Shown one piece after another: positions 1 to 64,000 of a stretch of DNA of 64,000 nt; within the stretch, counting starts at the first letter, position 1; each line of letters opens with the position of its first letter. The notes under the pieces were generated by a model. That model was not told the origin of the DNA and made no database searches. It saw only the letters and a list, made by a program, of their open reading frames with translations. Made by a program: the position numbers and the translations under genes. This DNA comes from Podarcis pityusensis (Eukaryota), in the NCBI GenBank assembly GCA_964106645.2, contig OZ067044.1. One strand, 5' to 3'.

Positions 1-99
1 GTACTGTCAGGTGTGCCGACCTTTCCCCACACACCCCCTGAGGAGAAGTTTCTGATTTCTTCCCCTCAGAGTGTGTGTGTGTGAGTGGGGGATAGTTTG

Positions 100-1450
100 G
101 CGTGAGGAGGGGACCGCGCGTTGTGCGGAGGCGCCCCATCCTCGCCCTCAGCGCCCCGCGCTCGAGGCGGGGGTGGGGCGGGGCCGCGCGCTCCCGCTCC
201 CTCGCCGCGCAGTCGCTCGCGGCCATGTTGTAGGCGCCGGGAACGAACTGGAGAGGGAAAGGCGAGGGAGAGAGGGAGAAGAGAGCGCGCGCGCGCGCGA
301 GGGCGGGCGCGTGTCTGTATGTGTATATATGTGTGTGAGGGCAACGGCGGCGTCGGCGGCGCATCCCATGGTGCAGCGCGCCGGGAGGGAGGGAGGGAGG
401 GAGGCCGGCTGGCTGGCTGAGGGACGGGCGGAGCGGCCTGGGAAGCGGGAGAAGGAGCAGCTTTCTCCTCCTCCTCCTCCGGCTGAGGGAAGCGACCGGC
501 GGAACGACCCGCGGGGGAAGGGAAGGGAAGGAAGGAAAGAAGAAGAGGGAGGCGGGCGAATGGACGCTCGGCTCTTATGATCGTGGCGCCTCAGGGCTTC
601 GCCGGGTGAGTCTCTCATCCCCCCTCAGCCGTGAGGGGAAAAGGAGGAGGAAAGGCGGGGGCGGCCAGTTTGGAAGGGAGCGTGGATGCGTGTGGGGAGG
701 GAAGAAGCGGTTGTGGGAATGGGGTGACGCTGGGGTGGGGGCTCCGAAAGGCGCGCCCTCCTCTTCTCCCCTCCTGAGGGAAGGCAATGGAATAACATGT
801 AAACGGGGAGTTTTCCATCCCTGAGGGTCTCTTTATGTCACACACACAGAGAGAGATGGAGGGTTGTGGGGCAGGGCTCCGCCAGGGGGTGTGTATGGGG
901 TGGGTGGGTGCAAAGGTGAAGTGGCCGTGGCTTTTTGAATGGGAGCGAGAGTTGTGTGTGTGTGTGTGTGTGTGGAGGGGGAAGCGTCCCCCGAGGTGTT
1001 GTGATTTGCACGTCAGCCGCTGTGGTTTTTGTGTGTTTCCACTAACAAAAGGGCCCATCCGAGCTCTGCAAACTTCGGGGCTCTTTGATTTCTCTCTCTC
1101 TCTCTCTGGAATCGCGAAGGAAAGAGAAACCAAGCCGCTTCCCCCCCCCCTTTTTTTTCTCTCTCTCCCCCACCAAAAGCAGGGAAGAGGAAACGAAGCT
1201 GCCTAAAAATAATAAACCTTTCCTTTGGGTGATCCACACCCGGCCGCCGCCCCCGCCTCCGTGTTTTGTTCCTGACCCAGCCTTTGCGATGTGTGGAAGA
1301 AGGAGGTCCACGGGAGTTCGCGAGGAATGCCGTGTAGGCCTTAAGTGCCTCTGGGGCGTGTGAAGGGGGTCGCTTGTGGGGAAACTAAACGAAAAGGGCG
1401 GGGCGGCCCTCCAGTCTGGGATGCATCCGTCCCCGAAACACGCTTATAAC
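100..1450. promoter_or_regulatory. CpG-island promoter of a + strand gene
   Basis: Very GC/CpG-rich compared with the AT-rich, CpG-depleted remainder. GC box GGGGCGGGGC at 175-184, Inr-like GCAGTC near 209-214, YY1-type GCGGCCATGTTG at 219-230. Confidence 0.9.
211..605 (+). other. Probable non-coding first exon (5' UTR) of an unidentified gene; start approximate
   Basis: Lies in the CpG island and ends at a consensus donor CGG|GTGAGT (GT at 606-607). Purine-rich leader with only short upstream ORFs. Confidence 0.7.
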
Positions 1451-3289
1451 CTGTAGCATGGAGAGTTGTGGATCGGCGTGTGCATCTTGAGCAACACGGG
1501 GAGTGGTGTGTGTTTGTGTGTGTGAGTGGGAAGGCTGCAAGGGAAGTTGCTGAGATTTCTTGTGTGCGCATCTTTTGGCCAAATAGTAAAAAATTCAGGT
1601 TGCCTGATCCACAGGGGGAAAGGGTAGCCTCCGAAAGGGGGAGTGTATGCGTGCTGCTTGTGTGTTTTGCGGTGGTGGTGGTGGTGTGTTATTCACCCAA
1701 GGCAGGTTTCTTTTGAAAGATTTTGAGGAGGAAAGGATCCAAATCCAGTGTAAATACACTGAATCACCCTCTCATCTTCACACTCTCCCCACAGTGAGAT
1801 GGGCACAGCGGCAAAATAATCTTAACTCATTTCCAGATCATGTGTATATAGTAAAATTAATCCAGAATTTTGTGCGTTGTTCCTCCCAGCCCATGTTTCT
1901 CTTTTTCTAACTTTTAAATATATTGCTGGTTTTGCATTTATTTGTTCTAGATTAGTATATTGGCCAGTTCTAACATACAAAGCTAGGGATTTTGTGAACT
2001 TGGCAGATCTGTATTACTTGAAATACTTTTTTTTTTTTTTAACTGAAACTACTTTATTCCAGTAGTATAGGCTATAATACCAATACTGGGCTCTTGTACT
2101 GCTGATCTGCAGTTGAGTTTCTGGCAATATATGTAGTACCATAATAAAGATATTGGAAGGGAGTTTAAGCTGAAAGCAGAAAGTTTGCCAGTGGAGATTT
2201 CAGAGTTCATTGTTCATGATGTACATCCGTACTGCAAGCTTTCCACTCCCCCTCCCCACCCCCACATCTGGAAGTAGTTAGCTTTGATTCTTCCCTCCCC
2301 ACACTCCTTTCTTAAATGACACCCTCTGTGTATGTTAAATGATAGAATTTATAACTTGTCCGCCATTTAAAGGATCAAGGCCAGCAACCTCTTATTTAAT
2401 TTGTTCATCCTTTCAACTTTTCTTCATTTGTGCTTTACTGAATGTTGAGGCGAGAATTATGTCTCCTCTCCTTACTGAGTCTATAGCTGAACTGGGAAGT
2501 GAACCCAGGTGCCTGAGGTCAATTCTGTTCAGTGTATCATAGTTGCTTTCATTCCAGCTGCAGGGCCTGATATCACAAGCCTTGGCTTCCCTTTTGCTGA
2601 CAGTCTCATATGAAGCTAAGTTACAACACTGCTCTTCATTGTGTATAATTGCACTTCTGTGTTATCAATTTGCTGGTTCAGGGTTCTGTGATACAAGCAA
2701 TGATCTGTGATGCTGTAGTTCTTTATAACTGAGTAGCATTGTGTTTGTGTAGCAGCATCCATCCCACTGTGTAGTCAAGGCAGCTTTGCAGCATTTTGAA
2801 TCACTAAAATGCATCATTTTTTGTGTGAAAACCAAAGCAGTTATTTAAATGCTTTAAACGTAGTTATTTAAATGCTTTAAACGGAACATCAGTTAATGTT
2901 CAGAGAGGAGATTTGTTCCTCTCCCCAAAAAGTAAAAATGTATTCACTTGCCTTGAAAAGTTCTAAAGGTCTTTATTACTGAGTAGAAGGAGGAATTATG
3001 GCATACATGTGGCATTTTCTTAATGCTGTGATTTGACTAACAACTGCACCTGCTGAAATTCTCTTCACAACTATTACATGTTCAAGAGCCCCTGTTGTTG
3101 ATTGCATCTGGTCACTGTAGTCCTGTTTCCAGGGGTGATGTAATCATATCCTGTTTTTCAAGTAAATGGCATGGTATTAAGAGTGTGTTCTTATGTAAAC
3201 GATTTCTAGTTTTTGAGGACGAATCAGAAGAGACATCAAAAGCAACAATTCAGTTTGTAGATTCAACAAGCCTCTTGGTGACAAAGGAT

Positions 3290-3380
3290 GAATCGTAGAA
3301 TCATAGAATCATAGAGTTGGAAGAGACCACAAGGGCCATCGAGTCCAACCCCCTGCCAAGCAGGAAACACCATCAGAGCA
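3290..3380 (-). mobile_element. CR1 LINE extreme 3' end
   Basis: Reverse complement of the 3' UTR and (TTCTATGA)n tail seen at ~54095-54178 and ~61755-61842. Confidence 0.9.
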
Positions 3381-3958
3381 GAATCTTTTAATTTGGTTTT
3401 GATACTAATATGTGTAAACATTCAAGGAAGTTGGAAATTTCCATAAATATTGTTTCCTCCACTATTGCAAGAATCTCAGAGCATCAGTGTGGGTCTTTCA
3501 GAATGGCAGAAATATTTGGTATGCTGCTGCCTACAGATCGGAGATAATAGGATGTTGCAAATCCTCTCACATCTCTTAAGAACTGTGTATATGCCTTTCA
3601 TCAAATATAGCAAACAATTTGTAAATTGAGTAATGGCACAGGAAAGTTGCTGATAACTGCCTTCAGAAGTGTGATGTAGTAAGATAGTTACTTCAAGAAT
3701 CAGCAGTGTTGATTAAAAAAAAAGATGCTTAAAAGGGAGCTGTTAGAACTGAACATTTGCTGTATGCTTGCCATTGTTCAGTATTCATGTAGCTCTGTTA
3801 CTAACTTTCTTTAAAAATATAACTAGAAGAGAGAAACTCAGGTTTGCTTTTGAAATTGTTTGAGATTTTTGAATGTATTATTAATATTACCATCATATAC
3901 ATATGAGAGGTAATGAAAATTGGTGTAGGGTATTGGTGAAGAGACATGAACTTACATT

Positions 3959-4430
3959 CAGGTAGGTAGCCGTGTTGGTCTGATGCAGTCAAAATATATA
4001 TAAAAAATAAAAAAATAGTCCAGTAGCACCTTAGAGACCAACTAAGTTTGTTCTTGGTATAAGCTTTTGTGCGTATGAACACTTCTTCAGATGCACTACC
4101 TTCAGATACCTTCAGCTATTTGAAGAAGTGTGCATGCACATGAAAGCTTATACAGTGGTACCTCGGGTTAAGTACTTAATTCATTCCGGAGGTCCGTTCT
4201 TAGCCTGAAGCACCACTTTAGCTAATGGGGCCTCCTGCTGCCGCCACGCCGCCCAAGCCCGATTTCTGTTCTCATCCTGAAGCAAAGTTCTTAACCTGAA
4301 GCACTATTTCTGGGTTAGCAGAGTGTGTAACCTGAAGCGTATGTAACCTGAAGCGTATGTAACCCGAGGTACCACTGTACCAAGAACAAACTTAGTTGGT
4401 CTCTAAGGTGCTACTGGACAATTTTTTTAT
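3959..4430. mobile_element. Penelope-like inverted-repeat element, interrupted by a MITE
   Basis: Long inverted arms (GTCCAGTAGCACCTTAGAGACCAACTAAGTTTGTTCTTGGTA and its reverse complement). Flanked by a 13-bp direct repeat ATGAACTTACATT (3946-3958, 4431-4443). Family assignment from recalled squamate Penelope termini. Confidence 0.7.
4153..4377 (-). mobile_element. Tc1/mariner (Tigger-like) MITE
   Basis: TIRs CAGTGGTACCTCGGGTTA...TAACCCGAGGTACCACTG with TA target duplication. Opposite orientation to the copies at 11527 and 40065. Confidence 0.9.
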
Positions 4431-5025
4431 ATGAACTTACATTGTACTTTGGAAGGCAACATTTGAGTAGGGTTATCCTATGGTTTATTGAACATGGGAT
4501 CTCTTGCCCAACCATGGTTTCCTGTTGTGTGAACGAGCTATGCTGAGCCAGGGTCTCATGCTCCTCTTCTTCCATGAGCAAATGGAAAAGATGAGAGGTT
4601 TTCAATTTTAAGCAAGCTGTAGTTCCCTGTTAAGGCTGATATCTGGCAATAGTGGTTTGTTTAAACTCTAGTGAGAACCAAACCAGGATCAAACAAAGCT
4701 TTCTGTTCCTGGCTTGTTAAATAATTTAATAAGCTGCAGGACAGAGGTTGGATGCACTGTGGATTGCACTGAGATTGTTTAAAATTGGATAACTGAAGTT
4801 TCCTATTTTTACCTCCTGGTGTACAAAAGTGTGTGTGTTGGGGAAGCCTGAGGCTAACCACAACTTACTCATGTGGCTCCTGTTATGCCTGAACCATGCA
4901 ATTGGGTTCAAATATCCACCGGATGCTCTTGTTCTTTCATTATTGTCTAAGCACATCAAAACATCAAAGGATGCACTTCAGTGTAAGCATGTGTATAGTG
5001 ATGCACATTGGGGCACGCACACACA

Positions 5026-5052
5026 CGTGTGTGTGTGTGTGTGTGTGTGTGT
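5026..5052. repeat. (GT)n microsatellite
   Basis: Direct observation. Confidence 0.9.
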
Positions 5053-5055
5053 ATA

Positions 5056-5198
5056 CAGTGCTTTTTTCTAAAAAATGTTTAGGGGTACTCACATTTTCCT
5101 ACTCATGTTGAAATACTGCCCCTCAATTATGCCAAACTTAGATTCACAAAATGTTTAAGGGTATACTTACCCCTGTGTACCCCCAGAAAAAAGCATTG
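5056..5198. mobile_element. hAT-type MITE
   Basis: TIRs CAGTGCTTTTTTCT / AGAAAAAAGCATTG, with 8-bp flanks TGTGTATA / TGTGTATG (7/8 match). Confidence 0.75.
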
Positions 5199-5224
5199 TG
5201 TGTATGTATATATATGAGCACACA

Positions 5225-5755
5225 CATGCTCATGGGGTCTGTACTGGTGGTCACTGAGCAGGAAAGAGATCTTTGAGTTGTTGTGGACAGCACAGTGACA
5301 ATCTTGACCCAGTGTGCAACATCTGTGAAAAAGGTGAATGCCATGGTAGGGATAATTGGGAAAAGGACTGAAAATAAAACTTGCCATATAATGCTATTGT
5401 ATAAATCTGTGGTGTGACTGTGTGCAATTGAGATTTCCTCACCTCAAAGATATTGTAGAGCTTGAGAATGTTCACAAAAGGGCAACCAAAATGATCAAGG
5501 GAATGGAGCAACCCCCCTGTGTGGAAAGATTGCAGCATTTGAGGGTTTTTAGTTTTGCTGAATGAGAGAATACATGATAAAGTTGTATAAAATTGTGCAC
5601 GGTGTTGAAAAAGTGGATAGAGAAAAGCTCCCCCCCCCCCCCCCATAATGCTAGAACTTGGTGCCATCCAGTGAAGCTGGATGTTGGGCTGACGTACAAA
5701 AGAAACTACTACTTCACACAGCATGTAGTTATTGATGGCTTTAAAATAGGATTGT
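5225..5755 (+). mobile_element. Old degenerate CR1 LINE ORF2 3' fragment
   Basis: Degenerate CR1-like blocks (CAGGAAAGAGATCTT, GGGCAACCAAAATGATCAAGGG, GATGGCTTTAAAA), partly similar to the CR1 at 53710. Many stops and frameshifts. Confidence 0.75.
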
Positions 5756-7343
5756 GAGGAGACTGCTGATGCATTCATGTTCAGCTTGTGGGGACTTAAC
5801 ATGGGCATTTGGCTAGCTGCTATGAGAACAGGTTGCAATGTTGTTAGATGGAGGAGCAAGTGTGTGAGCCTAAAAAGCTGTTCCTGATGTTCCAGAGTTG
5901 TGTGTGTATTGTGGGGGGAGTATTGTCTGAACATGTGCTATGTGGGCTTAGGCAAACCACGGTTCCTTTGCTCTTAACTGAAATAAGGAACATTTTAGTG
6001 GGTGTCTGTGAGAATTTCTGAGCTAATGTATGAGGAACCTTAAACAGTTAAAACATATTCTAAAATGCTGATTATTCTTATATGCATAAATAAAAAAGTA
6101 TTCTGTTCTTACTACATTCCTGTGAAGAACTTGATAACAGTTACTTTTTTCAGCAGAAACATGCTCCATTCTGTTGAGGTGGGCTCAATTTCTCTAAAGG
6201 CATTTTTCCGATATCTGTCTGAGCGAGTAAGAAAAAGGCTTCTCTTCAGAATTTTCTTCTTTTTTGTGGTGTCTGCCATTCCCCCTTTCCACCCCACATG
6301 CTCCATAATAATAATAGGTCTGAAGATTGTGGAGGGTGCAAAATGATGGTTAGGCTGCCAACACATTTGATGATGCTGTCATTTGCAATGGCATCACATT
6401 AAACCTAAGGGAAAAGAAGCTTTGCTGCCACTGCTTATGATGAGCCCCTCAAGCCTGAGAAAATACTGAAAAATGTCTCTTTCTCATAGAGAAATTTGGT
6501 GCAATGGTGCTCACTGTCCTTTGTTTCCGTACTCACAGATTGAGTGGAGAATTTCAAAAGGCCATTTGCACTACTCTAATTGGAAGCATATTTGTGTTTT
6601 CTTTCTGGTGGGCAACTCACATATTGAAGTTTTTCACAATTTCGAAGCATTTCTATTTCTGTTTCCTTATTTCTTTCTAGACTGGTTTCTAGTTTCAACG
6701 TCTATATCTGTTAAACTGACTATTTCTTGTTATGTTAAATTTCACAATCATAAAGTGAAATTTGATCTTGCCGTAGAAACTCCGTGGAGAATCATTCAGG
6801 GTTTTTTTGTGCTTTTTTGGGTATTTGAATAGCTTCTCATCCTTTCACTGGTACAAGGAACAGACTAGTTTAGTCAGCAAAAATTCTTAAGACAAGTGGC
6901 TTTGAAAAGACCAGAGCTAAAGATCTTGCCTTGCTTCTCTTTTCTGTATAATGTTGTACTTGGACAACTCTTGTAAGTTTTCACTTTCCAGGAATGAGGA
7001 GTTGTCTTTTGCATTGGCAACAGAAAAAAAGATAGGAACACATCAATCTTCCTAGCTAGGCAATAACTGCCTTCTCTGTTCGTTGGTTAAGGGGAGGAGC
7101 AGGGGATGTTGTCCCAGATTTCAGTCCTGTCAGTTCAAATATTAAGCTGAAAGGTTGGGTTGAACCGATACAAGCTGTTGTAGGGGGAAGAAGCAAGCCA
7201 CTACCTGCCAGCTTTCTCTTCTTTTTGGGAAACCTTTTGTTTTGATCCTCTGGATTGCAATCAAGGCAAGAAGAGTCTCAGTGCCCTGCTCCCCTTTGCT
7301 TTTGACAGATTCTAGAAATTCCTGCTTTTCCCCCCAAAGAATG

Positions 7344-7423
7344 GGGCATTGCAGGGGGTTGGACTAGATAACTCAGGGGGTCCCTTCCAACTCCACAATT
7401 CTACGATGCTGTGATTCTATGAT
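7344..7423 (+). mobile_element. CR1 3' end
   Basis: GCAGGGGGTTGGACTAGA...CTTCCAACTC...ATTCTATGATT tail. Confidence 0.8.
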
Positions 7424-8120
7424 TGCTCTGTAGGTAGAGGTATGATGCTAATCCTTTTGGTCTGGTTTGTTCACTTTAGTCATCTTTGGTTTATGTGTGC
7501 TGTTTAGTGTGTGTTTTTCCCCTTCTGATTTTGCTATACTGTTCTGGACTTTGGTGTTTGATGCTGGTGTGGCATGCCATACGGATGGACGGTGTTTTTT
7601 TCCTTCCAAGTATATGATTTATCCTTGCACCTCCTCTTGGCCTCTGGGATCGGTCAGCTGATCAGGCTGCCTAAATGGCATGCAGCAAAGGAGACTAGTG
7701 TTCAAAATGCTGTGATTTAGCTTTCTGGCTAATTGGAACTCTTCTTTAGGTGATTTGGGCATTTAAGTGTGCTTCAGGTAGGCACATAATATTGTAAGGG
7801 TTAGCTCAGATGAGTTGTCAGCAACAGGTTCCCCCCTTCCACTTGCTGGCTTTGCTCTGGAAAATGAATATCTGAATTAAATGTTGGCAATTTTGATAGC
7901 AACAATATTGTGAGCACACAGTGAGAAATTCGCATGCATGAGGAGTCCCTGTTCAACAATAAACTTCCATTGATAAGCACCCATATTCAAAACATATACT
8001 TTCCCTCTGCAATTTCAGAATTTGGACTCAAGCTTTTCTGATTTGGGGGCCATGTTGATTACCCATGTAATTTGATGACAAACTAGCACATAATTTGGTG
8101 TAGAATTAATTGTAACCACC

Positions 8121-8460
8121 AATACTATTTTTCTAGAAAAAGAGGTGCCAGAACTCACCGTGAACACCTCCCGCCAAATGCTCTGCTCACACTTCTAATA
8201 AGCTGGCAGACCAGAAAGGGGGGGGGGGGGCACAGGGCTGCTGTGATGGTCCATGATGGCAACTGGTTTCTTCCACTGAGGCATCCAGAGGAGCCTTGCA
8301 CACCTTGCCTGGCCACCCAGAGCAGCAGAGGAGTGGCCCAGGGAGTGTATGGATGGGTGAGTGGTCTCCGAGCCAGGGTGGAGAGACACAATTTTTGCAA
8401 CCCCCCTGGGCCTGCATCACTGGCAGGGGCAATTCTAGCCAACCTCTAGGTACGCCCCTG
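8121..8460. mobile_element. Composite or degenerate hAT-like DNA transposon fragments
   Basis: Left end resembles the 5056 MITE terminus (TTTTCTAGAAAAAGAGG). Right end CTAGGTACGCCCCTG is the reverse complement of a CAGGGGCGTA hAT-type TIR. GC-rich interior. Confidence 0.4.
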
Positions 8461-11400
8461 ATTAATATACAAAGTCCTGAGCAACTTGAGACACAGTACC
8501 TTGAATACTACCTGAGCTCTTGTGCCAAGCTATGGAAATAGGCTTTGAGCCACAGGATAGAGGCCTGATGCTTGAATGAATGAATACGTACTGCTGATCA
8601 CATATCCTTAAACTATTGCGATGGGTATGCATAATAAAAGCAGTGAGTAGTGGATGTTGATTCCATGGGTTAACTTCTTTGTTCTGCTGTGATGCTACCT
8701 CAGCCAGATCTATTTCAGAGAATTTATTTAATATCCCACCTTTTTGTCTGACAATAGGCTTCCAAGGCAGCTGACAATAAGAAGCTTTTTTTAAAAAAAA
8801 TTGTTGTGACTTACGAAAGGCTTTGGAATGACAGGAAGGTATATACCCATGAGGCCTTGCTGCTTTGTGGTTCATCATCTGTCCTGCAGATTTATGAGGT
8901 TAAAGTATTATAATTCCATATAATCTATTCTATGTTACTTGTAGAAGTGGGATATAAGTGTGATAAACAAGCATGAACGCTAAGTGATTTATAGTTACCA
9001 GTAACCTCTCAGGATGTCCAGTGAATCTTAAGAAAAGGGAAGTTGATAACACACAGCATCTCTGCAAGTGAACTTGTTAAACTTATCCAGAACAAAACTT
9101 AGTCAATAAGAAATGTAGTGGCTTCCTTATCTAGCAATTTGCCCATGACTGAAGTCACTTTCACTTGGGTCCTTTGAGTACTGTTTCCTCTAATCCCTGA
9201 AAGATAACGCCCACATGATAACATCCCTAAGAGATCCCCAGAGGGTGAGGCAGAGTGACTTCCAGAGAAAGGGTAAGGGCTGGTGTCTTCTAAGAAAGAT
9301 TATGAATGGAAATGGGTGAATTGCTTATGTGATGTTTTTAAAGCCTCAGGACCATATGTGCATTTTACCTTTCTGGTGTCAGTAATAAGTTACGAACTGT
9401 AATTTTGGTAGAAATTTAGCTGAGGTTTGGCATGGACTATTACAGTGGCATATTTGTAACTTATTTTAAAGAGTCTGAGCTCTTGAGATTGGGTGATAAA
9501 TGCTTTTAAACATGCACGACTCAGTCCAGTAAAGTAGGCCCAATATGAGGACCCTATGTTATGAAATGTAAGGCTGTTGATTTATCTGAAACCACTGTTT
9601 TAGTGCCTTGCTACCTTTTTATTATTTAGCTTAACTCTGGAGGATGGATGGGGCAGAAAAAAAGATGTGTTTTTTTACCGTCTCCTGATATTTAATTATT
9701 TTTATGGTCTAGAAAGACCTTTGTTTTCCCAATTGAGAGTTGTGGAATATTTTAAAACTGTGAATATTGTCTGTGTTCAAGCTGGGGCTTGTGCATTTGT
9801 ATGCTTTTCTTGAATTGAGCTAATGTAGCATATGTTGCACAGTTCTTACATAACTAGAATTCACTTAGACGTCCAAGGGTTACATTCGGCTTTCCCCCGC
9901 CCCTCTGTCCTTCCAACCAGTTTTCGCTTTTAAGAGCTGAAGCAGCCTCATCATTGCTAGATGAACTGACTTAAGCCAGCCACTGCATGTGGAACTGTTT
10001 TCTCCCAGTGAACATAGGGAGGAAGGTTGTTTGTGAGGAGGTTTGGTTTATCTGCAAATTGAGAGTGGGGAGGGAAGTGGGCCACAAGTGGGACTTTCTG
10101 GGAAGTTAGGATTGTAGTGTGTGTGTTTGTGTGGGACAGAGAGAGAGATAGGAAGAAGGGAGATGACATGAGTATATGGCATTGGGATTTAGAGTGTGTG
10201 AAACTTTGGGAAGAATCATAGGAAAAGACAGGGGATACCATAGTATTTCTGTCTGAAAATGTGCATATTTCCCCTCTAATTCCATTGTGTATTCTACTTG
10301 CAGTCTGCTCAGTTTCTTTCCACGTACAAATTGACTCTTGGTAATTTCCTAGTGAATTTTGCTGCCTTGTATCTTATATTTTAGGTTAAGTGTGGTGTTT
10401 AGCAAATAATACAGTACTGCAAATTGCTTGTATGTGTTGCATTAGAAATTGAAATAGGCAATAAGCCTGAAGCCCTGGTCTCACTCAGCTTTGATGTTGA
10501 ACAAAGAGTAGTTTTTATTGGTTCAGTCCCTGCAGTTGCCCTACCATTCTTGATAACTAGCAAAAGGAAATGAGAGGATATTATAACGAGGACTGCGACA
10601 CCAAATGTTAATGAGGGTCTTTTTAATTAACTGCACATCATGATAATTTTAGGAAGAGGTTTCTGAACAGCTAGAGGGCATGGTTAGGCACGAGGCCAGA
10701 AGTAACCGAGGTCAATACTGGAAACATAACTGAAAGTGATGAGTCATAAGGCATTTTTTGTGGGTAGTGAAAGTTAGGTACTTGGGAAGTGTGAGCAGAT
10801 AGCAAGAATAACAAACACAAGGCTGCAATAGATTTTGGGTCCTAACAGATCTCAGGCATTCAAAATGTTCCATGAAGCGCCATGAAGTCAGAGTTTTACA
10901 GTCAACCAGTGGTCAAAATAATTACTGGTCTTCCCTAGAAATCTTGACTGCAATCAGTCCAGAAATTAATGTTATTTAAATTCTTAATACACCTCTCCCC
11001 TCTCCCCCTTTTGGCAAAGTATTGTTGTGCCCTGTCACCTGCAAGTACTTTTCATGCTTGGGAGCCTTAAAGCCTTATGTGGTTTGGTGTATTGCACTGC
11101 TTGGGGGCTGTTGTGTCAAAAACAAAGCATTATATTGGGCATATGTGTGTTTTCTCATTTACTTAACACAGTTGATGAGGGGTTTTCTAAGCTGTGGTAT
11201 GTAAATGGCTTTGAACACCCTAAAGTGATATATATAAATGCTAAATATGAAATAGTATTTTCTCACAATTTCCTGTCCCCTCTATCTTTCTTTTTACTGT
11301 TCTGTAGTAAAGCAGACTACAATTTCATCATTATTGGCTAATGTAAGGCTGGAATGCTAATAGAGCATGCCTTAGTGTGGCCTCCCTGCCATAAACTAAA

Positions 11401-11526
11401 ATCTTTGCCATATACTGGATTTTAATTAACTGTCTAGTACTGAAGGACTCCTGGATACAAATGAACTCTCTACTGATTCTTTCTAGGATAAGAAGTAGCA
11501 AAAAGTATAGCAGATGCTTATATGTA

Positions 11527-11742
11527 CAGTGGAACCTTGGGTTACAGATGCTTCAGGTTACAGACTCCGCTAACCCAGAAATAGTACCTCGGGTTAAGAA
11601 CTTTGCTTCAGGATGAGAACAGAAATTGCACGGCGGCGGCGCAACAGCCCCATTAGCTAAAGTGGTACCTCAGGTTAAGAACAGTTTCATGTTAAGAACA
11701 GACCTCCAGAACGAATTAAATTCTCAACCAGAGGTACCACTG
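11527..11742 (+). mobile_element. Tigger-like MITE
   Basis: TA|CAGTGGAACCTTGGGTTA...GAGGTACCACTG|TA, same family as 4153 and 40065. Confidence 0.9.
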
Positions 11743-11784
11743 TATAAGAAATGGCTTTTCAGTACTTGTGTGCTAAATGTGATG

Positions 11785-12025
11785 CGGTGGAACCTTGTGT
11801 TACGTACTGCCCCCTTGCGAACGCTGTGGGTTACGAGCTCAGCTAACCCAGAAGTAGATGCTCCCGGTTTTGACCTTTGCCCCGGGATATGCGCGGAAGT
11901 CGCTCACCAGCAGCACGGGAGCAGTGGGAGGTGCCATTAGCGAAAGCACGCCTCATGTTACAAGCGGTTTCAGGTTGAGAACGGACCTCCGGAATGAATT
12001 AAATTAGTAATTGGAGGTACCACTG
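11785..12025 (+). mobile_element. Tigger-like MITE (diverged or related subfamily)
   Basis: CGGTGGAACCTT...GAGGTACCACTG|TA, with shared internal blocks GCTAACCCAGAA and GAACGGACCTCCGGAA. Confidence 0.85.
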
Positions 12026-12554
12026 TAATGATGTTTAAGTTAGAAGCAAATTCTTACTGAACATTGAAAAGGAGTAGGAGGAAGGTATTTCTCTGGAAAT
12101 ACCTCAGAGGTGGCATTTACACAGTGTTAGAAACTGAGATATAAGAGCTAGGAGCCAAATGGCACCTTCAAATTAGGTTTCAGTTGCCACAATATGTCTA
12201 GAAACATTTTTTTTTACATGATTACACAGCAAATGAAGACAAGATAGGCCATTTAGCTGAAGATGGAATAAATACTGTGCACGAAAGACAAGTTCTTTTA
12301 AAAAGAAGCAATCAAGTGGAAAAAGCAGTCTAGAAGAGATGTGACTCCAGTTTCATTCTAGCAGAAGTTAAAAACTGAACCTCTTTTACTCAGAGTGGGT
12401 AGTTTGCCAAAACCTGCATCTCTAAAAAAATTGTGAATAACTTTGCTTAGAGAATTTATTTGGTTCTATTCACAGTTTTTTTTTTTGTATTTGGAGGGTT
12501 GTAACCAGCCATAGCAAAACAGGTTGTACAGAGAGCACAGTTGGACTTAAGTTT

Positions 12555-12655
12555 AGGCATGTTTAGGACAGTCACAACCAGTGAACATGGCTGAGTTAGG
12601 TTTTGAACCTGGGTCTCCCAGGTCCTAGTTCTACAGACACTACACCACACTGACT
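12555..12655 (-). mobile_element. tRNA-derived (MIR/Squam-like) SINE fragment
   Basis: Reverse-complemented B-box-like head (TTTGAACCTGGGTCTCCC...CACTACACCACACTG). Confidence 0.55.
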
Positions 12656-13429
12656 ATCACTGAGGCAAGCTTTTTCTTTCCGTTTACAATGTCACAGCTT
12701 CTGTGATAGGTGGAGCTGCCAGTGAGGGACATTGTCTAAGTCTGTCCATTCATGCCTACATAACATGATTATTTTCAAAGTTCTAATATTTTTATTTCTG
12801 TAGAGCAAAGCACTTCCCTGTAAATGGTAGGGTGGTGCTCCACTATTTCAAGATGCTTGGTTTCTTTGAAGGTTTGCCCCTACCTCAAATTATCATTTTA
12901 GCTGTAGTGTGTTAACTCCATGAGTAGGGATGAGAGGAAATTTGTGGGAAATGTTTGCACTTAAAAAAACACAAAATACAAAAAACAAAAAGCCTACCAT
13001 TCTGTATTGATAACTAGGATTTAGCATGAAAACCCTCAAAGGTGGTTTATAGAAACCCTAACATAACATTTATTTTGACATATGAAATGGGGTTTTCCCC
13101 CAAAAAGGCACTTCTTTATTTCATTTTTCACTTCCAGTAAAAATGCAAGTAAGACCGACACCTTGTAGTTTGAATTATAAAATGTTGGTGGGTTATACTG
13201 GCACCCCTTGCACTTAAAAGATAATAAAATTCCACACCTCCTTCTATTTCTAAAATACTCTATTTTATAGACTATGCACCAGTTTAAAGGGTGTTTCCAC
13301 ACAGTAGTTCTGTTTCTCCAAAGAGACTCTCTTTGAACAGCCAGATCTCCCCTCCTGCTCCAACCACAACATGTCTTTCACAGCTGAAAATCAGCCAGAT
13401 CTCCCCTCTGGTGACTGCAGATTTCAGCT

Positions 13430-13448
13430 TGGTCACAAGGGGGCGCTC
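13430..13448 (+). promoter_or_regulatory. CTCF-binding motif
   Basis: TGGTCACAAGGGGGCGCTC closely matches the CTCF core TGGCCACCAGGGGGCGCT and retains a CpG in CpG-poor DNA. Confidence 0.6.
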
Positions 13449-13753
13449 CTGAGTTGCAAAAAGCGACTGACAACTGGCTAATTTCGAATGCCTCATTTAT
13501 ATGCTTGTGTGAATCTGAAAGCCATTCTAATTCAGAAAATATCCAATTTGCAATTCTGGATTTATTCAAAATAAAAAGTAGTTTTCATTGATGTATTTTG
13601 TTGTGGATATCAATATGATAGATCTTATCAATATTATCTGTACTGTAGTTTGTTGCAGTTTGCTCCTTCATAGCTTTTATGATGCATTTCATTTTGTATT
13701 TTCAGTATGTCAAGAAAGATAATATACCTGACTAATTCTATTTATTATTACAG

Positions 13754-13816
13754 GTTTCAAGACCCTTCTTATTCTTAGAAGGCATCCACTGCTAAGAACT
13801 GGAAAATCTGCTTAAG
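13754..13816 (+). other. Probable 63-nt non-coding exon 2 (5' UTR)
   Basis: Branch-point-like GACTAAT (13730-13736), T-rich tract and CAG acceptor, donor AAG|GTAGAT. No ATG, and stops in all three frames. Confidence 0.65.
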
Positions 13817-16353
13817 GTAGATATTATGTGTTCTTTTCCATCTTTTTTTTTTTTAATGAATACTGTATGGGCATTCTACAAAGTATGTGAGTGAATTATG
13901 AGCCCTCAAAGACCATACAGTGCATGCATCTATTTCTACCTGGATTTCCTAGAAATTTATGTCCTAAAGGAAAGAGCAGCATGCCGCATAGCAATCAGCA
14001 ATACAATATCTGATATGGCATGTTAAAGTCTGCTCTGTAGCACAACAAGCACAGCATTGTGAATGCATTTGCTTTCTATACTTTGTGCATTGTTAATGAA
14101 TGTAGCCTTTTTGTTTTGGTGTTGGTAAATGGTGTAAGGATTTTAGGCATTGCAGAGTTTTTCATGTCTGTCTGAAGAGAAGTTCCTCAAAAGCTTGCCC
14201 TTGTCGTGAACTGAGATTAGTGCTACCAGAATGTGTAATCTCAGCTGCCTTTTGATCAGCACCCAGGGTCCAGAAACTGTGGGAAGAGTATTCTTATACT
14301 TATCCCATGACTTTGTGATTGCAGTGGAGTTGCTTTATTGCTGTGCCAAATTTTACCTTGTGAGTTATGTGGAAATTCTTACCAGAAAAATCTACTCCAT
14401 ATTTAGGCTGTATATCTTGGTACTGTGTAGAGTAACCTCCTAGTGAGGCAAGTTGAAGCTTCTCAATTTGCTTTCTTCTGAAGTGAGAAACATTTTTCAC
14501 TCCTGCTTAATTCTAAGAATACACTTAAGGAGCCTACGGGACTGTATGTTTGTTGCGGTTCCATCACTGCATTGCACAAGGTCAAAACTGAGCATATAAT
14601 TTTGTGTTGTGAGATTCTCAGTTTTTGGTTTTATGTAAGTAAGTTTCTAGTCCTTAGACTTCAAAGAGATGTAGTCAGTTGCCTGGTTAACATCACAGAA
14701 GCCAGATGATGAACTCAGTAGAATTTCTTCAAGCTGTAGGATTCACTTTTCTAGGAGCAATGAGGGAAGTTATACTCCTGATGTCCTTGTGTTTAAGGAA
14801 ACAATCCCTAAACCACTTGCATTGTTTTGGATTTCTAAAACAAGATATGATGGATACATGTAGTAGCTTGTGCTTTTGTGATAGCATGGTATTGAAGAAG
14901 AGAAAATGTATAAAAGGTCACCCGGAGCATGTTTTTGTTTACTTCCTCTAGATTGCAGACCTGGAAACCTGTCCCCAGCTTTTAGCCTCTTGTTCTGTAC
15001 TTGTGCCCAGCATCAATTTATGGCAGCCTGGTGACCCACCCACAAGGATTTTATGACTCACTGTTTTATCCTTTTCTCTCATTTTAGAACTGCTGAGTTA
15101 TATTTTAAATTTGCAAGACACTCAGAAAATGAGCTGGGATATGACTTCCGTTGTAACATGGGTTTTGTGTTTGTATGTCTGTCTGTCTTTTGTACCTAGC
15201 ACAATGCACATACAATATATTTATGTTCTGTTTCGTTTGAGATTACTGTTGGAGAGTGCTCAAAACATATGATGTCATCTAGAAATGAGCTTTATTTGGT
15301 CTTTTCTGTGAACTGCAGCCTCCTGTTCTCTTGAATACTCCAAACGTAACAGATTAAGTGAGTCATCAGACAACTGTGTAATCATCAGTTTGTTGGGTAA
15401 ATAACTTTCAGAGTGCAGTGCAGCATCTCCTTGGATAAAACTTTGTAACAGAATTCCTTTTGTGGGTTCTATTCATCACCACACTGTTAAAATTCGGGAA
15501 AGCAAAGACATATATGGCAAAAACCCCATGCTAAATAGTTAAAAAGAAAGTGTGTCAACAGTTCTTTAACCACACAAGTACACAAACCAAATAATGTCTC
15601 AATATTATTTGGATCATTCAGTATTAAAGTGGTGACCTTTCATCATGTACTTGCTTGCTTTGTTCTTTGGGGCTTATTCCAAAAACTGCATGAAGCCATG
15701 CATAGAATTGCAGTCTTAAGAAAAAAGGAGGTACACCAAGGCTGCCCACATATTGAACAGGACTGTATTCTTGAAAGTTTCTTGAATTAGTATGTATTGA
15801 TCACTGGATGAATGGTTTCCTACTCAAACTGAGACACCTTTTTCATATTTCTGCTAAGTCATGATTGCCCAAGATGGTCTTCAACAAGTCCCAATTCCTA
15901 CATTTTCCTTTTTGTCCAGTCACTTACCTTAGTAAGGTGGGAATTGTTTGGAATGAATGAGAGGAGAGTTGAAAAGCCTTTTGTACACTTACAAAATATC
16001 ATAAATTATTGCCCTTAAGTATCTTTCTGTGTTGTCAAACTTGCAAAGATAGCTCTGCTTTGTGCTATTTTTGCACATGTAAATCAACACTTGAAAACTA
16101 TACCACCTTGCTACTTGTAAGTATTGAGGTGTAAATTGAGTGCTGAGAGGAACAGATCTTGTGGAAAGGTTGGTAGGACTGGAGAGAGAGTTGGTTTAAG
16201 ACTAAGTACTGGAAGTCTGGCAGACATCCACTGACACAACTTAATCTGTGCAGTGAAGACTGAAGCTTTGTAGAAAGTGCACAGGATTACTTCCAGCAGT
16301 AATGACTACTTAGTAATCCAAAGAACAGCAAGCTATTCTGCTCAGAGTAGTGC

Positions 16354-16462
16354 TACTCTGCTGCATATTACTGCATATTAGACATTACTCTGCTGCATAT
16401 TACTGCATATTACACATTACTCTGCTGCATATTACTGCATATTGCTGCATATTACACATTAC
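16354..16462. repeat. Minisatellite, ~32-bp unit x ~3 built from CTGCATATTA sub-repeats
   Basis: TACTCTGCTGCATATTACTGCATATTA(G/C)ACAT repeated. Confidence 0.9.
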
Positions 16463-17554
16463 ACCGCTGGCTGTATTTGGATGAAGTATTTGGATGAAGT
16501 ATTACCTTCATGTCCATACTGGGAACTCTGTCTTAATGGCTAACAAATCAGGATAATTAGGTTGTAGGGAGAAGCAAGGGAGGAGCATGTTCCCTTGGTG
16601 CTCATCATGGCTTAATACAGGAGTGACCAACATTTTGGGACCTCCAGGCACATTAGCCCATTGAAGAAACTGTTGTAGGCACCACACGTACAGCAGCCAA
16701 GCATAGGTGGCAACCTGCTCTGTTGGCTGCAGTAGAATACTTCTAAGTAACCCCAATTCAGCATGGGTGTGTGGAGGGAACTCCAAAGGCACAAGGGAAG
16801 ACTTCTGCAGGCACATGTGTGCAGGCACATTATGAAGCTGCAGATGAACATCTGCTCATGATCACTGTGTCTGGACTGGAGCCTGTTCCTGGGCCACTTT
16901 CCCAGATTGTACACTGCTTCCTTCAGTAAGCTAAGCTGTGTATGAAGGCTTGATATGAATTATGGAACCTTTTTATTTTTAAACTCTGAGGTTTAGATTA
17001 TACTATTTGTATCATGTGGTGACATCTTGATCAGCTTTCTTATGATGATGTATGCCTGTTAGCATCCTAATAGCATTTACACATAATAGCATTAATATCC
17101 CCGTAAACACATGACAGCATTAATTTTCCCATCCTTTGAAAATATTTTAAAATGCCTTTACATGCCACATTCAAAATTGCCCATCGATGTTGTAGCAATC
17201 AAGTGATAAGCATCTATGTGAGTACAGAGCCAAAAAATGTGTTCCAGAGCACTGCAACTCACTTTGATACTAACCTGTGACACTTGTAAGGTATACCAGG
17301 AATGGCTAATTTGTAGCCCACCAGATTTTGTTACTCCAAATTTCCAACATGTCTGATGGGGTTGGGGTTCATAGGAACTGGAGTCCACAAACTTCTGGAA
17401 GCTACAGGTTAGCCACCTGATGTATACCTACATAAAACAGACAACCTAGCATTGGTGAATCTCATTTTTAATTTGGCAGATTTAAGTTCAACAATGCATA
17501 TACAACATATGGGGCATTCTAACTGTAGGGGACTGAATTTAAACCAAATAGCAT

Positions 17555-18407
17555 TTGTTGTTGTTGTTTAGTCGTTTAGTCATGTCCGACTCTTCGTGAC
17601 CCCATGGACCAAAGCACGCCAGGCACTCCTGTCTTCCACTGCCTCCCGCAGTTTGGTCAAACTTCGAGAACACTGTCCAACCATCTTGCCCTCTGTCGTC
17701 GCCTTCTCCTTGTGCCCTCCATCTTTCCCAACATCAGGGTCTTTTCCAGGGAGTCGTCTCTTCTCACGAGGTGGCCAAAGTATTGGAGTTTCAGCTTCAG
17801 GATCTGTCCTTCCAGTGAGCACTCAGGGCTGATTTCCTTCCTCGATCTTCTTGCAGTCCATGGGACTCTCAAGAGTCTCCTCCAGCACCATAATTCAAAA
17901 GCATCAATTCTAATGCTGTCTAGGTTTATCATTGCTTTTCTCCGAAGAAGCAGGCGTCTTTTAATTTCGTGGCTGCTGTCACCATCTGTAGTGATCATGG
18001 AACCCAAGAAAGTAAAATCTCTCACTGCCTCCATTTCTTCCCCTTCTTTTTGCCAGGAGGTGATGGGACCAGTGGCCATGATCTTAGTTTTTTTTATGTT
18101 GAACTTCAGACCATATTTTGCACTGTCCTCTTTCACCCTCATTAAGAGGTTCTTTAATTCTTCCTCACTTTCTGCCATCAAGGTTGTATCATCTGCATAT
18201 CTGAGGTTGTTGATATTTCTTCGGCAATCTTAATTCCGGCTAGGGATTCATCCAGTCTAGCCTTTCGCGTGATGAATTCTGCATATAAGTTAAATAAGCA
18301 GGGAGACAATATACAGCCTTGTCGTACTCCTTTCCCAATTTTGAACCAATCAGTTATTCCATATCAAGTTCTAACTGTAGCTTCTTGTCCCACATAGAGA
18401 TTTCTCA
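17555..18407 (-). mobile_element. Bov-B (RTE clade) LINE, 5'-truncated, with internal deletions
   Basis: Minus-strand translation gives LFNLYAEF...NINNLRYADDTTLMAESEEELKNLLMRVKE...RIDAFELWCWRRLLRVPWTARRS (RT YADD motif). Bov-B-type 3' UTR and (CAA)n tail. Confidence 0.95.
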
Positions 18408-20496
18408 TTCGTTACCTTGACAAAAATCTGCACTAATGTCCTTCCTGCTGAAGTTTGTAAAGAATAAATGTGAAGGAGGAAATGTTATATTTCCTTGTTC
18501 CAACTTTTCTTCCCCTGGGAAGCAACACATTTCTCTACAGACAGTTGGGCTGAGCTGCACCTTGGTAGTGCCTCTTTGAGCTTTAGTTGGGAATTAACTC
18601 TTCACACCTAGGGTTTTGCATGATGGATTGCAACATCAGTAGCCAACTTTTTCCTTAATCAGTGGTTAGCAAGGACTGTTTACTGAAATAATTAATGAAT
18701 CAAACTTTGTAGCAGTTATTAAATTCCATGCTGGCCTGATAAATGAAAAGCATGCAGAATTTATGCAGACCTGGCATAAAACTTAACAAATGTGCTCAGA
18801 TTTTTATTAGATTGTGTGAGTTGATTTGATCATTCCTATGCATGCCATTGGGTGATTGGTCCTTATTGTGTACTTCAAAGTCCTTTGTGTGTAAGCTACC
18901 CAAGAAGACAATTTGGCTTCTGCTGACTTTCTCTTGCCTTTCATGCCTCCTAAAATTAATCTCCAGCTTTCTTCACATAGACTGCCTTGCTTCTTCATTA
19001 CTACCAATGGACCTACATGTTTCACTTTAAAGGATGGAGATGAACCTGGCTGAATAGGCTTTATGTTCTATCCTAACAGCTCTGAGCACAACTTGAAACA
19101 TGCATCGTGCTTAACAGAGCCTCATTTGAATGTCTGGCACCCTTTCCTGGCCATATACAAACCCCATGGCTTCACTATGGGTCAACCTTTCTTTTCTCTT
19201 TCCCAGTGCTCTGTTTACCATCTAGTCTAATTAGTTGTGAAGACCTCTATAGTTAGCACACTATTTTGTGATTCTTTGGTTCACCTAATGCAGGTATTGC
19301 TCTAATATGAATTTTGGAATTATTATAGGCCTACGTGACTGCGTGTTCTGCTTATTCATAAGTAAAATACAGAAATGGTACAATGCTACCTCAGAGCTAT
19401 AAAAGGGATCTTTCTTGTAAAACAAGAAGCATTAGGAACAGAGTGCTGTTATGTGTTCATATAACCGTGTCTAAATTTGTTGATGTCCAGATTTTCACAC
19501 TAATCCAAAGTAAGTGATATTAGTTTGAGTAGCAAACATGATTTTGAGAAACAATATTGAACTAAGTTCCGCCAGTGTAGCCTAACTTGCACTACCAAGT
19601 GTCTTGCTTCTGCCTGATACAGTGTTCCCACTTAGCATGAAACCTAAGAAGGGCATGCTCAAACTTTGGAGAACAATCGCAACTGGGCAGTTTCTGGGGA
19701 ACTCTTTAATATATTGCGTTTCTATTTATCTTCCTAAGTCCTCTCTCTGCCTGTTTTTGTATAGCTTATCAAAGTATTATAGTTGGCGTTTTCAGTTCTG
19801 TTAAGGAAACTTGCCAAGAGTCTTCTAGTGAACTTCTGATGTCACACAATTATTTGAGAATGAAGAAAACTCCCCAAATGCCTTTCTTTTTGAAAGACTC
19901 AAATTGAACCAGAAGAACTCTTTCATCTTTGAATGGGTAGCATTTTCTGAATGGGACAGATCCCCTGATTATGTGGGGCATATGTGTGTTGTACATGACT
20001 ATTCATGATCCACAGATGAAGCCTACTGGCAGACAAGGTCTTTATTTTATTAAAACCAGAACATTACACTGGAAACGACACTATCTATGGTAAATGCATG
20101 TGTCTGTATCCTTAGGCTTATCAGTCTGGACAGATTAGCTATTAGGTTTTACTTTTGCTCTTGAGCAGAAAATAACCCCAAAGCTTTGTTCTGTTATAGA
20201 CTGTGGTGTTCTGGAATCGCCTAGATATGTCTTGTTGAAATATTCCACACAAGTGTTAAAAGCTCTGACGTGGTAGGTAATAGAACTGTTGACAGATCTT
20301 CAAGTCTAACATTGTGAATGGGTATAACTAAACGATATTTTTATGAGCCTAGATTTAGCTTTGTAAGTACTATTAATGATAGCAGGATTGTGGCTACCAT
20401 TACAAGTGGAGGTAATACATCCACTTACAAAGAAAAGGCTCCTTTCATTTCTGCTGATTAGCCTAATCTTTAATCTTACACAAGAAAGCCATTTCC

Positions 20497-21882
20497 TGTC
20501 CCTGGGGAGATGACGTTACAGGCTGGGAGCAAGCCCTCCCCACACGTATGGGGCGGGATAGCCCCTGCGCCATTGGTTGGTCCTCGGCCACGTCAACCCA
20601 AAGATTTCAAATTCGGATGGTCCGGGGGCATGGCGCGGGCTACTTAAACTGCCCACGGCCAAGGACATGTTCCTTTTCTCCCTGCTCAGTCAGTTCTCCC
20701 GCCCTCCCTCCCTTAGGTTAGGCTCTTTATCTCCTGACCTTGCTATGGACTTTGGTTGGTAGCCTGTTTTTTAACAGGGGCCTGGTAGGAATTTGTTCCA
20801 CTTGGCAAATTGGCACCGGCCATTTGGTTTTTTGCCTACCTCGTAGCAAATCGTCACAACCTTGTAAGGTTTGGCAGTTAGGCATTGGAGTATTAGGTTG
20901 AAGGTGAGGGGAGGTAGTGGCTATCACCTACCCCTCCTATTTCAAGGGAATTCCATTAAAGGAATCTGAGGGGCATAGTCTCTGTCCAAAGCCCCAGACG
21001 GGGGGCTAGGGCCATGACACGACCCCTAGCGGTGACCCTGGGGGAGTTCCTAGTTGATGTGCATCAGCAGGGCTCCCCCTTCTGGTGGTTAACCCTTCCA
21101 AGACTCCTGCAGATGGGCAGGAGTCAGATATAGTCTTGTGGTTTCCAATGCCTAAGCCAATACCACTCACATTCTTTAACCATCACCATCATCATCATCA
21201 AACCTTTTATTGGCATCACATACAAACATGCAAACATCCAAAACAAATCAATACAGAATTACCACTTCCCCAGTGGCACAAAACATTTGCTAAAAGAAAG
21301 GAGGCAGAGCCGTCTATCGTCACATCTCTAGGTCTCCAGGGAGATCAGGCATCTGCAGTGTATTTCTACGACAAAAAACCAAATAGAGATATTTAGCCAC
21401 TAACTTGGTGAGCTCCTGATCATTCCCCAGTAATAGAAAATGTATGACCTCCAACTCTGGTTTCCATTTGGGGATGCAGAGTTGATCTAGAAATTGCTGA
21501 TGGTGATCAGCATATAATTTACAGTTAAGAACCATATGTGTGAGGGTTTCCACCAGGTGGTCTTCACATGGGTGAGTTCTTTCTCCTTCCACCCTGCCTG
21601 AGAACCTTCCCCAAAGGAGGTTTGATGGATTTGAATTAAACCTGGCCAGCGAAAATGCCCTTCTTTCTTAAGCAGAAATGCAAGGTAATTGTGGTTAGTT
21701 TCATGTGCCCAATAAAGTTTAAAATAAAGAAGGGAACACGTTTTCTCTGCTGCTACTGTTAGTTCCTGATGCTCAATATCCTACAAGCAATAAAGTTGTG
21801 GCCTTTTTCACCCATTAACCTAAAATACTATTTCATGTGTCTTTATTGCACTTCCTGGGAGGGTTTGGGACCTTGCCACGCA
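20497..21882 (+). mobile_element. LTR-like element (possible solo LTR) interrupted by a LINE; ends approximate
   Basis: GC-richer block with ATTGG box, TATA-like TACTTAAA, and AATAAA at ~21788 after the insertion. TG...CA ends possible but no clear target duplication. Confidence 0.4.
21181..21782 (-). mobile_element. RTE-X-like LINE 3' fragment
   Basis: Minus strand reads RRAFSLARFNSNPSNLLWGRFSGRVEGERTHPCEDHLVETLTHMVLNCKLY (degenerate C-terminal CCHC knuckle). AATAAA and (GAT)n tail at the 3' end. Confidence 0.7.
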
Positions 21883-23377
21883 AAGTCAGACCTTATGGCT
21901 AATGTACAGAAAAAAAGTGACTATCGCTTCAGAATGTAGGTGAGGAAACATTACCTGCAAATGCTTCTCAACACTACCTATGGAAAGCTAATGTGTCCAG
22001 AAGAATGGCACTAATCCAACAGCCCCCCCCCCCCCGGCATTGTGTTTCTTTGTGCAGAAGATCATGTGTTGATGAGCATTCAGATATGATTCGCCATCTG
22101 CGTTCTGAAGTGGTATAGTACCAGAGAACTGCACCATGGGATCCCCCCCCCCCCGAATGTGATCAGTAGAGCTAAGAGCTAAATATGCTGTTCAGTGATT
22201 ATGAGAGAACCATGTATTTGTTCCAGGACAGATTTTGGAAGAAGTTCCTGGTGATGGAAGTAAGCTTGAAAGATGGCTTACAGTGCATGGGGAACTTGTT
22301 GCAGGTGAAATATACACACTGTACAAATCGTATTTATTGTTTCTTGAAAAGCCACTTCCTCAAATTTAGGTGACAAGCTTCTTGTAACAAAGCCACATAC
22401 TGTAGTAATGGGAAGAAGATGCAACATAGTTGCTAACCACTCAAGCGTAACACTGATTCTGAAATCCTTAACTAGAGCATTGGGCATGTTATAATTTGGT
22501 TTGGGGTGCAATATTCAGGACCCTGTAATTTTTTTACCCTCAGTTCTGTCCCTTATGGTTGCTAACTTAATCCAGAAAGATTGCAGACATGCCTAGTGAA
22601 CTCTCAGAAAAAAGAATGAGTAGGATTTCTAGTGGTCAGGCATGGAACTTCAGTGTTTCAGTGTAGCTATTTGTGTTTCCCATGAATAAATTATGGTAAT
22701 ACATTGATTTTGTTTTAATTGCATAATTAATACAGAGAGGGGAATTTAATTTTTCTTGCTGTGGATTTTTTGTTACTTTTGAGTAACAAATTTACTCAGC
22801 CTTCTCCTTAACTGTATATTTCCTTTTAAACAAGGCTAATGCTTAAACAAGAGAAAACTGATCTCTCATCTACCCATTTGAACCAGATGAATCTTGGTGA
22901 TTTCAGGGTGAGGTCTTGTTTACATAATAAACATCAGTTAAATGAAGTCTGAGACACAAAACATGCCTTTTTGGTTGTTGCTTCTCTCTGTTGAGGTCTG
23001 TAGTCCTGACCTTGCAGGAGTTCTGAAAACATTGCAAAAATCCTTTATTTTTTATAAAGGCTAGATTTAATTGACTTAAAAAAACAAGGATGAACATGGT
23101 TGAATATATTTGTGGATGTGGTAAATTTTAATGGAAATTTGTGTAACTATTGGTTAGTTGCTGTGCTGATGTTTCTGTAAGCGTGTCTTCTGTAAGCCAC
23201 TCAGAATTTACTAACTATTGGAGGGGATAGAAATTGCAAAATGAACACAGTCGTAGAACCATACAGTCCCAGTTCAGGTTTTGCCAAACTTATATTTTAC
23301 TGCATTTGTTATGTAACTTAAAATTTGTGGTGTTGGGGGTGGAGGGAAAAGGGGAACATGTCTCTTATGCTCAAGTC

Positions 23378-24160
23378 CATGGGTTGGCAGACTAAGGCCT
23401 GCAGGCCGAATCAGGCCCACCAGGGTCGTAAATCTGGCCAGTGGACCCTGCCACCTGCTCGGTCAGTCCCCACACACTGAGCTAAACCAGCATGGTGTTT
23501 CCTTGAAAAGAAGCCGTGGACGCCTCTCTGTGCGGGGACTGACTTCCGCGATGCTGACACGGCTTCAGATTGGCTGCAGGAAGCTCCTGCAGCCAATCCA
23601 AAGCTGCAGACACCTCTGGGCAGGCAGCAACGCTGGCGAAGCTTTGGATAGGCTGCAGGAAGTTCCTGCAGCCAATCTGAAACCTCGCTGCCCGTGCGCT
23701 GAGGCGTCTGCTGGCGGGCAGGTGGTGGGTCTGGGCCGTGCCGTGGGCATCGTGATGGGCGCATCACAGGGCTTCAGCCGGAGCTTGGTGCACCTGCTGG
23801 CCCTGCACCCGGCTCGGTGCTGCTGCTGGTGGCACACTTGGCTGCCACGCTGGAGCAGCTGGATGGCGAGCTGCGCGCCCCTCCTGCCCGCTGACCTGGC
23901 CTTGAACGACGGGCCGCAGCGCGTGATCCATGCCGCCTGGGAGCTCCGCAGGGACAGGCCGAAGGAGTGGCCGCTGCTTGTCAACAATGCTGGTGAGCAG
24001 GCGGAGCTGAGACGTGCTCCTGAGTGCGTGCAAAGTGTGTTCCTCCTCCAGGTCCGGAAGCAGGTGCAGGACCGACTTGCAGGGCGACTTCCTGCAGGGG
24101 CCGCTCTGCTTCCTTAGAAAGGCCTGATCCCCCGGGAAAGGCCTAAGGCAGGGCTTTAGG
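23378..24160 (+). mobile_element. Non-autonomous hAT (Charlie-like) element carrying a captured gene fragment; right end not found
   Basis: CATGGGTTGGCAGACTAAGGCC matches the reverse-complemented terminus of the intact hAT MITE at 38775-39021 (CAGGGGTAGGCAACCTAAGGCC) at 18/22 positions. Followed by GGCC-rich subterminal sequence and internal palindromes. Confidence 0.65.
23698..23992 (+). pseudogene. SPR: Sepiapterin reductase exon-1 fragment (non-processed, frameshifted)
   Basis: Joining frames gives GLGRAVGIVMGASQGFSRSLVHLLA / PGSVLLLVAHLAATLEQLDGELRA / PADLALNDGPQRVIHAAWELRRDRPKEWPLLVNNAG. This aligns with vertebrate SPR [46 protein letters not shown]. Ends at G|GTGAGC, the phase-1 exon-1 donor position. 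Start ATG not seen and exons 2-3 absent. Confidence 0.88.
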
Positions 24161-26370
24161 AGGAAATAACACTAGGGACATAAGCCACACATTAATAAAT
24201 CTTTCTCCCAAGATCTGACAAAAGCTGCATCCTACAGATCTCTCTCCCTCCCCCCCCTTTCCTACCCACTTCTCCCTTTAATAGCTAAAACTTTGCAACT
24301 GATATTTATAGTTCTTTTTGCCCCAGTGCATCAGTTTGAAGCTGCCAGGTACTTGGAGGTTAATTTCACTGTGTGCTTTTGTAAATTTATTTGGAAAGAT
24401 AAAGTGTAATCAGTGGATGGTGGGATTTTTTTGAGTGGTGGTGGTGGGATTTCTTTTCTTTCTTCTGGGAAAGAGATTTCTTTAAACCAGGAGAAAGCCA
24501 GGCGCCAGATCTCCTCCCCTTCCCACACTTCCAAAATTTTAATTTTGATGGGTTCATTCTATTCCCCCCCCCTACTTTGCTTGAGACCATGCAGAGCCCC
24601 AATCAGTCGGCAGGCATTAGTGGTTTGGAAGGGTCCTTAGACTGACTTGATTATACAGCAGGTTTGTAAGGGAAGATGAAGAACAAGAAGAAAGTGGGCA
24701 GGAGTTGCAGTAGAAAACCAAACTGAACAAATTATGCTGTTGGGTCTGGTTCAGCTTTAACCTTGAAACAAGGTATGATTTTTTTGGGAGTAGACTTCTG
24801 GATTAGGTGGTGCTCTCTCTGCTCTTCCCTGTTTATGCTGTATTCCTCCATTTAGCACTGTATGTGACCACCTCTAACCTGGATTATAAAGAGGTTTGGT
24901 ACATGCCTAAATTTCATGTTGGATTTGAAATCGGGTTGTCAAAGAGTGCTAACAGACTTCATCATGGTTTGAATTTGTGGAAGGGATGGCTGTGTTTGCA
25001 CATTACTATAAGCCACAGTTTACTGGCTTGTCATCCTTTTTCTGCTCAATCATTGTTTCTTTGCTACTGCTCTGGTGCAAGCAGGACAAACAATCCAAGA
25101 AGCCTGAGCTGGTAATTGTGGTGTCTTTGTCCCTAGCAGCTTTAGGTTGGTTTTCAAGTTGTGGTTTGTTATGGAAGCCTCGATCCCTAACTTGGATGTA
25201 ACAGAAAACCAAGGATTCATTTGCTCTGATTGCGTGATTTTTGGAAAATGAGAAACATGGAAGACTTCAGTCAAGTAAAAAACGATTCATGGAATGGATG
25301 GGTTTTTGTTGACAGCTCAGAATTTAGGCAAATGTAGGAAGGTGTATGAACTTTACACTGTTCTCATTTGATGTTTTTCCCCAGCAGATTTTTGACTGTT
25401 TCGATTAAGGTTGAAGGTACACACTGAACTGAGTTTACAAGAGCATAAGGCATTTGCTCTTGTAACCATATACCCTTGGTACTGGAGACAGAAGAAGGGG
25501 TAGAGCTCCAAACTTCTCAGGATTCAGCTTTATGTCGTCCCCCCCCCCCCCCATTCTGTCAACAGATAAATCCTCTTTGGTATGGGCAATACTAGATTTC
25601 CTAAGAATAAGCAGTTTTATAATGAGAGGCTAAAATGTTTCTCAAGTAATTGTTCAGACTTTTTCTGGTTTCACTCTTTCCCCTCTTATCATTAAAGGTG
25701 CACAGTTGTTTTTCAAGGAAGGGTGTGTTTTGGTTTTTGCCTACTGTGAAATTTGAGAGCTCTTGAGTGTTTAGAGGTTTGACAGTAGAGGCACAAGAGC
25801 GGTAGACATAGCTGCAAGCAACCTTGCAGCAAGGGAATCAGACATAACTTTCCACTGGAGGATTTCAAACACCACAAGAGCAAATGCAGGTTCTTGGATT
25901 TTTAAATTGTGCAAGTAATGGTATGTACTTCGTGTATTGTTTGGATGAATTTGGTGGTTGGTTGGTTAATGGGTATACAGACAATTCTGGTAACTGCAGA
26001 AGGTAGAGAACTTTCGGCTGTGTACTGATAATAGCATGTTTTGCTTGCTTCTCAAATATGCAATAACTTTGTCTCAACATTCCCCTATGGTAACAACTGT
26101 TCTCTAGAGACTTGGTGCTGGCAGTATAAAGAGTATCCATATTATTTTCTCTTTTTCTTTGTCCATAATAGTGACTCAAGTTTGGATTTTGTAGCAATTC
26201 AGGCTGAAATTCTCCAAAAGCTGAAACCGCCTTCAAAAGCACAACCAAATCTGCTGAGGGGTTTGTGTGTGTGTGTTCCTCTGGTATGTTTCTTTCTTGC
26301 CTGTTTCAGTGTCTGGCATAGTGTTTAAAGTTCCTTTTCTCTCTCTGAGATGGGATGAACCCTGGTACTT

Positions 26371-26585
26371 ACCGTATTTTTCCATGTATAACACACCCTT
26401 GTGTATAAGATGACCCCTATTTTTTGGGACTCAAAATTAAGGAAATGGGGGGAGATTGCCCACAGTTCTTAACCTCCTTTGAGGAGGATTGCCCAATTGT
26501 TGAGCTTTTTTTTGGGGGGGGGGGAATTACCCAGAGTTGTTCAGATTGCCGACAATAGCTTATCCGCTAGCGGCTTATAGATACC
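26371..26585 (+). mobile_element. Tc1/mariner-type DNA transposon left-end fragment
   Basis: TA|CCGTATTTTTCCATGTATAACACACC...TATAAGATGACCCC resembles Tc2/mariner MITE termini. No right TIR seen. Confidence 0.5.
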
Positions 26586-28836
26586 AAAAATTAATTACAT
26601 TATAAAGAAAAACATCAGCCTAGTTTCAGGGGCAATGGAATTGTTAAATTGGAATTAAATTATTAGTATTCATTTATTTAGAATACTCATTCCAGTTTTC
26701 AGCAGGGATGGGCTTTCACATAGGCATCTTCCATCCTTGAAAAAATGAACACACTCACTCAGTAATCTCGCCAATATATATGTAGGTTCTGGTTGTTTTA
26801 GAGGCAACCCCTCCCTTGAAGCTCCTCTTCTCCCTTCCTCCCATATCAGAAATATATAAGATGTCAAGGCCGGAAGGACAGGGCTCCTCCTGCCACAACA
26901 GTTCTTTCCTCAGAGAGCTGACTTGATGACATTTGATGGAATTGTCTTTCTTTTTTCCCAGTCTCAGTTTTTAGTTCGACTCTCTTGTCTTTGGCAAAGA
27001 ACAGTCCCTCCTTAACACCCCCCTCCCCCTTTTCCACATTTCTGGAGCAGAACTGATAATATCTAGGCCAGGAGGACAGGGCTGTTACCACACAGTTATT
27101 TCTGCAGACACATCTAATGTACCCTTCCAGACAACACAAGAAAGTATGTTATGATCATACTGTATTTGTTGGATGTGCTGTAAAGTGGTAAATCTGGTTT
27201 TGGAGTGCTTAGACGGATTGTGTTCTGAATGCTGTAATCAGAATTGGGGAATGGTAAGATAGGCGTAAGGGGGATCTATTTTGAACTCTAACACAAAAAT
27301 GTTTTCCTTCCCATTTTTAAGACTTGATTGCCTTATTCTGTCCTCTTGCTCTCTGTACATGTTCTGGAAAATGTAAGTTTATTTTTTCTTAACTGCTCAA
27401 GCAACTTATTGGGCTAGGCTTGCAGAAGACTGGCATTTGGAGTAGCCGGTTAGCAGATGGTTGGAATGTGTGCAAGGACATCCAGTGGTATACAAGCATG
27501 CATGGTAGTCTAATTGCCGTGCATTTTTCTGTTAACTTTTTTTGGCAACAGAAAAAACTTTTATCAGAAGCAATGTGAAGTGATAATTATTCCTTTCTTA
27601 ATTGTATGCTTTTTGTAGTTTTATCTAAACACAATGGAATTACTGAGAGGTTATAAGCTTTTTACCTTCCAAGTCAGCAATTCCTTCTGGTGAGGGGGAT
27701 ATTTAGGTCAAGGTTACTGAAAAAATCGGAGTTTATATTGGTTTAATTACATCTTAATCTATGGGGAAATTGCTACCTGTGTATTCTGATAATACAACTA
27801 TAGAGACTAAAAAATTATATATCTGTATGTGACAGTTGATGCATTTTGGCCAGCTGCCTTCAACTAAATAAAAAGAAATTAGATAGCAGAGGTTGCCCAT
27901 GAAGCTTGTTCTGCCATCTGTATAGTACTTGGATTTCAATCTGGAGAATATCTGTATCCAATCTCCCCAGAACCCAATTGATGTATAAATATCCCCAGTA
28001 GCACAGTGAAAGAGGCAGGAGGAAGGTAGATATCCCCCAGTCCTCCTAAAACTGGTTGTACAACTGTACCATTATCTAGCAAGTTCAAGAAGCATGCAAA
28101 GAAATGTTTAAAACTTGGCATGCATCTGCTTGTACTTGGCATACATCTTTTTAAAATTGGATGCAAGTGCTTAATTTGTTTGTTACATTGGAAGAAATTG
28201 TTTGCTAGTATGATATACTACGTTATACATTACATTATATATTACATTACCAAACAGAGCATATGGCAAAGTGCATATGGCAAAGTGAGTTCAAGCTATG
28301 CTTTAAGGTAAGGTTACCAGATTTTTTTCACTTGGGTCAAGTGCTCTTCATTGCTCAATTAAAAAAAAAATCCAACTTCTGTATTTATATTTGATTGCAT
28401 CATTTTTTTGCTTTCAGTACAGCTTAGTTTTAAGGGGAAATCATTTTAACTTGTGAATACAATTTAAAACTTGCATCTGAAATGGGAGTGTTCATGAGCT
28501 TTGTCATTATGAAGTGTTTTGCCGTTCTAAGTATTCAATTGGAAGTTAATCCATTGAACTAAGAGCGACTTTATTCTGAATAAACATAGACAGGATTGGA
28601 GTGCATGTGATCTAGTGTAAAGCCATTTCTATGTTAAGGCAAGGCTAGCTAATGTGATGGCCTTCTGATGTTGTGGGCTATAATTGGCATCTTCCCCAGT
28701 CCAAAATGTCTGGAGAGTGCCATGTTGGCTATCCCTGTGTTAAGGAGAACTGCTTGGCATTGGACCAGCCATCTTCTCTAATTTGTGGTCATTGTGGACT
28801 GCATATGGCAAAGTGAGTTCAAGCTATGCTTTAAGA

Positions 28837-28943
28837 TAAGGTTACCAGATTTTTTTCAATGAATCCAGGGACACTTTTCAATTTTGATGGATTCTGTATG
28901 GGGACTGATTTTGTATGGGAAACGGGGACATCTGGCAACCTGA
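28837..28943. mobile_element. hAT (Tip100-like) MITE
   Basis: Imperfect TIRs TAAGGTTACCAGA / TCTGGCAACCTGA, with 8-bp flanks CTTTAAGA / CTTTAAGG. Confidence 0.7.
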
Positions 28944-30824
28944 CTTTAAGGGCTTCTTCCCAAAGGCAAAAAATCCTACTATTGTAGGGTGGTAGGTACT
29001 AGTGTAATTTTTGGTCTTGTGCCAGAAACACAACACTGGCATATACCAGGTAATCATAACTTACACCAGTCACATCAAAGTATGCATTTGGACACCCTGC
29101 TTCAGCCTTTTGGCATAAATCCAAGTACAGAAATGGGTGCACACAGTCTATATGGTCAGGAATTTACTACAATCTCCCCATGTGGCTTGGTGATGTGGAG
29201 ATAATTTAAATTTAGCAAAAGCTGCACCTGAGTCTTAAACCTAATTAGTTGAGAAAATGTGCCTCAAAACTTATTGAAGGCAGATAAATGTTTGTAACAA
29301 TTACCATTTCTATCAGCAACAGTAAATATCCAAAGTAAGCAAAGTAAACAAATGTTGTTAAAAGAAAATTTCTGAATCAAGACTACATGTGTAAATTCAT
29401 CCCAGATCACATTTACTAAAACATCCTTTCTTTTAAAAAAAGAATGCTCTGCTTTGTATGTTCAGTACTGGGAACCATTCCCTGGAAAATGGCACAACTT
29501 GGGTTTACTAGCCTTTGAGCATTTAACCACAAATCTCAGTATAGCTCATAGAAAACATTACCTGCTAGTCAAAATAATATCCATTATTATTTATTGGGAA
29601 ATACTGAATCTTGCTTCATTCTGTATCTCATTCAGTCAGCTTGGGCTTTAAGCAACCTAAATAATCTGTTGTCACCTGCAAATATGACTACCCCACTGCT
29701 CACTCGTGATACCACATCATTTTGATCACTGTTTGCTTCCCTCCTTTGTATTAAATACTTGGGAACTAGTGATTTGGGATCATCCCTGTTCTGAGCACCA
29801 AGTTCTCATGCATCACAGTTGTACTCCTCACCTCCTGAAACTGTTTTGAGACTTGACTTTGCATTCTGTTTACTTACTTGCATTCACCTTACTTGCATAC
29901 AATAAAAAAACACTTGTACATGGACATTCGTTTACTCTTTTTGTGCTTGCCCCTCCTTTACTGTCCCCTGCTTGGTCTGATGATTAGTTCAAATTCAATG
30001 TGGGAAAGGTATGTTTCCCTTCTGGTGGAAAGTGTGGGGTGCTACTTAGCAAGATGGGGTAGAGTTGCTTCTTTTTATATAAATCCATTGGTGGATTGTC
30101 TGCTGCATTCTTGCCCCACTATGTTGGCTTATTTGAGGCAAAAAGCAAAATCTTCAGTGTCAAATATTCTTTGCTCATATCTGGAGATTGACCTTCTTGC
30201 AAATGGCTTGTTTTGCTTGACATTGTGTGTATATCAGATATTGGTGCCTTTAAAAACATTTCTGAGCACCGTCATTGTGAATGATTTATAACTCTACTAT
30301 AAAGTTGCTTAGGTGGACTCTTACGGACAGATATGCAAAGAACCGTATCTGTTTCTTAGTGGGGGAATTTTGCTTTTGATTTGTATCGGGTGATGAAACT
30401 CTCTGATCACAGTATGTTAACGTCAAGTTCTCTGCAGGGTACAACAGCAATTGCTTATCAGGTTTTCTTTTATCAGGAGCCTTCTTCTAAGATGTTTGAA
30501 AAAGTAGATCCTTCAGGAGTTTTTCTAGTCGTCTTCTGGCTCTACCACCAGGTGCATGAGTAAAAACCCACTCTAAAGGTCTGCCTGGGAACAATATTCG
30601 TCACAAAAACTGCTTGCTGTTTTGTCTATAACTAACAGCTGCAATTTTCAAAGTCATAAAGACATATTGATATAGAGGGGTCATCCTTGTAAAACACAAA
30701 TCTGGAAAATCATTGTAACACTAAAATAGTTAAGCTTAGCATTCCCTTTGCATTAGCAAATTATAAATCAACTTCAATTTTTTTGGCCTTGCTCATTAGG
30801 CAGAATTGCTCCTCCATATGTATA

Positions 30825-30825
<1 letters not shown>

Positions 30826-30863
<38 letters not shown>

Positions 30864-30877
30864 AAGAGAGAGAGAGA
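30826..30877. repeat. Compound (GT)n(GA)n microsatellite
   Basis: Direct observation. Confidence 0.9.
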
Positions 30878-33649
30878 ATATTTTGAACAGAAGCTGTGAC
30901 GTCTATTGAAATAAAATGTTTGGGCATTAAATATGCACTTATATATTTGTGCCAGACTTCATACAATATGTATGTGAAATGCTTACTGACTGATGGACGT
31001 CTCAAGCTGTGGAAGTTTACAGTGCTTACTCATAAGTAGAGCAGACTGTATCAGCATAAATAAAAGGCATAGTTTATTTTGTTCTCAACAGTTTTTCCAG
31101 TTGAATGGGTCAGGGATGTGGTGGCCATAGCTTTGCCTACATTTCTTATTGAAACCTCACTCCCATGTTAAAGCATCATTGTATAGCTTAGGCAGAATTA
31201 ACAATTTTTGCTGTACGTTCACATGTTGGTAGCAAGCCACTTTGTTATGTTGTGCAACATGATCGTATCACAGCATAGGATGCATTTGGCTTTATCTCTC
31301 TAGAAAAATAGCAGGAAGTTGCTGGACAGTTTATGTGCACAAGCAAGAACATGCCTTCTAGAGTTTCATCATGGATTTTGTTTTCTAAATACCTGTTAAG
31401 ACTCTGTGGGGGAGAATAGTTATAGTTTTGCATTCAAGTGATTTAATTCCAGAAAGTTCAGTTGCATCTATTTTCTGTTAAATATTTTAATGTGATAGCT
31501 CTCGTTTCCCCCTCTCTCAACTTCCTTTCAATATTCTAAGCTGAGACATGAATATTAAGGATGAAAGGCACTGAACTCAGATTTTCTTACGTGCTGATTT
31601 TGGAGGATGTGGACACCTTAGAACTCAATCTTGTTTCACTCCTTGAAAACTCTGTCTTCCTGTCAGGCTATCTAGTCAACTGGGATAATATGACATTTAA
31701 AATTGCATCACAACAGTTGTTTAAAACCTGGACATTTTAAGTGGTGGCCCACTGAGATCATCTTTCTAGGAATGAAAATCCCCAAAGCTGGTTAAAGTGA
31801 ATTTAGCTTTCATACTTGATCAAATAAAAGCCGATTTAGACTGCTGGGAGACATTAGTGGTCAATCTTTGTAGGAAGTTCCGTATCATTAGCATGAAAAT
31901 TCTTCCTCATCTCATTTATATTTTAAGGGGCCTTCCTGTCTCAATTTCACAGCATTATTTTACAGAAACCTGTTGACCTTAAAAAAATCCCTTTGTGGAA
32001 CTGCCTATCCCATTTCACTCTCCAGTAGCTCTGACTCCTTGCTTGATTGGGAGTTTAACAATCTTGGTCCCCACATCGTATCACAGAACCTTTTCTTCTA
32101 GCATGTCTTTGACAATGAGTTCCTCAAACTGCAATGGCGCATACATACAGTTTTGACCCATTATAAAGGTCACTGCCCTTGTATAGTTGGCTCTAGGGCA
32201 GGGATGAAGAACACGTGGTCCCCTGCCCCAGAATTGTCCTATGATTTTGTTTTTGTTCTCTGAATCTAATGTCAACCATGCCATCATGGCATACTCAGAA
32301 ATGTTGTTATACTGTACATGGTACGTTACCTGACTCCCATTTTCCAGTAGAGAGAATTCTAGTTGCAGGTGATAAGTCAGAAACCATTCCACATGGTCAT
32401 GTCTAGTAGAACCTTCTAAACAATTTAGCAAAAAGACCATTGGGTGCAATGGAACTCCATGTCCCAAAATTTTGTTGACTCCTGTGGGAAAGGTGAGCAC
32501 AAGAGCAGTTTTCCTCTCCTGTAGTTTCCAGCAGCTCATATTCAGTAGCATACTGCCCTCAACCTTGGAGGCAGAGCATAGCTATCATGGTAAGTACCCA
32601 CTAATAGCCTTTATCTCCATGAATTAATCTCTCCCCCCCCCCCCTTTATTCTTTTTCTGCACTTCTGGACATACAGTATATCTGCAAGTTCTTCAATATT
32701 CTGATTGCCAATTTTTAATGCTGTTCCTGTTCTTATTTTCTTTAATACTGCATCCTTTACTCAAACACTAAAAAATTAATTACAAACATCTTTATCCAAC
32801 TTGTTGGTTTTTTTTGCATGTCTTGAGTTTATCCTGTATGCCCATAAAATGCTGGTTTCATAATCTTCATCTAGTTCTAAGAAATCTTTGATACTAGGGA
32901 CACCAATCAGTTGTTTTATAACTGTCTCGTAGCTGTCATTGCCTGCTCAAGAGGCAATTTTACTCATAATTAAGAAGAAATATGACTAGCATCTTACTTT
33001 GTTATTAATGCTAAAAATTGCATCTCTGCAGAAATGTAAAAGACATCTGCTGGGAATTAAAAATAACTTTTTAAGTTCTATACATTAATACACATCCAGA
33101 TATTAAGAAGCTACTCTGATATTCCAAGAAGGGGAGAAATCTTTGTATAAAGAGGATCGATAGTTTTTCATTTTAGCCAAGGGTTGACACCTTATTAAGT
33201 ATTTAACAGTTACGTCACAAACAACAAAGACTACAGATCGTTGTATGGAAGACAAAAGTTTTGTTTGCCATTAGAATTTATGAAGTTCCAGTTTACATTT
33301 TGAGTCATTGCAACATTAGGTGTTTACTTACTCATTTTCAGTTCCAGATTTAGGGCATTGGTTTGTTTTGTATTTGCATGAATTAGCATTTCTGGTTTTC
33401 AGTGACCTTTGAGAGGAATAAGTTCTAAATACACTAAGGTACTTCACTGAGAAAGATGTTGTCCTGCTTTTGTAAAGAAAAAATACAGCTGCATCTCCTT
33501 CAGCTTGCTTCTGGATAATAATATATAGTGAAAGCTCCTGCTAGCTTCCAGGAGGGACTTGCTTCTGTTCTTTATTGTCACTCTTTAAAAAGTAATTGTT
33601 TGAAAATGCATGTTAGGGTGTGAGGCTATCAAGTGAACAGAATGGGCTT

Positions 33650-34071
33650 ACTGGTACACGCACAAAATATTGGAGTAGAAGAGATTCGAAAGGCTGATTG
33701 CTATGGCTGTTCTTCTTTTAGGATTTATTGCGGCCGCAGCCAGATTTAGCAAAATACGTTTACCCATCTGGCAGCCTAGAATTGTCTCGTCAGCTGAAGC
33801 TAATGGACTTAGTGATGGATGCCTTTTGTTTGCGCTGCCTGACTTTTGAGTGAAAGGAGACAAAAGAAGCTCCACTGGCTTCACTGTACTGTGTGATAAG
33901 CTCGTGACCAAAGGCTGCTGCACTATGTTCTCTGTGAAACGGGATGGGGGGAGAGCAAATATTAATTGACAACTTAAGTGTTTTGGATCTAAGAATGCTG
34001 AAGCTGTACTGAATATACCGAATTCTAGCAGGCTTTGTAAGCAAGAACCTACATGGAAAGACTATACTGTG
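33650..34071 (+). other. Candidate alternative first exon ending ATG GAA AGA CTA TAC TGT G|GTAAGT; start approximate
   Basis: Repeat-free, locally CpG-retaining block (includes GCGGCCGC) ending in a consensus GTAAGT donor at 34072. ATG at 34053 has an upstream in-frame stop. Confidence 0.35.
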
Positions 34072-36269
34072 GTAAGTATTATGTAAGACGATTCTGTTTT
34101 GCCAGTTTAATGTGTGCATTGGATGCAGTTGCTGCTATGCCCGGATTCTGAATATTTTTAGTCTTTTGTTGTATGTAACCTGAAGACCCATTTGTATCAA
34201 TTAGGTTAATAGTTAGGACCTTTGTGATTATTCTGCATTTTGTTTCCCAAGATGGGTGTTCATGTGGCTAAATTACATGCACTGAAAATCCATCAAGTCC
34301 ATTTTCAATGATCAAACATGTCCCCTCCCCCATTTTTCATTACAGAATAAAAATATATCTGGAACAAAATTAAACTTTGTTAGTTTGATTGGGATGCTGC
34401 AGTATCCTTTCTTGGTATGCGGGATGGTTAAATATGGGCGTGTTGATATGGTAACTGACAGCTCTGTGTATGTATCTGTGTGCATTAAAGTACACCTTAT
34501 CAAGAGCACATTGACAAAGTATGATCATAAGAAATAAGAAGTAGCCGATTGATTTTCCTAATACATAAAGCTGTGTGGTACTGAAACATTTTGTTTCCTC
34601 AGTCAGCTCAGTTTCATCAAAGAATGTCACAAGAGCTAGTTTCAATTTGTTCACATTTTTATTTTGTATTGTAAACCAATTATCTTCACTGATTTAAAGA
34701 TATTGAGCATATAGCCATTTCAAAGTGGCATTGAGTTTTCGTAAAAGTAGTGAGACAATTGTGACTATAAATCACTTGTGGAGCAGCTTTTTTCCGTTAC
34801 TCACAACATTTGGATGTCACACTAAAACAGGAGTAGCTAACTTGTGGTCCTCCCATATGTTTGGCTGCCATCTTCTCTCACCAGCCCCAGCAGGCATAGC
34901 TAATGGTTAGGGATTGTGGAATTTGTAGTCTGGAAAAAGGTGGCTAGGACTTAATCCTTGAGTTTAAAGTCCCACTTCCCTGGTAACTGGAAGAACATGC
35001 TCTACGTTGCCTAGATATAGATGTGTCTTTGTATTAAAAGTTTAAGTGTTCAGAATTTCCCATCTACCAGCATTTGCTGCATTAATAAAATGTGTTTATT
35101 GCCTTTGGATTAAAAATGCCCCAGAGGTGTATTTGATAAAGGCCTGCATAATTGGTGGCTCACCAGTCAGAATACAACACACCAGCCATGTCTGGTCGTT
35201 GCTGTGTGCTTGAGAAGCCCTCAGCTCTTGCTGACCTAGGCAAGGGGTGAGGGGGGGGTGTGGCCACGTGTTTTAGGTAAGGAAAATGTCATTGGTTCCT
35301 CCACTTCCCACAACATATATTTATTAGCTACCTTTCTTTGACCTCCAAGATATATTTGTACCAAATATTTGTACCAATATTTGATTGGTGATTAAAACTT
35401 GCCTCTTGCTGTTAGGAGAAAGTCGGTGTCATTATGCTGTTAATACGCATAAATTGATTGGTCTGCACAGTGCATTACGGGAAAGATACGCTTCAGCCAT
35501 CATTTTAAATGTTGATTATGCTTTCATGGTTCTACACTAAATATATTCATTTGACTCATTTGACTCTTAATGGACACCCAAAACCATTCATGCTGAATGT
35601 GTTATTCTTGTCAGTGCTCTGACAAAAAAAACACACACTTAACATTTCTAGATGTTTCACTGTAACTTCAGGAATCCCTGTAAGCAGATGGCTTATACAA
35701 ACAGTGCACACTTCATTCATGCTACCTGGAATTCCTTTGTTAGTTAGTCTTCGTAGGCTGCAGACTTTGGAGTCCTTCTATGGAGTGGATTCTCCACCTT
35801 TCATGTGAAAAGTGGAACAGCTGATGTCTCTTGAAAAGCATCAGCAACCATTAGCCAGACTGTGAGGAGGACAAAGTATTTACCATATTAGTTCTTCAGA
35901 TTGACATCTTTTATCATCCCTTGTCCTTATCTTCCTCTTTGGTCATTTTAAATTGCATGTTTTTTCTTTTCCAGTCTTACTTTTTGTGAAGCCCCATAAT
36001 TCTTTACCACTAACTGGAGCAATAAAGAAATAAGTGGTCTTGGGAATATTTAGCTAGAGGTGGGTAAATCAGTGGTCTAACTTAGAAGAAGGATTTGCAG
36101 TTTCTCTCCTGAATGAATCCAATTTTTTTACAAGTTTATATTTTAACCTACAGAAGAAAACAACAGGATTATTGTATGACGTTTGGAATACATGATGCTG
36201 ATGAGTGCATCCATTAAATACACAGTTTATTACTTATTTCATTTGTACCCAGGCCTGTTGAACAAATCA

Positions 36270-36470
36270 GTCTTTGCCTGTCAGTAAAAGGAAAGCAGAA
36301 AGCAGGGCAGCATAACATCGCATGGATGGGAGTTCCACAATCTGGGAGCAAGCTACTAAGAAGGTGCTCTCTTGTGTTCTTACTAAACATGCCTGTGAAT
36401 GTGAGAGGGCTGAGAGAAAGACTTCCCCAGAAGATCTTAAAGCCCGGGCTCCCATAGGAAGATACACATC
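36270..36470 (-). mobile_element. L2 LINE fragment
   Basis: Minus strand RALRSSGEVFL..., a degenerate L2 ORF2 C-terminal RxLRS motif. Confidence 0.55.
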
Positions 36471-38774
36471 CTGAGTTGCTTTGGGTTCATTAATGGAGGG
36501 GGTGAATTGCGACGAAAATGTGAATAGGAGGTGGGGGCAGTCCTACTTGATATACCACTTGGTATTTGCTACAGTGGCTTGGAGGGTGTGGTTTTTGTTT
36601 TTGTTTTTGTTTTGAGCAAGTAGTATGTAAATTTTGTAAAATAATAAAAAGAGAAACCAAAATAAAACCATCCATATTTGAATTGGCTTTGAAGCCGGAG
36701 GAGTTTTGTGTATGTGCTGTTAGTCGAACTGTCAGATTGAAAAATGTTACAGGATCATTAAGACTCTGAATTGCGAGGGTTGACTAATAAGTGGAAGAAT
36801 AAAGTATTTAAGAGAGTGTACCAAATGCTGGCCTGGCCTGAGAGATGGCTTTTATCTGGTGGGCAGAATATTTAGAAAGTGTTCTTTTGAAGCAGATTAC
36901 CCACCTGACTCGGTGTACTCTTACGATTAATTTAGTGCTGGTGAATGGAGCTAGAGAGGCTACTTGGGAGTCAGTTCTTCTATGGTCCATTGAGTGTGAA
37001 GGAATGACTGCTGGGTGTGGAGCACACTTCTGCTCACAGACAGCCTTAGCTGTCTGACCGCGTGACCTTCGGGTGTGGAATATACTTCCACCCGCAGACA
37101 AACCACAGCTGTCTGAACATCATGCCCTCTATTTAACCTTTGGCTTTCTCAGTGGTCTGCCATGCCCTGTCTGTGACCTTTGTCTCCTTCGTCATACATT
37201 GTGCAAGGGGAAAGTGACGCGGTGGAAACAGGTGCCAAAATAACTTTGTACCACCCCTCGATCTCGGGATTGGAAGATGTGTAAAGGTCACAGTCAAAAA
37301 TGTATCTGACTGGTTTTGCATATTGTGCTAATAAAAAGAGCCTTAGCAGAGCTGTCTGGCAGCTTGCTTGTGCACAGTTCACCTGCATTACCAACTCCTG
37401 CCTCATGCCTTCACTTCAGAGTGGGCCTGTCTGCTTCAGTTTTTGTCATTAGCTTATAACATCCTGCTAAGAAGTGAAAACAGAGCTGACTTTTCTATCC
37501 AAGAGTTTGCCAAGAGTGTTTCCAATTGTCAGATCACTGTAGCCACTTCATGTCTCAGGTTTTTCCACTCAGACCTAGGTACTTCTATAAGAGGGATGTG
37601 ATGGTAGGACTGCCCAGGAGCAAATAACATGCAATGTACCTCTCAGTCTGTTCTTTCTCAAAGAAAGGTAGGGATGTATTCTAGTTTGTCACAAGAGTGT
37701 CATTTCCCAGCACCACTCCACAACTGGAAGCCTGAGCGAAGGGTTAGGCACAGCTGATGGCTCGTCCAAAACATAATAAACTCTAATTATAAATATTAAT
37801 GTAATTTCCATAAAGAATGAAAGAAATCTAAAGTTACACTGGGGGGAGGGGACAGATTCTCTAAGTAGTTCATAACACTTGTTATATCCTGACAATATTT
37901 TCAGTAACTTGCAGGTTAAAGAGAAGCATCTTTCTTCAGTTGGCATACGGAGAACATGTGCTGTCCCAGCAACACATAAAACACATTAAGGAGAGTGGCA
38001 AAACTATTGGGAAAACCTACTCTTTGTCTCTGGAGATTCAGGAGAGGGTTTGGGTGACAACAATAATGCCATCAGATAGGATTTTGACCGGGCCAGGTTT
38101 TGCATGGGCCACAATGGCAAACACAATTTTACCTCCTGTAAATGACATTGAGAAGTGAGTGTACAGTTGAGATCTTCTGTTCCCACTTGTCAGATTTCCC
38201 ACATGGATTTGGTAAAGTGCAGCTTACATGCTTACTGGCTTTTGAGATTATGTAGACAGGAATCTGGGCAGAAAGAGTGCATTATGAAGAGAACCAGTGT
38301 TGGATTACTGTTACAACTGAGACCATACATGATTCAGTATTGAACATGATAGAAACAGCTCTGTATAGATAGCTAGAAACAACTGTAGTTCATTGAGGCC
38401 ACCACTTGTTTTCTGGCAGCACATTCTGAATGTTAGCAGGTCTTGAAAAGAAAATAGTATGAGTCCTTTTCTGATTGGATGGTATAAACCTTAAATAAAC
38501 TTAAACTGACGTATTCCACTGTTTTACTTGGCTGATTAAAGGGACCTCCCAATACTGTTTTGTAGCTTGTCAACCACAGTTAGTGTTTCTCATATGCAAG
38601 ACAGAGTTGAGGTCTATCTATTAGGCAAATTATTGCTAGTTTAAAGAGTTGTGCAATGCAGAGTCTTGCTCCATAAGTCAAAAGACATTCAGAGCCACTT
38701 AGTCTTAAAAATTATTCTAAAAATACAAAACACAGTAATTTGGTCTAGATATAAGGCTGAACCATGGTTTAGAG

Positions 38775-39021
38775 CAGGGGTCGGCAAGGTGTACCTTGCC
38801 TGGGCCGGTTCACTCCAGCGGAGATCCCTCCGTGGGCTGGATTGCATGATTTCCGGCGTCTGCGCAGACGTGATTTTCGGTGCCTCGGAAGCGAGTCCCT
38901 GTGTCGCGCTGCGCGCGGGGACTCACTGAGCAAGCGGCTCGGTTTGGGGGTGGCTCGGGGGCTGGTTAAACGACCCCCGTGGGCTGCTTATGGTCCATGG
39001 GCCTTAGGTTGCCTACCCCTG
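38775..39021. mobile_element. Intact hAT (Charlie-like) MITE
   Basis: TIRs CAGGGGTCGGCAA / TTGCCTACCCCTG with a perfect 8-bp TSD GTTTAGAG (38767-38774, 39022-39029), resembling the NTCTAGAN target preference. Confidence 0.95.
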
Positions 39022-40064
39022 GTTTAGAGTGACATGCCTGAGCAGCAGTAAACTTTGAGTTTATACACTATCCCTCTCCTTTTCTTCTCTAGTACATCCA
39101 CAAAGTTTGGAAACATTTCCTGGTTTGAACAAACTAGAGTTAAGCATTACACTCAAACAGGGAACTCTGGTCAGTTAAACCACAGTTTGATCTGGGCTTG
39201 TTTCAATTAAGTATTGTTTTACTAACTACAGGGTAAATTATGGATGGTTAAGAACAGGAATCTGCAGCTGCACTGGAAGAGGAGAGAGCAGAGGGCAATG
39301 CACAATCAGAAGTCTAGTTAACTTAATAGTAAACTATGCTTTTAGCATTGTGTCTGAACTTGGGACAATTAGCACCTTGATCTTTTCCAACAAAACATAT
39401 TCTATCAGTCTAATCAAGTTATATATCATGAACAGCTCCAGAATTCAGACCTGATTAAGTATAGCTTGGGTACCACCACAAAACTCCTTTTCACAAGTTA
39501 ACACCCTCTTTTTATTTGACTTGCTTTGTTTTGATGCAGGAGTGTGCACATTTTAGCACTGTACATATTTTCCCTTTAAATATTTTTATGCTGACCACAG
39601 AGCACAGCACAACTAACATATGGTTATCCATTGCTGTTTGGGAGACTGTCTTTATTTTATTTTTGTTACATAAATAGAAAACAGTTTTAAATGTCAAAAA
39701 GAGGACAACAAGAAAAAATGATAAAAAATACAATACAAGGGGAAAATATACAATACAGTGGAGCTACAAATACTTTGCATCACATACCTTATGGGAGAAA
39801 GCACCTCAAAGCTAAAATTGTAAAATGTCATGCAAATATGAGATATACCAAGAATCATGGGTGATTTCTGTCTTGAACGGTTTCCAAAAATTGTGCTGTG
39901 AGAGTGGAGGGTAAAATTTGGAAGACTTCTTGAATGAATGAAAATGTGTACAAATCCTTTAACATGCCCAGTTCACCCTATTAAATGAGTGCAGGAGTGG
40001 TTATTGGCTATGGCTGTTACACAGGAACATAAGAATCTGCCTTATAAAACTGGTCAGTGTAGTA

Positions 40065-40290
40065 CAGTGGTACCTCGGGTTACATATGCTTCAGGTTACA
40101 GACTCCGCTAACCCAGAAATAGTACCTCGGGTTAAGAACTTTGCTTCAGGATGAGAACAGAAATCACATAGCAATGCCGCCGCGGCAGCAAGAGGCCCCA
40201 TTAGCTAAAGTGGTGCTTCAGGTTAAGAACAGTTTCAGGTTAAGAACGGACCTCCGGAATGAATTAAGTACGTAACCAGAGGTACCACTG
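40065..40290 (+). mobile_element. Tigger-like MITE
   Basis: TA|CAGTGGTACCTCGGGTTA...GAGGTACCACTG|TA. Confidence 0.92.
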
Positions 40291-42775
40291 TAGTAGGATT
40301 TCAGGTTGGAGGTCTCTCTGAAGCTCCAGAGATACCAGGAACTAAATCTGGGACATCCTGCATGCAAAGCAGATGCTCTAGAACAGAGCTATGACCCTTC
40401 CCCTTGTTGTGTAAGAACACAAGAGCATGATTGCTTGGTCATCCCAATTTAGTCCAATCTGCTTCAGGCCGCCAGGCAGCCAGATGTTTCCGAAAGCTGT
40501 CAAGCACAGCATGAAGATAGCAGTGAAGACTATTATGGAACAACCTTTTGTGGACTAGAATCAAATGCATGATGGGTTATCACATGTTTGGTTACACGTA
40601 CATATGTATGTTGAGAGGAAAATGCTGTAGGGTCAAAGGAGTGTAGAAAATGCAGTGTGAGACTGTTCATAGTGACCATATATAGCAGCTGTCCCTTGAT
40701 TTGATCTCCTATTTATAGTGAGATCAAAGCACATTGTATTTATTCAAATTAGGAATGCTGTAATTGAATTTATTGAAAAGTGATGGTAGTTTATATTAAC
40801 ATTATTTATACTATATTAATTTGTCTAATCTCATTGAGTAATCTACATTGCTATAGTGAATTTGTGATCTAATTAATGCAAGTTGTGAAGAAGTAACTGT
40901 GCAACACTGGTTTTGGTGGTGCCTACTTTTCCCTTTGTTCTTTGTTACAGTTCGTGGTTAGTGTGGATAGAACTTAACCATGAGCAGGACTTTGGAAAGC
41001 ACCCTGTGCTATAGCAAAAGAAAAAGGAAAACAAAAAACAAAACACGGAGAGGAGCAAAGCAGCTGTGATGTATTCACTGGGAGACCATGTATTCATGTA
41101 AGCCATAGTTTGGCTCAGTGTGACATGCAAACCAGGGCAGCATGGAATTGTTCATTTTGTAATGTCTGTGGCAATATTTACTTTGAAATTGTGCATATCT
41201 TAAAAAAATAATGTCAGTATGCATTAGCTTTGGATACATTAGCTTCCTGCTTTGCCAATATCCACTGTGTGTATCTTGGGTGAGGAGGTATGATGTTCAC
41301 ATAGAAAGATTCCACCCCTTCCCATATTCTGAAGTAAATCCTTTCCACTTGTGGGTGTTGTTGCTTACCAGTTATAGATAATTCTCTCATCCCCCCCCCC
41401 CCAAGTTCCTATAACACTTTTTTCACAGAAGCATGTCAGGACATGAGCTGCCTTTCCTTTCTAATGTCTGTTCTGAAGATTCTCCAGGCTTACATGCTTT
41501 TTTCATAAGGGAATTTTCAAATAATAAAACAGAATTTTTGTAACACCCTTTACTTTTTTTTAAAGAGAACTGGGTTAAAATTTTAGTGCTACAAATATCC
41601 CCAGATTATAATTCATTGATGTGACAGATCCAAGATAGCTTAGCAAAAATAAATCTATGGGTGCATCCACCTATACTAGAATACTGTAAGGCTTCTGCTG
41701 TCTTAAGGAGGCTGTATATACAGTACCAATAACTGTTGTTTATGGAATCTATTGCCGGAGGCAACGTAAGGCTTTCCATTCCTGAAGTTTGTGTTGCTCT
41801 TTCCTGTCTGCTTTTTGTTTTCTCATATTTAAGGGCTTCTCTCATTACATCAGCCTGACTTGCTAGTGAGCAGATGGTTTAGTGAGCATTTTTCTTGGTG
41901 GAATTGTTACCCTTGAGCTTTTCTGTGTTCTCCCCTGAGTGTTGCCTAGTTTTGTAAGACAAAATCCTGTGGCACCTTAAAGACAAACCAGTTTCTTCTA
42001 AATTCATAATGAACTAGCTTAGCCCCAAACACTTGAAGTGGTGGTGTGGAAGTCAGAAATGTGGAGTTTAATAATTTATCTTGTTCTCTTTCTCTCTAGG
42101 CCTGTGTTTATGGTAGGTTTTTCCTTGGTACTAGTTTGACCATATCTCCCCAATAAGTGGAAATACTGCCTATATAGCTATAGCACCCTTCATTTGAGGA
42201 TTACGGCCTGGTTTACAATGTAAGGACACAATAATACATAACATAATAACAAAACAATACCCCCCCCCCCAAGTTTAGTCATTCATTTAGCCAAGTTTAA
42301 TGATGATCAACCGTGTGCAGCTTTCAGATTGCTGTAATACTGTTAGTATTTTAAACAGATGTCTTCATTTACTTTATTGTACCTTATTTGTTATAATATA
42401 TAATTTTACTGTTTTAATAATTTAAATAAAATAAAATAGTTTTTAAAAATGAACCACATCTCTTGTCCCACCTACTTTTGGCCTCTAGCCCCACCCATAA
42501 GAGACAACCCCAATTTTTCTGGCACCCATCTCCCCCCAAAACAAATACACATATTCTGTCTTCCTTTTTTTGCCTTGAAGAATTTTTTGGGGAAGTCTAT
42601 TATAATTATTTCTACATCTATACATGTGCTGTAATATGCACTAAATTCTTTTTCATCCTATCTCCCAGAACTACAGTCTAGCTAAAGTCCAAGGCTCTGC
42701 AGGGAGGGCTGGGAAACAGATGGCCCTCCAGATGCCATAAATAATAATTATGATGATGATGATGATAGTAGTAGT

Positions 42776-43085
42776 TTATTATTTGTACCCCACCCATCTG
42801 ACTGGGTTGCCCCAGCCACTCTGGGCAGCTTCCAGCATATATACAGTAAAAACATAATAAAACATTAAACCTTAAAAAACTTCTCTATACAGGGCCTCCT
42901 TCAGATGTCTTCTAAAGGTTATATAGTTACTCATCTCCTTGACATCTGATGGGAGTGCGTTCCACAGGGTGGGCGCCATTACCAAAAAGGCCCTTGGCCT
43001 GGTTCCCTGTAGCTTCAATTCTCGCCAGGAGGCCCTCGGTGCTGGATCTCAGTGTCCAGGCTGAACGATGGGGGTGGAGACCCCA
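42776..43085 (-). mobile_element. L2 LINE 3' fragment
   Basis: Minus strand WTLRSSTEGLL..., L2-type 3' stem CCCAGAGTGGCTGGGGCAACCC and AATAAA-type tail. Confidence 0.75.
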
Positions 43086-43771
43086 TTTGAGTTTGGTGTC
43101 AAACTCAGCCAGCATGGCCAGTGGTCAGGGATGATGGGAGTTGCAGTTCGATTGAAAGAACCTCCCTTCCCATGCTGTAAGGAGAACTGCTTCTGAAACT
43201 GACAAATGGGTCAATTGTTCAAAGAAGCAAATGCATTCAAAAGTGTTTTGGAGCCTTTTTGGCTCCTGGCTGCTTTTCTATTCACTACAACTTAACTAAC
43301 ATGTTATATTGGTAAATATTGTATAACTGCATTTTGAGAGTTGTTTTTATTTCTGGCTGCTGTGTGGTTTTCAGCAATAACTGTATATTCTTAGAGGCAG
43401 ATTTCAGATTGTGTTTGAAATATGCTATAGGCTGAGCTGGGAAGCTTTCAGTTTTTGGTGTAATTATTTTACTTAATTGTTTTTCATTAAAGTTTTATTA
43501 GTTTTTACAACATGAAACATTGATTATAAGCCTAACTAAATATATAACATTAGCATTTTCATGTTGATATGTATTTCTCCATGCTTTCTAACCTTTGATA
43601 TATCCATGCCAGCTTTTAATGATGATCAAGCTCTTCTCTTACTGTGAATTGGAGAGATGTTGGGGATTAGCAGCTGGAATTCCTGCTGCTAATGTAGCTT
43701 CAAAATTGGCCTTAAAAGTTGCAGAAAAGCTGGATCAGTTTATCAGTTTAGATAATCCACCAAACCATAGG

Positions 43772-43852
43772 CATAGCTGTCAACGTTTTCCTTTTTTTAA
43801 GGGAAATTCCCTTATTCCGAATAGGATTCCTTGCAAGAAAAGGGAAAAGTTG
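43772..43852. mobile_element. Short hAT MITE with clipped right TIR
   Basis: Left TIR CATAGCTGTCAAC, right end only GTTG(AC). 8-bp direct repeat ACCATAGG at 43764-43771 and 43853-43860. Confidence 0.7.
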
Positions 43853-44087
43853 ACCATAGGTAGCAACTATATTTCCAATCACAATTTCTGATTATGGCTT
43901 CCTAGCTAGTTGTATGCATGGTTTGTCAGTTCAGACATCATAGGGTACACTAGTGATGGGAATAGACTTTTGAGATTGAAATATGACCATTTCCAACTTA
44001 TGTAGCTCAAGAGAATGGCATTGTAAATTAGAAAGATTGCACCAAATTTTATTTACACTAATATATATTTCTTTTTAATTATTGCAG

Positions 44088-44114
44088 ATATTTCCAGACT
44101 TTCTTTTTCAGCAG
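44088..44114 (+). other. Candidate 27-nt micro-exon
   Basis: Branch point CACTAAT (~44055-44061), T-rich tract, TGCAG acceptor and strong donor CAG|GTAAGG. Length is a multiple of 3. Confidence 0.5.
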
Positions 44115-44337
44115 GTAAGGTATTGTTTTAATAATAAATGTTGGCTTTTATAATGATATAATTCTAAAATATGGCCAAGTAAGATGCCTGTAATTTTTTT
44201 GCATTGCTTGGTAATCATTAATGTATTTTGTAAGCTATATAGTTATGGTGTCAAGAAGTCAGAATTGTTGTATACAGAGGTGTGTAAAGGTCCATAGGGA
44301 TTTGCTGCTCTGTTTTCAATATAGTTGTGAAAATAAG

Positions 44338-44710
44338 GTAAAAGACCCCTGGACGGTTAAGTCCAGTCAAAGGCAACTATGGGGTGCAGCGCTCATCTTG
44401 CTTCAGGTCGAGGGAGCATGTGTTTGTCCACAGACAGCTTTCTAGGTTATGTGGTCAGCATGACTACACTGCTTCTGGCGCAACGGAACACCATGACAGA
44501 AGCCAGAGCGCATGGAAATGCCATTTACCTTCCCACCACAGCAGTACCTATTTATCTACTTGCGCTGGTGTGCTTTAGAACTGCTAGGTTGGCAGAATCT
44601 GGGACAGAGCAACGGGAGCTCACCCTGTCACACAGATTCGAACCGCCAACCTTCCGATCAGGAAGCCCAAGAGGCTCAGTGGTTTAGACCACAGTGCCAC
44701 CCACATCCCG
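44338..44710 (-). mobile_element. Full-length Sauria SINE
   Basis: tRNA-derived head with A/B boxes on the minus strand (GTGGCACTGTGGTCTAAACCACTGAG...GGTTCGAATC) and Sauria core. 11-bp TSD GTGAAAATAAG (44327-44337, 44711-44721). Confidence 0.95.
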
Positions 44711-45524
44711 GTGAAAATAAGAAGAGGTGTTGATGAGTCAGGATTTTAGGTTAAGGCTTGTAGGAATAAACTACCTTGTGGTATTTATTTTTAAAGTAAG
44801 ACATTCAGTGTGGTGAATATGGAGATGGTATGGAGTATAGAGGGCTAGCTAAGAGGCATCCCATCCCAACCTTCCTAATTTATTTTTCAGTAGACTTGTA
44901 TCTATTAAATCACACACAAAAGAACCTGATCCATGCATTTATTTATTTACTGCCACCACCACAAATGACTAGATTGTCAGTGGACTCTGACTTTTAGACT
45001 AATGGCTGGTGGTTTCCTCAGTCTATCTGTGAAAGCCATCATTTCTTTAGTAGGTGCATTTTGTATTTGGAAAGCTGAACTGAAAACTTTTGAGTTTATG
45101 TGGGAAATACAGAAGGCTACATGAAAGGCAGTGTGACCTTCCGCAAACAGAGTGCCCTGTGTTTATATAAAATAAAGAACACACTGTTTTTATTATTACT
45201 GAACCACACACTGTTACCTACTAACAATCTCTGAAGTCCTAACGAAACCATAGCCTTTTCAGGAACTGTGACCCTAAACACCCCTCAATAGAATGCAATG
45301 ACAATTTTAGCTGTCTGCCATACTATTTATGCTGCTTGCAGGACAATCTTTAAGGAGGTTCTTGCCTCTTAGTGCTGCAATATGGGATCTTGTGTTTTTG
45401 TTCAGGTGACTTTTTTTACTTCTGCTTATCCCTCCTTCACAACTGCTTGGAACAGAATTTTGTTTTTAGTATGCAGAATAGGCATCAAGGCAAATTGACG
45501 ATTTAAAAAGCAACACTTTAAAAC

Positions 45525-45580
45525 AAGAAGAAGACGAAGAAGAAGAAGAAGAAGAAGAAGAAGAAGAAGAAGAAGAAGAA
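45525..45580. repeat. (GAA)n microsatellite
   Basis: Direct observation, with one GAC interruption. Confidence 0.95.
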
Positions 45581-47348
45581 TATACCTGATAGCACTTTTT
45601 TAGCACTATGCAGTAACTGTCTGGAATCGTCTTTGACTCTTTTGTATGTCTGTCTTTTCTGTTCTGAACATTTCCATTACAATACATCTCTACTCTGTGG
45701 GGAAGCATTGTAGCAGTGGACTTTTCCAGTGCTCCTTGGTCATAGTGTGCCGCTAACAATCGGATTAAATATAGATTCTGTTGTTCTTGTCGTTGCTGGA
45801 AGATAAAGGTCATTGTGAACATTTCCTTTCCTCTTTGAATTCATAGTTAAACCTTTTTGTGGGGATGATTAAGTGTGTGCTGTTGAATGTATTACTTGAT
45901 TAGGTAGTTTGTTAAACCATCACATAAGGGAGTTATCCTACATTTCTCTAATTTCTATCATAGCTTTCAAGTCTTTGCCACTTACTTTGCTCTTGCTTTT
46001 TTAATTGAGGCCAAGAATATGAGACTTGAGGATTTGAGAGTGCAAATCACTGGAGGCGTCTGAGGGCAACTTGTTAAATTTTTATCACTTTAGAGCTGGA
46101 TTGAAGGCTGTGCTCCAGCACTTTATCTGTATGTAAAGTCCTCTAGGCCAGACATCTCGTAGCATGTACATAAATAAATGTTTTAATTGCTTTTTTAAAT
46201 AAAAAAATTGAGCATCTATCTCAGTTTCTGTAGATCTGGTTGATGTTTGAGATATGGTAGATAAATTCATTAAATCCCATGGCTGACTTTGCTTCCCTCG
46301 TCATCTCCGTGTTTTCCCCATTTTCCCCATTATTAAATTGTTTTGTGCAGTATTAAGAGGGAGGTTGAAGTATTATGGTTTCTGATTTCAATTGAATAAA
46401 TATCAGTGCTACTAGTACTTCAATATTTGTATGGATCATTGATATATGAAATATTGGGAAATTTAATTTAATTGGTGAATTAAAAAAGTAGTGTTGTGTT
46501 ACCGCAGGTAAGTGTCAAATAGATATGATGCAGATGTAGCATAGCATTGTTGCCATTTTAGCAATGAGAACCTGAATGAATCTCCCTGGCTGTGCTGTAC
46601 TGTTCAATGCAAAGGGATCAGTGCACAAGTTGATAGACTGGAAGCCTGAGAAATGCATTTTCTTTGCGTGGATTTTTTTGGTAAGACTTGAAAATAAGCA
46701 TCTAATTCTACTTTAGCAAGTTCAGAAATTGTTATATAGAACTTATGCACCTTGCACTGCTCTATTTCTCTAAGCCACCAGCATTATATATGTGTGGAAT
46801 TTCTGTTTTCCCCCATTCATCCTGTTGTAGTTTACTCTTCTGATTCTCTCCCTCAACAGTAGATGACCTATAGTATTATATCCTGTGGTTGCCTGGCAAC
46901 CTCAGAGTATGCACTTATGACCATAGACTTACAAGAGTAGACTGACACACAATGCCCAGATTCAGAGTTGACTTGGAATTTTAATTTGATGCATGTATCT
47001 TCTTTTGCCTTTTGAAAAGCAAATCTATGGAGGCAAAGGCTTCTGTGTTGTACGTTCAGTTGAGTGCTAGATTTGGGGTGGGAAGAATTCTGAAGCGTCA
47101 ATTTAAGTATAATTACTTTTACAGCAGCCTTTCAGTCGGAGTTTTGTTTTGCTAGCTATAACAGAAAGTGTTCCTATACAGGTGAGGGTCAGTGTACTAT
47201 ATTCTACTATAGTGTTTATAACCTTTGAGGGTCGCACTGCATTTTTATAAAAGAGAAAAGCAGGTGGGTGGATTGCAGAAATGATTGAAGTAGTACAGGT
47301 GAAAGTGTTTGATGTTGGCATTAACCCACCGGGAGCGCATGCGCGCGC

Positions 47349-47364
47349 TCTCTCTCTCTCTCAC

Positions 47365-47395
<31 letters not shown>
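47349..47395. repeat. (CT)n(CA)n microsatellite
   Basis: Direct observation. Confidence 0.9.
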
Positions 47396-47396
<1 letters not shown>

Positions 47397-48494
47397 CAAA
47401 CACATTTCTGAAAGGCTGGATAATAACAATTAGCCACACCACTTGTCGCCCTGCAGTATGGCCACAATAATGATGGCCTTATCTCTGCTGCTACCTTTTT
47501 TTTCTTTTATATTTTTGGGTAGGGGAGCATTACTATTGGCTACTGTAAAGGGAGCTTAAGGATGCAAAAATATTATTTGCATGCTTAATTTTGCTGACAA
47601 CCTCTCAGCTGGCTGTCTCTTTGTATACTGATGACTGGTGAGTTATAGTCGTTATACTGCTGGACCAGGACTGTTGAGATCCAGCTTCAGATCTCTACTC
47701 AGATGTAAACCTCTCACCCAATTTACTTGGGCTTCACACTCATTAGAATGCTGCACTGAGCTCCTTGGTGAAAAGCGGGAATATAAGTGTAATAAACACT
47801 GATTTTCCTGTCATAAATTTTAAAATTTATCTCATAATTTCCTGAAAGTATGTATTTTTTATAACTGGCATTTTTATTTTATTTTTCCTTGTGCTATCTC
47901 CATCATTCCTTTTAAATCATATGAGTAGGTTATGGGCCTGCGTGCAGATCCACTTCTGTCCATTATTATTTTTTACGGAACATCATCTAGGTGTTTTGGC
48001 ACTTCTAAATATTGTTCATTTGTTTTCCTTCTGTTCTGAAATAAACCATTCAAAGTCATCTGCATTTAATTAATGGGTCCTTTTTTTTTTAAGGAGGAAA
48101 AAGGTAATTTCTGTATGTGGCTTTCATCTTCTGGAAGAACATCAACATTTAGTTTAAAAGAGAATTAACTTACCAATTTTGAGGGAGATTTCTGTCTGCT
48201 AGACTGAGCTAGCCAAGCTGAACACTTGCATGGACATCTGTTTGCAATCTTGTGCTTGTGAAAAGTGCCTTAGGGATATTCACTGATAACAAGCAGTTAA
48301 TGGCAGGGTTCTATGTTTCATCCTGATTATTGGTTTTTGGCACCATGCTAGGGGGCATTAGTTGGTTGCTGATGTTTACAGGCAAGAATACCATCTACTA
48401 GATAACACTTTGTAAATGCTGCTAAGATCTGACCATGGTTGAGATATGACACTACAACTCAGGATACAACAGTCAGGAAAGCCATAATACTAAT

Positions 48495-48761
48495 AAAGGT
48501 AAAGGTAAAGGGTCCCCTGACCATTAGGTCCAGTCGTGACCGACTCTGGGGTTGCGGCGCTCCTCTCGCTTTATTGGCCGAGGGAGCCGGCGTACAGCTT
48601 CCAGGTCATGTGGCCAGCATGACTAAGCCGCTTCTGGCGAACCAGAGCAGTGCACGGAAACGCCGTTTGCCTTCCCGCTGGAGCAGTACCGATTTATCTA
48701 CTTGCACTTTGACGTGCTTTCGAACTGCTAGGTTGGCAGGAGCAGGGACCGAGCAATGGGA
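48495..48761 (-). mobile_element. Sauria SINE, 5'-truncated
   Basis: (AAAGGT)n = reverse complement of the (ACCTTT)n tail. Body homologous to 44338-44620. Confidence 0.92.
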
Positions 48762-48967
48762 TTAGCACACTTTTAAAAACCAACAACAACTATAATAACA
48801 ACAACACACAAACCTTTGATAGTTTTATGATGTACATTACAAATCTAGACTTTCCATTATTTTATTATTCAATTTGCTGTTTTTTAGAGCATAAATTGTA
48901 TTTATGTTTTAAAAGGTTTTCTATGCATCGCATGTACGTTATCTAGTTGTATAGACTTTAAACTTGC

Positions 48968-49070
48968 TCTTATCTGAGGCCCTTCTTTGTGTGCGGATAG
49001 CAACGTGAGAATGGGCGTTTTCTGCAGTGGCTTCTCATTTGTGGAATGCTCTCCCCAGGGAGGCTCAACC
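48968..49070 (+). mobile_element. L2 LINE fragment
   Basis: TCTGAGGCCCTTCT...GCGTTTTCTGCAGTGGCT...TGTGGAATGCTCTCCCC (AFSAVA..LWNALP-like). Confidence 0.6.
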
Positions 49071-51964
49071 TAAAACATGTTGCTTTTAAAAAAAAGGAGG
49101 AGGAGGAAGAGGAAGAGGAAGAAGAAAGCGAAAGCACCACGCTCCGGGAAAGTGTTGCAGCTATTTGAAAACCATCCAAAATGACTTCTGATGATAATTG
49201 CAAAGGTTACCATCAGTTTGGCTCTCTTTTTTTTTGAAGCGTTGCAAGATTCATTAAATGATATTCATTGCAGCATCCTAGACCAGGACAGTCACCACAG
49301 TTGTCATTTGAGCTCAGGTGAACCTTTGTGTGGCTAGGGCAGCCACTAGGCAAGAAGTTGCCTGGATTCCCCATGGCTGCTTCAGAGGCTCCTTCTGCCG
49401 GCAAGCGGGAGAATATGGAGTATGCCTGCCTGTGGAATAAGATGACTGTTTTGGTGTCTGTTCCCAGTCTGATTAGCACAGAATTGCCTATAAGAGAACC
49501 GCAAGGGGTTGTGGTTATTCTGGATGTCAACCATTTTTGGCAGGAAACCTGAAATGCTGCGGTAGACTGTAGCTTTTCTCTAGCACTCTGCTGGCTTTTT
49601 GTTTGTTTATATTATTGTTCCAGCAAGAATAGGTGTGGAAATATTAGTACACACTGTTAAAATGTCTGTATCTGACAAAACATTCATATCTGAATTAAAT
49701 TTGTGATATCCAACAGCAAATCGTGAACTTTTCTTCCCCTTTGAAAGTTATCTTATCCTTTTACGCTTACTAAGAAATAGGTTTTATTAAAGACACTGGG
49801 GCTTGCTTCTGAGTAAACTTGTGAACTACTGCTAGTAAATGGACTAAAACAGGTATGTTTACATGATTTTTAATCCAACATATCGACAGTGATGCAGTGA
49901 ATATTCAGTTCACTGCTGACCTCTTTTTATTCTCCATTTTAAGCCAGCTTCACACAGCAGCTGAGGGAAAAGATTCCTGTGGGAGAAAATGGAATTTATG
50001 ATCATAATACCATAAACTTAGGTGCAGGGATTCTTCCAGATGCACCTGCTACAGATCTTAATTGTGTTTAATTAAAAATAAATCAGATTGAATATGTTAT
50101 TCTTTTTTTAAAAAAAATAGTGGTGAAAAGGTAAAGTTTTCTGCCCTTTTCAAAGGAAGCCTCCTCTTAATTTATACTTTTGTCTGATTTCCTGCAACCA
50201 TCACAAGGCTCCGTTATAGAAGCTTTTGCTCTGATGGGTTTTGCGAGTCCTCAAATTTCTGCTCTTAGAGATTTAATGAGGGAGAGGTGGGTGGATGCTA
50301 TACCATCTGTTAATGATTCTGCTTGGTGAACATATTTTACCTCGGGGCCTGGTTACTGACAAGAGGCCAGAACCCAGAATGGCTCTGTAAAGTAATCAGT
50401 TGTCTACTGTCTACCTCAATTCTGCTGGGCATATTCAGTAACTGTGAGCTTGTGAGACGCCAGCTGTTGTCATCCACTTTTAAAGGGTTTATGAGGTCCC
50501 CCTATTAAAACAGTTGCAAAATGCTTCTCAAGTTTCGTTTGAGAACTCAATTTGTCTTTGAAAGTCCAAAATACAGAACATGGTAATTTAGTCATTTACC
50601 TGTGCTAAGAATCGTGGTTTGTGACCTGTGAGGATTTGACTTGTGCATTGTGCTGCACAGAACAAACATGATTAATCTGCTTGCCATGATTCAGTTAAAC
50701 AGTGCTGGTATCACGAAAAGAGGGGAAATGAAGGCGAGGCTCTCTGTTGTTACCGGGATTCACCTCATATGTAGTCTTTAATAAAAATTGGGTACCAATT
50801 CCCCCCCCCCTTCTCCAAGCAGAAATTGCACAGAACCTGTTTTCCATGTCTCCAGTCCTAATACAATATTCCTTTTGTGGATCACAGTAAGTATATGTAT
50901 GTGGTTTTGAAAATGTGCTGAACTTTAACAGTGAATTAAGTATTTAACCATTCACTGTTAAATACTTCATTCTGGTGATCCACAAGTTAGAATCATGAGT
51001 AGCTTAACTTTTCAAGTGTCATTATGCATTTCCTTCTAAAGCATTAATCTTTCATTAATGGATAGGCATACTGTGGTGAAAGGATGATGGACTTTTTCAG
51101 TCAGGATGAAGTAGCAGAAACACAGTGGTAGGCTTAATCACATTTGAAAATGTAAAATGGAGTTCCTGCTGTATTTTTTTTTTAAGGATCAGTATGGGAT
51201 AACTCGGTAGCAAAATCTAGAAGTGTGTTCAGACATTTTGGGATGATTTCAGACTGTGGAAAAAGGTTTAAAAGGGGTGAAGGCAGTGAAGATGACCTTT
51301 TGCTCCAAAGGCAAAGCTCAACATGGGAGACTTAACTTTTTGTGCAAATTGTGGGTAAGAGGCCGAGGCTGTAAAAGCTTGCCTTTTGCAAGATCAGCTA
51401 GCTTTGGCAGCACTGTGGATATGAGGGAAATGAAGTGATGTAAAGAATGGCAAGAGAGAGGCCAGCTGCAGGGTGCTTCAGTAATGGTGGCTTAGAAGGC
51501 AGAGATACCTTCACAGAGGAAGGAGGAGAGATCAAGAAATGCAGGGAATAACTGTAGCATTGCTCAGACTGTAGTTTCACAATCTGTTTTGAGACAGGAT
51601 GGCTGCAATTCAGAATAGCAGTAGACCTGTAACCTTACTACCTTAGTTAGGTTTAGTGTTGTAATACAAGGTTGTGGGGGCATGGAATTAGGGCATGAAT
51701 TGAGGGGTCCTCAATACTTTTGTAATACCCCCCCCCCGCTCAAAAGTGAGATTTTATTCCAAGTGGGCTTTCGATAGCTCCAGAGACCAGAAATGTGTTT
51801 GCATTATGAACAGCTTTACTGCCATTAACTCTTTTTTGAACGGGACATGTTCATAATTTTGCAGAGAACAAGTGCTTCAGATTATTAAGTTTGTGTTTTC
51901 CTGACGTGCTTCTATACATATCCTCCGGCAGGCGCAACTTAACTTTCAACCCTCAGAAGAACTC

Positions 51965-52291
51965 AAAGATCACCACAGCCAATCACAAACAAACAATCAC
52001 ACCCTAGGCCAACCCCAACCTCTCTCACCACCAAAGGAACACAAGTGAACAACACAAGCACGCTGACACCAAACTCTACATACATTAAGCATAATAGAAA
52101 CACCGCTACCCGACCCCACCCCCATCCATCTCCCCTCCCTCCACCCGCTTTCTTTTTTTTTCTTCTCCCCCTAATGCCTCAACAAATGAAACGGATTTGT
52201 AAAAATGTTACATGGGGGAAAAAAATACGAGGCATTACACTTACACTGTAAAACAAGAAAACCCTTAATAAAATATTTTTTTTTAAAAAAA
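51965..52291 (+). mobile_element. Polyadenylated retro-insertion (probably an L1-type 3' UTR)
   Basis: AATAAA at 52267-52272 and an A-rich tail. 17-bp TSD AACCCTCAGAA(G/C)AACTC at 51948-51964 and 52292-52308. Confidence 0.8.
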
Positions 52292-52314
52292 AACCCTCAG
52301 AACAACTCCTAAGT

Positions 52315-52451
52315 CATCCTTTCTCAACCTTGGGTGCCCATATGTTGTTAAACTACAACTCCTATCTTGCTTGATCACTAGTTCTGCTAGCCAGGGATTA
52401 TGGGGGTTGTAGTCCAACAGCTTCTGGGGAACCCAGTGTTGAGAAAGGCTC
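52315..52451. mobile_element. Palindromic hAT-derived MITE
   Basis: CCTTTCTCAAC...GTTGAGAAAGG termini with internal ACTACAACTCC/GGGGTTGTAGT symmetry. Related degenerate copies appear near 17.3, 28.7, 34.9, 56.2, 59.95 and 62.9 kb. Confidence 0.75.
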
Positions 52452-53709
52452 CCCTAAGGTGTTTAGAACCATAAACATGTTTCTTAATACAATACAAAAT
52501 TCTTATAGTCACTCAAGATACAACCTCAAAACAAATATTAACAAATGATTAAAAGCTTGGTGAAATAATAATGTATTATTCAACTTGAACCTATCTCACA
52601 TAAATTTTGTGAGGATAGAGTGCAAGAGTACCCTGTGCGCCACCTTGGATTCCCCTGGGGGAAAGTAATAAGTATGAGTTTTCTGAGCAGGCATTACTAT
52701 TACGTCACAAGCTTTTGTTTTTTATTTTAAATCAGTTGAATGATTGTTGCTTACCATAAAATACAATAACTGGTGGAACGTGGTAATGATGCTTAACATA
52801 TAGTGTGTGTCGAATGGATAGAGCATGTCACAAATAATTTTGGTAATCCTTACAACTGTTCTGTAACATAGCTTAATATTATCCCCATCTTGCAGTGGGA
52901 GTGAGGTACTGAGGCTTGGAGAATAGTCGCTTGTCTAAGGGCCACCTAGGGAGGGTTGGGGAACATGGAGGGTAACTGGATGGAGTGAAGGAAGGAGAAG
53001 CAGCAAGAATGGAATCCATATGAATAACTTCATGTGGTGCTCTGGATTAGGAAAATTGATCAATGCTTCTCTGAAGTCTGCTCATAAAGGAAAAAGAAAT
53101 GATTGCAGCCTCAGAGGAGTAGATCTGCTATATTTATCTTTCATGCAAGTTATTTAAGGAAGCATGTGGTGTCTTAGTTCAGTTTTTTTTCTTCACCTTT
53201 TCTATAAACCAAAAAGTGAGACACTTTGACTTCATTTGATTAAGGAGAAACTTATTCTGTAAGTTTTTGTATTGCTATCAGTGACAGTATAGCTGGTGCC
53301 AAAGTCTAGATAAAACCCTTACCTTAAAAGAAATGTCTGAGCCCCTTTTTCTTGACCCCAGTCCAGCACCCTTTCCAGCCACTTCCTTCATTCTTAATGA
53401 ATTGTACATGTCATGCTGTGGTGGGTCATGGTCAATATTTGTTTAAATGGTTTTTATTTACTTTTTAATATTTATAGGTCTTATTTTGTGTTTCGTTTGT
53501 GTATTCCTTATTTATTGTAAGCTGCCGAGAGAACTTCATTACAAATGATATACATACATAAATAAATGAATGCTGTAAATTGATGATTTTATATTTCAAT
53601 GAACCACATATATAGTGGGGAGAGCCTTGTAATTAAATTCTTTTTAAGGTGCAAGAAGCATTCTTTTTACCAGTTTCATTTTTTTAGTATGTGGATTCCA
53701 TCTGCTTTT

Positions 53710-54178
53710 CAGGACACTGACAAACTGGAATGTGTCCAGAGGAGGGCAACCAAAATGGTCAAAGGCCTGGAAACGATGCCTTATGAGGAACGGCTAAGGG
53801 AGCTGGGCATGTTTAGCCTGGAGAAGATGAGGTTAAGGGGTGATATGATAGCCATGTTCAAATATATAAAAGGATGTCACATAGAGGAGGGAGAAAGGTT
53901 GTTTTCTGCTGCTCCAGAGAAGCGGACACGGAGCAATGGATCCAAACTACAAGAAAGAAGATTCCACCTAAACATTAGGAAGAACTTCCTGACAGTAAGA
54001 GCTGTTCGACAGTGGAATTTGCTGCCAAGGAGTGTGGTGGAGTCTCCTTCTTTGGAGGTCTTTAAGCAGAGGCTTGACAACCATATGTCAGGAGTGCTCT
54101 GATGGTGTTTCCTGCTTGGCAGGGGGTTGGACTCAATGGCCCTTGTGGTCTCTTCCAATTCTATGATTCTATGATTCT
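53710..54178 (+). mobile_element. Young CR1 LINE, 5'-truncated (ORF2 C-terminus plus 3' UTR)
   Basis: Uninterrupted DKLECVQRRATKMVKGLE...RLRGDMIAMFKYIKG...FLTVRAVRQWNLLPRSVVESPSLEVFKQRLD, followed by a (TTCTATGA)n tail. Confidence 0.97.
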
Positions 54179-55901
54179 TTCTAGATATTTGATCTTCCCT
54201 GTAGTGTTCATGGTTGTCAAAAAGGGGCCTTTTGGAGCTTCATAGAGAGGTGAGAGGGCAAAGTTCAGAAGAGGAGTTACAGCCTTCCACGACATCCCCC
54301 TTCCTATTCTACCCTGAATGTATGAAGGATTAAGGAACTTCAGGATATCACTTGCTACTGGAGTGCAGGGGAAATGGTTCTATCTCAGAGGTGCTTCTGG
54401 AATTAAGGGTATTAGCTTTCCAGAGGTCTGATAATCTGTGCTGAAGGGGGAGTATAAAAAACAGCTCTCAGTTAAAACGTGTGAGAGGAAAGATTCAGTT
54501 CAGAAAGTGAGACACTAACCTTGATGTTTGGCTTGTATGACGCCAAAGCATAAGATGGCAATTGTATCTTTGTGTGCATGTAATTTACTCAGGTCAGACA
54601 TAACATTCAACTGTAGCTTAGTGTTATGAGAATGAACACGGGTGAGTTACAGGTTTGTGTTCTCCATTCTCGTTCACATATGGGGGAGGATGTTTTAAAG
54701 CTTCTGGATGTGGTTTCAGACAAACCACCGCCTTCCATTTCTTCTGAGTTGATGAAACACTGGTTTGTTCAAACCACAATTGGTTTAATCAAACAAGGAT
54801 ATTACACCACATTTTGGTTCTAGAGGCTCATAATTGTGTAAAATCAATATGTGCAGCTTTCCCTACCTGACAAGCTTTTAACTAATATTATGGGTAAATA
54901 TATGAAACTGCCTTATACTGACTGAGTCACTGGCCAATCTCGTCCAGTACTGTCTACTCTGGCTGGCAAAAGTTGTCCAAGGTATATGGGTCCTCTCATT
55001 CTTTTGCATCTGGTCATCTTATAGATGCCTTATATTTTGTGCAGTAGTAGAAACTACTGTGCCTATACTGCTGTACTTGTTCTGTTCTTGAAAATTGATG
55101 CTGAGAGGATTTTTGTTCATTGTTCATCCTACTTTCCTGCCCTGACTATATGCATAAGGAGATGTCGTTTTATGGTGGGGACTCTTTAGACTTTGAAGGA
55201 GCTTTGGTCATTATGCCTGAGCAGTGGGGCAGAACTAATGGTTCAATTGTGCTCTAATTTTTATTTTAAACTGTATTGGAACCCAGTTTTCTAAGTTCTT
55301 TTCAAAAGGGCTGAACAGAGCTTGTTGTAGACATGTCCAGCTGTTCTTGTTGTGAAACTAGTAGCAGTGAGGTGCACCAAGAACAATGTGTGCAAGCTTC
55401 CCATGTATTTGCTTCAGGTGTTAACTTGGTGTCTGTTCCAAGGAATGCCTCCTTTTGCTTCCCTGTGGATTGCTCTCACAGGCAGGCAGGGGAGCAGGAC
55501 CTCAGGCACATATCATAAATTAGGTGTTGGCAGGTTAGTATAATGAATATGATCCTTCATGTAACCTCGTCCCAAACTTCCGAGGACTTTAAAGATCATG
55601 ACCAGTGCCTTGAAATTAAACCCAGAAATGCACTGGCAACCAGTGCAGTATGTTACAACCCCAACCCACCTCCAGACATCAGTTCAGCATTTCAAACAGC
55701 CTTCTGGAGCAAGTAGGTGGGAAAGAGGAGTAGAGTTGTATGTCATCCACATGCTGATGACATTATTGTTAAATTTGGGGGTGGGGTGGTGTTTCTAGCT
55801 GAGATGTGACTGAAAAGCTATTTTAATTGCTCACTGTGTTGCTACTCTATATCACAGGTGACTGCTTAATAAACTGTAACATTATAACTATTCCCTTTTT
55901 T

Positions 55902-55931
55902 AAAGAAAGAAAGAAAGAAAGAAAGAAAGAA
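55902..55931. repeat. (AAAG)n microsatellite
   Basis: Direct observation. Confidence 0.9.
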
Positions 55932-57949
55932 TAAAACTTCATGAAAATTAACTTGGATTTAGCCTCATTTAACAAGAATGAAATAAGAAGAAATATACAA
56001 AAAACCCACATCCCACTTTTGGTTCAGGAGAACACATGTAAGTGGAACAGCTACCAAATAAGAGTGTTAGCAAAGACTGAATGTATTAGGGCAATACTTA
56101 TATTAGACCAATCAACATGTCACAAAACATCATACAAGCTTTTGAGTTTTCTGGAAGTCTTCACCAGACTATATCAGGTATGGCCAGTGTGGGGCCCTCC
56201 ATATGTTGTTGGTCTACAGTTCTCATCCTCTCTGACTACTGGCACACTGGTTGAGTCTGAGAGGATTTGGAATCCAACTACATATGAATGGGACAATTGT
56301 TTTTGTTGTTTATAAACTGTGTTGAAAATTTTAAAAGCAACTACCAAACACAAAGCACTGTCTTCCAAGACAAATGCATGTACAGATGTCAAGCCTTGCA
56401 TGCAGTTATCTCCTGGAAGGGACAGTGTTGGCTATCTTGGCGCTGGATGGTAAACATAACTGGGAAAGGGGGATTGGCACACTGTTTTGTGGCATTTTGG
56501 TTGGCCTAATAAAGGTATTGCCCTAATAAGGATGTTGGAATTTGCCTAATAGTCCAACATGGCTATCTTTCAGTTTAATCAGGCTGGGGCAACAGAAACA
56601 ATCTCACTACCTCTGATTTTTGCATGTTAAGAATTGCCGTTAAAGTATACAGAATACTCCACATTTACATGTGTTCAAGGCACGCATGACTGTGGCTGTG
56701 TGCATTGCCGCGAGCCCGGAAGTGGCAAGGAAAGGGGCAAAAACAGGCCCCAAAGGGCATGAAAATGGCAGACAAACAGCATCTAGCAATCCCCCAAGCC
56801 TTTGCAACTGCAATCCCAGGAGCCCTTGCACTGACATTTGAGGCCTGTGAAGAGTTGGAGTTTGATTGAGGTTTGGAGGGTGTTTGCAGACTTTTTCTAT
56901 GGTGTTCCCAATATACAAATTTACTTAAATGTGTAGTTCCTTGGAATGTAACCCCTGCATCAATGGGGAGCTGCCTGTACCTGACATCTCCATTTCAGTT
57001 AAGCAGAGCACAGTTTGCAACCACATCCAGCGTAGTGACACAGGCAGCCATATTTGCTATCCTGGCTATGAGCTTGACTATGACTTGCAACAATATTGGC
57101 TTAGCAGTGGAGTTGGTCATTCTTACTTGTACTTAAATGGAAGCCAATATGCAATACGCAAAACAGTATTCTTCAGGGCTAAAGGAGTAATTAATTAATA
57201 AAACAGAACACCTGTGTATCTCACAACCTGCTCCATGTTAAATAGAAAGCATTTTCACATTCTGGGAGGGACTCATGAGCCCAGGCACATTGTGGGAGAA
57301 TGCATTTGGCTAGTAAACAAAGCTGTTTAAATCCAGCAGTTGCTAAAACACTTTCTTGGTATGTGTGTGACAGTGTGAGTGGAAGAGGCAAAATGTATAT
57401 ACCACGTTCTGTGTTGTTTGCTGCAATGTGTGTATGTATAAATAGCCAGTTTATCATTGATATTCTGTGCGCCTGTGTGTGTGTGTGTGTGTGTGCTGAA
57501 GGAAACAGAATCTGTTTTCAGTTAACCTTTTGTGGTTGGAGTATAATATGCACAGAACACCCGTATGTATTGACCTTTGCTGAATGCTAGCTTCAAGACG
57601 TTTTAAACAATGGCCATACTTGGTGTATAATTTGGGTCACCTTTTTTCTTCCATTGTGTGTGCGTGTCTATGTGTATTTTGAGGTATCTTTTCCATTTTT
57701 CTAGTAATCCTTTCTGGCAGATAAATTTTGAGAATATTTCAGAACACTTTACAGTACTTAGAAAGTATGAAGTTTGTAATTGGGTTGTCTTTAAATGAAA
57801 GATGATTAGAGGTTACGTCTCATTGTTTAGTGCAGCCCCCTCCCTCCCCCTCCCCCTCCCCTCCCCCTCCCCCAATTATTCTTGTTTCATCAGAATAGTT
57901 ATTTAAAATCAAATTTCAGTGTTGGTAGGTACGATGCCAGAGGCATGGA

Positions 57950-58357
57950 TTTAAAGCTAAACTGGTTGCAGGAGCGGATCTACAGCTATGACCTGGGTCA
58001 GGCTTGATTTGCAGCTTAGTCAGTTTTAGAATCTGCTGTCAGTTTTGTAAACAGGAGTCTGCTGGCTGAACTGAACAGAAGGGTGAGATTAGCATATTAA
58101 TAAGGTTGTTGCTAATCGCCTCCCCTCCCTCCCCTCTCCCTCCCTTCCTCCTCCGCCTCTCCTGAATGAATCTAGGAATACAGACGCACACAGTCACATT
58201 GCTGGCTGGTTGCATTCTGTTTGGTAGCTTGTCCAGGGAAAAGGATGATCTGTGCTTTAAATTGTTGAGGCATGCGAAGACTCCGAAACTGAAATGCATT
58301 CTTCACGCTGTCGGAATATATTACTCGAGCAGCACTAAGGAATGGGGTGGTGTGGAG
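57950..58357 (+). promoter_or_regulatory. Candidate internal promoter and alternative first exon ending ATG GGG TGG TGT GGA G|GTGGGT
   Basis: Repeat-free, CpG-retaining block with octamer-like ATTAGCAT, forkhead-like GTAAACA and a CT-rich tract. ATG at 58342 in strong Kozak context, donor at 58358. Confidence 0.35.
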
Positions 58358-61300
58358 GTGGGTCTTTTCTTGCTTCTACCTTTGCAGCCAAACCTGAAAG
58401 ACGCTAAATGTAAGGAGGGTTAGTAGTTGATTTTTCCTGCTTGTGACTACGCTCAAGCGGCTGGCTTCCCAGCCCCCCTGCGGGAGCAAATACTACTGGA
58501 GACCTGAATTGGAACATTGTATGCTGGAGCCTGGCGTGATCTCTATACGATTGTGTGTATGTTGTTCTTGGAATTGGCAGGGCAACAGGCCCCGAAACAA
58601 GCAGGTGTCATCTATATGGAGAAAAGCGGCTGTAGTCCATTCCCAATATGCTGGGCTAAAGGTACACCAAACTTAAATATTATATATTTTCTGACTTTTG
58701 ATTCATGCATCAAAATAAAAGGGGGAAATAAGTTGGTTGGGAGAGAAGGACTGGCATGAAATTGAAAACACAGTGGCTGTATTCTGGCCATGTAATTTTG
58801 ATGTGGAAGCAGTCAGCTGTGGTGTTTTACCTGACAACCATAAACATTTTATCCTCTAAAGGCAGGGAAACAAATGGTATGAGCATTATTGGTTTTGAAT
58901 AGTCAGTACTTTTCAGTTTTGATGATCTATTTGAAATGGAGAATTCATCTACCTCAGTTGCCTGCATTTTTTAAAATTATTATTTAAATCTTTTATCAAA
59001 TGTTATTCATTATTTTTCAGGATAGATTCTGCAAATTATGAGTAATTTCGGTGGCCAAAACAGGGTGGAAATTTGATGAGTGTGAACAGGATAGAATTTT
59101 TATGCAGAACTACTGCATTGGTTACCTTTTTAAAAGCTGTGGTAAACGTGTCAGGGAAGTGCTTTATAGCTGGCACAATCAGACAGGATCTGACTTGAAA
59201 TTCAGGTTGAGCAATAAACGAGTTCCAAGTATAGAACTCTCCCTACTGGGTGTATTTTTAGTGGGTTTTAAAGGCAGCAGCATTATTTGCACCCTTGCCC
59301 TTTAGTGCACTGTCATGTAAGGTCCGGGTGCCTGTACTGTACATTTTAAGGTAAAATTATAAAGGACAAAAAAGCCCTCCCCCCCCCACATAAAGGTTTA
59401 ATTTTGTAATGAAAAGTAGTGCAAGATGACCTCTTTCTTTATGGTGGTAGTGATTCACCTGAACAGGTCACCTATAGTATCCAGCTGGGCTATGAGCCAA
59501 CCATTACCCTGCTCCCTGCCAAAGGGTAGCTGGAGTATTGCAATGCTCAGTTCATTACATGACCGGAGGCAGTTCGTGACCGCTACTCTGTGAAGGAAGG
59601 TTTTTAATCTGCTGTCACATTATGAGTTGTCAGCTGTGCCATAGCTTATGGTGGAGCACTGAGTCTGGTTTTAACCTCTGACATCTCCTGTCCAAGATTC
59701 TTGGATAGCAGATCTGAGAGACAGCTATCTGAGAACTTGGTTTTCCATTGCAAGTCAATGTGTCTTACTTATCCTCTTTTTCCTCAAAGGAGTTGCATAT
59801 ACTGTATTCTCCTTTCCCACCTCCCCTTTATCTCACAAGGGTGTTGTGAAGAATGATTTTTATGAGAGATTTGAATCCAGGCCTCCTGAGTCCTATACCA
59901 CACTTGCTCTCATGGGTAGCAGATTGTTTTATTATATCAGGGGTAGCCATCCTCCTCTGGTTGTTGGGGATTCCCATCAGCCTCAGCCACCATAGTCAGT
60001 GTTTATGAGAGTTCGGAGCCCAACGACAGGTGGAGGGTGCCATGTTGGGTTAGATGAACCACTGATTGGACAGTATATATGGCAGCTTCTTAGATAGTTA
60101 TCTCCAAACTAGTTGTGAAACCTTCTTCCCAGTGAAATATAAGTCCAGAATTCTTGAATAGTTTCCTCTGGATATGTGCAATGCATTTCCTTGGAATTTT
60201 CTTTAGAATTCTCCGGCTATGTGCACCTTCATCTTGGTAAGCTGTAAATGTAAAGTGAAGCACAGCATTTCTGTTACTTTTGGATCCCAACTCAATATTT
60301 CCTGTTTTATGAAGGGCATATTTGCTAAGTTAAATAAGGCAATGGCAACTTTCAATTTTGAAATCACAAATGCACTGAATGCTGTTCGCTTATATAAAAT
60401 TAATGCTACATGTATTTTTGATGAGATTTTTTAAAAATAGCTTCACATAAAGGATAAACTTGGAACCTTGTGTCAGACTTACATTAGAATGTAGGGCTAT
60501 TCAATTAGATTACAGAGGAGTTAGTCCCTTAGCTGCTTTTATATTCCTCATCTGTTGAATAAAACTCAAGGGTAAAGATGCTGCTCTTCATGTCTGTGAT
60601 GTCTAGTTTAATATCAAACCTCCTAAATTTTATCAGTACTGGATACTTCAGGGATAATATCCAGGAAGCCATAGGATACTTAGAGTTACATAACTCTCAC
60701 AGGCACTTTGCAAGTTATAGAAATCAGATACCCTGAAGCCAGAGTGTATTGATGTACCTAGACACTGTTTAAGTTGAGAAGAATACACATAAGTAGTCCT
60801 ATTCTTTACTATCATTGTGATCTCATTTCAGAGTAACTTTATAACTGTTACTCAACTTTATAATTGAAGCCGTGGACATGGTTAACTTCAAGCCATTCTG
60901 TCCAGCGGTTGCTGGACAATGTATGTCTTGGGGAGGGGGAGGGGATGACATACACACATACAAGCTCTCCGTTTGAACTCTCCATGTGTTTTACCCATCC
61001 TTTAATTGATACACTGTTCAGCTGAGATCCAGTTACTCCTTACTATCCATGTTTGTGGATCTAGACATACCTTATGACTCCGTACACCTGCTGACGTCTT
61101 ATAAGTAAGAAGAAAATTAGATTTTCTACTTCAGTGTGCATGGAAGTATTTATTGGGCAATTTTTACCTCTCTACAATATGTTGGGCAGGGATCTACATT
61201 TTTTGATGGCTATTGCTAGTCAAACAAAAATTTATGGCCACCAGCTTGTTTCCAGTTGGCTGGAGGCAAGCACTTTTGCCCAACAGCCAAGAATTCCCCC

Positions 61301-61638
61301 TAAACTTACTGGAGGGGAAGGTAGATAAGAAGCATTCCAGATTCAGTTTGACCCCCCCCCCTTTCTGTTACCTGAGGGAAAGATAGGTGGTGAAAATTGC
61401 AGGCTTTAGGCAGTGCACAGTGCTGGGGCTCTGAGCTCTAACATTGAGCAGCGGTTGAAAAGGTTTCCTTTCCCCAGTTCTCTCACATGCAGAAAAGACT
61501 GGGCAAGGAGAGTGAAAGTTTCAGCAATTACTGGGTAATGGGGCTCAGAGCTTTCCTCTGAACCTTTGACCTGGGGAAGAGGGTGGGAATTAATCCAGGA
61601 TGAGCCTGAGTCACTTCTCTGCTTCAAAGTTCTTCAAA

Positions 61639-61842
61639 GAAGAACTTCCTGACAGTAAGAGCTGTTCGACAGTGGAATTTGCTGCCAAGGAGTGTGGTGG
61701 AGTCTCCTGCTTTAGAGGTCTTTAAGCAGAGGCTTGACAACCATATGTCAGGAGTGCTCTGATGGTGTTTCCTGCTTGGCAGGGGGTTGGACTCGATGGC
61801 CCTTGTGGTCTCTTCCAACTCTATGATTCTATGATTCTATGA
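61639..61842 (+). mobile_element. Young CR1 3' end
   Basis: Nearly identical to ~53979-54178, with a (TTCTATGA)n tail. Confidence 0.95.
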
Positions 61843-62279
61843 AAGTAGGAAGAAGGTCTGTTGCTCATTACTCCCATCAGTGGGCAATTGCACACTTGTC
61901 ATGGAGAGCATGGCAAGTGTTTGGAGACATGTAAATGGAGGTTTGGAAGGGTGGCACCAGAACTGGGGGAGCTCAGCTGATGTGTTAGAGGTTGTTCTTC
62001 TGGCCTAGAGCTGTTTGTTTCCCAATTCCTCTTCACAAGAACTGGTGCAGTGTACCTCCTTGCTTGCATATATTTCCTCAGGGTCATTCTTGCTGCCTTG
62101 TTCCTGTGGCTAGACTCCAGTTCCCCACCTTTGAAAGTAGAAATGTGTCCTTGGCCTTTGAATGGTTAAGGTTGGATTCACATGTGTTAGTAACATGTCA
62201 GAGTTCATGGTCTTCATTTTTCCCCCCTTAGGCAGTCATTCTGCCTCTCACTTCCCTTCCATCCAAAATGTAGACAAGT

Positions 62280-62820
62280 GAACATAAGAACTGGATCAGA
62301 TCAAAGGCTCCTCTACTCCATCATTGTGTTTCCCCATTGGCCAAACAGATGCCTTTGGAAAGTCCACCAGCAAGACATGAGAGCAAGAGCACTTGCCCAC
62401 TTACGTTCCCTTATGGTATTAGTCATCATGACTAGTATCCATTCCTAGCCCTATGCTTCATGAATTTGTCCAAATGCCTTTTAAAGCTGTCCCAAGTTTG
62501 TGGCCATTACTGCATCTTGTGGGAGTAAATTCCAGTGTTTAACTGTACATTGTGTGAAGATGTGTTTCCTTTCGGCTGTCCTGAAGCGTGTAGTTTCATT
62601 GAAGCATGTAGTTTCATTAAGTTACTGTGAATTGTGTTTTATGAGAGGGGGGTGGGGAGAACCTCCCCTGAAACACTTTCTCCAAACCATTTCTAGCATG
62701 TTTCCTGCCTCTTTTTCAAACTAAAAAGCACCAAATGCTATAACCTTTCTGCATAGGGGAACTGCTCAGACCCTAGATACTTTGTTTTCCCTTTTCTGAA
62801 TCTTTCCTAACTTTACAATA
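62280..62820 (-). mobile_element. Older CR1-type LINE 3' fragment (different subfamily)
   Basis: AACATAAGAA...GGATCAGATCAAAGG terminus, TGAATTTGTCCAA..TTTTAAAG, AAACTAAAAAGC..TAACCTTTC blocks, i.e. reverse-complemented CR1 ORF2 tail. Confidence 0.7.
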
Positions 62821-63146
62821 GAGGTGTATGAGGGGATATTTTTAAATTCTTGGTAACTTACAGAGCAGTGCTGGCCAAAGAGATGCCTTGTGGATGGGTG
62901 CTTCTGGACTGCAACTCACATCATTCCTGGCCATTGGCCATGCTGGCTGTGTCTGATGGGAGTTGGATTTGGATGTGGGTAGGAAACAACTAACTTGGAG
63001 TAAAACCTGCAAATAATCTCTTACTGGTTTATTATGGCATAAACTGACTTAGACAATAATATACATCAGCAAATAAATATATTGCATTGAGCATCCTGCC
63101 AAGCACATATCGACACAGGAGACAAATACGGTAACTATTTTAAAGG

Positions 63147-63172
63147 TTGTGTGTGTGTGTGTGTGTGTGTGT
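63147..63172. repeat. (GT)n microsatellite
   Basis: Direct observation. Confidence 0.9.
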
Positions 63173-64000
63173 GAAGTAATCATTTCTCAAATAGTCTGTT
63201 TTCAGTGTTCCCCAGAGAGAAGATGCAGTGAGAGTTTCTTATTTGCAATTGAATAGTGACTAGTCTTTATCTGATAAATATGCATGCAGTGCTTGTGGGC
63301 TTAACCTTAGGGAACAAAACTGGATCTGGCCAGCTCTGATAATAAAGATGGTTAAATAGCTGCATAAGGAAGCAAGGTAGTAAAACAATAATAAATTTGA
63401 ATAATAACATTCTTAACTGTTGTAAAATTAAGTATGCTATTAACCATCTCCTGTCACTACGTGCCACAGACCATACAGTTATGTGTGTCAGCTACTGCCT
63501 AGGAAACATTGTTTGAAAATCTGCTTATCTTTATCTTCTTCATGTTGATAGTGGCATTTCTCCTTCTTGAAAAGAACCCTGTGCAATAGAACCCTGTGTG
63601 AATTCAGGGACTCTGTACAATTCTTCTCACTTTCTCTCTTGCTTTAAAAAACGGAAAAGCTACTATCTTCTCAGTAACCTGATTGTAATTAGTACTCTGG
63701 GGCTTATGTGGCTGGTACATTGTTTCTATAATCGGCTAAGCAATCCTTCCTTTTCTGTACAAAATAACTACGACAGTGTTGCCAAATTCAACTTTTTCAC
63801 ATCAGTATAGCCTCATGCAACTTCACACTGAAGCAGCCTTTTTCTGTTGAGAGCTGCTCTGGAATCAAGACATCTTTCTGATTTACTTATTGTGTTCAGA
63901 GTAGAGTGCCTTATATTAGTTCCTGATGGTGGTTATAACGGACTTGGACCTGTGAAAGACGCAGGTTCAAATACTTGATAAGCGATGAAGTTGTCAAGTG

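What the first reader, a model, noticed from the sequence alone, without database searches (positions are those of the whole stretch)
23378..24160. SPR exon 1 with its splice donor apparently captured inside a hAT DNA transposon (Pack-type element in a lizard)
Seen: a GC-rich island inside an AT-rich intron encodes, across two frameshifts, the N-terminal Rossmann-fold region of sepiapterin reductase (GLGRAV..GASQGF..PGSVLLL..PADL..LLVNNAG). Homology stops at G|GTGAGC and GC-rich intron-like DNA follows. About 320 bp upstream is a hAT terminus matching the intact MITE at 38775-39021 at 18/22 positions. Established: vertebrate SPR exon 1 ends in phase 1 at the NNAG glycine, and processed pseudogenes lack introns, so this copy moved as DNA. 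Gene-fragment capture by cut-and-paste elements is well known in plants (Pack-MULEs) but little described in amniotes. Inference: a non-autonomous hAT family picked up the SPR 5' region and may have spread it genome-wide, a possible exon-shuffling vehicle in squamates. Caveat: no right TIR or TSD is visible here.
Basis: partly seen in the sequence, partly recalled or inferred. Interest (0 to 1): 0.85.

Follow-up and report, generated by a model that had tools for sequence, protein, structure and literature searches.

The report
Lizard transposon carrying SPR first exon
This is a decayed, end-truncated copy of a small cut-and-paste (hAT) transposon family of lacertid lizards that long ago picked up the first exon, splice donor and start of intron 1 of the sepiapterin reductase gene and spread them to dozens of sites; two other lizard lineages made the same capture independently.

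Summary
Window 23710-23992 is a copy of SPR exon 1, broken by 7-bp and 23-bp deletions. DNA homology to the native gene runs on about 160 bp into intron 1. A hAT terminus sits at 23378.

Four complete copies lie on different chromosomes (three in Podarcis lilfordi, one in Zootoca vivipara). All share the same left end, the same junctions and the SPR insert, and each has terminal inverted repeats and its own 8-bp target-site duplication. The native SPR locus has no hAT end upstream. Contigs of four related species show 12-52 distinct contigs over the SPR-derived part.

The window copy is inert: the ATG is lost, CpGs are decayed and there is no right terminal repeat. It keeps about 50-70 bp more of intron 1 than the complete copies, so it is a "long form".

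I also confirmed separate captures of SPR exon 1 by two other hAT-like families, in Rhineura and Phrynocephalus, each with perfect 8-bp duplications. In all three lineages the 5' limit of the captured piece lies about 8-17 bp upstream of the ATG.

Pack-type hAT elements are already known in animals. The scan had already noted another copy in this genome (s1-729594, LARP1 intron 10). Exon shuffling is not shown.

The parts
23370..23377 (.). Left flank 8-mer (CTCAAGTC) that would be one copy of the target-site duplication; no second copy was found downstream
   Evidence: sequence; no match with up to 1 mismatch in 23901-25500.
23378..23560 (+). Left arm of the non-autonomous hAT backbone: the terminal inverted repeat (CATGGG..., canonical CAGGGG in other copies) plus a subterminal stem-loop (arms 23462-23481 and 23524-23543)
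   Evidence: Starts at the same base as the left ends of L001, L004 and L005 (A2). Aligns to the reverse complement of the MITE at 38775-39021. Inverted repeat I7.
23548..23684 (+). Two tandem ~79-bp units, each with a CCAAT-box palindrome (23561-23605 and 23640-23684). The unit number varies between copies (0 in L003, 1 in L004, 2 in L001 and the window). The palindrome itself belongs to a vastly more abundant genomic repeat
   Evidence: D1, I1. A2. Summed contig depth here is about 500 to 14000 times that of the flanks.
23710..23992 (+). Decayed copy of SPR exon 1: the ATG region is deleted, with a 7-bp deletion at 23806/7 and a 23-bp deletion at about 23882/3. It has 28 CpGs against 71 in the native gene over the compared stretch
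23993..24084 (+). Captured SPR splice donor (GTGAGC) and the first part of intron 1, shared with all complete family members
   Evidence: The short-form copies end their SPR part at the position equal to window 24084.
24085..24155 (+). A further stretch of SPR intron 1 kept only by the window copy ('long form'). In the complete copies the hAT right arm follows at this point instead
   Evidence: window 24097-24147 matches L002 4397-4445 at 80%, E = 4e-5. About 3 other contigs per genome cover it, carrying native-like bases.
24156..24545 (.). Low-copy sequence (about 3-6 times flank depth) of unknown origin between the SPR-derived part and the single-copy flank. It is not the hAT right arm. Whether it belongs to the element is unresolved
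   Evidence: depth; no match to the right arm or to any fetched locus.
38775..39021 (-). Intact 247-bp MITE with the 8-bp duplication GTTTAGAG (38767-38774 and 39022-39029). Both of its ends resemble the ends of the SPR-carrying family, so it is a relative of the backbone without captured DNA
   Evidence: Its left end resembles the right arm of L001 (sequences read).

Best explanation
Window 23378 to about 24155 is one old, immobile member of a lacertid family of non-autonomous hAT transposons (Pack-hAT). The interior of this family is a DNA copy of the native sepiapterin reductase gene. The copied piece runs from about 10 bp upstream of the start codon, through all of exon 1 and its splice donor, into intron 1. 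Shown: the captured piece sits between two arms of a MITE-like hAT backbone, and complete members are 770-815 bp long. They lie on different chromosomes, each with its own 8-bp target-site duplication, so the composite was moved by a hAT transposase supplied in trans after a single capture. Inferred from published models, not shown here: the capture arose by template switching during repair of a break inside a MITE, or during replication. In this window the copy does nothing obvious. Its ATG is gone, two deletions break the frame, most CpGs have decayed, the right arm is missing, and the insertion is shared by related species.
For: The same left terminus, the same backbone-to-SPR junction and the same SPR segment occur in L001, L003, L004 (P. 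lilfordi chromosomes OX395140, OX395128, OX395135) and L005 (Zootoca). The 8-bp duplications are AGCTGGAG twice, GTCTGGGG twice, GTGTGGAC/ATGTGGAC and TTTTAGCC twice. The native SPR gene (L002, exon 1 at 4001-4325) is 76-83% identical to the copies from about -10 to +397, and has no hAT sequence upstream. The window and the short copies share an insertion (ending CTTGCAGGG) that the native intron lacks, so they descend from one capture event. Copy number: 12-30 distinct contigs per genome carry variants at 23928, 23972 and 24075, and 40-52 at 24033, in each of four species; the flanks are single copy. Eight distinct annotated ORFs come from such copies in P. lilfordi (5, on 5 chromosomes), P. 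muralis (2) and Zootoca (1). In the protein tree the lacertid Pack copies form one clade (100/98) inside the lacertid SPR clade (100/97). Age: copies differ by K2P 0.21-0.29 in a star-like tree with heavy CpG loss. Contigs of organisms A, B and E bridge the window's left junction.
Against: The window copy has no right terminal repeat and no second copy of its flank 8-mer, so its own transposition cannot be proven from this locus alone. No autonomous hAT partner and no exact empty parent element were identified. No empty orthologous site was seen. The copy number comes from contig counts, not from a whole-genome census. The origin of 24156-24545 is unexplained.
Confidence: 0.9

Rival explanations
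1. The capture step was anchored on transcription. The template was the nascent unspliced SPR transcript, or the R-loop at the SPR 5' end, rather than ordinary duplex DNA. That would explain why the captured piece begins at or near the transcription start and ends at variable points in intron 1. Only the capture step differs; the later spread by hAT transposition is the same.
For: In three independent captures the 5' limit lies just upstream of the ATG: lacertids -8 to -13, Rhineura -14 to -17, Phrynocephalus -8 to -10. The 3' limits differ widely (+397 or about +460, about +1030, about +730). A motif conserved between Podarcis and Rhineura (TGCGTAAAAGCGCAC, TATA-like) lies about 30 bp upstream of the limit in both. 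The native exon 1 is 81-86% GC, with mildly positive GC skew in its first 200 bp.
Against: The SPR transcription start is not known for any of these species. Podarcis has a second TATA-like motif at about -118. The Phrynocephalus limit is blurred by a microsatellite and could be as far as about -30. The GC skew is weak. Three events is a small sample, and all were found through ORFs that contain the exon.
Confidence: 0.25
2. This is a plain DNA duplication of the native SPR 5' end that happens to abut an unrelated truncated MITE (chance juxtaposition or segmental duplication), not a transposon cargo.
For: The window copy alone lacks a right terminal repeat and a target-site duplication.
Against: Four other loci carry the identical arrangement bounded by terminal repeats and distinct 8-bp duplications. 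The native locus has no MITE upstream. The flanks of the copies are unrelated to each other and to the SPR locus.
Confidence: 0.03
3. This is a retrocopy (processed or semi-processed pseudogene) of SPR, inserted by LINE machinery.
For: The 5' limit lies close to the ATG and possibly to the transcript start.
Against: The intron sequence is retained across the donor. There is no poly(A) tail. Exons 2 and 3 are absent. The complete copies end in hAT terminal repeats with 8-bp duplications.
Confidence: 0.02

Closest known systems
Multicopy Pack-hAT of Xenopus tropicalis (hAT-N8_XT carrying 291 bp of the CAPSL 5' UTR), Tan et al. 2021, PMC8277862
   Same: A non-autonomous hAT element with a captured 5' gene fragment, copied to different chromosomes with distinct target-site duplications. 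The parental gene lies elsewhere.
   Different: That family has three copies. Here there are dozens per genome, in an amniote. The cargo is a whole coding first exon plus its splice donor and intron start. The same exon was captured separately in three lineages. That study found only 4 multicopy cases among 370 Pack-TIRs (three in frog, one in alligator), and its main text does not mention lizards.
Pack-MULEs and Pack-TYPE elements of plants (for example rice)
   Same: Cut-and-paste elements that carry host gene fragments between terminal repeats and amplify them.
   Different: A different superfamily (Mutator, 9-11 bp duplications, against hAT with 8 bp). Plant hosts. Thousands of different cargos, against one cargo examined here.
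The 247-bp hAT MITE in the same window (38775-39021)
   Same: Both termini and the subterminal stem-loop resemble those of the SPR-carrying family; it has an 8-bp duplication.
   Different: It carries no captured DNA and no CCAAT-palindrome units. Its sequence is too diverged (below the blastn threshold) to be the direct parent.
Helitron gene-fragment capture in vespertilionid bats (PMC4224331)
   Same: A DNA transposon in an amniote that amplifies host exon and promoter fragments.
   Different: Rolling-circle elements without terminal inverted repeats or target-site duplications. The elements here have both.

Membership tests
hAT superfamily, non-autonomous element | 8-bp target-site duplication | tested here: met
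   Met in the family: L001, L003 and L005 are 8/8, L004 is 7/8; the window MITE is 8/8. For the window SPR copy itself the test is not met, because the right end is missing.
hAT superfamily, non-autonomous element | Short terminal inverted repeats beginning with 5'-YARNG | tested here: met
   The left ends begin CAGGGG (CATGGG in the window). The right ends reverse-complement to CTGGGG or CAGGGG followed by TCAGCAAAC.
hAT superfamily, non-autonomous element | Mobilised by a hAT transposase (an autonomous partner with matching termini) | not testable with these tools
   No lizard whole-genome search was available, so no partner was identified.
Pack-TIR / Pack-hAT (transposon with captured host gene fragment) | The interior derives from a host gene whose parental copy lies elsewhere and lacks the transposon arms | tested here: met
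   Native SPR (L002, chromosome OX395134) matches the copies from about -10 to +397 at 76-83% identity, with no hAT sequence upstream.
Pack-TIR / Pack-hAT (transposon with captured host gene fragment) | The composite transposed after capture (several copies, different sites, individual duplications) | tested here: met
   Four complete copies on four chromosomes in two genera. 12-52 contigs per genome lie over the cargo.
Pack-TIR / Pack-hAT (transposon with captured host gene fragment) | No transposase gene inside | tested here: met
   Complete copies are 770-815 bp and are fully accounted for by the arms, the palindrome units and the SPR piece (A2).
Processed pseudogene / retrocopy | Intronless, with a poly(A) tail and LINE-type variable duplications | tested here: not met
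   The donor and 90-160 bp of intron 1 are retained. There is no poly(A). Exons 2 and 3 are absent.
Segmental duplication of the SPR locus | Homology to the parental locus continues beyond the gene fragment on at least one side | tested here: not met
   Homology to L002 is limited to about 3990-4445. Upstream and downstream sequences do not match.

The most novel reading that the evidence does not exclude
The SPR first exon is a recurrent, transcription-start-anchored target of capture. Three unrelated hAT-like families, in lacertids, an amphisbaenian and an agamid, each copied the same piece, from about the start of the transcript into intron 1, and each amplified it. This would point to a capture mechanism that uses the nascent transcript or the R-loop at a very GC-rich promoter-proximal exon. 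Alternatively it would point to an advantage for transposons that carry a 'start codon plus splice donor' cassette next to CCAAT-box palindromes, that is, a mobile first exon.
Probability: 0.25. Interest if true: 0.8.

Novelty: new member of a known kind. Interest (0 to 1): 0.55.

Why it matters
How cut-and-paste transposons acquire host gene fragments is still debated. In animals, multicopy cases are very rare: 4 of 370 in the 100-genome survey of Tan et al. 2021. This case offers an amniote family with dozens of copies. It also offers two further independent captures of the same exon, so capture limits can be compared like replicates. In all three, the 5' limit falls within about 10-20 bp of the start codon.

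SPR is also the gene whose upstream region underlies the orange colour morph of wall lizards (Andrade et al. 2019, PMC6431182). Dozens of dispersed look-alikes of its first exon and donor matter for read mapping and annotation at that locus. Several are already annotated as 'hypothetical protein', 'sepiapterin reductase-like', 'eL27-like' or 'Mas-like'. They could also, in principle, supply first exons or small RNAs.

For this window alone the element is an inert relic.

Tried and rejected
- **Right end of the window copy.** I used an inverted-repeat search, local alignment against the MITE ends, alignment against the 100-bp right arm of L001 over 24000-26500, and a search for the flank 8-mer. 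Nothing scored above noise. A weak resemblance at 24577-24590 (5/8 to the flank 8-mer, with no terminal repeat before it) was judged chance.
- **Other copies inside the window.** None found. A terminal-repeat-like hit at 12401-12416 has no MITE behind it.
- **Look-ups that found nothing.** The look-up of encoding contigs had no record for P0001 or P0003. The search of earlier findings by place and by sequence returned nothing.
- **Rfam scan of 23200-24700.** Only sub-threshold hairpin-type hits on the palindromes, all far below the gathering scores. Rejected as chance.
- **Host gene of the window.** Not identified from ORFs, so 'inside an intron' is not verified. The flanks are AT-rich and single copy.
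- **Gene models as evidence for exon shuffling.** The Zootoca model XP_034995904 does use the captured donor in phase 1. However, it and the P. lilfordi and Rhineura models are computational. The P0002 model seems to join two transposon copies 41 kb apart. I did not count these as evidence of expression.
- **SPR transcription start.** The start-anchored capture idea therefore stays a hypothesis.
- **Depth figures.** The summed depths are not copy numbers, by the tool's own warning. I relied on counts of distinct contigs instead.

Full report
**Observation**

The GC-rich island at 23378-24160 stands out from AT-rich flanks (GC 0.37-0.45). The first piece (23719-23808) hits only sepiapterin reductase chains in the PDB (E = 0.0026).

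Against the native lacertid gene, the two frameshifts are a 7-bp and a 23-bp deletion, and the ATG region is also deleted (A2). The exon-like part ends at 23992, directly before GTGAGC.

The terminus at 23378 matches the reverse complement of the MITE end at 39021 in 18 of 22 bases. The alignment starts at base 1 of both and continues through a shared subterminal stem-loop, scoring 31 against 18.5 +/- 2.4 in shuffles. The MITE at 38775-39021 is flanked by GTTTAGAG on both sides.

**It is a family, and the family transposed**

The 204-aa ORF over the region found one protein, a 117-aa 'uncharacterized protein' of Podarcis muralis. That protein is an in-frame relative of the same SPR exon 1 plus read-through. 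An exhaustive search with it returned many short proteins. By their records, eight come from lacertids: five from P. lilfordi on five chromosomes, two from P. muralis and one from Zootoca.

I fetched the DNA for four of them. Each locus holds the same arrangement as the window:
- a left terminus at the base equal to window 23378;
- a stem-loop;
- zero to two ~79-bp CCAAT-palindrome units;
- a short linker;
- SPR exon 1, its donor and the intron start;
- about 90 bp of right arm ending in a terminal repeat.

Each has its own 8-bp duplication: AGCTGGAG twice (L001), GTCTGGGG twice (L003), GTGTGGAC/ATGTGGAC (L004) and TTTTAGCC twice (L005). This is the signature of hAT transposition of the composite element.

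**The parental gene**

Native SPR of P. lilfordi lies on another chromosome (L002). Copies match it from about 8-13 bp upstream of the ATG to +397 at 76-83% identity. Nothing upstream of the native ATG matches the hAT arm or the palindromes. The native exon is 81-86% GC with 71 CpGs over the compared stretch, while the copies have 26-31 CpGs.

**What is special about the window copy**

In the four complete copies the SPR-derived part ends at the position equal to window 24084, and the hAT right arm follows. In the window the sequence continues along native intron 1: window 24097-24147 matches L002 4397-4445 at 80%, E = 4e-5.

The window and the short copies share an insertion, ending CTTGCAGGG, that the native intron lacks. 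They therefore descend from one capture, and the window copy preserves a longer, probably older form. Only about three other contigs per genome cover this extension, and they carry native-like bases.

No right arm, terminal repeat or second copy of the flank 8-mer CTCAAGTC was found. The stretch 24156-24545 is a low-copy sequence of unknown origin. The copy is therefore truncated or rearranged at its 3' side.

**Copy number and age**

I laid contigs of four species (coded A, B, C and E) on 22600-25000 at 80% likeness.
- The flanks are single copy.
- 12-30 distinct contigs per genome differ from the window at 23928, 23972 and 24075, and 40-52 at 24033.
- The palindrome region is orders of magnitude more abundant.
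- Contigs of A, B and E bridge the left junction, so this insertion predates their split. No empty site was seen.

Copies differ by K2P 0.21-0.29 in a star-like tree, mostly by transitions at CpG. Podarcis and Zootoca copies interleave in the protein tree. The burst therefore predates the split of those genera. 'Tens of millions of years' is my rough inference.

**Other lineages**

I tested this.

- **Rhineura floridana:** SPR exon 1 plus intron lies in an element with different 15-nt terminal repeats and the duplication TATAAAAC on both sides.
- **Phrynocephalus forsythii:** two copies of a third family have termini CAGTGTTTTTCAACC and perfect duplications GCCTAGGT and CATTAAGG.

In a tree of exon 1 peptides, each set of copies groups with the native SPR of its own lineage: lacertids 100/97, Rhineura 92/81, Phrynocephalus 100/99. 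All rows are from records naming the species. These are three separate captures.

Mapped on the native loci, the captured piece begins at:
- -8 to -13 in lacertids;
- -14 to -17 in Rhineura;
- -8 to -10 in Phrynocephalus, possibly as far as -30 because of a microsatellite.

It ends at +397 or about +460, about +1030 and about +730, respectively.

**Mechanism**

Shown: capture once per lineage, then spread by cut-and-paste transposition with 8-bp duplications.

Inferred: the capture itself, by template switching during break repair within a MITE or at a replication fork. These are the two routes proposed for animal Pack-TIRs by Tan et al. 2021 (PMC8277862).

The coincidence of the three 5' limits just upstream of the ATG is striking. 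A conserved TATA-like motif lies about 30 bp further upstream in Podarcis and Rhineura. Together these suggest that capture may be anchored at the transcription start, through an R-loop or the nascent RNA as template. This is a hypothesis only. The start site is unknown, a second TATA-like motif exists in Podarcis, and all cases were found through ORFs containing the exon.

**Function here**

None is evident. Gene models that start in such elements and use the captured donor exist, for example the Zootoca 'eL27-like' model.

**Comparison and novelty**

The element meets every tested criterion of a non-autonomous hAT and of a Pack-TIR. It fails those of a retrocopy and of a segmental duplication.

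Pack-hAT elements are known in animals: 208 of the 370 Pack-TIRs of Tan et al. were hAT, but only four were multicopy, in frog and alligator, and no lizard is mentioned in the main text. Full-text searches found no paper linking SPR to transposon capture.

SPR is the orange-morph locus of wall lizards (PMC6431182). That paper's main text has no words starting with transpos-, paralog- or duplicat-, so it appears not to discuss such copies.

I file this as a new member of a known kind. It is notable for its copy number in an amniote and for the recurrent capture.

**Limits**

I had no whole-genome nucleotide search of lizard assemblies. The host gene of the window, the autonomous partner, the empty parent element and the right end of the long form remain open.

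Noticed in passing
window 23561-23605 and 23640-23684: The 45-nt CCAAT-box palindrome (two inverted CCAAT boxes about 20 bp apart) is part of a repeat present at roughly 10^3-10^4 times flank depth in all four species laid. Most genomic copies have different flanks from those here; the loose-end consensus is itself palindromic and contains AAAACGTTCGGAAA. The SPR-carrying element is therefore a mosaic that also holds a piece of a much more abundant repeat.
   Followed up: partly
window 24064-24779: In organism E one 4.4-kb contig joins window 24063 to 24780 with about 20 other bases between, and depth at 24625-24786 is near zero. Organism E therefore seems to have a ~716-bp deletion that removes the end of the element and the adjacent flank (record 29).
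   Followed up: no
L007:2400-3395 (Rhineura floridana, CM057606.1): SPR exon 1 plus about 700 bp of intron 1 lies inside a different element, with 15-nt terminal repeats (CAGTGGCGTACCAAG) and a perfect 8-bp duplication TATAAAAC. It is 85% identical to the native Rhineura SPR (L009) from -14 onward. RefSeq calls it 'sepiapterin reductase-like'. A second copy is fused in a 'proto-oncogene Mas-like' model.
   Followed up: yes
L006:2268-4538 and L008:2767-3796 (Phrynocephalus forsythii): A third family, with termini CAGTGTTTTTCAACC and perfect 8-bp duplications (GCCTAGGT; CATTAAGG), carries SPR exon 1 plus about 370 bp of intron 1. Nine annotated ORFs on at least seven scaffolds come from it, and all group with the native Phrynocephalus SPR (100/99). 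L006 also has a tandemly amplified 121-bp intron-derived unit.
   Followed up: yes
L005:2155-2924 (Zootoca vivipara, OY735917.1): RefSeq model XP_034995904 ('eL27-like') starts in a complete SPR-carrying element. It uses the captured SPR donor in phase 1 and ends in an RPL27 retrocopy about 45 kb downstream. It is either a real chimeric transcript or an annotation artefact.
   Followed up: partly
L002:3940-3960 and L009:2450-2465: A 15-nt TATA-like motif (TGCGTAAAAGCGCAC) upstream of native SPR is conserved between Podarcis and Rhineura. It lies about 30 bp upstream of the capture limits.
   Followed up: partly
window 17657-18181 (-) and 53599-54102 (+): There are long ORFs with the look of reverse-transcriptase C-terminal regions of LINEs (recognised from memory, not searched). 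The first 1 kb of the window is 65% GC, possibly a CpG island.
   Followed up: no
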